Origin: Botryllus schlosseri
Taxonomy: Eukaryota
Reading direction: 5' to 3'
Assembly (NCBI GenBank): GCA_051294905.1
Contig: CM119372.1
Coordinates: forward strand, 11,720,001-11,784,000
DNA length: 64,000 nucleotides
Shown here: piece after piece, positions 1 through 64,000 of the stretch
Position numbering within the stretch: the first letter of the stretch is position 1
Layout: the number at the start of each line of letters is the position of its first letter
Notes under the pieces: model-generated
Told to the model about the DNA's origin: nothing
Databases searched by the model: none
What the model saw: the letters and a program-made list of their open reading frames with translations, nothing else
Program-made: the position numbers and the translations under genes

Positions 1-1078
1 GCCCGCGAAAGGCTCATGAATGATATTTAAAATATTGAAAAAATGCGCAGTAAAGATCTAATTTCTGGGGGGACTCGGAGGGACAGTTTCTCATTATATT
101 TCACCAGGATAATTATAAGTTATATCCTTACTAGTATATTCTTATTTCATTGCTGGTGCGATAGCCCGACCTAAAGGTCCATGCATTTTAAAAGGTTTCA
201 ATTGCTAGACATTAAAAAAGTCAAAATGGGAATGACTATGACATCACGAGTGTAATTTTACATTGGTTACTCCAGCAAGTGTATTACTTTTCGTGCTGTA
301 GCCTACTTGTAAAAACCGATTCGCGCGTGTCGTAGGTAGATTCGTTCTCTATATGTGCAGAAGTATTTATATCTATAAAATCTCTATGCATCATATTTGA
401 AGCTAACATGGTTATGACGCTGTCAGCATTGATTGTCCTGGAGTTGAACCAAAAGTAGAATCAGTAAATCTACAAGCAGATCACTGCACACAGATTCAAA
501 TCTCCATCCTGTTCTAAGAATCGAGATTAACGACTTTTCATCCCTAGTTTAAAAAAAATAGGTTATATTGAGGTTGACCAGCACCTTATGAAATCTCGCC
601 AGAGTTTCTGATGCGTGTACCATATTCTCAAATCAATGGTTGGTTGGTTTTAAATAAAAATATATATAACTTGCTTGCACATCCTCACTATATAATCAAA
701 TACCAACATTGCGTTTTGGTTTATAATCCCAATTTTATATAGTGCGGCAGGCGAATGGATTTAGATGTTGAATGCTCGGTCCATGTCCTGAATGCCGCAG
801 TAAACTGAGAAATTTTTCGCGCTTCGCGCGATTTACCTCCAGTTCATAGTTCTTGCTCTGTCTATTGTCCAATGTCCATATTTCATATACGGTATCACAA
901 TTCTCTCGTTTTTCACTATCATAAAGGAGGGCTTGTCTAACAAAGTTTAGGAACCACTATTATATGATTAAATAACAATATTGCCTTTGCCTAATAATCT
1001 CAATTTAGGATAGTGCGGCCCGCGAATAGATTTAGATGTTGAATGCGGCCCGCGAGCCCAAAAGTTTGCCCACCCCTG
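1..1078. mobile_element. Non-autonomous hAT (Charlie/Buster-like) element, cut by the window start
   Basis: Ends TTTGCCCACCCCTG at 1078 with GCGGCCCGCG subterminal motifs. The body is a diverged inverted copy of 1880-3043. A ~38-bp stretch is duplicated (about 739-776 and 1010-1046) around an internal insert. Confidence 0.8.
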
Positions 1079-1879
1079 CTGTAAATGGTCCTTAACAACG
1101 CTTTACGATACATTAAGCTGATGTTACTGCAACTTGTCCGACTCGCTTAACAATGCTAACTCGAATTTCTAAAGAACATTCGTCCATATCCCATTTTACA
1201 TCCTTCAATATCCTATAGCCGTAGTCGACGTCTACCGTAGTGAGGCAGAACAAACAGGCAAATATACAGGAAAGCGATATGGCTTGGATATTAATAGGCG
1301 AAAAGTTGCGGTGAAGTGTGATGTAGTAGGACCATTTGTCGTCCACGATACATGAACGGCACCGATGGATGTGGCTAATGGTCAGAACACTTAGTTGATC
1401 TCCAGTGTAAAACAAGAATACGCGTACTCACTTAGCAGCTATGTGAACAAATGTGGTCTCAGAGGCGCTTAAATCATTTATCAACATTAAATCCGCATTA
1501 TTCTGCCGAATAAATAACGATACGGGCAATTTCTTAATGGGTGATCGCAAAATTCGCTGTATCACCTTGCTCGCATAACGGCGATTCAAAACATTGACTT
1601 ATTTCGGCTGTGACGTTAGGAGAAGCCGAGAAGGATTAGATTATGCCGATGTTGTTCGTTATATAGAAAGGGATTATTTTGCATTGGAAGCGGTCATAAA
1701 GCGTTGACCCTGTTAGGAATACGACTATATATGTACAGAGGTGAATTATTGCAATAAAATATATTCCAATCTATTGGTGATAGAATCACGCAGTGCAAAT
1801 GCAGATGCAGGGTCACTTATGGTGTAGTCGAGGTCTTGTCAAATGAATGGTAGCGTATATCAGCGTATACTATCTAGAC

Positions 1880-3043
1880 CAGGGGTGGGCAAACTTTTGA
1901 GCTCGCGGGCCGCATTCAACATCTTAATCCATTCGCGGGCCGCACTATATAAAATTGGGATTATAAACCAAAGCACAATATCGGAATTGGACATGTAGCT
2001 AATATATATGCTTATTTAAAACAAGCCAAAAATTGCCGTGGTGATAGCGTACACGCGTCAGAAACTGTGGGGAGATTTCATAGACTGGTCGACCTCCACA
2101 ACCAATTTGTGAAAACTATAGAGATGAATGTAGGACTGTCGATTCCTAGAACAGGATTGAAATTTAAATCTGTGAGCTGCGCTCTGTTCATAAATTTACT
2201 AATTCCACTTTTGGTTCGGTTCCAAAACATACAATGCTGACAGCATCATAACCATGTTAGCTTCAAACACGCTTCTATATGTGTAGATGAAATATAAATA
2301 CCCTAATTTTACTCATATAGAGAACGAATCTACCTAAGACATGCACGAATCGTTTTTATAAGTACCTCACTGTAATAATTAAAATGGCAGTGGCCAATCT
2401 GATATCGTATACTCGTGATCCGAATTATGTCGTTTAGGATTTCTGTGATGTTTAGCTATTGAAACATTTCAAACTGCGAGGGCCTTGAGATCGGGCTGTC
2501 GCGCCAGAAAGTGAAACATAACAAAAAAGTAATATAGGAAGTATTTACCTCAGAACAGTGGTTCTCAAATTTTTTAAGACACGCCCCGCTTCCTTATGAT
2601 GGTGAAAGATTTCGCGACCCCATATCGTCATATCACAAAACGCAACCAGGATGCTAGCAAACCTAGCAAACCTAACGGATAGTTTGTTGGCATGGAAGGC
2701 TACGAGTGTGGATATGAAATTCAGACGAAATACAGAGCAATAGTTATGGATCGGATGTGAATCGCGCGAAGCGAGAAAAAAATTTCAGTTGAGCTCAGCT
2801 TCGCGCCCCCCTTCAGATGATTTAACGACCCCAAGGGGTCGCGACCCCAGTTTGAGAGCCATGGTTAGAATTATCATATGGTGACATATACTAAGAAAAA
2901 TTTTAATCAAGTCCCGGCAATAATTCGATTTTTAGTACGTATTTTATCAATATTTTTAAGAAGTGTCTTTAGACTCTCGCGGGCCGCACAGAAAGGTGTT
3001 GCGGGCCGCATGCGGCCCGCGGGCCGTAGTTTGCCCACCCCTG
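1880..3043. mobile_element. Non-autonomous hAT (Charlie/Buster-like) element
   Basis: TIRs CAGGGGTGGGCAAAC. Perfect 8-bp TSD ATCTAGAC (1872-1879 and 3044-3051) with central TA. GCGGGCCGCATGCGGCCCGC subterminal palindrome. Confidence 0.92.
2556..2863. mobile_element. ~300-bp hAT-type MITE (family E) nested in 1880-3043
   Basis: Starts CAGTGGTTCTCAAA and has a decayed right TIR. Homologous to 57585-57889 and absent from the sister host copy at 1-1078. Confidence 0.8.
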
Positions 3044-5728
3044 ATCTAGACACAGCAGCTACCGTTGTGTACTGAAAACGTATCTGTGCATAATAATTAG
3101 TCATAATTAGTAATATAATCTGATTGTAAGTATTGCAGGATCACTGATTGTTGTGGCAATCCACACGTAAATATGCAATACACGTTAATATTATTTGCCT
3201 CAAACTAGTATGCGACAAATTGTGTAGCGTTGGGTGTAGACCGCGTAGACTTGGAATCTCGATTCCCTAATATCTTTCTGTATAAAAAGGGTTGAATTGG
3301 CATAGCATGTGACAGATACCCGTTTGGATTATAAAGTTCTCAGTAAAGTTGATTGTTGCTATTCAATTGCGGAATGCGAGAGCATTTGTCATATCCCCGT
3401 TAATCAGGTTTGCTTCTATTCGTAATATCACATAAAGTAACTCTATCTAGCATCGGGTGCCATTCCATTCGTACAGCGAAGAACCAATCTCGGCCAATGT
3501 GGTATAATGTATAGCCCTTGAATCGGTCGCGTCCGATTTAACAATCGCAACACGTCAGTGCTGGAATCTCGCGGAAACCTCAAAAGTGTGATGGATCGGG
3601 ATGAAGCGAGGGGGACGGGTTGGAGCGGGTGCGTTTGGCGGAAACGCGTCGCCTTTTCACCGTCAAGGATCGTTGAACAAGAAGAGCGGCCCGTTTCAGC
3701 GGCCGCGCGAAGCCCGGCCTTCTCGTGTTTACGTTGAGATTATTAATTTCCACAACAGCCACCACAAGACTCAACCTCAAGCGCGCAAGGCGTGTTTTGA
3801 GAAGCGTCTCGAATTTCATCTGCACTGAGTGATCTATATTGTGCATAGACCAAAGATAGTCATCACAAGACACTGCTGGTTATCTGTACACGAGGGGTGA
3901 TCCGACGTGAATGCTTGGTGCCGATTTTGAGAAGAAGGCTTTCGGTGAGTTTCTATATATTTCGTGTACTGACGTAGGAAAGTCCAATTGACAGTAGGCC
4001 AATACATATCGGTGATGATTGACCACTGCTGTTCGGCCCCAACGTTTGTTCTACCACCATGCCAACCAAACGCATCAGGTGTCGCCATTTTGTATTTGGA
4101 GTCCGTCATATTGGGATTCTAACAATATCGGATCTAGCATGAGTACAGGTAATTGATCAGTTTTCGCCACAAAATCGCACGTACACATGTATCTTGGATC
4201 AGGATAAATGTTACGGTTATGGCGTATAAAACTAATCCCTGTATACAGCCAACAAACCCAACCAGAAACAACAATCCGCTTTATAACATAAGATAACGTA
4301 TATATGAAGCATATAGAACACATGTAAATATGCTTGTTCGTTGCTGCGTGAATGTAAAGTATTGGCCAATCTGGTTGACAGACTTCTGTATAGTCTTCTG
4401 ATATTCTACTGACTTTTCTACCATGTCTGAATTACTTCGCGATGTACAAAATTCATTCGTAGATACAACCTAACTGCCCCTGCCGTCACCTCGTGGTCAT
4501 CGATTATGTTCACGCATGTCTTCACCCGATACCATCAAGTATATCACGTTACAAAGGCAGTGCAAAGTAAAAGAACTTATCAAGGAACTAAATACAAGGC
4601 TTACTCACCGTAAAACTTATCCTCGCCTCGCTTTTGTGCGATTGAATTCGATCTTGGCCAATGCGAAGATCGTCGAGGTCAAGTTAAAAGAACACGTCCT
4701 TTCTTTTCGAGCATTGAACGCAACGCCAAAAGTTCTCCACGGTTCCAATAGACTGGAAAAGCGGCAAATGGTAATTTGTTTTCTATGCACAACGATATGC
4801 AATGTGAGTGCTTGGCTGAAAAATAGCCATTCCTTTGATTCGCTATTTTCGGCTCTTGTTTTATGTGGAAAAATGGCCGGCTTATCAATGCACCGTATTT
4901 GTGATGTAAATAAAGCCGTTACGGTATATATTTGTTCCATACGAAATTGATGTTCGACATCATATGCTCTCGCGAATACACAATATATTATTTTGATTGG
5001 TCGGTATTTTGATTTGTCGGCATCGTACTCGTTTCATTCAGTACGTTGGGGTATTTAATTATGATTAACTAATTATTAACGCACAGGTAGTATAGAATAG
5101 AACTGGTCAAAGTGAGATGGCATGGTGTAAAAAGCCATTCGCAGTTGTACGCACCATTTCCATTATATATACCAACGCATGCAATGTTTCGACGTATTAT
5201 TTGGGTATGTTTATAAAAACATGCTGTCAGAGAGTTACCAGGATATGACTTGTTTTGTTGTAAATTATATGGCCCCGGTTTTTATCTTCTTCAATCAGAC
5301 AAATGCTTTTTAGCCTCCTTAGCACTCGCCCCTTTGAGATTTCATGAACTTTGTTCTCCTCTACAATGGCCGACGGAAGTAAATAGAATTGCAATTATAT
5401 GAATTAATGTCAATGTATTTATAACATGAGTGTTGAATGGATGGATTAGAAACAGACTTGCAAGCAATGTTTGCAACGCAATGCAATGTAGGCAATCACG
5501 ACTCGACTCACATTGTTTGAATGACTTCGAATGACTCGACTTATGAGAAATATAAAATGACTCGTGACTCTTTTTTGGTCTTTCTTCTTCTGTTTCTGCT
5601 GCACTGACCACGCCAACAATACCAATCATTTGTTTACTTGATTCCATGCGCATTTATGTTTCGATGTAGTTATAACTCCGTTACCAGCGGTGTCGCAGAC
5701 ATCTTTGTAATGGCCTTATTTGCTGCCA

Positions 5729-6117
5729 TAGGGTTGCATTTAAAACAAAAATCAATTTGAAACAAACATATTTAAAACAAGGCCCTAATTTAAAACATGT
5801 TCAATTGTGACGTCATAGTGGATTGACATTGACAATTGAAACTATAGGGTACATAAAGCTCCTTTGACGAAATATCTGTACTCTTGATGTTGAACCGGCT
5901 ATTTTGAGGGTTCCAACCATCCCATATCGATATAAATCGGCTATACCCTGTGGTAATTGTCCGTAGGATCATATAACATGTTTTTCGGAAAGTATTTACA
6001 CAATTATGGCATAATTTTACAACTCAAAAAAAATCAAGTTTTTTTTAAAGCCTTTGTTTAAAACACTGTTTAAAACAAAAGTGTTTTAAAACACCGTTTG
6101 TTTTAAATGCAACCCTA
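5729..6117 (+). mobile_element. MITE family A, copy 1 (short form)
   Basis: TIR TAGGGTTGCATTTAAAACAAA at both ends. Imperfect TSD (tgctgcca / tgctctgcca). Strand is only a relative orientation among family copies. Confidence 0.9.
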
Positions 6118-8361
6118 TGCTCTGCCATGATGGCCTTGACATTACAATATCATTACAACCACGCACCAATTTCTTCAATAGTCTGGGGGAAATTAGCTTG
6201 GGCTCTGCGCAGTTGAATTATTATCAGTGCATCGCAGGTGTCTGAATCCATATCGGGCTTTATGTAATATTGCAGATGGGATTTTCATAGCAATATAATG
6301 GACGATAGTTTTAGAATAACGATATATTTGCGCGTTGTTCGGGAAAATTCTATAGTTGAATTAGAATCCTCACTGCAAGTTCAAAACGCACAAATAGTTG
6401 ATATTCAGTTGAATGGTTGGTGATTGCCAGCCTCTGTGGTCAATTTGATAATATGCTAGCAAAAAGGGCTTGCTTATCAATCGGTAGAATCCATGTCTAG
6501 ACCACACTCTACTGAAAACGTGATGTATATGATCTTCAAGGTATTTAAATAACTTTTTGACTTTTCACCCCCATTTCGAACATTGAAATGATCATTCATG
6601 CTTTAAGTTTTGAGATTTGCATTTGCCATCCAACCCGTTCCAGACGTGACTATAGTTTATCCCACGGCCAGTAAATCCATCGTCAACACGACTACCATGC
6701 CGACGCAAAGTTGCATCGCATTCGCATTTGTCTACAAATTATACTGAATGCCATGCGTCTATATAGCCAGGAGTACCATACTCCCATTATTTCCCAACTC
6801 CAACGAAGCCGCTACACAATACACATGACCTCCAACTATCTAATGAAGGTCGATATATCTGATGACACATTTGCCTCTCTGTCACCAGTTTAATATGATG
6901 TGAAAATGTCAAACTTTTGTCACAACAGCAGCGCATATTTTTAAAATCACATCGTTTCCAGAGCTCCCGCAAAGGTGAAGTGAACAGACAATCTCAACCG
7001 AGATACGCGTCCACAACTTATTAACAACAACAAATTTAATCTGCGCTTAAAATAACCATGTTTCGTATATGCATTTGCGATTGATGAAATCGACAGTGGT
7101 CACCAAATTCAAGTTTATGAGGTGTACGGGTTTTATGTTCGTGCAGTTGAATTTTCGAATGGTTGGTTGTCGCCGTCGCGCAGAGGCCAATTTTTCTGTT
7201 ATCTCGATTTCGCTATTGTGTTAGCTGTTCTATCTCACGATGTCGAACGCCACCATTGTTTATTCACATCATGTCGGTTACATTTCGTGTGTTTACCTAA
7301 CGTTGATGGTCCATCAATCATACACAGACTGCTCCTCCACATATGATGGATGCCAAATAGAAAATGGCTGTTGTTTTCATTTTATACGCTTTTCTCAAAC
7401 TAGACGCTCTAACTTATTTGTGATAGCTTATGAATGCAACCAATCGCGTGTAGCCGTCAGTATCAGAACTGGGGTGAATACAGTGAACAAATATCGAAGT
7501 ATACCACTATACGGAAGTAAATAACATATAGTAGCCTACCACCGGCACTTTACAAACTAAAACATGATGAACACAATTTCATAGCTATTGATCCGAGCGA
7601 AAAGCCCGTTGCCTTTAGTACAAAGCAAACCTTGCACGTACCGTACAATGTACAGCATCGCAACGTGACTTCACATAAGAATATCTTCACTAGCCCCATA
7701 TCGATATCAACCGAAATTCCTTGGTTCGAATCACTTTGTTGTTGCTTACATGTTTATTACAATGCACCATTCATCAAACAAAAGACATCTGTAAAAGAGT
7801 TCTCATAGGTTCGGCATTAGTCAGACTCCCTGTCCCCTGAGTGAACTCCCAGCCAGTACGCTGGGGATTAAGTGGATTAGGACCAGCAACACTTCGGCAG
7901 CAAATCCCTTTGGCGGATATCGGATTCCAAGTATCGCAAAGTGTCGATACCGGCGAATGTTGGCACGTTGTCATAGCTATCATTCCCAGTCCTGTATGGT
8001 ATAGTCGGGTCACGCCACGTTTTGCCAGCATTTGTCTTGTTGGATTTTTTCGTATTGAATTCAGTACATTGAAGCACTTGTATGAATTCAGAAATTGTGG
8101 TATATCGGCTAACTGGTTAAAACTGTTCTTAATTTCACCTGGAATATTCAATATTTACCACAATCATCGTCACCTCTATAGTAACCCCCTTCCACACTGG
8201 AGACTGGAGACTGGAGACAGCTATGCATAATAGTTAATATAGTACGGTGGACAGTTTTTTCATGCCGTCTCAGTTACCGCCGTATGGTCTGTTTTTGACA
8301 TCGTACATGTCACAGCATAACATGTAGGCTACATGTCGACAGGAGCAACATGGTAATAGAA

Positions 8362-8895
8362 CAGTGGTTCTCAGCCGCCGGTCCGCAAATATATTATTAT
8401 TTTATATCTCTATTCCAAATGCAAGAAGTTTGACGCTTTTCCGATAATTAGAGAAATAAGATATGGAATTATAAATTAATTTAGAGATTTGGAACAGATT
8501 TTTCTGCATCGTGTCATAATAGATAGCTATAGCTATATATACGTCACGATGGTTGTACGAAACTGTTCAATAGCATAAGCGATACTTGGCAGTATACAAG
8601 AGGCTATAGCAAACGGCAAAGCAGCATATCTTCCAAACCATACCGCACAATCACAATCAAGCTAGTTATCTGTAACAGGACTTCGGAAAGATCGCCTTGC
8701 AGAAACTTCAACAGAACCACATGGCACATACAAATAGATAATATCAAAGAGGCAGTTTTCAATGTTACATTTGAGTTGCATTTATACATTTTAATTGAAT
8801 TGAGGGTCAATTTTGATTTGTGAAGGTTCACTGTTCCGCAAAATAGGTTTTGAAGTTTTACCGGTCCGCGAGGTCAAAAAGGTTGAAAGCCACTG
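8362..8895. mobile_element. hAT-type MITE
   Basis: CAGTGGTTCTCA...TTGAAAGCCACTG termini with CCGGTCCGC subterminal motifs. TSD TAATAGAA/TAATAGAC (7/8). Confidence 0.8.
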
Positions 8896-11070
8896 TAATA
8901 GACGATATGAATCAAGCTTCCATGGTGGAGTCATGCGTTTTCTACGTAATAACTTTTCAATTCATACGGACAAAACTTTCGAAGAAGCATTTGAATATAT
9001 GTTGGCCTACTCCAACATCATTCGGAATAGATATTCAAGATTTCGACTGGTTGTTGACTTAGTTATGATGGGGGAGGAGCTGTTCATCGTGACGTGTATT
9101 CTCCAAATATAAGCGTTTTCGTGAAACTATATAAATCGAAAACGCAGCCTCATTTCAGGATTTAAGTTGTGCGGAAAATTTATTGTTAGCACATAGCTCA
9201 GAATGAAGTAAGCGCAAGCCATAACTAAATGCATGTGCCCTTTGACATATAATAATGAGTATATAGTTTTCAGGTGCGATTCTAAACGCCACAGCGCGTG
9301 TCAATCATCCGAGTTAATCTAATACATTGGTATATATGATTCCTTTCACATTTTTCAAACCATACAGGCGGGCCTACAATACTTACCAAGTACCGTAGGC
9401 CCCGATACAGGCTTTTGTCTGCTTGATCGCCACATGCACGTAGCGTCGCACGAAAGGCGACAATAAACGTGCAGTGTACAGTTATAGGATTTTACGTTGT
9501 ACTGTTTAGCCAAACAGTTTTATCAGGTGCTGACCAAAACAAATTATGAGAAATAATTACCTGCGGTAATATAGTTTTCGTTAAACAGCAGTATCGGCCA
9601 AACTGCAGTACATCATCAGGTTGACATGTAAATCGTGACTAATGCATGCTGGTAAGATGTCAAAACTCGAAAATAGGTATGATATTTCTCGGTGATTTGC
9701 TGTGACTTGCTGTATATGCACATAGAGACATTTCACTTATATATACCTTGAATGAGCGTTCACTCAGTTCTCTACACGAGGTCATTAGAGAAATATGGCT
9801 TAGTTAGAGAGACACCTGTAAATTTCGTTCGATCCTATAGATTCTCCATTTTGTTTCAGATGAAGCTTTGTTATCGAAGATCTACTAACACATGTCTATT
9901 GGCGATGCAAATAATGTGCTTGTGTGCGGTATAGTGACGCGAGAATCATTTATCGCTGCCTCATTGCGACGGCGCAGCTGTCCCATTTGTGCATGAGTTA
10001 ATGCTACCGTACAAGTACTTGAACCTGGGTCATTCCATCACCAGTTAATCTTCATGATTACGCATCGATCAAATCATATTCGCCAATGAAGATTAAATGT
10101 CTACATGAACTCTGACTCTAAGACCTTTCATTATTATTCGCAGACTGTATAGGTCCTCAAAACATCACCAATAAGCCTATATGTATTGGAAAACCGCGCC
10201 CTGTGCTAAACGCCACCAACAACTTGTATAGACAGACGGTATAGTCTACATGAGAACGCTTCTCGGGGAAGCTCATTTCAATTTAGAATACCTTTGTTCT
10301 ATACAAGGTATCAATTTATTTCTAGCTTGGATAATTCTTTTTTCCTACCGTCTCATTAAAAAGTCCTTGTTTTTTGTTGTGCACGTGTAAGCAAAGCCCC
10401 ATGTCATTTCTTATACTACGGAAATCTCAATATGTATCCATAGTTTATCATCGAGTATAGGCAAAGCGCAATTTCTACGAGCTTTACAATCTTTATAAAT
10501 GGTTGCCGACTTACCTGGGCATCGTTCATCATCCTCAGGACGTGTGGATGGTGTTTCGCCAGAGCAACAAATAACTTCGGGTCAAAGGATGGGTGTTCTG
10601 TCAGATATGAAGCTTCGCTTTGTTTACTACACACACACCAGCGAAAAGTACCCTACTGATCAAATTGATGTAATTTGGATACCTGCGTAAATGTTAGCTT
10701 GATCATACAAGTCGCATTCTGCAGAATGAGCGTTGTTTTATTCTGAATGACAAAAGATCCACACCGCTTATCGTCACAGTCTGTAGATGCTGCTTGCATA
10801 TCCTGCTCATCTTCTTCGATTCATGCAGTGGTCTGATTTAGCCTGTTCGCAAGCGGTTCTATAGAACAATCACGCGGAGTTATATGAGACTAGCGAACCG
10901 GTTAGCAATACTGGCTATACTGTCAATGACTTTTTGTAACAGAATAGACTGAAGAAGTATGACTTTTGTGATAGAATCGGTTGGGAAAATTTGAATCCCA
11001 CCAATGGATACATTCCTCATCTCATTAACTTTAAAAAAAATTCCATTAATGTCGAGCATAAGGCTGTGAG

Positions 11071-11508
11071 TAGGGCTGCATTTAAAACAAAAATCAATTT
11101 ACAAGGCCCTTGTTTAAAACATATTTTTTATTGTTTTTTTTTCTGTTTCTTTAAGCCACGACGTCATGGATATTCAACTATGACGTCATTATGGATTGAC
11201 CTTGACAATTGAAAATATAGGGTGAATAACGAATATAGCTCCTTTGACGAAATATCTACGTACTATAGCTGTTGAACCGACTATTTTGAGGGTTCCAACC
11301 ATCCCATATCATATACGTCGGCTATATCGGGTGGTAATCGTCCGTAGGCTCATACAACATGGGTATTGAAAAGTATTTACACAATTATGCCGTAATTATA
11401 CAACTTGAAAAAAAAACAATTATTTTTAAAAGGCCTTTGTTTAAAACAGTGTTTAAAACATGTTAAAAAATGTGTTTTAAACAATCATTTGTTTTAAATG
11501 CAACCCTA
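11071..11508 (+). mobile_element. MITE family A, copy 2
   Basis: TIRs as in copy 1. Perfect 8-bp TSD GCTGTGAG. Confidence 0.93.
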
Positions 11509-12007
11509 GCTGTGAGGTTCGTAGGTAAGTCAGCCAGACGATTATAATTGAATTGTTTACAACAAAAGGGCAGTTAGCGCTAAATTAGTGTGGTCGAGTC
11601 GTTTCTTTGTTAACTGTCCATTCAAGGACAGTTGAATTGAGAAAATTACAAAGATCTATTGCCAAAGCATTACAGGAGTTCCAACGCTGGTGACCGGTAA
11701 ATCGATAAAGTCGCGGTAAAATCTAAAGTTAATTACAAATGCTTGATTTTCGAATGAAGTAAGATATTGATGCTCGACAATCAATTATGGATAACCTGCC
11801 AACAGTCCATTTACGTCTCATAAATGTACTACAAACGACATATTTCACAACTTATGTCAATAGATTTCTTGACGGTAAATCAGCAATGATTTGTAAGTTT
11901 TCGTGAAAGCCACAGGGAACGTTGCTCTGAGCCTCTCTTTAGAATCACTGCTCATGACCCCTTATTTTGGCAATACGAGTATAGATTTTATATCAACGGT
12001 GTTAGCA

Positions 12008-12385
12008 TAGGGTTACCATATGTTGGGAATCTGAAAACAGGACACTTTTTCAAAATTTCGAGACTTACAATTCTGTGGTAAAATCCTGAAAAAAAGGTCA
12101 ACTTTCCGGCTCAAGTCCCAAATTACCGACTTTCTAGGATATTTTTCGGTGAATGACTAAAAAAGGTCATTTTCCTGGTTCAAGTATCAAAAAAACCGTC
12201 GGATTGTTGTTACTTGGCCGCTGATTTTCTATATCTCAGTCCAATTTCCACGTACATTTGACCAAAATTCTCAAAAAAGAGGACAAAATCTCAAAAAGAG
12301 GACATTTTGGCGTCCTCCGAGGACACTTTCAAAAGACTCAAAAAAGAGGACAAATCCTCTTAAAAGAGGACGTATGGTAACCCTA
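12008..12385. mobile_element. hAT-type MITE family F
   Basis: TIR TAGGGTTACCATA. TSD TGTTAGCA/TGTTAGAA. Repeated AAAAGAGGACA subterminal motifs. Related inverted copy at 59304-59706. Confidence 0.9.
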
Positions 12386-12842
12386 TGTTAGAAGGGACTG
12401 GCGGCGTTCTTTTCCTCCCTCACACAGACCGCGCCTGAGTGGCCCTGCCCTATCCAGATTTACATAGCAGTGCAAATCAATCACGGAACTTATCATTTTA
12501 TGGTGTATAAATGTGTATACATTTCAAATGAACATACAGTACGAACGTTTTAATAATGTAATAAATTGTTAATAGAGAATAACTGTATGATTTGGAAATT
12601 CCTGATATTTGTTTCTATTACTGTAAATGTGTATTTTTATAGAATGACCTGCGACCCAGGATTGTCTTTAAATAAAAGAATACTTTTGATTTGAAGTCAC
12701 AAATTCGAATTTTTATAATCCGAAAACGGTCACAAAATTGGAGAAACTACAATATGAAATGCATTTGATATTAGCTTGAAATGATCAAGACACACGAATC
12801 ATCACACATGTGTCAACATCGACCGATGCATCAAGGTGGAGG

Positions 12843-12878
12843 CGGGGCCTACGATAACTTAAGTTATCGTAGGCCCCG
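12843..12878. repeat. Perfect 36-bp palindrome
   Basis: CGGGGCCTACGATAACTTAAGTTATCGTAGGCCCCG is its own reverse complement. Confidence 0.95.
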
Positions 12879-15436
12879 GTGCAGGTTTTTTTAATCGAAA
12901 TTGGCACGCACAGCACATTGACTTTGATATAATAGTTTTCATACTTTGTGGTTACATAGTTTGGCCAGAAGGCCAGTACATAAATTATTGACCCGTATAC
13001 TATCTCACATGTCGTAGGCGTACTATGATCTGTGTTTCTATTGATGTGGTGATCTGAACCACCATTCCAAGCGATAGTTTGTTCCGATGATGAATTACAA
13101 CAACGTTATCCTTTTCAGCTTGCGGGGATTTGTTTAACCGGTCCTGGATCGCGAGACAAGTCAGCGTTAAATTGCCGGATTGTCGAAATCTGTAACCTCT
13201 ACCTTATCACCCTCTGAAGCCGCAAGAAGATTACACTTTCCAATTATCTAATCCCTTAACCGCACCGCGCGAGGTCAATTTTTGATGTATCGCCGCTGAC
13301 ACGTGAGAAACTTAGTAAGAGATTAAAACGACCCATGGCCAGCATGCAGGCCCGATCGATTTGATCGACCTGTATTTTCTCCCAATATGGTAGTCTATTG
13401 GAATGTAGTTTCGAAGAGGTGTAAAAGTATACAACTATACATGCAAGTGGATTCGGTCATCTGCAATAGGACCTGTTTTCGAAAAAAATTTACCTAAGCT
13501 TTGTTCGTGAGATTACCATTAAGTTGTATATCGTTACCTGTCATTTCTGCACTTGAAGACAAATCAAAAGGAAAGTATACATGCCGGTAAAAATGTACCA
13601 TATAATTGGTAAAAGCCAATACTCCAATCAAAACATGTGTCGACAGCATGCAGGCTGACGAAAGCGATACGATTCACAAGTGGATGAAGATATCGATTAA
13701 GAAATTCGGAGGAAAACGTACCGCCTTATACATAGCTTGGTTACAGTTTAATTGGAACAGAAAAGCTGAATACGCGCATGTTACAGAGCTAGACGACTTG
13801 AGCGCTATAGAGGTAATTCAAAAGTGCATGTATACTGTATACAATGCGTAAATTTGACCACATAATGCATAATCGTCGTCGTCTCGGTGTACACTGTACA
13901 GTCATTGGAAAGTAGTTGCGTCAAGAACTGAACAAGTTTCCATATTTTTCGCACCTTGTGAGCAAAGCGATAGCTCGTCAATGATTGAACGATATTTGAA
14001 ATTTATTAAGATTATATTTGGAATGGATTCTTACGAGTTGATAAAAAGCCGGCAAATGTACTGGTTGTACTGTTTTAGATTTATTTCTATGAGTAGAATA
14101 TCTTATGTATAGTTCCTAAGTAATTCTCAATCAAATTTTAGGGAGTTCTTCATGAATTTATGTTAATTTTTGGTATTAAAAGTTATGTTCAAGAGATCAG
14201 ACACAGCGTTTGGTTTATTGCAAGACTGATTTTCCCCTGCTACCGAGAGAGACATATGAATTAACTAACGGTGAAATACCATAGCACCGTTATTTATTTA
14301 TATTCGTGCTATTGGTAGTTACGCATAACCTTAAATCTAGAAACTAATTCTTGCGACAAATACGATTGTGAAACATGTTTAGACTATCGTTCAATATTTA
14401 TACATTGTATAGTCAACTGTGTACATTGATATCAATATTGCAGAAATTCGTGTACGTCTTCGCAAGGTATTGCCGGATGCAAATAACCGCCGACCAATTT
14501 TCAACAGTTATACGATTGCGATTTCGCCTTCAGTATGTTTATTATCCTGCTTGTTGGATTTTCGCCCGGGGAATACGTGATATTAAGAATAAGTTTCGTA
14601 ACATCTGCTGTAAATAGGATATGAACAACGCAATCGATACTCAGTGACAAGTTGTGCGTTGTTATTGCTACTACTGTCAATGTGTATTCCACTCACTATG
14701 AATAATGCCGAATTTAAATGTTACCTCGTCAACCTCGTCGATTATTTCCGAGCTGATCCGAGATGTTTAAGCCTTTCATGATCATCAGATTTCGAGACTT
14801 TGCTGCGCTGTGTTTTCCAATGGTGCTGAGTCGCGTCGGCCATTTTGTTTCCGTCGTGCCGTTGCAAAATATTATGCTTCTTTTCCTTATACTCAATATT
14901 TTGTGACTAGTTTTTCATAATAAAACACACCCCGCACAAACACTGTTTATTTTATGTTTTCGATAGCGCTATCAGAACTGTAAAATATATGAATAAAAAC
15001 GCAATATTTACTAAACAATTCCTCCGAAGCTATCTCAAACTGCATCGCGACGTACACACATGTCTCCACATCTGTGTATATAGTTAGACATAGCCGCATG
15101 TGCAAGTCCACGCTATATATATGCACGTTTGAACCTGTCTATGCATTCGGAAGCGGCAAAATGATGAGACTACCGATGAAATATCATTCTTTGTATATAT
15201 CTTAGTTTATTCCCATCGGATGTGCAAGTGTCGAGTGGCAGGGTTTTGTTGCGCAGTGTCACTTGTGGGAATTGGGGATAAACACGAGCTGAATATTGTA
15301 AATTATGATTTGGACGTGATTAATCGTGGAGAAACGCGGCACGGGTATGGTCTCGCTGATGTGAAAAGAAAGTTCTAAACCTCGTGGGCGACAGAGTTCA
15401 GAACCGTCCGATACATGGTATTATTTACCTTTCAGC

Positions 15437-15992
15437 TTGGGGTGCATTTAAACAAAAGGTGTTTTAAAACACTTTGTTCAAAACATGTTTTAGGCAATGT
15501 TTGAAACAAATGCCTTTTACAAAAAACAAAATTGAGTCTTTTTTTCAAACGTTGTATAATTATGCTATAATTGTGTAAATAATTTCGAAAACCATTTAGT
15601 ATGAGCCTACGGACGATTTTCGCCCAATATAGTGGAAGTATACGATATAGAGTGATTGGAACCCTCGAGATCGTCGTCGGTTCGACAGTTATAGCATGTA
15701 GATATATAGATCTGGTACGGAATAGCTGTTCTGATGATGATGATGACCGCTGACCGTAAAAATGCTGCATAACGATGTAGTCCTGGTTAAAGATATTTTG
15801 GTCTGTTAATGTGGCGGAAGCCCTTTTCGTCGAAGGTGCCATATTTACCCTGTATTTTCAATTGTCAATGGCAATCCACTGTGACGTCTAAGCTAAAAAA
15901 AAAAAAAAAAGTAAATAAAAAACATGTTTTAAAGAAGGGCCCTGTTATAAACATGCTTGTTTTGAATTGATTTTTGTTTAAGTGTAACCCTA
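15437..15992 (-). mobile_element. MITE family A, copy 3 (long form, inverted)
   Basis: Decayed TIRs. TSD CTTTCAGC/CTTTTAGC (7/8). Carries an extra internal segment shared with the copies at 25485 and 59035-59300. Confidence 0.88.
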
Positions 15993-18900
15993 CTTTTAGC
16001 TATCTCCATAACGTTGGTCCTCCATGCCGAACTAGCAAAATTGCAGATTGGTCCTTGCAGGAACTATAATGTTATTTTGAAATTAAATATGACATGTTAA
16101 CTATGCACATACTTTGAATACAAATACATTCGTGTTTCAATTCAATAATACAGACCACATCATTAAAATTTAACACAAGTCCAGATTTGAAAACTCCGTA
16201 CTGTAATCATAAACTCATTATTTATTGAAATATTTTGATAATTTGCTAATCACTGCTCGTTGCCGCAGCAATGGCCTTTATGACTTCTCTACGAGTGGTA
16301 GCGCTGAAGAAGCTGTCAATGGTAACCAGTTGGACGTAACAGATTCACGTTCTGGTTAGATTTTTGGTGTACACAGGGTTGAGGGTTCTTGGCTATGTAT
16401 GATCTTACGGAGCACACCTGCCGGAACTTGAGACTGATACTGAGGCTTGAGACTCCGTGGATTAGGCACGGATCGTCAAAATATTGAAATATTGCAGAAA
16501 TATCACCATCTCAGACCCAAATTGTTTACAAACAATATATATAGCTTCGGTCTTTCTGTCCAAATTTATTATTAATATTATCATATTCTTTATTCACAGT
16601 AAAACTGGTAAATACACGCATAATCCGGGGAGCAACCTGCACCCAAAGGAAAAGGGCGAGTTTGGAGTAAATTTTCAAAATATCCGTAATACATTTAAAT
16701 TGTTATTTCTACGCAATACATGAAGAGGTCTGATTACAAAATTGCAGTAGATGAAAAATTGGCAATGGTTACAGAGCAGAGGTAGAGATGATTAAAAATA
16801 AAGAATCTAAATTACAGAAATTATGCTGCGATTCACAAGTGTAATTTTAGTCCAGTGGTGTATTCGAGGCCTTCCGAGGAATATGCACAGTACCCAATAG
16901 CGTCATCTTTTGGATCATGTCGAATCGAACGTCACCAGGAATTTGTTGGATATGTCTCATGAGTTTTTTGCTTACGACTCCTGTATAGCGCCAATGACTA
17001 TCGGTACAATGTTATTTTGCATCGCCATTATTATTAATTCTATAAATGAGACAATGTGGCGCTTATCACCTCATCGGTTTGGTGCGCCATACGGTTAGCA
17101 TTTCGTATCACAAGTCACAAGTCAATAGTCATAAGTCACTTACATATATGAATGGCCTAACTTATCAGATTGCTGTACAAATTTAAAACAGGACCAAAAC
17201 AATCCCCCTGTCCACTGTCAAGAGTTTAGTCTGAAGAAAAAGGATGATATGTATTGTCTTTTGGGAAGCGCACATAGTTCATACTTGACTGGTAGTTTTA
17301 TCCATACACGGTTTCATCTCACAAGATTAGGGCCCCCGGGCCCGGTATAACATTGTTCGATGTTAACGCTCCGTCTGCATTTATTTTGGCGCTTCCTCGC
17401 TTTTTCTATTCTATTCCCTGTGTTCATACTTCATCGAGTCTATCTCTGTTTGTTTTTCTTAACCAACTGCGCCAACTTCCGCGCTACCTAGCTACATCGC
17501 GCCTTCTCTAACGTTACAGTTTTTGAGCCTCTAGGTAGAATTTGAGGACCTATTGAAACTCATTTCATTAAATAATAAAGGATTAGATTGTGCTCAGTAT
17601 CAGCTGGTACATAGGCCTACTTTCTTACATCCTGAGAAAAGTCGCAGGTGTTACCAATGTTGCCATGCGCGCTCGGGGTAAACGGTTGATTAATATACTT
17701 TTTCGAATCGTACGGACAGCTCCCCGTAATAAATATAGTATCCTGATGTTTTGAAATAATAAAATGATTGAATTAACAGCCTAATGGTACTGAAAATATG
17801 GGCCGCTATCGTTTAATTTATGGCATATTTTCTGAATTTATTTTTCAACCAAATTTTTTTCTGAGAAGACCACCGTGTTGGGTATAGTGGCCAATAAGTG
17901 ACACGCGCAGAAAGGTTGGACGGACAAGTCGGACAATCCTATATTACACAAGTCGTTTTGTTGTTATGGTAGGATTTTTGTGATCTGTCTGGAACCCCTT
18001 ATCTTGCGCGGATAAAGTTGCCACTGGATAGACTAAATGTTAAACAGTTGTTAAAGCACTGTGCAAATGGATTGCCAAATGGCGTCGCAGAAAATATATA
18101 TAAGCCCTGATCTAAATCATATGAACATTTCGCATTGTCAGATCACACATTGTTGGGCGGTTCTTGGTTTTATAATGTTAATCCCTACTTTCAATAATTC
18201 AGGCAAGCGTCCGTCAGCTTGGAAAGTTGGTGCAGGGAGTTCGTGACTGCAAAAAGGTTGGACACTATTGATTACGCGTAGCGAATAATACAATACAGTC
18301 GTGTGTTGTGAAAATACTATAAATAAGAGATTTCAGTGGTATCAATGTCACTAAATCAATGATTTTTTGTAATGAATCATACTTTATAGAACCGACTAGT
18401 ACAATTGGTTGTCTGCCTCATCTCAATATCATGCATACCCACAAAAACATCGCATATTATCACTAGAAATGCATTTATTTGGATGTGTGATACTTGGGTC
18501 GCGAGATATGTTAATAGAACTTCAACTTGGGTTGCGCTCTGAAAAGTCTGAGAAGTGAGAACTACTGGAATCGGTGAATGGACGATCGTAACTAGCAAAA
18601 GACGTGTGTGTTGGCGACATCATGAGGGCATGTATAGTAATATCCGAGCACAGAACTCGTGGGTACAGTCACTGTGGGCAAAATGATTCGAGTACTACGT
18701 TTTATGATTCATGTCGATCATAGTGAGTGAACGCTGATTTTCCGAGTTCTGAAATCAAACGCATCTTGCGACTAAGAGTTAATTTTTCGACGATAATTAG
18801 GGTTCCGATTCGATATTATTTTACACCGTGGAAGGCTGTAAACCTCGATTTGTCATATCGCAGCACACCGCTACATGGTAATTGCAATGATCCAAATGCG

Positions 18901-19256
18901 ATCCGCGATGAGTTGTTTGAAATTCAAAACATAAAACCTACTTTAGAATGTTGCTGCATGGACTAAAACCATAGGCTGTATAAACTGAGGGGGAAATTCG
19001 TGTACTTTGAAGCCTGTTCATTAGTATGCCGCCATCGCGCAGCCTATATCGTACCTCGCATGGGAAATTTAGACTCGAAATAAAGTCAATGTGGCAAAGC
19101 ACTCCGTATTAAAAGTTACAAGAAGTCACTCTTTCCATATAGTTATTTCAAGAATTCTTTGTTGCCATTGTCACATTACGAATTACACGGTCGGTGCTTC
19201 AAATTGTTGCATGATACATTTCCAAATCTTTCATTCGTAAAACAAGTCAATCATGT

Positions 19257-19681
19257 TAGGGTTACATTTAAAACAAAAATCAATTTAAAACAAACTTGTT
19301 TAAAACAAGGACCTTGTTTAAAACATGTTTTTCTGGTTTGTTATTTTTGTTTGATTTTATGCCATGACGTCACGAATATTCAAGTGTGACGTCATGGTGG
19401 ATCGAAATTGACTATTGAAAGTATATAGGGTAAATATAACTTCTTTGACGACTATTTTGAGGGTCTCAACCATTCCATATCGCAAATATCTGCTATATCG
19501 GGTGGTAGTTGTCCGTAAGCTCATACAACATGATTTTTTAGAAAGTATTTACACAATTATGCCATGATTTTACAACTTAAAAAAGCACAATTTTGTTTTA
19601 AATGCCTTTGTTTAAAACACTGTTTAAATCATGTTTTGAACAAAGCGTTTTAGACAACCATTTGTTTTAAATGCAACCCTG
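19257..19681 (+). mobile_element. MITE family A, copy 4
   Basis: TAGGGTTACATTTAAAACAAA...TTTAAATGCAACCCTG. The body aligns by eye with copies 1 and 2. Confidence 0.9.
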
Positions 19682-20335
19682 CAATCAGTGCACGTGATTA
19701 CTATGAGCATCAGCCGTTAAGAATGAACGAGTATGCTAAAAAATTAAAGAAATCCCAAATCTGAAATGTAAAGGTCTGGAGCAATAAATATTTGTTTACT
19801 GGAGTCTAGGGTAAACCCGTCCTTTTAGTTCGTGACGAGAAGGTAGCTGTGTGGCGCATGATGTAAGTCGGTCCGACAAAAACACGAAGACAGACACTCA
19901 GTGAACGGAGGAAGAATTTCATGCGAACCGCAAGCTTCGCTCAACAAGGGTACATCGCAAAGCTGCACACTGAAAAACAGAGAACAAGACAATAAGATTT
20001 GTAGTATTGGACATCACAAATGAACGTCGCGAAATCTCAATCATTGCTCAAAAAACTACTATGAAAACCTTACCGTTAACATTGCTGGTCAACCTATTTC
20101 CAACTCGTAAAATGCGAAATCTGGGGGTTTTACCAGACTCGAACATGACCAGGAACAGTCACGCTCAGTAGCAAAAAACATTATCACATACATGTGGTCT
20201 GTTCTACAGTCATAGAGACTACATGCCACTCTGGGTCCTTCCAATGATTATTCCAATCAAAGTTACAATATGACATCATCTGCCGGGTGCTGCCACGCGC
20301 GTCCACGTCGTCCAACTGCCATATGACCGACGTAA

Positions 20336-20465
20336 AAGATTATCACTCTATCAAATACGTCGGACCTGCAGTGCGGAACAGCATCTCGCTGGCTATCCGA
20401 CAGCCGTCGAGCATGTCCACATTCAAGTCGAAATACGAAGCATTTCTACTGAATCAATACTATTC
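20336..20465 (+). mobile_element. Relic of the ORF2 C-terminus of a non-LTR retrotransposon (CR1/L2-group-like)
   Basis: Translates SIKYVGPAVRNSISLAIRQPSSMSTFKSKYEAFLLNQY, resembling the S-x-x-Y-x-G-P-x-x-W-N-S...F-K-x-K ending of such LINE ORF2 proteins (pattern recognition only). Confidence 0.55.
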
Positions 20466-21801
20466 AGTCATCAAGTTTACCGAACCACGACCTGGCATAT
20501 CGATCTTGCCTTCCGACACATGCCACCCCTTTTGCCGACTGTCCTTTGTACCAGTGGTTCTCAAACTGGGATCCGTTAGACAATTATTAAATACCGCGAA
20601 GCACCTTCCAAAAATTGACACGATCCTGAAAAATAATTGTGGGAGATAAGAATTTTGTGGCAACTTAATTTGCAAACTCGACGCTCGAAGGAGCCCAAAA
20701 TTACATCGTTAATCAGCACAAATTAGAGTATATTTAGAGTTATTCAACATGAGATTTTGTGACTGGGTATAGGCTACCCAGTCGAGAACACAATACGCGA
20801 AATTCCATGAAAATAAGTAACTGTGTTCGCAATTATGAGCGTATCGCTTGGGGTCATCGGGATTCTTTAGTCAAGAATTGTGCAACCTGCGGGTACATCA
20901 TCGGAATATTGACACACCAAGATAGATGAAGGTTTGGCCAACATGCGGCTCCGCAAAGTAGCGATTACCAATGGGCCCCTTGAATCTAACGCATTTTAAG
21001 ATCTTTGAGTCAATTTTCGAAGATATAATAGTTTTACTGGTAGCTCTGATCACGTGGGTATAGAGAGGATTAAAAATTCATGCAATGCGATAATATTGAC
21101 AACTAAAAATCTAAAAAAAAAATGATCTGATTTTTCGTAACAAAACTCGCGATTTTGCCGCTTACTAAGCGGATGAAAACTAATAAATAAGTTGTTGTGT
21201 TCGACATCAGCTGTTTCGGCTCGTTCGTTACTCGCGTGGCATCGTTTTTGCATCAGATGTATAAATTGGCAGAGACAAATTTACTCGAATAAAGGAAAGA
21301 GTGGATAGCTTGATCGAGCGTTTAATGGATAGAATGTGAATTTGAAGCAGTTGAATGAAGGCTAATTCACGATATTTGAGTTGAGTTGTCAAAACCTCAA
21401 CCAAACAGAGTCGAGCTGGTCGCAAATAATTAATCTACACCCGTCACATTGATATCATTAAAATCAAAGTGCTATTGTGCTGATTTTTAAGGGACAGTGA
21501 GTCATTTTTGGAAATTACAGGGGGAACATTGCGTGTGTGTTTTTTTTGAAAAGTATGGGAACCACTGTTTTATACTATATCTTCTTTTACTTTTCATTCA
21601 GTGTGCATGCCTCCTTTTTAGGTCGCCTAGGCCAGGTGGGTGTCTGATTTCAAGTCGTGTCGACCCTTTCCTATCTTTTCATTGTATCGTATAGTCTTGT
21701 GGTGTATTGAAATGATGAAATTGGCATTAATAAATCGAATAGAATTAGGAATCGATGAGTTTCCCATCACTTCCACTGGGTGACGCTATTAATCAATTTT
21801 T

Positions 21802-21870
21802 AGAGCTCTTCGAGGTACAGAACTTCAACACACAATTGAATAGTTGAAATGAACCCGAATATTTTCGGCT
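21802..21870 (-). mobile_element. Fragment of the Penelope-like terminal repeat
   Basis: TTGAAATGAACCCGAATATTTTCGGCT and GAGGTACAGAACTTCAA match 46953-47036 and the reverse complement of about 63905-63985. Only the 3' half of the hammerhead is present. Confidence 0.8.
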
Positions 21871-24800
21871 AATCAATGTCTGTGTCTCATGTCTTGGGAT
21901 TACTGACAAAAAATATTGCAGTATTTCGGCGCAACATAAACTGGCGATAGTGTGCCGGTAGGACATCAGATCATTACATTCAGCATTTTCGTGCTCTTAG
22001 ATGTCACGTCTATTGGTTGTCTCTATCTTTGAATTCAACACAACGGTGGTCAGGTCACTTTTTCGCTCTTACATTCGAAAATGCCTGGAGAATCCTACAA
22101 AAATATTAAGTTTATATGATGAAATGTTTATTAATGTGAAGACCCAATTCCGACTATACCACGTAAATTTACATGTGTGTTGTTCTTATGTCGAAGATTC
22201 GCGTTGATAATGAACTTAACCATGACATGAGACCGAGGCTATGATAGACTTCGACCTATATATAGTGCACAGAGCAAGGGCTTTTAAACATGTTTTTTTC
22301 TGTGGTCCAATTTTGGAAGACAATCTGCGCGGCAGAACCGAAATGTAACGATTCATAAAATGATAATAGAGACCGTCCGATGCTATGCATGCGCTTGATG
22401 ATTTCGACATGCTGCAGTTTCGACCTGACACATGAAACTATTGTCATAGAGCCCCAAACGAGGCACTGATGAACCAATTGCATGAAAACAAATGTGCCTA
22501 TCTGATTTCGTAACGTTTCCTTTTAAATTTCACCACGCCCGTTTGTTCCAAAGATTGTAGTTCAATGCACGCAATTTCGCAAATAAAATCGGCTAGGTTC
22601 GCCAAACTAAGCATAGAATGTTTTGTAATATGCTTTGTGGGCCGTTGGGTTAGCTGCCGAATTAGCAATAATATCCTGACTGGACTGCTGTCTGAATGTA
22701 TCTACTTTACATTGTGCCCGTGACGCTAACATCAAACCACGGGCAGTGAGGGAAATTATTCGTCTCAACAAATCACAAACTCGCGAAGAATATTACTTTC
22801 GCAGCAACCCACGAAGATACTGCCTTCGTCTCTTCAGTCTTGATAGACCGTTGTTAATGCGGTGATATGGGGCCGAAATGGAAACATCCCATTCTTCTCA
22901 TGGGATTGTTGCGGATCATACAAAAGATATATTTATTCTCCACGAGGTCAATCTTGGCTGAAAGAAACAAACCCCTGATGTGAATCGTAATTGACTTGTG
23001 TTTTAGGCGAATAACAGTTTCTGTTAGCTCATATAATGGAACGATCGTGTGATGGTATTACGTTGGGACTATTACGTTACAAGATACATATTTGCTAGCA
23101 GGGCTAACTTCGTGGAATGACTGAGTGTTCGATTTTCAGATTTTTCAGGTGAGATTTGTTCGAAATATCGCCATGACACAAGTGCATGACCTCGGTCTGT
23201 TAACCGGGTGATAGATATATAGAAGTGTCAACTGCGAACAGGATTGTAATTAGGATCGAATTCACCATCAAGATATGTAAAAGGTCAATACCAGGGCGAT
23301 TTTTTTACCTAAAAACCTGAAGATTTTGACCCCAAAACTTGATTTTGACAAAATCTTGCCCTCATGTATGTAAATTAGGCATGCATAATGTTACAATTTT
23401 ACTACTTATCTTCATATCTGGTTGGAACTGTATGTCCTTACGAAGTAGTTCGGCCTAAAAAATGACTTAAAAATTGACCAATTTTTATATAAAAAAAACT
23501 TCATTTTCATGAAACCTGGACCTATGAAGAATTCCAGTAGTTACATCACGCATTATGGTAGAAATAGATAAAATTTGTTGTAGTACAGTGAAAGATAATA
23601 TCCTACATTCTCGGGTAGAAAGTGTCTGTCCTTACTAAGTAACTTACCAAGAATGGAGATAGAACGTTTAACAGCAGCATAGTTGTTGACTGGCAACACT
23701 GAAGTTGTGCGAATGCGTGTACACTGCTGGTGACACGCCGTGTTGCTTCATTCTGACAATGTTGCCTACATCACAATTTTTCACCATGCGCTTCTTGATA
23801 TAAGAACCAATGCCCAAGCAGTCTTGCTTCAGTTAGGATATTGCGGTACGTTGAGCATAACACCAGTTCAACCTAATTGTTTCGATACAACTACAACGAT
23901 ATACCTATAAAGTAGGCTACAAGATGTAAAATGTGAAATGATAAGTTCACAGACACTGCAAACATCTTCGATGCAAACGAAATGCTTGTTGCAATTTTTT
24001 TTTTTTACTTTGTAAACAGTTTTGACGATTTTTTTATCATACGCTACAATTTTGACAAAAGTTTGACTGTTTTGACATGTCAACAAAAATCGTCATCACC
24101 AAATGAAGGCCAGGTTGCGACAGCATCATGACCTAATAACAGAAATTTAAGGACTCTATCCGTGAACAAGAGGGATAGAAGCAATACCCTCAATTTTCTA
24201 ACAATATGATAATAGCATTATTATAATTTTATACTTTTTAAAAGGATGACCACTGACCTGGCCTTTGAGACCATTGACCACTGTGACCAGTCTCGAATAA
24301 CAATTATGCATGGGGTAATGACTACAGCCACGCTTTGAGATAAGTGACAGCGCTTTGAATGGGATTTTACTGGAATGTTATTGCCTGTAGATGTTACTTG
24401 TTTGAATAAGACAGACCTTTAGAGCTCAATGCAAAAACGAAGGGTCAAATTACATTACGCATGAGCCTACAAATAATCGGGCCTGCAGAAGGGTTCGGTG
24501 ATGCATAAGCTGTGAACGTATTGCACAGTGAAAATATTTTATAAACACGCGCCAGCACGATTGTTATAATAAAATCAAAAATTCACTTCCGTCGTCCACG
24601 TCATAGGAGACTGCGTCGTGGCGAGTATGATTCCAAACCGTTCAAGTGGTTTATTTATAGGGCGATGATACTTTCGCTTTGTTATTGTCCAAATTAGCCC
24701 TACTCTGCTATATTCCGAGAAGTGATTTGCGTAAGGTGTTTTCACTTAGCCGATCCTTCGTGTTTATGTGCAATAATGCAGCATGTGTGACGTAATAATA

Positions 24801-25484
24801 GGAAAATTTCTGTCTTTATGGAAGCGGTCTAATCAGCCATATTGGGTTTTCGGTGTGACTTGCGATTCGTTGAAGCTTGACGAAACTACACCTTTGACTG
24901 CGTGTGCCAAATTAACATTCACACTTGTACGTACGTACAGTGTACGTACAAGTACAGTCATTCCTAAACCCACATGCTGATGCGGGCCGACATATGGACA
25001 TTGGAGATGCCAGTTACGATTGTTGCGATTATTTGTTGTTAGTTATTGAAGACCAGTCAGAATCATTGCACGACGGAGTCTTGAGTCTTTGGCATGTCTA
25101 TTACGAAACGAATAGTACTGATCTGTCGTCTTTAAGACACATACGAAATCGAAATCGTCAGTCTTCCAAAATCTAGAATCCAAATCTATACCAATACGCT
25201 GCGCGAAATTGCCGATCGTAGTACGTCACATACTTCATTAGTGTGCTGTAAAATAGTGACCGAGACGTTGGAAATTCCATTTAAAAATGAGAAGAAAAAA
25301 AACAGATACTTCCTTGAAGAGCAGAAGTCTATCCGTATTCTTCTAAAGATCCATATTGATGACTATCGGTTTGGTCAAGATTTCGGGTAAATTGCAACAT
25401 TTTCGTGAATGAAATTGTCAAAGCAATCAAGTAATCTATATTACGACCACAGAGAAGAGTCAGCAAACTTCAACCCTTTGCGAC

Positions 25485-25935
25485 TAGGGTTGCATTTAAA
25501 ACAAATGATTGTTTAAAAAAATTGTTTTTTTTGTTGTTGTTGTTGTATAATTGTGTAAAAACTTGCAAAAACCACGTTGCATGAGCCTACGGACGACGAT
25601 TACCGCCCAATATAGCCGACATATACGAAATGGGATGGTTGGAACCCTTGAAATAGTCGCTTTAACAGCTACAGTACGTAGATATAGATCATTGGTACGG
25701 AATGAATGTTCTGATGATGACGACCGCCGACCGTAATAATGCTGCAAGACGATGCAGTCCTGGTTAAAGATATTTTGGTCCGTATATGACAGGGATTGGA
25801 AGCCTATTTCGTCAAAGGAACTATATTTACCCTATATTTTCAATTGTAAATATCAATCCACTACGACGTCACAATTTAATATGCGTGACGTCATGGCTTG
25901 GAAAAATATTTAAAAAACATGTTTTAAACACAGCC
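25485..25935 (-). mobile_element. MITE family A, copy 5 (long form, inverted, one end lost)
   Basis: TAGGGTTGCATTTAAAACAAA at 25485. The body is homologous to 15437-15992. Confidence 0.85.
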
Positions 25936-26418
25936 CTATTTGGGACATTAGAGGCTAGTTTTAATATTTCATTCTCCATCAGCCGTATGGTACTCCATTT
26001 GAAAATGCTGACAGCAGTCGCGACTTTCAACAAAATATATCTGTTACGCTATTCATTTATCTGCACTTTCCAAAGCTGCTTAGGCTACTTTATTACTTTT
26101 TTGAAATCGTCACTCACTTTCTACGTCAGGTATGTTCTGGCCGGCGGTAGCATTGGCTACTTCCACGAAAGCAGAATCTTTCACCGCTACTTCCACTGTA
26201 ATTCCTTTTCAAGACAGTTCACGTCAGGCCGATATGTTTATACCTATGATTTCTGTAATAAATAAGCCCGCTCTAATATACATTCTAGTAACATCACTGG
26301 CTACATACTTTTACCCTGCCACCTCTCCGTTCATTATATTGGTGCGTGAATGCAAATCAAGAACAGACTTCACAGAAAGGGCTGAAAATGGACGCAACCG
26401 CATATTCCAATGTCAATC

Positions 26419-26424
26419 TTTATT
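26419..26424 (-). promoter_or_regulatory. Candidate polyadenylation signal of Hox4
   Basis: AATAAA on the minus strand about 320 nt downstream of the exon-4 stop. The hexamer is common in AT-rich DNA. Confidence 0.3.
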
Positions 26425-26740
26425 GGCAATCCATCCGATAAACATTCACCTCCATGTTACCACATCATATATAACGAGTGTTGTTACGTATAACGAAAGC
26501 TATGCATTCCGTAGATTGAACTAAATAAAAATGTGCCGTCTCATCGTAATTTATAGCTGTATATAATAGCAAAATAAAGGTCGCAGAGGATGGAGTCGCG
26601 TGGTTAAGCAATGCAATGAAGCCGCCTACACTATATTCAGGACAAAAGACTCTTGCATAGCGTTGCATCATATATATTTGTCAGCGGTGTGTGATATAAA
26701 TGGCTGAAATAGAAATGGCTGCATATCAGAGGACACGATC

Positions 26741-27393
26741 CTACGCGTAAAAGCTATTTGTCGAGGTATCTAGCGCTTTGTTCGTGACCCAAATGTTCGC
26801 CTGGTATCTCAAATTACCGCTCGCGCCCACTCCCTCGCGATGTCGACTGGGAAAAGACGCCAGGCTTACGCTAGAGTTTGCGTAACTGCCGATGCTTCTT
26901 CCCCAGCCCGCCGTGTCAGTTTCGTCGCTCAGTCGGAAGCTCGAGGAATACCGCGAATAAATCAATTCCGACGGTGTTTTCCTGGGACTCCGACCGTCTC
27001 GCGATTTTCCGGTAAGCGACGGAAAACTAGTAGGCCGCTTGAACCATACACTATCAACACCTTTATCTCGAAGTTTGCCATAGCCGCTGTCGACAGCGCC
27101 ATCCGGACAGGAAAACGACGACGCAAAGTTCGGGCGGTGGTGATGCACGGACGATGGCGTGGAAACGAACTGCAGAATGTCATACGAGGTTTCCTTTATT
27201 GGTATGTCGATAGATGGTACGGGAGGGTGTTGATAGGCACTCCTTGACCCATGTACGCCGGCGGAAGCGCCGGCTGCCGAAGCTGAAAGCCCGGTGACGT
27301 AAGCTGATCCGGCCAGCCTACCGTTGCCGTCGGTGGGCTCGTAAAACTCATCAGACTTCGGTGCAGCATAGAAGTCGGGCTCTGGGAATCTAC
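26741..27393 (-). CDS. Hox4: Putative Hox4 coding exon 4 (after 59-nt mini-intron 27452-27394)
   Basis: The GTAAGA...CTTAAC...GACCAG intron joins in phase to a 653-nt stop-free frame, (G)[24 protein letters not shown]...VHHHRPNF...TNSFYA*. This frame contains track ORF 26741..27148 and has four stops inside the intron. The polypyrimidine tract is weak. Confidence 0.7.
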
Positions 27394-27452
27394 CTGGTCC
27401 AAATCACATCGGTTAAGTAAAGTCTCACGGTTGCGAACGCTCTGAATCTTAC

Positions 27453-27915
27453 CCAACGGGTCGAATTTTCCTGGAAACGGACCAACAGCGCCACCGTCTG
27501 GTTTGCCGGATCCGAAGTCCGATTGGCGCTGATAGAAAAATCCGGGCGATCCATTTAGCATTCTCTCCACGGCAGAGTTCACGAACGTACGTCTCTGCGG
27601 TTGGTGCTGCGACGCGGCTGTGACATCGTAACCACCGAAATAGTTTTCCGGCAGCGGCCTCGACGCCGGACCGCGCGATTCGTAGCCGTTTATCGTTCTG
27701 TGTTCCGGCGAGTGGCTGTTCCCGTGCATCATGCTGTTCATTGGAGACCGGGAATGCATCGGGATGCCGTCGTTGCTCGGTGATGATAGCGTGGGAGATA
27801 TGTTTTGGTCAAACGAGCCGCTCATCCCGCTTCCTTGTAATACCCGAGATTTTGTATTTGGGAGTTTATTGTCTTTTTTCCATTTCATTCGTCGATTTTG
27901 AAACCAAATTTTGAC
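27453..27915 (-). CDS. Hox4: Hox4 coding exon 3 (homeodomain helix 3 plus C-terminal region). Extends to the stop at 27196 if the following 59-nt intron is retained.
   Basis: Acceptor tttcag|GTC AAA ATT TGG. Translates [24 protein letters not shown]..., where LPNTK is the Hox4/Dfd signature. Candidate donor TTG G|GTAAGA at 27452. Confidence 0.92.
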
Positions 27916-28958
27916 CTGAAACGTTAAAACAGTCTGAGTTAATTGGTGCGATCTCGTGATTGTACCGAAGTACACTCTGTGATCTGTAGAGAGCAGAAAG
28001 GCGAACAATGCAAAGCCGATGATGACACTACAGCAAATCTATAACATCGCACTTTATCAATTTTCAGTGCATAAAACGTCACAGTTCATCTCTTGCGTGG
28101 TCTTTAAGGCGGTCTGTAGCCTATATGGAATAGACGCCGTCTACGTGACCTTTTACGGACGCTGTAAAGTCAAGATAGATACGACTGAGTTAATTTGCGT
28201 CACATCTTGCTTGGCGTTTCGTTCGCCATTTTGACAAAGTGAAATTTTCAACACTCGTTACGTTTTCACCGATATGACCCTTTTCATTTGTCACAATACT
28301 AAGCATTTCTCAAAAATATCGCATTCAAGGCTGGACACTCTTCAAACATGACCTATGCAAATATACATGTCTTTGTGCCATATGTGCGTTCTACATCGTA
28401 CCGATGCTGCATGATTTGAAAACGAGTTGAAGATATTTTTTGTATAGTAAGTCGCAATAATTTAAAATACTATGAGCCCAATTTAAAACTAAGACGAATC
28501 AAGGATTCCCGTAGGTTTTCTAACAAAACATTAAGCTACATGCCAATGTTTTTAGTATACCGAAAAGCAGCATATTTTGGGTCGTTGTCAAAAATGATAT
28601 GAAAACTAATATTATATATACATAGCCAAATCCAGGAAAATGATGAGTACGTCGATATATGCATAAAATGTATCCAATATTTCACTATTAGCGCAATAGA
28701 AGAATTATATCACATTCATATCTTGATATTTTTAGTTTACATGCCGAATGGTATAGGCCAATGGCCCACAGATAGGTGTGGCGTTGGCCTCTAGGGGTAT
28801 AGTCCCATACCGTCCAAGCCCATACTGCGACAATTTCGGTATATACGAGTCAAATTAGAATGAGGAAGTACCCATGATGCAGTTTCGTAATTCAATCAGC
28901 AAGTTTTTAACCGCCCATTGTTTTATGCGATCATGATAAGACACTAAAGCGGCGTTAC

Positions 28959-29113
28959 CTGTCGTTCGGTCAGGCATAATGAATGCGCGATTTCAATTCT
29001 CCGTCGTCTTGTCAAGTAGCGATTGAAATGAAATTCTTTTTCGAGTTCCAGGACTTGATGGCGGGTATAGGCTGTTCGCGGTCGTTTCCCTTGTTCCGCT
29101 CCGCTGTTGAATA
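28959..29113 (-). CDS. Hox4: Hox4 coding exon 2 (linker plus homeodomain residues 1-44)
   Basis: Acceptor ttccttttcgatgcag| is in phase with exon 1. Translates (V)[51 protein letters not shown]. Donor CAG|GTAACG. This exon is not in the ORF track and was translated by hand. Confidence 0.97.
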
Positions 29114-32100
29114 CTGCATCGAAAAGGAATAACCATTACATGCACTGCTGAGGGCTGGGCGTCGTACGCATGCAAGATCGATATAGCTATTCCAGTGCGT
29201 ATATGACCCGATGATAGCGCGTGTTAGGAAACTTTGAGTTGATTGAAAAGGTCTAATTACAATTTCCGTTCTATGTATCCTAAGCAGATCCCTTTGCAGT
29301 CTCTTCACATTGTTAGTCCGATCTCTAATATCTGCGCGCAGAACCCTGGCAGCCGGTTCTTTGCGGATACAAAAAGCATCGCGATGTCAAAGTTTAATAT
29401 TCCACAGACCATTAAAGTCCCGGCATCAAACGCGATTCTCAGAACTGATGCGCTTGCGCTGTTCGCATTTGCGGTTTTTTCGTCTCCGATCATGAAAGTA
29501 TTGTCTGGCATTTTCATCAAATACTTAGGGGTTGGGATTTGGTTTAACTCGCGTCTTTAGCATGGACATTGAACAATATTCAGAGCTTCGGAGGAGAAGT
29601 GCAGTTTCAAAGACTCTCCATCTCCATATATACTATACGCTAGACAATTTTGTAAATATTTTGAGTTCAGCGCAAAACCGCTAACAACTTATTCTACGCT
29701 GACACTATTGCATTACGCCGTTTTCAAAATATGTATTTTTACATGCTGGTTTGTATATTGTTTCACGACATCCATTTGAGGCTATATATATTGCATAACT
29801 AATTAATTTCTTATAGATATAATAAATGTCATAACACCAATTAGCACTGGTCACAGAGTTTTGGCCCTGTTCTCCTCCCTGCTACGCGGACAGCAACAAC
29901 GTACAACCAGGGCATGAGCGCAGGCAATCATAATAAGGCATATGTTTTGATTACGACCGCAGTACAAAATGTATGAACTACACATCGGCAATGCGAAATT
30001 AGATTATTATTCAAGTGTAGTAGCATGCGATAGAAATTGCTTATAGTTGCTTGGAATGGATGTTGATTAGAGCGCATCATCTTCGCACATGACTCTAACA
30101 CTTATCCTCATCCTCATCGATAAACGCACGCTGACACAGCCTTTCCTATTCCAAGTAAAGAACGAAATCGGATGTTTGTCGGCTTCTTTTCCGCTCCGCG
30201 TCAGACCATTGGCTCCCGGCAGCCTATACCATGGAAGTTTTGGACGCGGATTTGCAAGCATCACTATATGCGCGAACATTACTGTTCTTGGACAATGGGC
30301 ATGGGCAAAATGAGTCTAGGAGTCAATGCGTATTGAGTGCTATTGCTGATCATGGGTAGGCTATAGGCTATGTTCGATTCTGTAAATCTCCTTTGACTTT
30401 GAAGACACCAACGTGTAATCATGTTAGTTATTCATCGCACAAAAGAAAGTAGCTATGGCATATATTATTATAATTATTGAACAGCCGATCATATCCAAAT
30501 CTGATATCAAGAAATGCGAATTGGCATGCGATACACATCACATGACATGTGAAAATTAGTATTAGTCTCATTACAATGTTGCCAGGTGTGCCATTACTAT
30601 TTTTATATGACACAGAGTATGTGTAGGGCCAGAGTGACATGCTAATTCGGACGTTGTTTGCCAATATCTGGAGTAACCGGCACTCTGCATATGGTAGACA
30701 AAGGTGCCCTTTTGTGCCACGCCTCAAATCACAGATTAATTGAGACAATAAACAAATCTTAGTTACTTGTAGTCAGTATGTAACTAAATACGCTGGAATC
30801 AATTAACTTTCTATTGCATACAATGAGTGAGACCTTTATCACAGCACGCTGTTCCTTATAGGCTCAAATGGCAGCACCCAATCTACTTGAAAATTTTAAC
30901 GAAGGTAGGCTATCTAAAAATTTGAACTTTCGTTGATCTGGCATTTACCCGCTTAATGTATGGCCTACTTGGTGGTTTCTACATCATCATTAATCATGCT
31001 TTAGTTCGGGACCCTCTTGGACAGCCAGCTTATACTTTTGTCCGTAAGCTGATATCCACCCGTTATTGATCGAAATAGTGGCACATAGTGGAAGGATTAG
31101 GAATGCACTGTAATACTTTAATGATAAACCTTCATCGGATGTTCTATCGCAGCGGGATATATAGTCGGTGTTCAAATTCATAACTAATTCTTGCTACGAA
31201 TATCCACGGCGGCGTAGTTGTATCGGGGATTTGTGCTTAACCCCGAATTGACATCCTTCATGCGCATGCCACCTACTCGCATAGCAGCGTGATTGATGGA
31301 ATATATCCATGAGACAATATTAATCGCGGTGTGCGACCTTGTACGCGAACTTAGCGACACGACAAAACTATCGTATATTGCATCAAAATGTTTGTCGCGA
31401 TAATCTTGAAAAAGTGCACGACATCGTTTGTTGTAGATTACTTTTCTGTTCATCAATAAGCATGCGGTATCAATTTGGCGTCGGAAAACGGTCAACTGGA
31501 TGATGCACTTCTTTTATCGGGGTCACACCACAGTGGCAGTTAGGATTCAACGCCATGTCGATTCCGGTCGTTTGTCGAGTAACACCAGAAGAAACGCTAT
31601 AACCGACTTGCACACCATTCGAATCATTGTATCTTATCGTGTTGGATGAAGCTCGCCGTGATTGATTGTCTGTTTCCTATTGCACAGCGGGTTTGTCGGC
31701 AGAAAATGTAAGGAAAGTGGAAGCTTATTGCGTGATGACTTGCGCATTATTAGCGCTCGTAAAGTGAGATAGTCTTGGCGTGCGTGTATACTGTATATAC
31801 GTCTTGCGTGACAAGCGTTTATGATTTTTCGGTACACCGTACAGTCCTAATTTGCATGGTAGATGTCGCTGGACAGTACGTCAGTGAACACACATTTAGA
31901 TATATTTAGAACCTTGCCATCAATTGCAATGAATATTTAGCGTTATTGGGCAAAAATTTATTTCGGCGTTATTTTGCGTTGTTGAGCAGGATGGTATTTC
32001 TGCCGCAGACGAAGAAGCAAAATACAAGGTCATATACATCAGTCACACAGTTAAAATACGGGAAGAGCCACGGGGCTGATACGTGTCGCTAATGCGACGA

Positions 32101-32850
32101 ACTTGAATTAGATTCGAATACAACGCAGAAGACCATACGCGCGGGCTACCATATTAACGGAGTCTCGCTAACGCCGTGGGTATGCCTATGGGTTGAAACA
32201 TGGCGTGCTGAGGCAAAAGACTCGAAAAAACGTTAAAATCGAACGTACCCTCGCACCCTACCCAACTTAGGAAATGAAGTAACCACTCTGCTTGGTTGCA
32301 TGTCCGCATCCCAACTTAATAGAGCGAATAGTATCATTTTACTCTCGCGTCTAGGCATGATTCATTGCCATACGACAGGGACGGTAACACAGCGTACAAT
32401 AATTGTTTAATATAAGACATGGCATTACATGTTAGGATGGATTGGAAGTTTACGCAACGAACATTCATGTATATTGGTTGGCTAAGTCAAGTAACTTCGT
32501 GTTATATCATCAGCATTGTATAACATACGACATGGTCAACATACATGGTCAATGATAATTTCGAAGTAGTTTACACTCCGACGTTTTCAAGGTACGTGTG
32601 CTCCCTGAAACGCAGGTCTATTGCCCGTTGCATTTAAATCGTGATTCCATCGAATTTGATACATATACAGCTGCGTTTCACTCTAAACGCGACTTATTAA
32701 ATAATCAACCGGATGTCTACAACTGTGGAGTTGATGCTTGTAAACAAATTGGCATTTAATCGAAATGAAATGAAAGTTTACAGAAAATGATTGAGTGACA
32801 CATAGAGCGTATTGAAGTCAATTAAAGCCGTGTCGTACATTTCGACTTAC

Positions 32851-33325
32851 CGTGACTTGCGTGTATTCGCTTCATCCACGGGTACACAGTCGGCGGTGAC
32901 TCGCCTTTCGATTTCATGCACTTTCCGAGTTTGCCTTCGTGGTCACCGATTGACACCATGCCGTCCATTCCATTCTTTCCGTATATATTCGTCCCGCCGT
33001 TGCGAAGTTCGCTTTTCACCAGTCGGTCGTTGACACCGTTGAACTCGCTGTCCCCCGTTTGAAAGAAATCGCCGGTCGGCCCTGGCATGGCGGAGGTGTT
33101 CAGGTTCTCGAGGCCGGACAGGTCTTCCTGGTGAGACCGCATCATGTTTTGCATGCCTTGAAGGTAATTACTGTTGCTCGAATTCTGGTTTTGAGCACGC
33201 AAGGGTGTTAGGGTCTCTGCGACGTTGGGACAGGAATCGGCGCTCACTGCGGTCGCCACGTTCATCTCAACGCCGAACGGCTGAGGTAGACTTGTCACGG
33301 CTACATCTTCGTGCAGAGCTGCCAT
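32851..33325 (-). CDS. Hox4: Hox4/Deformed-class homeobox protein, coding exon 1 (N-terminus to hexapeptide)
   Basis: ORF MAALHEDV...PPTVYPWMKRIHASH carries the YPWM hexapeptide. It ends at a canonical donor CAC G|GTAAGT (GT at 32850-32849), phase 1. An in-frame TAG lies three codons upstream of the ATG. Confidence 0.9.
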
Positions 33326-36300
33326 TACCGACTACTCAGTAATCACTATCGACACGTTGACTGTCAGACGAAAGTATTTGCTAAAACGGACAACATTTCA
33401 AGTTAATTCGAGTAAATCTACAAGCTTCATCACTGTCCTGAGATTTTATCGTGGATTTTGTTAGCCAAGCTAATAGGCCACACTAAGTAACGAGATCCGT
33501 CGGTTTGAAGTTAAGAGATAGCAATTCTGCTCTGGCGCATCACGATTTTCATCTAAACGTCAGCTGTAATGAATGGTCCTGCTTATTGATTACCAACATG
33601 ACAGAGCTGATGTAGATAATCACTACGCAAAACGCTGTGATGTCTTGTTAACGGGATTTGTTCTTTCTTCGCTAATTTATCACCAAGCCTATTCATAACA
33701 AATTCTGACGAAGCCTTACATCCCAATGCATATTTAGCAGATATTCATAATCTCGTACAGTGCGAGGCAGCGATTATTTCGTACAGGTAGATTTCACGCT
33801 TAAAAATAACGGCTGTAATACTCGATGATCAATCCTACAAATACATTATATTTTAATGATCAACATTATACCTTCCGTATGTCGATACGATCGTTACAAT
33901 CTACTAAACTAAACTATAGATCGATGAATTTTCAGAAAGAGATCTTCGAAATAGAAACTTGCCCTGTTGGCGAATATCGAATGTTTGATTAGTGATGCTA
34001 CACCGCTGCCTGTTTAGTATGATCGTAATTATAAAAAAAGGAAAAAAGGCATGCGCCCGCAAACATGTTGCGTACTGCATGCACGTAATCAGGGCGCTTG
34101 ATTAATATTGCAGAAGTCAATTCGAAACCCGTGGAAGAAACAGGTTACAATGTTAACAATGATATGGCCAACCGCAATTAGGGCTTGTACCAAGCATTCA
34201 TGATTTGCGGTTTCCGATTCCGATTAATGCGAACAGACCGAAGCATATATGCCGCAAAGGCCATTGAGCATATGAGTCTACAGTGTACACGTCTATTTAA
34301 ATGAATTTGAAATATTGCTAAATCTGTCAAGTTAGTACCTGTTTGTGACAGCTAAATGCATACCTGTGTTGCAAAAAAGTATGTAAGCATTAAGATATTA
34401 TCTTCGCAATCAATTCATATACCGGCTGCCACATTTCCCCGCTCGGATTTCGCCCGACTTTATGTACGGAAAATGCTGAATGCGATATTACGCTACCTGT
34501 TTCTTTACTAACACCTGTCAAGGAAACTCGTTTTTCAACTTCACAAATTTAGCTCGCCTTGTAAGCTTCCTTAGAAATTGCAAATCATTTCATTCCATTT
34601 CCGAAAAGTAACTGTAGCCTCACTGATTTATGAGCTTGGGGCGTACAAATTTCAAATTAATCACACCATGCGGCGTTATTCTCAATATCGGCGTACAATA
34701 TGAAACATGGTTTTTGAAATTTACAAAGTTTCAGCTTGCAAAACAGCATTTAAACCCATCACTGAAAGGCACATTAGAAATTGTGCGGCATTCCAAAAGT
34801 TCTCTGCCAGTTTTCAAGTTCTGAGAGCTGTGTATTTATGCTTATTGCTCATGGTCCTTTATCAACAAAAACCTGTGTGCCCTGGTATCCGAGTAATGCC
34901 TCAATTTGATGAATATTTATCCTATGAAATCCACCGGTATCTTACACACTGCATCATACATGTACTGTGCATGACGTACACTTATTATTGAATTTCAAAT
35001 GCGGCAGCGAAACCAGCTGCTATAACTCTATCAGATATACAATGTAGATTCCTACACATTGAATAGGCCTGCAGCTAATCGCGAAGCATACCCTCACTAC
35101 TGATATGAAATATCTAATTAAACCAATAAATCGATTAGCTGCATTTTGACAAACTCTTCTCATTTAAAACGCAAGTATTATGACGGAATACGCAGCGGGT
35201 GATCCATCATATGTAACGCATATGCGTTTGTCGCACTCTTTAGGCTTCATAAGCTGAAATATGACTTGAAACAAGTTGTACTGAGCATTTACCTGCGGGA
35301 AAGCAAGCACTAGTAAATTTAATCACTTCGACATGCCGCTTGTCAAATTAAACATTACGCGATTTGAATGGCGTGATCACCAGGTTCAATATCAAAATGG
35401 CGGATCGCTGAATGTCAAGTTTGCTGTCACGATGTTTCCTGAAAGTTTATTCCGGCTTTCGCTGACATACGTTTTCACAGATGAACAGTACATGGTGTAA
35501 TAGGAAAAATAACATGCTAACTGTTCGTTTTTGTCCATAGCAAGTAGCCTGCGTGTCTTTACTCTGTTTTGCGACCGCTCTAACTCTGCTACCCCAGTTA
35601 GATGTATGATTTGTCCAAAAATCCAAACGAGAGATCTAGCTTCCTTGCATTTCAAAACTATCAGTCCCTTGCTTCGGTACATTTATCATCATTACACTTG
35701 GAGGCGTGTTCACCGATCCAACAACGACAGAACCCGAGATAGCGCATTTAACCTAACAGTGACTTATTGGGTAAATTGAAACAAAACAGCACTTAGTCTA
35801 TTATGCAGTTCTTCTCATTGCGTGGCGGAAAGACAATAAGCAACGAAGAAAGTTATGGTGCAGCATCAGCAGATCTGTCAAAACTATTTCCACTAATTTA
35901 GTGCCACCGTGACAGTTGCACACGCGTTACATGTTCCATCTTCAAGCAAGAAACAAGCAAGCCTTACAACAAATTATTCTCTTAATGAAAGCGAAACAAT
36001 CGTACGGTATATACGCGTTAGAGCAAGCCCTCGAGTCCTTGCAGAGTCAAGGGTGGGATAAAGTGTGTGGGTTCACGCTTCGAACAAGTCATCCATCATG
36101 CTTGTGCGTTGAGCTGTGACGGTAATTCAAAAACTACTACGTTTCAAGAGTTTGCCTTCTGATATATTTCGAGTAGCATATAATGTCTTTTGTAAGGGGG
36201 TTGGTCCCGTTGTCATGTAAGCCTACTCAAACACTACTGCCATTGTGGGCGCCAAGATGGAGTTGTCACGTTTGCTATGGGCCGCGTTTACTTGCGCACC

Positions 36301-39300
36301 TGAATATTTTTCAAAACGACGGATATCCGACGCTTTACATCAAGATCACCGAATTTTGGTGCGGATTGATTTGAAGAACGCATCTCCACGCGACTCCCCG
36401 CGTTCGTAAACATGATATATTAATTATCAAGTTTCCAGCATCATAACGGAATTGACGGTGGTGCTATCTTGTGCTTGAGCTCATTCAGCATAAGTTCGAA
36501 GTCCCGATGAATATTAAAATATTTCAACTGAACGATCACTGATTTATCTCCAGTCTCGCTCTTGGGAATGACCTCCGAGGACAATTTAGTTATCTAAAGC
36601 GCATGTTTACTTAACCTATCGGTTCTGTTTAAGTACCTCCATGCTTCTTATAATAAGCGACTGCGAATCGGACAAAAGAAACTCTTCGATCACTGGACTT
36701 GTCGACAGGTTCGGGAGCAATCTGATAGGCCCGGATTCAGGTAGTATTTATCCGTTTACTTTCACTTGTATTTACCGTCATCGTTGGATCCAGCTCATGG
36801 TCCGGTAAGCTGCCACACGCGGTTATATTGCAAATATTCCGGGTTCCTTTCGCAAGGAAGTTTGTGCTCCCTTGAACTGCAGCAAACGAGTTATTAGATT
36901 CGTTACGTGTGGCATACTCAAATTGTGGTCGTTTCCAAGCGAATCTAGTAAAATTTCTAATTTCTGCGTCTGACAAGGTTGCGTATAATTCTACGTGAGT
37001 GATTTCGAATCTTCATCTCCAGAAAAATAACAACTGCCGACTATTTGTATGCGGATATTTGGGCAAAGCAGTCGAATCCGATAGAATTAAATAAATCAAA
37101 GCCATCCATGCAGCCTGCTATCTTATGCTGTGTCTTCACGGAATGTGCGAATGTGGGAAAATGAATATATAACGTCCATGTAAGTTATATCGAAAACTTG
37201 CGCTGCCGAAGGTATTCGAAAATAGGAATTTAATATATCGTCAGACACGATATGCGAAAAAGGAAAGGCTGAGAAAATAGCTCTTTCGAGCAATAGTTTG
37301 GATATTACTGTGATATTATTATTATTATTAACTGTTGAAAACGAAACAATGTGGTGCTTATCACCTTATCGGTCTGGTGCACTACGTCCAAGTATTACAC
37401 TTAAATTGACCATGAATGAGTTAAATTATCGCATTGCTGGCTATAGAGAACGAACCTAACGAGACGTGATGAAAGTTCTGGCCCCACCAGTATAGTTTAT
37501 ATATTGTAAATTGTACGTTCGAGTTCGAATATAAATCAATCAAAAACGATCCATGACTACCGTGTTTTCGGCTTGCGATGAGTGACTGATCTCGGGTACG
37601 TGGCATAGATCGAACGAACCGTATCGAAGCAGCCAATTCTAAATAACTACCCTTTCATCCAGGACCACAGACGAAATATTATCACCTCATTCAGATATGT
37701 GAAATGTGCATTGATGGAAGCGTCGTTTGTAGCGTTTGGTGAACAGTATACAGTCACTTCTCGTTATTCGTTTTGCCATACACTTCGAATGCATTTGTTT
37801 ACATCGTTCTTAACATCAGTACAAGTAATATCAACTGTTCCTAGGTTATCAAATGCGAAAGCAGCAGTCGAGCGTATGCGAGGTCGTCTGCAACCTCATT
37901 CCCTGGAATGCCTCTATATGCCGCGGAGCCCATGCATATGCGCCGTAAATGATCATTCCTAATACCTGGAGGAACAAAAGGAATATATTGTTGGGCGTTC
38001 TGCTCGGTGTATGATTCGGCATGGTGAACGTGTCCAGAACACTTAAGCAGTCGGATAAAATGAAATATTTATCGGTTATACAGCCGTGGTTAATAATTCA
38101 CGATAATGCATAAACAATATAGCTAGCATTGGGAGATGATTTTAGTACCAATCCATTAGATTAGGAATACACTGCATTGAGTTGAAATTGGGAATAGTAT
38201 TGGTGGTAAGACTTTTTCCGAATCCTTAGAAATTCGTCACACACATACCAATCATTAGGAAATTATTGCTGTCAGATGAAAATTAGAAGTCTTTTTCCAG
38301 TTATGAAGGACAGAATTTGCCTGTGTACTGGCGAAACTGATGGGACATGCAGGGCAAAAATTCTCATGTGATATCGTCGTACCTAAAATAACGAAAATTC
38401 AATGTTATATCTCGACGTATCTGAACAATATGTAAATAATTGTCGATCTTGCTTTCTTGTTTATCGATCTTAACCCCATCCCCAGTTATACATCCAAACA
38501 ATCAATCACGGACTAAATACAGTAACCGCATCCGATCATAATACATATAATAAAAGTTGCAGTCCAAAGCAATGTATGGAGGAATGGTTTGTGTGGCGGC
38601 AATGACGTACGCGATGCTCCAAATTTTCTGCTGCGAAATTTTTGGGCTATCTCTTGTTATTAGTGTACGTCATCACGTTAAGTCATGCTCAAACTTCAAA
38701 GCATGTAACATACCAATCACTAATGCCTCCAATCCAAGTTCGCGATGCAATAATTCCCGCCGATACTCGATACTGCCAATGAAGCCGAATTGCTGAATTT
38801 GCAGGACGCGGTGCCTTTCCGCATGAACAGGTAAGAAGCAACCTTCCATTCATCATATCAATTATCATCCATAATTGGATGCTTCGCAAACTAAGGCGCA
38901 TTAGGGTATAAGCCTCACGTGAACAAGTACACACCTGGCTGGCGATAACGCTAGGTCTAAAAAACCTCGCGTACCGATAATGGGATGCAGTATTTCAATA
39001 AAATGCACTCTTCCATCATCAGGAGGAAGTGTCATTAGGAGAATATTTCGGCGCTGCGATCATAATTTCCACCGCAATGTTGGCGAAGGCTGCTGCTAAT
39101 AGCCAGCCTGTCAGGAAGATGCCACCCGCGCTAGAGACCATTACGACCAAGTCAAAATCTTGATACGCGCAGATTTTGTGTTCCTAAAAACAAAGCGCAT
39201 CTGTCTAATTAAATTTGATCGCAATTATTGATATCTGTAGATTTCCTCTGGTTTGCGATGCTACATGATATTATCAATTTACGGCGGGAATGCATTGATT

Positions 39301-39989
39301 GTAATTCAATAACGACGGTTCCAAAACGCAACACGCTTTCATCAATTTCTATCACGCGCAGGTTATTCGGGATGCGTTTGATTTCACAGAAGTGCGATCA
39401 GTGTAACTTTCCCGACTTCACAGCACTGCAGCGTTTACGTAAACGGAGTACTGGACGCTGTCCAGGGATACTTTCGATATCGCCGAAGCGGGAGATTACT
39501 GGTGATGGTACCTTGGATAAATGACTATTCAATCATTCCTTATGTGAGCTATCATTGCAATTACTTAGCTTACTGACTTCGTCAAATAATTGGATGAACT
39601 ATACTCAAGTATCCTTAGAAGCTACCGCGAGCTAGATCTCCTAATAGAATTATGGGCCCTGGTCAATATCTACATTGCTTTCGACCATGACATAGACACC
39701 ATCTTTTTTACCGCATGTATATCGCTTTAGAAATATCTCTATACGTAACATATGCAAATTCCACGCGAACACATATTGATAAATTAATCACCTGTGACAT
39801 ATTTTTATCGAGGATAATTTCCCTTTCTAGTAATGCAGTCTGCTCTTCATTGATATAGTCGTGAATGGCTCAATGAAAAAAAACTTTGGTTCTAACTGTA
39901 CGAGACTGGGACTAGTAGGTTGCAAACTTCAACCGTGTGTTTAATTGGTGGAAGCTACGTGTGGATTGAATAGATAGAGATCCCATTTA

Positions 39990-40433
39990 TAGGGTTGCAT
40001 TTAAAACAAATATCAAATTCAAAACAAACATGGTTAAAACAAGGCCCTTGTTTAAAGCATGTTTTTTATTATTTTATATAGTTTTATTTAGGCCATGGCG
40101 TCACAAATATTCAATTATTGCGTCATAGTGGATTGATATTGATGATTGAAAATGTATGGTAATTATAGCTCCTTTGACAAAATATCTACGTACTTTACCT
40201 GTTTAACCGACTATTTTGAGGTTTCCAACCCTCCCATATCGTATACGTCGGCTATATCGGCTGGTAATTGTCTGTAGGCTCATAGAACATGTTTTTGAAA
40301 GTATATACACAATTATGGCATGATTTTACAGCTTGAAAACACAATTTTTTCAAATACCTGTGTTTAAAACACTGTTTAAAACATGTTTTGCACAAAGTAT
40401 TTTGAACAACCATTTGTTTTAAATGCAACCCTA
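39990..40433 (+). mobile_element. MITE family A, copy 6
   Basis: Both TIRs intact. ATCCCAT is present on both flanks. Confidence 0.9.
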
Positions 40434-41649
40434 ATCCCATAAGAAGACGAAACGGATAGGAAGACAAAGCTTTAATTTTCGGACGTACTTTTGTCCTTAG
40501 ATATACAATTTATCATTAATTCTTTTGATTTAGACTTAGAGACATGGAAAGTCAGGTGGATGACGGTGATTAACTCGAAAATAACTTCTCGATAAAACAA
40601 CAAGCAACCAAATCAGTTTAAATATACGGATTTTACTATAGTCATTATATTCTGACCGAGACATGGGATTCATTAGGGGCAGTAAGCATGTCGATAATCA
40701 GTTAACAGCAGCCATGTGACTTTAGAGGGGAGTTAGTCCTTATAACAACACCTGAATCTACCAAGGTATATCTTATAGGGGCCCTTTTGATATGTCTATA
40801 CGTTGATCTGTGCTGATCTCTCGTTTGAAGATGTAAAGATTATTCTGTGACACGGGAACTACGTCAAATTTATACTTCGTTTTCGGGAAACTATATTCTT
40901 GCGAACATAAAAGTAACATTCCTTTGTGATGACTTAATGCATCTGCGGCAGAAAGTTAGTCACTCATCTATCTTCCAAGCAGTTGGGTTTGGACGCTTAA
41001 ATTTACCAATTTGACTCGTCTTGCATACTTTGCTCTGCGATAGGACTGCCGGTTTATCAAGTATTCTATAAATTATCGTTTATCGAAATCTCGATGGAAG
41101 CATTCGGTTCGAATTGTAAGAATAAAATCGACTGCAAAATTCAGTCGTAGGGTAATTCGGGCAAATCATGAGCGGATGTCACATTTTCCAACCGCATTTG
41201 AATCCATTTATGCAGAATCGTATAATTATACGCATGAATCCAAATTAATGCCCATTTCTCATCTGTGGGACTACAATTCATGCATGAGCGGGTCTACAAA
41301 TGTACATAGATCTGTATCGTGATGTGCGCCATTAAAAATTACATATATTATTGTTTATAACTGAAACCACATGCCAAAAATGCCATTGAGAAAAAATTAT
41401 GTGCTCTGCCATAAAACGACGTCGCTGCAATGAAATTGAACCACGTGGACTTTCAGTCGTCTCTTGAATTCCATTAATTTATTATTGTTAAATCAATATT
41501 TCTTTAATTGTATTTTGCCGTATTTTTCTTCATTTATTATCCAATATCAAAAAATCTTCTGGGTATCATTCCAAAACTTTGTAGTGTAGGGAACTGCCAG
41601 TTGTTGCTGTTTTTCGTTTTCGTCGCTTGTAGACCAGATTGGTAATTTA

Positions 41650-41840
41650 ACACCGGTCCGCTATTCCTCATTGTGAATCTCGAACTGCTGACTACTGTAT
41701 TAGCACGGGCCAATTTCCTTCCAAGATTTTACACGGATCGCAAAGCGAGGAGAATCTGGATTCGTCCCAGGTCACACTCGAACCCCGTATGACTCGAACT
41801 CGTCCGAGAAGCGTATATCCCTACGCTATCTGGCCATTGG
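41650..41840 (-). repeat. Possible decayed tRNA-derived SINE
   Basis: The minus strand has an A-box-like TGGCCAGATAG followed by B-box-like AGTTCGAGTC and GGTTCGAGTG. No cloverleaf and no second copy seen. Confidence 0.3.
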
Positions 41841-42675
41841 ACTGAGGACGCATTATTTGATGTATTTACGATTTGAAGTTGTCTTTTAGCGAATTCAAAC
41901 ACTTCCCTTAGTCATTAGACTTTTGTTTGTTTGTTTGTTTGTTTCCTTGTTCAAATTTCACATGCCAAACAAGAACGATGCCAAAATCCACGCGATAATG
42001 ATCAAGTTCGACGTTTCTCTTTTACTGCTAAGCGCCCGAGAGCTAAGCGCCTGTATTTGTTTTATTAGCTTAATTTGTCGTAGTGATAATTATCACGAGT
42101 GTCGTGCCACGATGTGTGAACGCGAGATCACTAAAATCCAGAAGATGTGCACTCATTACGACGTCAGTGCATACTGCACACAGTGCACAGCAGGCACACG
42201 GAGAAATCGTTCAGGAACCTATTGAAGATGATTGATGCGTGCCAGCGTTATGACGTATTGAAACTATTTTTACTATCGCCGCAAACGTATCTTAACGGGC
42301 GTTCCTTCGAGGCACGAAGTTACGCGAAGCGCCGTGTCACGATCCTTCCATTTCGTTTTCCATATAGCGGGCCCGGTATCGGTATCGCTTCACGGCGTCG
42401 CACGCGACCGAGATTATTTCTCGAAAATCGTAGCTGATATCGTAAGCCGCAATTGCTGGCATCGCGGCGCGAGAGGCGGGCTGTATGAAAATTTCCATCG
42501 ATCCGGGAAGTCTCACGTGACGGCGTACGCAATCACGGAAAAAACTTCCCCGCGCGCGCCGCGTTGTGCGTTGCCGTGCGCGGTGGAATCTTCTAGAGAT
42601 GGGCGTAACTCATCATAGGCGTGTTTTCCACAAAATCGTGATTACTAAACGCGGGACTCGTCCGATGTGTTGTAA

Positions 42676-42993
42676 CAAGGCTGCAGAGTCGGCTTAGTTC
42701 ACCACCGACATTTTCACCATACCCGCACTCCGACTCTTACTCCTATACTCTGGAAACTTTAAACACACAACACAAGTTCGAACACGCACGAATTTACAGA
42801 CTCTTTAGACTTGGTGTAAAAGGCCATATAGTCGGAGCATCATCACCAAACTGCGTGACTCCGGCTCCAGCTACAGCTAGTATATGTTTTCTCAACACCC
42901 AACCCCGACTCCAATGTGTATTACTAAATTTCTGTGACTCCGACCCCATCAAGAGAAAATATTAAGAATCTCCGACTATTATTTCACAGCCTG
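42676..42993. mobile_element. Decayed MITE with CGACTCC subterminal repeats
   Basis: CAAGGCTGCAGAGTCGG...CACAGCCTG termini and multiple (C)CGACTCC motifs. No clear TSD. Confidence 0.5.
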
Positions 42994-43581
42994 ATCAATG
43001 TCGAGATACTGGATGGGACGATGCAGGGCCTGCGGAGAGATGTATATTGTATAGTGACTATAGTCTATACCTCGTGCGATTGCCGAATTCACGTGCAAAA
43101 ACAGTGCATTACGGAGAGTGATGCGTCGTAGTTTGATTCATATATTATACGTTGAATTTGGAAATACGTGGATCACGCGACCTCTAGGAATCGCGTGATA
43201 AACTATATTGGGGTTGAGACTGCGAAGTTATAAAATAAATGATAACTAAATATGAATAAATATCGCTTCGCGTTCAATAACAGGGATTCACCATACAGAC
43301 ATTTATAATTTTCCGAATCGTTTCCAAACAATATGACACGTGTGCTTCGAGATTCAAAATTACTACAATGCCTATATGTAGTCTTATGTCGCCCTATTTG
43401 CTGGGTTTAAAATTAATGCGGTTTTTTGTCGCACTATTTCTTGAATCAACTTCTTTCGATTGCACAACCCGTATCGCAAATACTTTTCCGGGAATTTCGT
43501 CAACAAACTATTATAAAATATATGAGACCTACAATTATGGATGGGCAAAATTGAGTATCTGGTTGATTCGATTCCGAATCA

Positions 43582-44550
43582 AGTAGGGGAGATGTGGTAC
43601 CGATGGATCACTGGGACCGAAAATACTTTGAAAATTCTCTATGATAATTCCATGATTACACTCCGTGAACTTGTCTACAATTGCATGCTGGCAAAATCTT
43701 TCCTCACATACAAAAAAATTCGACTTGCACGAGCTATGGGGTCTCTCACAGATGTTTTTTGTTTTGGGGGGTGTAAAGTAAATTTAGATCGACATATACA
43801 TTTTTCTTTGTAATTTTCAACGCGAACAAACCAGCAATAATTTTTATTGTGAAGTGTAGGGCTTGTATCAGGCTATATATTGGCACCTACTATTTTTTTC
43901 AGTACTTTCCTTGAGTGGAATTTTTTTCGATTCATGTATAAAATTCGTAGGGTAGGGACCGATGATACAATAGCCAAATCAAGCAAAATAATCAAGCATA
44001 CTAATCATGAAACAAATGAAACATGCCTACGTACAGAAGATCTTTATGTCATATTTGCATATGATGTTTTATCGCTATAACGAGGTATTTGTAAGTCACA
44101 CTGTCGATTTTCGGGCAATATGTATGTACACTAAAATTAATAAATCCGAGCCTAAATCGAAACGTGATTTTATGACAACATTTGAGTTAATATTTATTCT
44201 AGGTTTTGACGGTTGCGATCAAACATTTTTCTTTGGCTTGCTGTAGCTTAGATTATAATACTGAGCAAGAAAAGTTGTCACATCTGAGTTTTTTAGGGTA
44301 TATGTGTCATAGGTCCCGGGTCGTGTGCCATTGGACCCACCGGGTGGGGACCGATGACACGTTCGAGCAACAAATTTTGAACGTCCATAAATATTTTTTG
44401 AAAAGACGGATATTCATGTATATGTGCGCGATAGGTAGAGCTTGTATCAAAGTGCTGAGCCAGCAAAAGATCTGCTGTTTTCGGCTGAACATTTTGGGGC
44501 CAGCGATCATTTTCCAATTTTTGATCCATCGGTACCACATCTCCCCTACT
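43582..44550. mobile_element. 969-bp non-autonomous DNA transposon, superfamily unresolved
   Basis: Perfect 29-bp inverted repeat AGTAGGGGAGATGTGGTACCGATGGATCA (43582-43610 and 44522-44550). Internal GGGACCGATGA repeats. No recognisable coding region. Confidence 0.88.
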
Positions 44551-46952
44551 AAGCTTCGAGTCCAGTCGGATTCTCGGATATTACCCGTCGTGACATCATA
44601 AAAGTATGGATGATGTAGAAAATTCAAATATGTGACCACAAAGAAAATATGTGACTTCACAGAAATGTAATTTACAAGGGGTCGGAAACCATTTTCGCTC
44701 TGCAGATCGGGTTAAAAATGTTTTTTTTTTTTCAGGGGCCGGTATTCGTAAAACACGATTGCTCAACTTGGAAAATTGATGGAGCCTCATAGACGCATTA
44801 TAAGGTCAGTAACTGGTGCACAGTATGCCAATAACACATATGTGTCAATTAGAGAGATTATATTGATTTTCTGTTAATTTTTATCAGTGATCTTGACCAC
44901 TATGCTACAGCATACGAACTTTTCGAGGACCATGCAGTAGTATATACTCGTGGACCGGAACCGCTGCGAGGACTGCCGGTTGTCGACCACTGATTTACAC
45001 AGATGTGCGTGGTTTTTTAATACATGTTTTGAATGACGTGATACGAATAATCGAGGTTTCACGGATTCCGCGATGTGAAAAACTATAAAAACTATATGAA
45101 TCTATTTGATTATAATATAACTGTTAGTTGGGATAGGGCGTATAAATTCAGTACCCGAAAAAATTGTTTTTTACTAATCGGCTCGACAATTATTACTCAA
45201 TTCGTAGTTGGAGTACTCGAATCACTGTGCCCGGTCCCTACCTATATATACTCTTTGATACCTCCATGATTTTCCAGGATCATGCTATTTTCTGTATTCA
45301 TATTTGTATTTCGAGTCGCGATGCCAACAGGCCGTTATCGCATGCTAAGATCGAATGTCTTGAGACACAAAATAATTGCTATGGAGCAACCATATAACCC
45401 ATATATACGTGTGGTATATCAATCATATGAACGCAAGACCCGATTTTTTTCATCTATTTATAGTGACTTCCAGATAAAATTTGTGTCACATTACTGGATA
45501 GTCCGAAATTCCCCGATTCCTTCGCCATTATCTATTTCCAAATATTGTATTGACCTCGCCTACTTTCAATCAGATTCTCGCATTGCTGGTTGCTTAGGTC
45601 AGATCGGTTAAACGCAAATGACACACTACATGACCTGGAATATACTTTTTACATCCATTATGCTATCACGCAGCATGTAAGTGGTAATTAATTAATGATA
45701 GATTAGTTTATAAACAAAAACAGTCCTATAGGAAAGTGCACCGGGTCAGATGTACAGGATGTGAACCACGCTTCAGTTCAAGGCGAGCATAAATATGCAT
45801 GCTATTCATCCGGCACGTATTTTGCTTCACTAGATCACCATGACCATGCAATTTCTGTACGATTTCGGTTTTTGTGCTGTGCCACGCCAAAATGTATGGC
45901 ACGACGTATTGTGCGTCATCCGAGACCAATCTTCACAATATAGACGCCAGGATAATTTTAGAACGAGGCGTACAGAAACTGATTTGCTCCTAAAATGCCT
46001 ATAAATGGAAAAAAAATGAACGGACGCCACGGAATTGGCAAGTGTGCTGCGCGGCGCAAGCGGATAGGATTAAAATAGAAGTTCAATACAAAATGCATGC
46101 GATCGTAAATTGGAATTTTAGTGGGACAGTGAGGGGAAACTTCCGACATTTCTGTAACAAAAAATGTGTATTCGATCTTTTAGCAATTCTAGCTACAACC
46201 CATAAAGCGTCAAAACCAGCTATGGTAGATGCTATACCTCAATGTTTTAATATAGATGTTTATTTCAGACAGCGGTCGCATAATTTGTTTGTGGCAACAA
46301 TTGCATCACAATTGTCACAATTTGTTCGCGATCAGATTTGAAATCCCGGGACTTTTGGATTAACAAAGCAGAAAAATATACACACATGCAGGCAACACAA
46401 ATCACATTTATTGATTGTAATACTGACACGAGAGCATCGCGAGTATCGTCGTTTAGATGGTTTCTGATTTTGCTGGCAAAATATTCGCGAGCCGAAAATG
46501 CACGTTCGCCTCAACAGATGTTGGCTTAATAATTTTGAATGATGCATATAATTGTTCAGGTTTTCTGGCCCTTTTTTGCTCGCTTCACAGAAGAGCATTT
46601 CCTTTTGTATCCGAGCGCGGACATCTCAGTTTTGTGCTTCTTTGCTTTTATCTTCTGCTACGGAAGCATGCAGTTCATGACCTGAACTCATTTTAGAGTC
46701 ATGGTTATTACCTACTGTCACACTCTACTATCCATACTGGTGGTCTCGACCAGGGTGCCGCGGCACCCTGGGTGGCGATTGGACTACCCAAGTGTGCCGC
46801 AAGATAATGTTGTGAACAAATTCAGAGTATGGCGTATAATCGGCGGCTCTATTATTTTTTTCCGCTCAAGACACACAATTCACATAGCCTACGATGTAAT
46901 GAACAGATAGGAGGATGTCGAAATGACCAAATACGGTTTTTCAATATGACAT

Positions 46953-47165
46953 CTGAAGAGCTTCTTGGAGGTACAGAACTTCAATATACAATTAAATAGT
47001 ATATTCATATTGAAATGAACCCGAATATTTTCGGCTGACACTCGTCAGGGGTAATCGTCAGCAACTAGTAGAGAATTGGAAAGAACATTGTATATCAACA
47101 ATCGTATCACAAAATATGACGTCACCAGCATGAAATTTCGAATGAGAGAACGTTCAATGTACTAT
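46953..47165 (-). mobile_element. Solo copy of the Penelope-like 3' repeat (pseudo-LTR)
   Basis: Near-identical reverse complement of about 63776-63987. Flanked by the direct repeat CAATATGACAT (46942-46952 and 47171-47181). Confidence 0.9.
47019..47062 (-). ncRNA. Minimal type I hammerhead ribozyme motif
   Basis: The minus strand reads GCUGACGAUU-ACCC-CUGACGA-GUGUCAGCC-GAAA-AUAU-UC-GGGU, identical to 63878-63921. Confidence 0.7.
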
Positions 47166-47282
47166 ATGTACAATATGACATCCCTCTAAGCTTAATTCCC
47201 GATGTTACACTGTTCCATTTTTATCTTTCATATTTGGTCATATTTTTTGTATGTTCAATGCACTTTCATATTCTATATAGCT

Positions 47283-47392
47283 GCTAATGATTAGCCCTGA
47301 CGAGAGTTCACCAAAAACAATGGATTTATTTCAATATGAATATATATTTTTCCATTGTATATTAAAGTTATATACCTCCAATAATCTCTTTT
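47283..47392 (+). mobile_element. Older, diverged forward copy of the Penelope-like terminal repeat
   Basis: CCCTGACGAG...ATTTCAATATGAATATAT...TACCTCCAA aligns with 63878-63980. The GAAA core is mutated. Confidence 0.7.
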
Positions 47393-47899
47393 AACCATAT
47401 ACCTATATATGTTTTTACAATGATTTCCAATCTCCAGTGTTTCAGGTCGCGAAGGCATGGGTCAGCTGTGGCAGGTGAGGGTTGAAACTATTTCCTTCAC
47501 ATTCGATGATGGATGAGTATTGAGTATTGAGTATTGAGTATGAGTAAACCTGAACACCCCTTATACGGAGATATCCTCGGTCTGCATTCACAGTCAGGTC
47601 ATTTTTGTAAGGACACTGTGAGCACATTGAAGTGCGGAATGACGGTCTCCGATAAACCTCCTACGCTCCAGTATAGTGCCACTGTCAAGAATCAAACCGA
47701 GGCATCCACCGCCGTGGTGGTGAAAAGTGGCCATCACTTGGGTAATTGGGCAGTGATGATGAGGCTTGGTCGAAGTTGCTGACCATTTTATCTATAGTCA
47801 GCACAATCAGAAACTGGGGATGAACACTGAACAGTGACACGAAGTAGGTTGATACTCTTTTCTTTTTCTTTTTATATTATCATCTAACCTTACGAAGTT

Positions 47900-48269
47900 T
47901 ACTTACTTACGAAGTTTAGCAGTTATACGCATATGTGAGCGATACAGCACCTTCTTGCGTACCTCTATATTCGTTCTTCGATTCAAAATCAATGACCACT
48001 CAATCTGTATTTCAGGCAGCTGACAAAATGCAATGACGTAATCATGCCTCATACTTCGAAAAGGCAACTTGACTTGAATTTTGACTCGACTCGTGACTTG
48101 ACTTGACTTGACTTGACTCGACTTGACTCGAGTCACCTCCAAAAATCGAGTGACTTGACTTGACTCGAGTCACCTTAGAAAATCAATTGACTTGACTTCA
48201 CTAGAGTCAAAATGTGCAATGACTCGAAATGACTCGTGACTCGAAGGTAGTGACTTGATCCCAACACTG
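47900..48269 (-). mobile_element. Truncated inverted copy of family G
   Basis: Reverse complement of about 51028-51400. Ends CCCAACACTG and has GACTT/GACTC tandem arrays. Confidence 0.88.
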
Positions 48270-49349
48270 GTAGATAGTGGTGGTGGTGACTGTATAAGAA
48301 GCTTACAACCCAAGGCTCGGTGAAGCGAAAAATACCAGTATTATATGAAGTCAACTGATTGAGGCTTGAGGGGGCACCATGATAGGGAATGTTCGAGCAT
48401 AGAGTGCAAGAAAATCAAGCAAAAGTGAAGTAGAGCCTACAATTCATACGAAAATTTTGATCCCCTGATGACATGGGCCAATTCTGACAAAAAAACGTAA
48501 AATATTGATCAATTGATTGTTGAAATTCTGGTCATGGTCAAGGCCCAAGGGGATGGGTGGAGCAGTAGTAGACATGAACAATTTAAGTTGTTTTGCACAT
48601 TCTCTTCAGCTATTTGTTAATAATGTGCTGAAGGCTCCAGGTGCACTGCCAGAAGAATATGAATATTTGGCGGAACCATTGTAGGAAAGATCCCCTGCAG
48701 CGGAGTGGTGGAACCGAAATATAGGAAGATTTCCAATTCTTGCTGTGCCACTAACTATGGTATCCAGTGAAGGACTGCTCACTGTGTTTAGTACATCATT
48801 TATGAAGATCACAGAAGTTCGCTTCTTGGAGAAAGGGCCGAGAAATTATGCTTCGTGAACTGTAATCTGCAACTGCTAGACCGGTGCTATTTATATATTT
48901 TTATAGCCCCCAGATCATTCATTTCATGTTCAAGTATAGCAATAACTGTAAAGTTGTTTAAATAAATACTCTGAGATGTTACATATGCGCCTTGAGCTAG
49001 ATTCTATATCTTTTGAATATCTGCTGAATATATCGGATTATCGGTGAAGGTACTGGATGCCGGTTTTATCGGTATCGGTTCAAAATTCCAATATCGGTCG
49101 GGCTCTAATTGGTACCCTCTCCAGAGTTGAGTCTAACTACATTCGCAATTATGAAAGATCGTGTCGTTCAACATGCGACTTTGCGTGTGCACTCGTAGAA
49201 AGATCGTCAGCGATGATACCTTGACACAAAATGAATAGACGCATCTTCGTCGAAACCTTCGATATTGATTTGTCCTAGCGCCAATAATCCTGTCCCTGCC
49301 AAATCAGCCCAGCGATATACAGAGGCAGCCCGGAATATATGCTTGCTAT

Positions 49350-49738
49350 TAGGGATGCATTTGAAACAAAAATCAATTTAAAACAAACATGTTTAGAACG
49401 AGGCCCTCGTTTTTTATTGTTTTTTTTTTGGTTTTGGTTTTGAGTCATGACGTCATGAATATTCAATTGTGACCTCATAATGGATTGACATTGACAATTG
49501 AAAATATAGGGTAAATACAGCTCTTTTGACGAAATATCTGCACTATAACTGTTGATCCGACTATTTTGATGGTTCCAACCACCCCATATCGATATACGTC
49601 GGCTAAATCGGGTGGTAATTTTCCGTAGGCTCATACAACATGTTTTTTAGAAAGTATTTACACAATTATGGCATAATTTTACAACTTAAAAACACACAAA
49701 TTTGTTTTAAAACACCGTTTGTTTTAAATGCAACCCTA
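49350..49738 (+). mobile_element. MITE family A, copy 7
   Basis: TIRs present. Perfect 8-bp TSD CTTGCTAT. Confidence 0.93.
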
Positions 49739-50454
49739 CTTGCTATGCGATATATTGTCATCGATTTTGATGCGTAGTAAGAAAAGTCTTGTTTCCACCA
49801 TTACCTAATCCGGTTCGCTTTTGTCGTATGACTAATAAAATGTCATCAATATCCAGGTGGCCCGCGCAATGGTTCATAAATCTCATGTGGCCCTTTGGCC
49901 GAAAAGGTTGGCCACCCCTGGATTAGATAATTAGCGTCGTCCTGAAATGTGAGACGATGATAGATATGATACAATAGGAGTATACATATTCCGTGAACGA
50001 TTTAGTTATAAGACGCGCAGATTCAATCTGTTTCCGTATGGCCTCGCCGGCCGCTTCCCATCTCATGTTTCACCTCTACGAGAAACGCGTGACCTACTTC
50101 TGACCGCACTTTGCACTGTTCAGAGTTCATGATCGCATACGGGTCGTTCGAAAATAAACTCCTCGTCGGCATTTCTATAATTATGCAAGAAATGCTGTCA
50201 AGACCTAAAATATCGCTGGAATTCATGTGATTCATATAGTTCAGTCGACAGAGCGTTACAATGCTGTATAATGAGATGTACACTGGAACAATAACTATTC
50301 TTTGTAACTATACAGCAACGTTTATATACCCTACATTCCACTATTTCCCGAAAATTCATTTTGCAAGCTTCTACATGGGCAAATAAATGTTTTGGCGTAC
50401 CTATACTCTCTCACAAGTAGCATTTGTACTCGGATAGCAAACTTATATTCATGC

Positions 50455-50640
50455 TAGCGTTGGGATCATGTCACTACCGTCGAGTCAGAAGTCAAATCGA
50501 GTCATTGCACATTTTGAATCGAGTCAAGTCAAGTCACTTGATTTTTGGACTCTAGTCCAATCGAGTCACGAGTCAAGTCGCAAAGTCGTGTTGAATTTTC
50601 GAAGTGCGAGGCATGCTTCAAGCCATTGCATTTTACAAGA
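50455..50640 (+). mobile_element. Diverged left-end fragment of family G
   Basis: GTTGGGATCATGTCACTACCGTCGAGTCA...GAGTCATTGCACATTTTGA matches the sequence from 51028 onward. Confidence 0.75.
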
Positions 50641-51027
50641 TAATTGAAGTAAAGATTGATTTACCAATAATTATGACTCGAGCAACGACTATCGAGTTAG
50701 TTACACCTTCACCGGGGCGTCGTGTGGTTCACATAAACGCACAATTCACCGACACATCCATACGATACAATTTAAGCCTGTACCAATTTTTGACGAGTAA
50801 TATATATAAAGGTATAAGCTAATATATCAATCCGATTTAAATTATGTATGAGTGTCGTTAAGATTAGCACAGAGCAGAAAGGCACTGCTATAGATCGAAT
50901 ACCACTAGTATACGACAACACAACGACAACGTACTACGTTTAGGTCAATTTGTTTGCGGAATCGATGAATGACTATGGTTGCTCAATGCTCAGACATGCA
51001 TGTAATATCAGCGTGTCGAGAAGGTAC

Positions 51028-51990
51028 CAGTGTTGGGATCAAGTCACTACCTTCGAGTCACGAGTCATTTCGAGTCATTGCACATTTTGACTCGAGTCAA
51101 GTCAAGTCAATCGATTTTCGAAGGTGACTCGAGTCAAGTCAAGTCACTCGATTTTTGGAGGTGACTCGAGTCAAGTCGAGTCGAGTCAAGTCAAGTCACG
51201 AGTCGAGTCAAATTTCATGTCAAGTTGCCTTTTCGAAGTATGAGGCATACCTACGCCATTTCATTTTGCTAGCTCTCTGAAATACAGATTGACCGGTCAT
51301 TGATTCTGAATCGATGAACGAATATGAAGGTAAGTATACACGTAAGAAGGCGCTGTATCGCTTACATGTATGTACAAATGCTAAACTGCGTTATTAAGTA
51401 ATTGCATAGCCTCAGTTTATAGTTACCAGACAAAATAGAGAATAGAGAAATGATATGATGCAATACATTACCCATTTACAAATTGATGATTCAATTCGAG
51501 CCTGCGTCAATGGTCGAGGACTATAAAAACTATATTCTAATTCAATTTCAATAAAACAAAAGGTTTGGTTCAGGTACAGAAAACAGTAATGACAATTTTC
51601 TAATAAATTACATTACTATACTAGTTTACGACAGCGTAAGCTGTAAGCTTCGATCACTTCGTAAGCGGTCAATTTATATGTGACAGAACAATGGGGGCCC
51701 AGTAAAACGCACGGTCATTGAATTATTGGTCGCTCTCATGGGTTACACCAGCGTTTCGCGAACAATCCTATTGCAAGATACAGTGATTTTTATAGACATC
51801 GGTTGCTTGATGACTTGAAATTGACTCGTGAATTCTGCCTCGAGTCACGAGTCAATCCACATTCCTGATACGCCGAGTCAAGTCAAGTCAAGTCATTTTA
51901 ACAAAGTGACTCGAGTCAAGTCAAGTCATACTAAAAAGTTGACTCGAGTCTGACTCGAGTCAAGTCATGACTCGAGTCATCCCAACACTG
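51028..51990 (+). mobile_element. Complete 963-bp non-autonomous hAT-type element (family G)
   Basis: TIR CAGTGTTGGGAT. Perfect 8-bp TSD GAAGGTAC. Subterminal arrays of AGTCA pentamers and GACTCGAGTC palindromes. Confidence 0.95.
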
Positions 51991-52027
51991 GAAGGTACAC
52001 TGGGACTTAGCTGACACCAATTACCTG

Positions 52028-52410
52028 ATGACTCGAAAAGTTTGCTTCGAGTCACGAGTCAATGCACGTGTTTGAGACACCGAGTCAAATCCAGTGTTGG
52101 GATGACTCGCGTCACCTTTTTCGTATGATTAGACTTGACTCGACGTTTCAGAAATGCGGATTGACTTGTGACTCGACGCAAAATTTGCGAGTCAATTTCA
52201 AGTCATCAAGTAATCGATGTCGACTAAATCGCTGTGTCTTGTATAAGTTCGGATTGTTAACGACAGGCTGGTGTGACCTGTGAGAGCAACCAATCACTCA
52301 ATGATTGTGCGCTTTACCAAGCCCCCATTGCTATGTCACAAATAATTTGATTGCAAACGCAGTGACCGGAACTTACAGCTTACGTTGTCGTAAACAAGTA
52401 GTAAAGTAAT
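52028..52410. mobile_element. Further family G fragments (forward piece 52028-52090, inverted right end from 52092)
   Basis: CAGTGTTGGGATGACTCG at 52092. The downstream sequence is a diverged reverse complement of about 51620-51990. Confidence 0.75.
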
Positions 52411-54958
52411 ATACTAGTAATATATCTCTGTTCTATTAACTGCTCACAGTGCCCAGCGCCCACCTTAACCAACCCTCTTGTATGATTTAAATCGAACGAA
52501 TATCGTTCATACGTTTATAATTGTATATCATGTATAGGTGGGTATGTAATGCACCCTATCCTATTTTCAACTTTCTGAGGTTTCTTATTTTATCCTATTG
52601 ATACTTGTTAGGTACTTGTACATACCTAACTTTCCGACTGTTCAAAACATCCTATTTGCACGTCAGGATTGGAATTTTCCGGTCCTGATATCAAAAGAAC
52701 GAAAACAACCAGTTTAGCTAATTATCGAGTGATCGACTGCATGGTGTCATGCTCGAACTACAAATGTATGACTAGTAGCCTAAGTTTATTGTTTTGACAT
52801 TGCCTACCACACAGAGAACCGGATCGAGCTTGCATCGTGACTTCCCAATATCAATTATCGCAACAATGCAATTCGCTTTGCTACCTTTACAGACCTCGCT
52901 AACGAGGTGACGTCATGTTTTAACAGCGGCCATCACGGCGTTTTAACTTCATCTTTTTGTGGCAACCCGCGTGGCGCGTGTATTGCGCATATGCGTACAC
53001 ACCCGGCATCATGAAATGAAATAATCGCCACAAAACGAAGCAGAATTGAGAGCGTCTGACTGTGAAACTAGACGCAATAGCAGTGTCGAAATACGGTTGT
53101 AAAACGTACATTAAAACTTACACGTAAACCAACAGTCTATCGGTAGTCAACCACTGTAGGGCTGTACTTTACGCACATCGAAGTTTTCACTACATAATTA
53201 CAATGAAAACTTCGCCGATTACCGTTGCCGTGAGTTGGAGCTAAGGTCACGAGATTATTGACGTGAATGCCATTGAGAATTTCGACTACTTCAAGAGCTA
53301 CGATTCATTACCGATCTGGAATAATCATGTGTCACAATTTCGTGTCAAACGATATCGGCATCAAACGCGACGACCAGTTAGTTGACGCTTGTTACAAATT
53401 ACTCAATACGACGGAGCTGAATCGTACCAAACACCGAATAAGCGGCGTGTTACCATTCGGTGTCGACCGCGCGATTAATCAGCGATCAACATTGTTCGCA
53501 TGAGCCATTCAATCCAATTTTCGGAAGCGCCCCTTGCTACACCAGATCGCCATGAAAGTATGTTCACCTGTTGACACCTTCGACAGGAAGAGTCCCGACG
53601 TTTCCCCTGCATTGTAAGGCGTCGAACGATCGTCGTTTGCGTTCAAAACGAAACCGCAAAGTCTTCCTGTCACCATAAATCACGCGAAAATATGATTTTG
53701 CTGTCAATATGTCGGACTTTTTGGCACCTTCACGCGCATATGTGTACCAGGCGATATTAATCAAGCTAGCTAGCTAATCACGGATTATTCAGGGTTTTTG
53801 TTTCTGTCAAATTACTTGTGATGATTCGGTCACGAATGGGTTTACCTGAGCTTATACTTAGAATTGGACGACTGCCTATTTTTCTAGACAAGCAAGACTC
53901 CACACACGCGTATAAGATTGGGACGTAGCAATTACCTAAATAGTGATATTACGCATAGTTACACATTTGCTCTGGATTGATCAGTATTCTGGCAAACCTT
54001 CAGTTAATCTTACAAGATATTGCAAAAGACTGCAACATTTAAATACAATAACTTTCAAAATCATAGACAGAAAAAATACGATATACTTACCTCTTTCATT
54101 GCAACTAAAGAATATGATTCATTCCCGACTATAGGAGTTACAGGCTGATCAAATATTAACCAAGACTGTCGAAAAACATCAGTGTGATCTTTACTCTGTC
54201 AACGATACATATGCTGTTCCAAGTTGAAGATATGGGAGATCTTAGGTTGGATTCCTACACTTGCACTGTGCTTACTTAGGTGATTCCAGACGTCACTGCT
54301 TGCATTTTTTTTACTTCAACTTCAACAGTTTTTTATAGAAAAAACACCTTTTCCCGTCATGGTGGGCATATATATCGGATAAATTAATGTGGATTTATTG
54401 GGGAAACGTCTTATTCAGTGATTCTTTAGAGCTGACACCGTGAGTGTCTACGCCTTTCACCGTGCTGAGAAATCATTGGTGATTTACCATCACGATTAAT
54501 ATTTAAAATGAACATTTCAAATCTAAATTTAATGACGTAAGACCAGTTAGGAGACTATATGATGTTTAATTTTGCTGTTGGCATATAATCTGAAACAAAT
54601 TGTGATGTAAAACTATTCTACTTTATTTGAGAGTCAGTTTAACATTGTTGTTGTTGCAACAAACATTTTCATTGGTCATTTTACACCAGGCCGATATTCA
54701 TACTGAATAATTATTCTAGAGTTGAATACTTTCGATTTAGGCTCTTTAAAGATATCGCTAATGTGAATCGGATGGCGAGCCTCAACCTTCAACACTCACA
54801 GCCTTGAGCTCCGTTTATCGATTGTTTAAAATTGAAATATGTTATAAATAGAGGAAAGTTGTAGTCCAAATTTATTCTATGCGGACAGTGAGTATAAGCG
54901 TTGTAAAATCTATTATCGTTGAAATCTATTAAAGACGACAAAAAATAGAAAATAAATA

Positions 54959-55105
54959 CAGTCGATTCCGCGTAATTCGGACACCGGATAACCCGAACAA
55001 CCGCTGTCTTCGGTAAAAATGTTTGAGAACGAAAAAAAGAGCAAAAATTGCATTTAAAAAACTCCCATTAATTTGGACAATTCTCCCGCTTGATCGGACA
55101 CAGGC
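54959..55105. mobile_element. Possible pogo/Tigger-like terminal fragment
   Basis: TA followed by CAGTCGATTCCGCGTAATTCGGACA, with repeated (T/A)TCGGACA-like motifs. No second end found. Confidence 0.35.
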
Positions 55106-55428
55106 TCGCAATTCCTACATTCCTAATACGTTCGCAATTCCTAAATTCCTATTGCTAGGTTTTAACGCAATGAACAGTACTTCGTTCGTTTTAACGCATG
55201 GGTAGAACTAGGGTTGTCTTTAAAACAAAAATCCATTTAAAGCAAACATCTTTAAAACATGGCCCTTGTTTAAAACATGTTTTTTATTGGTTTTTGTTTG
55301 TTTTTCTAGTCATAACGTCACTAATCTTCAATTGTGACGTCTCAGTGGATGGGCATTCACCATTGAAAATATTGGGTAAATATTAGGGATGATGTGAACC
55401 TCTGAAAGGTTCAGGTTCGTGTGAACGC

Positions 55429-56703
55429 CAGAGGTGGTCAGTAACGAAGTACTTCTACTTTTTCGAAGTACTCAAGTAGTTTTCCTCTACTTCTGGTACT
55501 TACTCAAGTAGATCTGGTTTTCGCTACTTCTACTTGTACTTCGTAATATTTTGTGATCTACTTACTTACTTTTCGCTATTTTCAGTTTGTCAAGTAGAAG
55601 TAGATTAATCCTCCATTTATGAAGATAGCCCAAGGAGTTTTTGGGCTGTTTTAACGGAGTATCAACATCAACATTTAATTTTCATAAAAGTTGACGAAAG
55701 CCCAGAATTTTCGTCGCGCTTCGCGTTCAGTGAATACGGAGTAGCCAGCATGATTTTACGAAAGTATCGGTGAATATCATTTAAGTAGCGGGTTGGCGTT
55801 GTTCCGTCCACTCCGCATTGTCGCCCTTCGCCCATATTAAATATTTCCTCACAGTATATATGGCTCATCATCACGTTTGAAACTGGTGTTTCGCAATCTA
55901 GCATTTACTTATCAAATCGTAATCTAGCAGTCCATGGCGTTTCCTAATCTGGAAAAGTGGATTCGAACTTTTTTTTAGCTTTAGAGCTTAGCATACCACT
56001 TTCTGGACTAAAGACATGAAATACATTTTCCGCTTTTAGAAGTAGTATTTATATTTCACTTTCAATTGCCAGTATCATATACTCTGAGTTCTAATTAATA
56101 TCAAGTCTTTTGTCTCGATAACATACATGTTGAAGTATAAAAGCAAGTGTAGTTAATTTCCGGAAATAAAGCTATATAATATGGCATTTTTACACTCCAT
56201 CATATTTTTTACTAATCGCGCAAAGTGTTTACACTGTATCCAATACAACTTCTCCGTATTGCTTTTCGACTAAACTACGGGCCTTATAATATGGGGGAGT
56301 GCGCGATACCATGATATTTTCCAAAACGTGCTGTTCGATTAAACATAGTACTAGTATCGCATTTCCTTATCAATACTATCATTTTCATCCCATGATGCTG
56401 ACGAATGCTTAGCCTATGCTATCGAAAATTGAAGACGTCCTGGTATGCATCAACATGAATCAAGCTCCGCATCTTTTGTATAGCTCAATTTGCACGTTTT
56501 GACAATCCATGCGAACGATGTACGAACGTATTCACAACTACTTACTTACTTGAGTCGATTTAAAGTTAGTCAATTCTACTTCTACTTCAAGTAGTTTTAG
56601 GTGGCTTATGGAAGAAGTACTTCTACTCGTACTTGAGTAGATTTTTTCGTCGCTACTTCTACTTTTACTTGAGTAGCTTTCTTGACTATTTTGACCACCT
56701 CTG
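55429..56703. mobile_element. Non-autonomous hAT-type element C, inserted in B
   Basis: TIR CAGAGGTGGTCA. Perfect TSD GTGAACGC (55421-55428 and 56704-56711). TACTT/TACTC subterminal arrays. Confidence 0.93.
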
Positions 56704-57303
56704 GTGAACGCGAACCTTTTTTGAAGGTTCTGTGTGAACGCGAACGAGAACCTCATGACGTCACGTGACGTCATATTGCTGATACCAACCCTACATTTCA
56801 GTGAAGTGATATATTAATGTACAGACACGACAGCTAGTGACGACTCGGTCAACATTGTGCCACAATGCTAAAGTACACACTGACTTTTTCAACGTAGCCA
56901 AATGTATCAACTGGGACAATCAAATGATATAATAATCACGTAAAATCAATATCTTCAATCACTATGCCAACAATTTCGACGAGGACTTGCAAGGGAATAT
57001 AAGCTTACGCCTTAACGGTCTATAGGCCTGACCGGACAATATATTCCGCGTCCCAGCATTGCTATACCTGGATATTGAGCAGAGTGTAAAAGTATTTCTA
57101 TCCTTGCTTCCGGTAGTACCTCATAAACAAGTTAAATAGCAGTAGCCAACACCCCAATCGCACGGATTTTAGTTTTTATGATACAATAGACATATTTAAT
57201 CAAGGTGGACCCCGTACGCCTGCTAGATTTTTTTACATTCGACAACAATATCAATTTCATTGATTGGTTGAATACGCGCTATTCGCTGACTATACCTATA
57301 CGT

Positions 57304-58660
57304 CAGGGGTGGGCAATTATTTTCCTCCGCGGGCCAAATGAGAAAAATAAATGCGCCGGCGGGCCGGATAGAAAATGTTAGCTATATTCTCCAGCGTATT
57401 TTAATTTTATTTCTAAATTACATTGTTAATAAATGTTGCTCTTAAAATGTGTTGATATTAGGGAATGAGAAAGTGACGGTTTAAAAAATATATATTTGCT
57501 GTCATGATTCGAAACAATGTTAAACATGATGCATTTTAGCTCTCTTTAAACCCCTATCCACGTTCTTCCATAAATAATCTAAAGCAGTGGTTCTCAAACT
57601 TTTTAGGCACGTCTCCCTTTATGATAGTGAACAATTTTGCGCCCCCTTATCATGATATCACAAAATATTATAAACTGCAATAAGAATGCTAGCAATCCCA
57701 ACGGATAGTTTGATGGCATTGGAGATTATGGCTGTTGATGAGCTAATTATGAAATATAGAAGTCTGACAATACACAGAGCAACAGCCATAAGCTCTGGTA
57801 TATCGCGCCGGGCGCGAATTTTTTTTATTGAACTGCGGCTTCGCGCCACCCTTCTGATGCATTCACGTCTCCCAGTTCGAGAACCACTGCACTGAAATGT
57901 ATATGCAATAGTACAAAGCTTATTTTCTTGGTCGCTGCCTTCCGAGCAGTGTGCAGCTTAAATAGCCTTTATGTTGAGCGAAGCTTGCAGTTTTTTTCTG
58001 AAATTCACCTTTCTTGACCGAGTGTTTCGTGTTTTTATCATAAGACCGATTTCAATTAAAATTCTTAATCTCGGCGACATGCTCGGCAGAAACTGAAAGG
58101 AATGGTTTACCCCTGACTCCAGTAAGCGAATATTTAGTGCTCTAAATTCTAAACCTAAACCGTCTTTGAATTTCAGTTTTCGGCTTTCTTTTTTGGTAGG
58201 CCCGTTAATCTTTTATGGGTGATAGATATGATGAGTCATAGTAATCGCGAGCACTGATTAACTTGTTTTACGAATTAATGATTTGTAAACATATCACGTA
58301 ACAAATTAAAACACATACCGTATAACGCGTATTGTGACAATGGCAACAAAGTAGGTTTGAACTAAACTATATGGAAAGAGTGATTTCTTGACTTCAATTA
58401 CTACTCATACTTTGCAACATTGCCTTTATTTCGAATCTGGAATACGCATGCCAGGTACGTAGGCAGCGTAATCGTGGCATATGAATGAACACTGAACAGG
58501 CTTCAAAGTAAACGAATTTCCTGTTCATTTGATACATCCTATGGTTTTGGTCATTCAAAAAGCAAATTTATGTTCTGAATTCGAAGCAACCGTTCGCGGG
58601 GCGCACAGAATAGCTTCGCGGGCCGCATTTGGCCCGCGGGCCGCACTTTGCCCAGGCCTG
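57304..58660. mobile_element. Charlie/Buster-like non-autonomous element D, inserted in B
   Basis: CAGGGGTGGGCAA...TTGCCCAGGCCTG termini with GCGGGCC motifs. TSD CTATACGT / C-ATACGT (one-base gap). Confidence 0.8.
57585..57889. mobile_element. MITE family E, inserted in D
   Basis: TIR CAGTGGTTCTC...GAGAACCACTG. Homologous to 2556-2863. TSD not recognisable. Confidence 0.82.
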
Positions 58661-59303
58661 CATACGTGTAGCGTATTTCGCACTTGATATTGTGTGATTG
58701 CGGGTTAAGCTCACAGCAGAGAGTCACTAAATATTCACAAACGGAAGACTGGATAAATCGAGCAAACTTTTGTAACAAAACAAGTAAAATTTTTGAGATT
58801 GTCAAGGGGCATGCTTGGCTAGTGTTGATTTTTTATGCTGCCAGCGTTGTTGCCCGCGGATGAAATGCAATTAATTTCAACGGAAGATTTTATAATGACG
58901 TGAAAAATTGTAGTATATGAAAAAGGTTCACACTGCAGAACCTATACCAAGGTTCGTTTGTGAACGTGAACCTCTAAATTTCTGAGGTTCGCACACAGAA
59001 CGCGAACGTCAACCTCACGTTCACACCATCCCTAGTAAATATGACTCCTTCGACGAGAAGGACTTCCTACCACTGTCATAAACAGACCAAAAAACATCTC
59101 TAACCTGGACTACGTCGTTAAGTAGCATTTTTACGGTCGGCGGTCATCATCATAAGAACATCCATTCCGTACCAATAATATATATATATATAAAACTTGC
59201 TATAACTGTCGAACCAACGACGATTTCGAGGGTGCAGCCATCACTCCATATCGTATATACGTCCACTATATTGGGTGCAAATCGTCCATTGGTTCATACT
59301 AGA

Positions 59304-59706
59304 TAGGGTTACGATACGTTCTCTTATAAGAGGATTTGTCCTCTTTTTTCAATAAATTGAAAGTGTCCTCGGAGGACGCCTGAATATCCTCATTTTTGGG
59401 AATATGTCCTCTTTTTCTCAGAAAATGATTAAAATGGCATGAAAAATGTGACAATGACGCAGCGAACGTCACTGTTTCGTAAAAATCGGGTAAATCGGGA
59501 GCCGATTCTAAATGTCGGCCTAATTTTTAGTGAATACCACACACTATCGTAAAAAATCGAGTCAAAGTGTTTACCTTTTTTTTTAATCAAAGCAGTATAC
59601 TATTGTTTGAAAATTTTTCAAAAATACTAGTTTTCTTGTACGGTGCTGGAGCTTTCAGAATTTATGAAAAGTGTCCTCTTTTTAAGATCAAAATATGGTA
59701 ATCCTA
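59304..59706. mobile_element. MITE family F, inserted in A copy 8
   Basis: TAGGGTTACGATA...TATGGTAATCCTA termini. TSD ATACTAGA/ATATTACA (6/8). Ends are homologous to 12008-12385 in inverted orientation. Confidence 0.85.
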
Positions 59707-60079
59707 ATATTACATGTTCATCGAAACTATCTACACAATTGTGGCATAATTATACATTATACAACGTTTGAAAAAACAACAATTTTGTTTTTTCAAAAAG
59801 GCATTTGTATAAAACACTGTTTAAAACATGTTTTAACATGTTCGAAAATATCTTTTTTTCGGACTCCTGCCATTCACTGATTAAATTGTCAGGTTACCAT
59901 GAAAAACGCTGCATACCAAATTTGGTTCAATTCTAACAAGTATAAGCCGTCGCAGAACAAATTAAAATTTTTAATTTGTTAGGAAAAATCAAAAACAAAA
60001 TTTCAACCCCATGAAATTGTGGAGTTGTCTTCAAAGACGATGCAAAACAAATTTGTCTCAATTCCAACTAGTAGAAGCG

Positions 60080-60168
60080 GAGTAATTCGAGTTTTTCGTT
60101 GATAATTCTCGGATTATCCCCCAATCAAGGATAATCCTAGAATTATCAACGAAAAACTCAAATAACTC
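60080..60168. repeat. Hairpin: 40-bp inverted repeat with 9-nt loop
   Basis: GAGTAATTCGAGTTTTTCGTTGATAATTCTCGGATTATCC versus the reverse complement of 60129-60168, with 3 mismatches. Confidence 0.92.
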
Positions 60169-60184
60169 AGCTTATAACTTTTTC

Positions 60185-60310
60185 ATATTTGTTAAAGATG
60201 TTCACTCTCATAATACAAGATCATCGTCAGAGGATAGTGTGTAACCTACCCCACCCAATCGTAACATAGCTAAGAGATCCGTTGACTATTCAGGGCCCAT
60301 TATTGGGAAT
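60185..60310 (+). mobile_element. Relic of a LINE ORF2 C-terminus
   Basis: Translates VKDVHSHNTRSSS and, after a break, RNIAKRSVDYSGP. The H-x-(Y/H)-N-T-R and Y-x-G-P motifs are typical of CR1/L2-group ORF2 ends (pattern recognition only). Confidence 0.5.
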
Positions 60311-60880
60311 TTGGTAGCACAGTTGCTGTATGACGATGTAGGCTACGTTTTATTTTGTATCGTAATATTACCACCGTTGCCTACTTGGCCCTGACATTGC
60401 TTCGAAATTTATATGCGTGTTACTATCACCTAATTTTTTGTCATTAACACTTTGCACAGCCAAATCATGTATAGCAGGGATGTCAAACATACGGCCCGCC
60501 AGATGATTTCAACCGGCCCGCGAAGCAATTTCGAGTGGATTGAAAAATGCGTGCACATGTCTGAAAAACGTTGAGATTTTTACTAAGAAATACTTCAATT
60601 ATATATTCCCTGAAGACAGCAAATGTCGAGAATATTCATAGGTCACTCTATATAAACACCATACTGCCTAGTTTCTAGTCAGCATTGGGAACAAGTCGCT
60701 GACATTGACACCCAATTACGAGAACGCAATAAATTGCATATTGAGATCAGAGTTTTTGACTAATTGATCAAAAACGAGTTATTCACAGAAGCGGTAACGC
60801 CAATGCGAAACCCTTATAGGCAGGTTACATAGAGAATATAATAGTCACACAGAAATATAAATTGAAATAGTGTGTAGTCG

Positions 60881-60913
60881 CACTACACACACACACACAC
60901 ACACTACACACAC
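60881..60913. repeat. (CA)n microsatellite
   Basis: cactacacacacacacacacacactacacacac. Confidence 0.95.
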
Positions 60914-62122
60914 GCTGTAGCGCTTTTCGCCTATTTTGTCATTTGCGCCACGACATTATTTTCAGTAATTTCAGTCCATCAGGTCTTTGTAATGTTTCGG
61001 ACGAATTCCATGCTCGCTCTCTTTCATCATCGGTCTCTCCCGTTTATCATGCGCCCATAGCATAAACTTGGCGCATTCGTATTGCGGATGTTCGGTCGAC
61101 AAGGCGGATTTTCTGTGAACAAGGAGGGTTTCCTTGCCATCAAAGCATTACGATCCAACCCTGAGATTCACATCACCAAAGCAGACAAGGGATCCGGTGT
61201 TGTCATTCTAAACAAAGCTGACTACATTTCGAAAATGGAATCATATTGCATGACGAAACTAAATTTATCTCGCTCGGTTCGATTTCGGAATTCGATAACA
61301 CACAAGACGACTGGCAAACCGTCTGCTGGCCTTGAAGAAAAGCGATGTCCCAGCAGCAGAAATATACAGTGTTATCAGACCAACGGGGTCGAAAAGACCA
61401 CGCATGTACGGACTGCCAAAAACTCACAAAGACAATGTCCCAGTGAGACCTATACTTTCCATAATCGGGTCTGCTCAACATCAGCTGGCAAAATGGCTTA
61501 TTGAAATCTTGGAACCTGTTCGGGAAATGTACGGCACGGAATGTGTTCGCGATTCGTTCACTTTCGCTGATGAAATACGAAACCTGGGCTTGTCGAATCC
61601 AGACGTGTTTCTGAGCTCATTTGATATCTCTAGAGTCTCTTTGCGAACGTTCCGCTGCAAGAGACTATTGATATTTGTACCGACGCGCTGTACGGTGGTG
61701 AGGTACCAATTGGTTTCGGAATTCGATAACACACCTAAAATTGAAAGACGAGTGAAAGACGACCACCACTATCAATCCCACGTAACGTCTTCGTTGAGCT
61801 TTTACAGGCTACAACCTGTTCCGTTGAGTTTAGCTTTAACGATGTTATGCTTAGACAAATAGACGACGTAGCGATGGGTAGTCCCCTGGGACCTATTTTG
61901 GCTAACATTTTCGTAGGATATTATGAGGGCTAGCTTCTCTCCCAGCGTGAGTCCGTCAAACCACTGTTGTACCTCCGATATGTAGATGATACCTTTTTCA
62001 TATTCAGGAATGAGTCGGAGTGTTATCAATTTCTCAATCTCTTAAACTCGCTACACCCGGCCTTGCAATACACAATTGAAAAAGAACGCAATAACTCACT
62101 ATCATTTTTGGACGCCTTAGTC

Positions 62123-63150
62123 CAGTGGTTCTCAACCCTTTTTCCTCCAGCGCCCCCTTTCAGAAATTACCGTGCTCTAGCGCCCCCACACTCACCCCCA
62201 CCCCATATTGTAAGGAGTGTAATAAAGACAATTTGTAAGAGGGAGGACCGTAACAGCACTTCGTCAGTCCCCCTAAAAACGATTGTCTTGGGCACCCATA
62301 GCGTGATAAACCAAACTTCTTGGGGCTTAGTCAGCAAAGTTTGTGTGGCCTGGTCACCCTAGACGCCGAATTTTTATATAATGCATGAACGAATAGGTGA
62401 TAATTGCATATATATGTCGCTACAAAGTTTTTATCCTCTCTGCCCACGTAATCAGATTTACCAGTAGCGCTGAGTGAGCTGTTGTCTTGGAAAATGAACG
62501 CCAGGTAAAATTAATAATTGAACATATTCGGACGTGCCCGTTGGTACAAATTACTTCATTACATGTTGTTATTTTGTTACCTCTTGTCCGCTATATAGTC
62601 AAAGAATATTGAAACGCATAATCGTATTAAACTTAAGTGAGTACACGGTTCAAAATTGGTATTTATTTACAGGCAAATAATTTTTGTCTGATTGATGTTA
62701 TTTGTCCTGTGGGGTGCAGATTGCGACAATATGACAATTCGGCACGAGCGATTTAAGCACCTAAGGACAATTTGACTTATGTACAGCGAAGTTTACGGTC
62801 AACAGAAGGACAATCTTCTTCGGCTAAGGTTTTCTCGCTGACGATCTTTATGGCTCACTTTTCGGGGTCCCATATTCGCCATAACTTCATATGTCTTCGT
62901 GCATCGTGGCGTGGTAATGGCCGACGCCGAATTACCTATTTCTATTTTCTATGATTATGCCTATTTTTTCGTGGGGGATTCGTCAAAACTTGATGTGTAA
63001 TTTATGTTCAGTCACCGATATAATTTAGGGCACCCTTCGAGCCCATTCTCCCTCAATTGGGGGTATGGGTTGCAGCAGTTTCGGTCCTGGTAAGAGGTCA
63101 AAGTCCAGTCGGTCTTTCCGGGACTTTAGTATTGTAAATATTTCACACGA
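62123..63150. mobile_element. Insertion interrupting the Penelope-like RT, starting with an hAT-type end
   Basis: The RT frame is lost right after SFLDALV, where CAGTGGTTCTCAACC begins. The right boundary is approximate and no matching TIR was seen. Confidence 0.6.
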
Positions 63151-63877
63151 TCACAATGCAAGTTTCAAGGCATAGAGGGGAAATTGACGCAATTCAACGC
63201 AGAAAAGTCATCAGAGCCGAACGAACGAACAACCAAAGATGTTTATATCCATCTACCTTAGATTGGTCTCATTTCCACCCGCTTCGAAAAACGATTGATT
63301 TCTGCGGTCAGTAAGTGTTACGACACAGTCAAAACCAATGTGATTTTTAGGACTACACAAATGCTCCCTTCAACACGCAAAGACGTGCTCCCCGAACTTC
63401 AACAAAGTAATGCAGTGTACGAATATAAGTGCCACTGTGGTTGTAGCTACGTGGGAAGAACTTCAACGCATCTGCAGGAACGCATAAACCAGCATGTCCC
63501 CAGATTTATCAGAACACGTGCATCAGGCTCGGTGAAAAGCTCACCGTTAACTCATCCGCTTAAGCTTGATGCTGACCGATCAAAGGCCATTAGTTCTGCC
63601 ATAGGCAAACATCTGTTAGATAATCCGATTTGTGCGAATAATTATCGAGATTGCAGATTTCGTGTCGTTGGGAGGGGCCGTTCACACTTCCATTTGTGTG
63701 CCTTGGAGTCGACTTTTATCAAAATACACCAACCGAAATTCTGTCAACAAAAGGAGTTCGTGTACCACCTAAAAATAGTACATTGAACGCTTTCTCATTC
63801 GAAATTTCATGCTGGTGACGTCATATTTTGTGATACGATTGTTGATATACAATGTTCTTTCCAATTCTCTGCTAGTT

Positions 63878-63921
63878 GCTGACGATTACCCCTGACGAGT
63901 GTCAGCCGAAAATATTCGGGT
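63878..63921 (+). ncRNA. Minimal type I hammerhead ribozyme motif in the Penelope-like 3' repeat
   Basis: Stem I ACCC (63888-91) / GGGT (63918-21). Core CUGACGA (63892-98). One-bp stem II G63899-C63907. GAAA (63908-11). Palindromic stem III AAUAUU. UUC cleavage triplet ending at 63917. Confidence 0.75.
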
Positions 63922-64000
63922 TCATTTCAATATGAATATATTATTCAATTGTATATGGAATTTCTGTACCTCCAAGAAGCTATTCAGCTTGAACTTTGTA

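Follow-up and report, generated by a model that had tools for sequence, protein, structure and literature searches.

Does the last intron of a single Hox gene allow that gene to encode two proteins with different C-termini, and if so, what chooses between them? The question arises in a 64-kb window (the whole stretch of DNA that we analysed, on contig C2 of a 495.5-Mb genome in 219 contigs), where an earlier note had proposed that splicing of a hidden 59-nt intron gives a main Hox4 form of 581 aa and that retention of this intron swaps its tail. Our analysis keeps the two tails and replaces the switch: we consider it highly likely that ascidian Hox4 has a real, conserved dual-coding last exon, and that this is driven by tandem acceptors 4 nt apart and not by intron retention. 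Coordinates are collected in Table 1.

Table 1. Features of the Hox4 locus, in positions of the 64-kb window.
Feature	Position	Strand	Remarks
Hox4 coding exon 1	32851..33325	-	ATG at 33325; TVYPWM hexapeptide near exon end; N-terminus matches S. clava MAALH..
Hox4 exon 2	28959..29113	-	homeodomain residues 1-45; Pfam PF00046, E=1.5e-14; donor confirmed by 1043-nt RNA joint
Hox4 intron 2	27916..28958	-	1043 nt; constitutive control; joint in runs X23 (2 reads), X1 and X3
Hox4 exon 3	27453..27915	-	homeodomain end, LPNTK, disordered region common to the isoforms; evidence from alleles and homologs
Intron 3, short form	27394..27452	-	59 nt, GT..CAG, frameshifting, leads to frame-2 tail (581 aa); joint in run X1 only
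Intron 3, long form	27390..27452	-	63 nt, GT..TAG, in frame, leads to frame-1 tail (428 aa); joint in runs X1 and X3
GTAG between tandem acceptors	27390..27393	-	4 bases alternatively included
Putative branch point CTTAAC	27412..27417	-	branch A at 27413; placed from sequence alone
Dual-coded segment	27196..27389	-	194 nt; frame 1 stops with TAA at 27198-27196; both frames compared with S. clava
Frame-2-only extension	26741..27195	-	3'UTR of the frame-1 mRNA; stop TAG at 26743-26741
Frame-2 block 1	27098..27178	-	QFxxTPxSVHHHRPxxxSSFSCPxG; each of the six pairs among four sequences shares 19-22 of 27 residues
KRPxS motif	27017..27040	-	found in window, P0008 and P0009 but not in S. clava
Frame-2 C-terminal block	26744..26815	-	YQAN[IV]W...; 7/14 to 15/24 identical (50-63%); YQAN.W invariant 4/4
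Candidate poly(A) signal AATAAA	26419..26424	-	X3 contig runs 265 letters past 26664

Hox4 is the single homeobox gene on the minus strand of the window. As in Hox group 4, it encodes an Antp-class homeodomain (PF00046) with an upstream YPWM hexapeptide (TVYPWMKRIH), and directly C-terminal to the homeodomain is LPNTK, a motif that we take to be diagnostic for this paralogue group. The splice junction of exon 1 lies outside the read-mapped region and was placed by homology; the sole named homolog found for the gene was a Styela clava protein, which points to a stolidobranch ascidian. Hox3-like and Hox2-like homeoboxes, assigned by reading their diagnostic residues, are found on the same strand, ~51 and ~143 kb further downstream, an order that matches the ascidian arrangement of Hox4, Hox3 and Hox2 in one direction reported in the available text of PMC5602962. 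At the level of sequence, the gene is thus identified as an ascidian Hox4. An Rfam scan of the whole window at the gathering threshold gave no match, so no miR-10 lies near Hox4; miR-10 was likewise not found in Halocynthia, according to the same available text (PMC5602962). Elsewhere in the genome, two near-identical central-Hox-like homeoboxes, L007 (G000:C2 ~7.326 Mb, minus strand) and L008 (~9.338 Mb, plus strand), are inverted, 2 Mb apart and without the usual intron. They diverge soon past the homeodomain, where the L008 copy ends a few codons later, and are possibly a recent duplicate.

The 59-nt intron itself is as the earlier note described it, running on the minus strand from GTAAGA at 27452 through CTTAAC (27417-27412) to CAG at 27394. 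The acceptor region reads CAG GTAG ATT, and a second AG (in the TAG ending at 27390) lies 4 nt beyond the first. Translation reproduced the products given before for the 59-nt splice (581 aa, frame 2) and for retention (449 aa), and the 63-nt splice gives 428 aa in frame 1. Frame 2 contains four stops in the intron and opens at 27403. The frame-1 tail is 64 residues long and rich in Pro, Ser, Thr and Gln; the frame-2 tail is 217 residues long, and proline accounts for 7% of it versus 16% of the frame-1 tail. Counted from the putative branch A, the ends of the two acceptors are 19 and 23 nt away, preceded by a pyrimidine tract that is indeed weak (7/16, versus 9 in intron 2 and 12 in intron 1). 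In the window the retained intron (63 nt) is stop-free and in frame, like an exitron; the possibility that this read-through is chance had been raised, and by shuffling a stop-free intron is unremarkable (P=0.28). The stretch of 194 nt read in two frames exceeds the threshold for dual coding given in the available text of PMC13247117 (60 nt or more with coding in two frames).

We compared four of 24 runs over 26664-29063, namely the contig runs X1 and X3 and the raw-read runs X23 and X21. None of the listed runs is recorded as RNA; X1 and X3 were judged to represent spliced RNA, because both carry the 1043-nt joint of intron 2. The 63-nt joint (27389->27453) was present in both contig runs, at a depth of 7.26 in X1 and 9.05 in X3, in the latter within a 1349-nt contig. 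The 59-nt joint was present in one of the two, X1 (depth 4.1), in one short contig with a shorter side of 26 letters and the flag 'between: not known'. X1 also yielded an unspliced 115-nt contig across intron 3 at a depth of 9.38, compared with 2.5-3.2 in background patches of intron 2, and X3 showed zero coverage of intron 3. We infer that the forms in X1 make up a three-way assembly bubble, where short sides are expected. At face value the 59-nt form would constitute about one third of the spliced molecules in X1, contig depth being a poor measure of level; that its joint is missing from X3 is no evidence, because contigs drop rare variants. In neither raw-read run (X23 with 39 reads, 35 of them fitting only partly, and X21 with 23 reads) was the junction bin covered at all, and both were uninformative on the ratio. 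Thus, the two close AGs are both used in RNA in X1, and the distal one in X3. The comparison of spliced and unspliced RNA that the earlier note had suggested therefore recovers its 59-nt joint and an unspliced form, both in X1, together with the 63-nt joint, which it had missed and which occurs in two of two contig runs. Downstream, the X3 contig would reach ~26399 and the X1 contig would end at ~26089 if colinear; a second AATAAA lies at 26094, besides that at 26424, and the arrangement suggests two poly(A) sites downstream of Hox4.

Both tails are found in relatives. An exhaustive phmmer search with exon 3 as query returned three proteins, including S. clava isoform X1, which falls in one cluster with isoform X2. 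The S. clava gene LOC120342629 has an isoform X1 of 562 aa and an isoform X2 of 438 aa (XP_039267475, XP_039267476), with 372 residues in common; exon 3 is 48% identical between S. clava and the window. Isoform X2 carries the frame-1 tail without the 21 intron residues, a 63-nt-type junction, and isoform X1 carries the frame-2 tail, with 48% identity to the window over 104 residues. In an offset scan, one DNA could encode both S. clava tails only at +4 (one of 17 offsets), with 197 of 200 bases fixed, and the deduced 4-nt insertion ends in AG. The offset is deduced from two proteins of an automated annotation and not from DNA; because only +4 reconciles the isoforms, S. clava would, on that annotation, have the same tandem acceptor. 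Across the overlap, identity to S. clava is 42/65 in frame 1 and 26/64 in frame 2, and when the window is compared with the inferred S. clava DNA, 19, 10 and 30 differences fall at the first, second and third codon positions of frame 1, a skew from which it follows that frame 1 dominates the overlap. Dominance of one frame is usual in dual-coding regions, according to the available text of bioRxiv 10.64898/2026.05.28.727796.

A profile built from the frame-2 tails of the window and S. clava retrieved two more proteins, P0008 and P0009, among 1763 candidates. The P0008 sequence can accommodate an intact frame-1 tail whose stop falls at the same codon (33/40 residues; mean 12 and maximum 21 in 1000 shuffles), and it differs from P0004, a relative's protein with a 63-nt-type junction, at no fewer than 3 of 40 positions. 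Frame 1 is therefore kept in the window, P0004 and S. clava and compatible in P0008, and frame 2 is kept in the window, S. clava, P0008 and P0009. Because P0008 and P0009 are known as open frames from the search, a species without frame 2 would be invisible to it. A search for frame-2-tail homologs among long proteins (0 of 3095 candidates) and one with P0004 residues 226-424 (0 of 225 candidates) both missed the known S. clava protein and so had low sensitivity, which makes the homolog survey incomplete; a metagenome scan for related DNA gave 259 pattern matches, none confirmed. With both joints in RNA and both tails kept in relatives, the proposal of two alternative Hox4 C-termini and a dual-coding segment after the intron is borne out, and the conservation suggests that both Hox4 proteins matter. 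The read-through, by contrast, is closed in both relatives that show it, P0001 and P0003, whose sequences continue into the intron and end 3 and 44 residues past the donor glycine; conserved intron retention was rejected on this ground.

Frame 2 remains open for 152 codons beyond the frame-1 stop and, at 220 codons, is the second-longest stop-to-stop frame of the window. A stop-free extension of this kind is not chance-like (P=0.001 in shuffled window sequence); the openness of frame 2 across the overlap is unremarkable (P=0.50 when frame 1 is recoded synonymously). Both conserved blocks lie entirely beyond the frame-1 stop. Block 1 is more conserved than exon 3, with 70-81% identity across four diverged sequences compared with 17-30% in the spacer, and substitutions within the blocks are conservative (I/M/L, V/A, S/T, I/V, R/Q). 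The spacers from block 1 to the C-terminal block measure 99, 100, 101 and 79 residues and are stop-free in all four sequences. GC content is 54% in the frame-2 extension and 52.5% in exon 3, and it is 39% just past the frame-2 stop. Judged by these comparisons, the extension is a case of protein-level conservation inside an apparent 3'UTR. The window's frame 2 contains no Met and is therefore reachable only by splicing or recoding; for the same reason, a separate or nested downstream gene started by its own ATG was rejected. The tail is predicted to be unfolded (pLDDT 39, from a shallow four-sequence alignment). Searches of Pfam, PDB and the ESM Atlas gave no useful match to a family, solved structure or cluster, as expected for short linear motifs, and the genome held no second copy of the tail. 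On the plus strand at 26774-27247, a 157-codon antisense open frame is in exact codon register with frame 2 and is probably a shadow of the coding frame.

Allelic differences bear on which form predominates. Of 33 allele rows we counted 30; the three omitted are 27894, which comes from a contig of another homeobox that fits only in part, 28989 in exon 2 and 28649 in intron 2. Alleles in exon 3 were synonymous in 11 of 12 cases (0.27 expected). Those in the overlap were synonymous in frame 1 (4/5) and not in frame 2 (0/5), and they support selection on frame 1 in this segment. The 581-aa form had been put forward as the main one; given these alleles and the 63-nt splice in two of two contig runs versus the 59-nt splice in one of two, the main product is probably the frame-1 form of 428 aa. 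Selection on frame 2 is not evident from the alleles: in the frame-2-only part 5 of 13 were synonymous (0.29 expected, P=0.32), with no stops or indels listed. Eleven of these 13 differences fall after block 1, and none in the C-terminal block; the two within block 1 are a synonymous difference in the codon of an invariant Pro and an amino-acid replacement where the sequences vary. Alleles also alter an otherwise invariant Asp (to Gly) and, in run X1, the Ser of KRPxS (to Trp). No allele differences are listed in 26741-26990 or 27130-27264, compared with 13 in 26991-27129, and these allele-free stretches could be shared haplotype blocks or strong local constraint.

While conservation past the frame-1 stop suggests a coding function, the +4 acceptor might be splicing noise that escapes NMD, and the blocks might act at the nucleotide level, as RNA sites in the 3'UTR or as an enhancer, and merely resemble conserved peptide. 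This would sit well with the missing synonymous excess among frame-2-only alleles, with allele-free stretches that could reflect nucleotide-level constraint (or a shared haplotype), and with the view that most tandem splice sites are noise (PMC8055015, available text). However, a DNA or RNA element needs no single stop-free frame over ~100 diverged codons, with triplet length changes, in four lineages, and the conservative substitutions within the blocks and the fall in GC content at the frame-2 stop likewise speak for protein; we regard this explanation as improbable. To much the same degree, we doubt the reading of frame 2 as a genuine by-product of weak function, translated and kept stop-free mainly to tune Hox4 dose or stability, without a distinct activity. 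A generic destabilising tail requires neither a 27-residue block as conserved as block 1 nor an invariant YQAN.W, and the proline content of the frame-2 tail is below that of the frame-1 tail, even though its spacer is nearly unconstrained, it looks unfolded, and mammalian frameshifted tails encoded in 3'UTRs are often more disordered and less stable (PMC7392665, available text). Least probable by some way is the model of the earlier note, in which a main 581-aa form gives way to the frame-1 tail by intron retention: the unspliced contig in run X1 is deeper than the intron-2 background and than either spliced branch, the retained frame has no stop and the pyrimidine tract is weak, but normal splicing at the second AG already reaches frame 1, retention merely adds 21 residues that frame-1 homologs lack, intron 3 is not covered in X3, the retained frame runs into stops in both P0001 and P0003, and its read-through is within chance, so that retention as the conserved switch is largely refuted.

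In our preferred reading, dual coding through tandem acceptors, one donor would be joined to either of two competing acceptors in the last Hox4 intron. Choice of the distal TAG would remove 63 nt and keep frame 1, producing the 428-aa Hox4. Choice of the proximal CAG would remove 59 nt and leave GTAG in the mRNA, producing the 581-aa Hox4 in frame 2, with hexapeptide and homeodomain unchanged and a tail predicted to be disordered and to carry short conserved motifs. Close AGs in such branch-point geometry compete at the second splicing step, and here both AGs, which follow the weak pyrimidine tract at 19-23 nt from the putative branch A, would be expected to do so. Both mRNAs would be translated, and neither should be subject to junction-dependent NMD, since each has its stop in the last known exon; the point made in the earlier note about NMD applies to every form, each being without a known junction downstream of its stop. 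Since hexapeptide and homeodomain are common to both forms, differences would be expected in cofactor binding, strength of activation or repression, modification and half-life. The frame-2 motifs may be binding or phosphorylation sites that alter cofactor use, activity or stability and leave DNA binding unchanged. Hox W-motifs dock on Pbx, and by analogy our guess is that the tryptophan motif of the frame-2 tail might do the same. As a separate observation, the Pbx homeodomain in this genome is split by an intron ahead of helix 3, and its exon occurs twice, at L011 (G000:C16 ~15,905,000) and L015 (~15,934,100), ~29 kb apart on the same strand and with the same translation; either the exon or the gene has been duplicated in tandem, or the second copy is a product of the assembly.

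The usual view is that each Hox gene makes one protein, whose isoforms vary around the linker between hexapeptide and homeodomain. Elsewhere, the p46 and p54 forms of JNK arise because the last acceptor is displaced by a few nucleotides, the short JNK tail being only a few residues, and in PBX1/PBX3 the frame change arises by exon skipping. JNK is a kinase, unlike Hox4, whose two frames each encode a long conserved tail (64 and 217 aa); PBX1 and PBX3 belong to the TALE class, whereas Hox4 is a Hox gene with tandem acceptors. Non-triplet splicing that leads to dual-coded last exons is a known class (PMC13247117, PMC7392665, PMC8055015, bioRxiv 10.64898/2026.05.28.727796, PMC8746764; citations in this paragraph refer to the available portions of these texts). 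In the dual-coding catalogues (bioRxiv 10.64898/2026.05.28.727796, PMC13247117), as in Hox4, an upstream splice choice sets the frame and gives different C-termini, one frame dominates selection on the overlap, and the longer frame runs beyond the stop of the shorter one. These catalogues cover human and C. elegans, whereas Hox4 is an ascidian case, and their available texts contain no word starting with 'hox'. As in Hox4, a splice event in JNK (MAPK8/9/10) changes the C-terminal frame to give short and long forms (PMC8746764), and JNK is listed as an ancient vertebrate dual-coding region; the a and b isoforms of PBX1/PBX3 are likewise homeodomain factors with a conserved dual-coded terminal region (both bioRxiv 10.64898/2026.05.28.727796). 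NAGNAG-type tandem sites share with Hox4 two acceptors a few nucleotides apart, both used; most acceptor shifts span 3 nt, and NMD generally suppresses those that disrupt the frame, whereas Hox4 combines a 4-nt shift in its last intron with a long conserved second frame (PMC8055015). In splicing-accessible coding 3'UTRs, too, a frameshifting splice lets the ORF run on into what is 3'UTR for the other isoform; those cases mainly involve skipping of the penultimate exon and proline-rich destabilising tails, in contrast to the 4-nt acceptor shift, discrete conserved motifs and lower proline content (relative to the main tail) of Hox4 (PMC7392665).

The orthologous S. clava pair (RefSeq LOC120342629, isoforms X1/X2) was already present in automated annotation, under the names 'Hox-A2b-like', 'Hox-A3-like' or 'uncharacterized', which are silent on dual coding. 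The words 'splic' and 'isoform' are absent from the main texts of PMC5602962 and PMC8122590, whose supplements could hold Hox4 isoform sequences. No paper describing dual coding of Hox4, of any Hox gene or of an ascidian Hox gene was found in a literature search whose scope excluded most subscription papers and supplements. At this locus a single 4-nt splice choice would swap the entire Hox4 C-terminal tail, and a conserved frame of 152 codons sits where a one-isoform annotation would put 3'UTR; ascidian Hox4 studies would need to state the form used. An invertebrate-chordate transcription factor would thereby join the short list of deeply conserved dual-coding exons, and the system is easy to test, because mutating one AG can force either form. 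More tentatively, and as a possibility that we rate as rather unlikely, stolidobranch ascidians may derive two functionally distinct Hox4 factors from one gene via a regulated 4-nt acceptor switch, in which the long form carries lineage-conserved motifs, including YQAN[IV]W as a possible second cofactor-docking site, and the ratio shifts with stage or tissue (larva versus adult, budding, regeneration). If true, a lineage whose Hox cluster is reduced and broken would contain a Hox gene that has enlarged its repertoire by turning its own 3'UTR into coding sequence.

The remainder of the window contains repetitive sequence. Downstream of Hox4, 25490-25840 is a dispersed high-copy repeat of ~350 nt with 3827 candidates in the genome, 40 of which were scored at 83-89% identity; a similar translated stretch lies at 15432-15857. 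On the plus strand, 61061-63786 holds broken reverse-transcriptase-like frames (with a YLRYVDD motif recognised by eye) and, after them, a GIY-YIG match that is weak and misses the cut-off (E=0.009), and is probably a decayed Penelope-like element.
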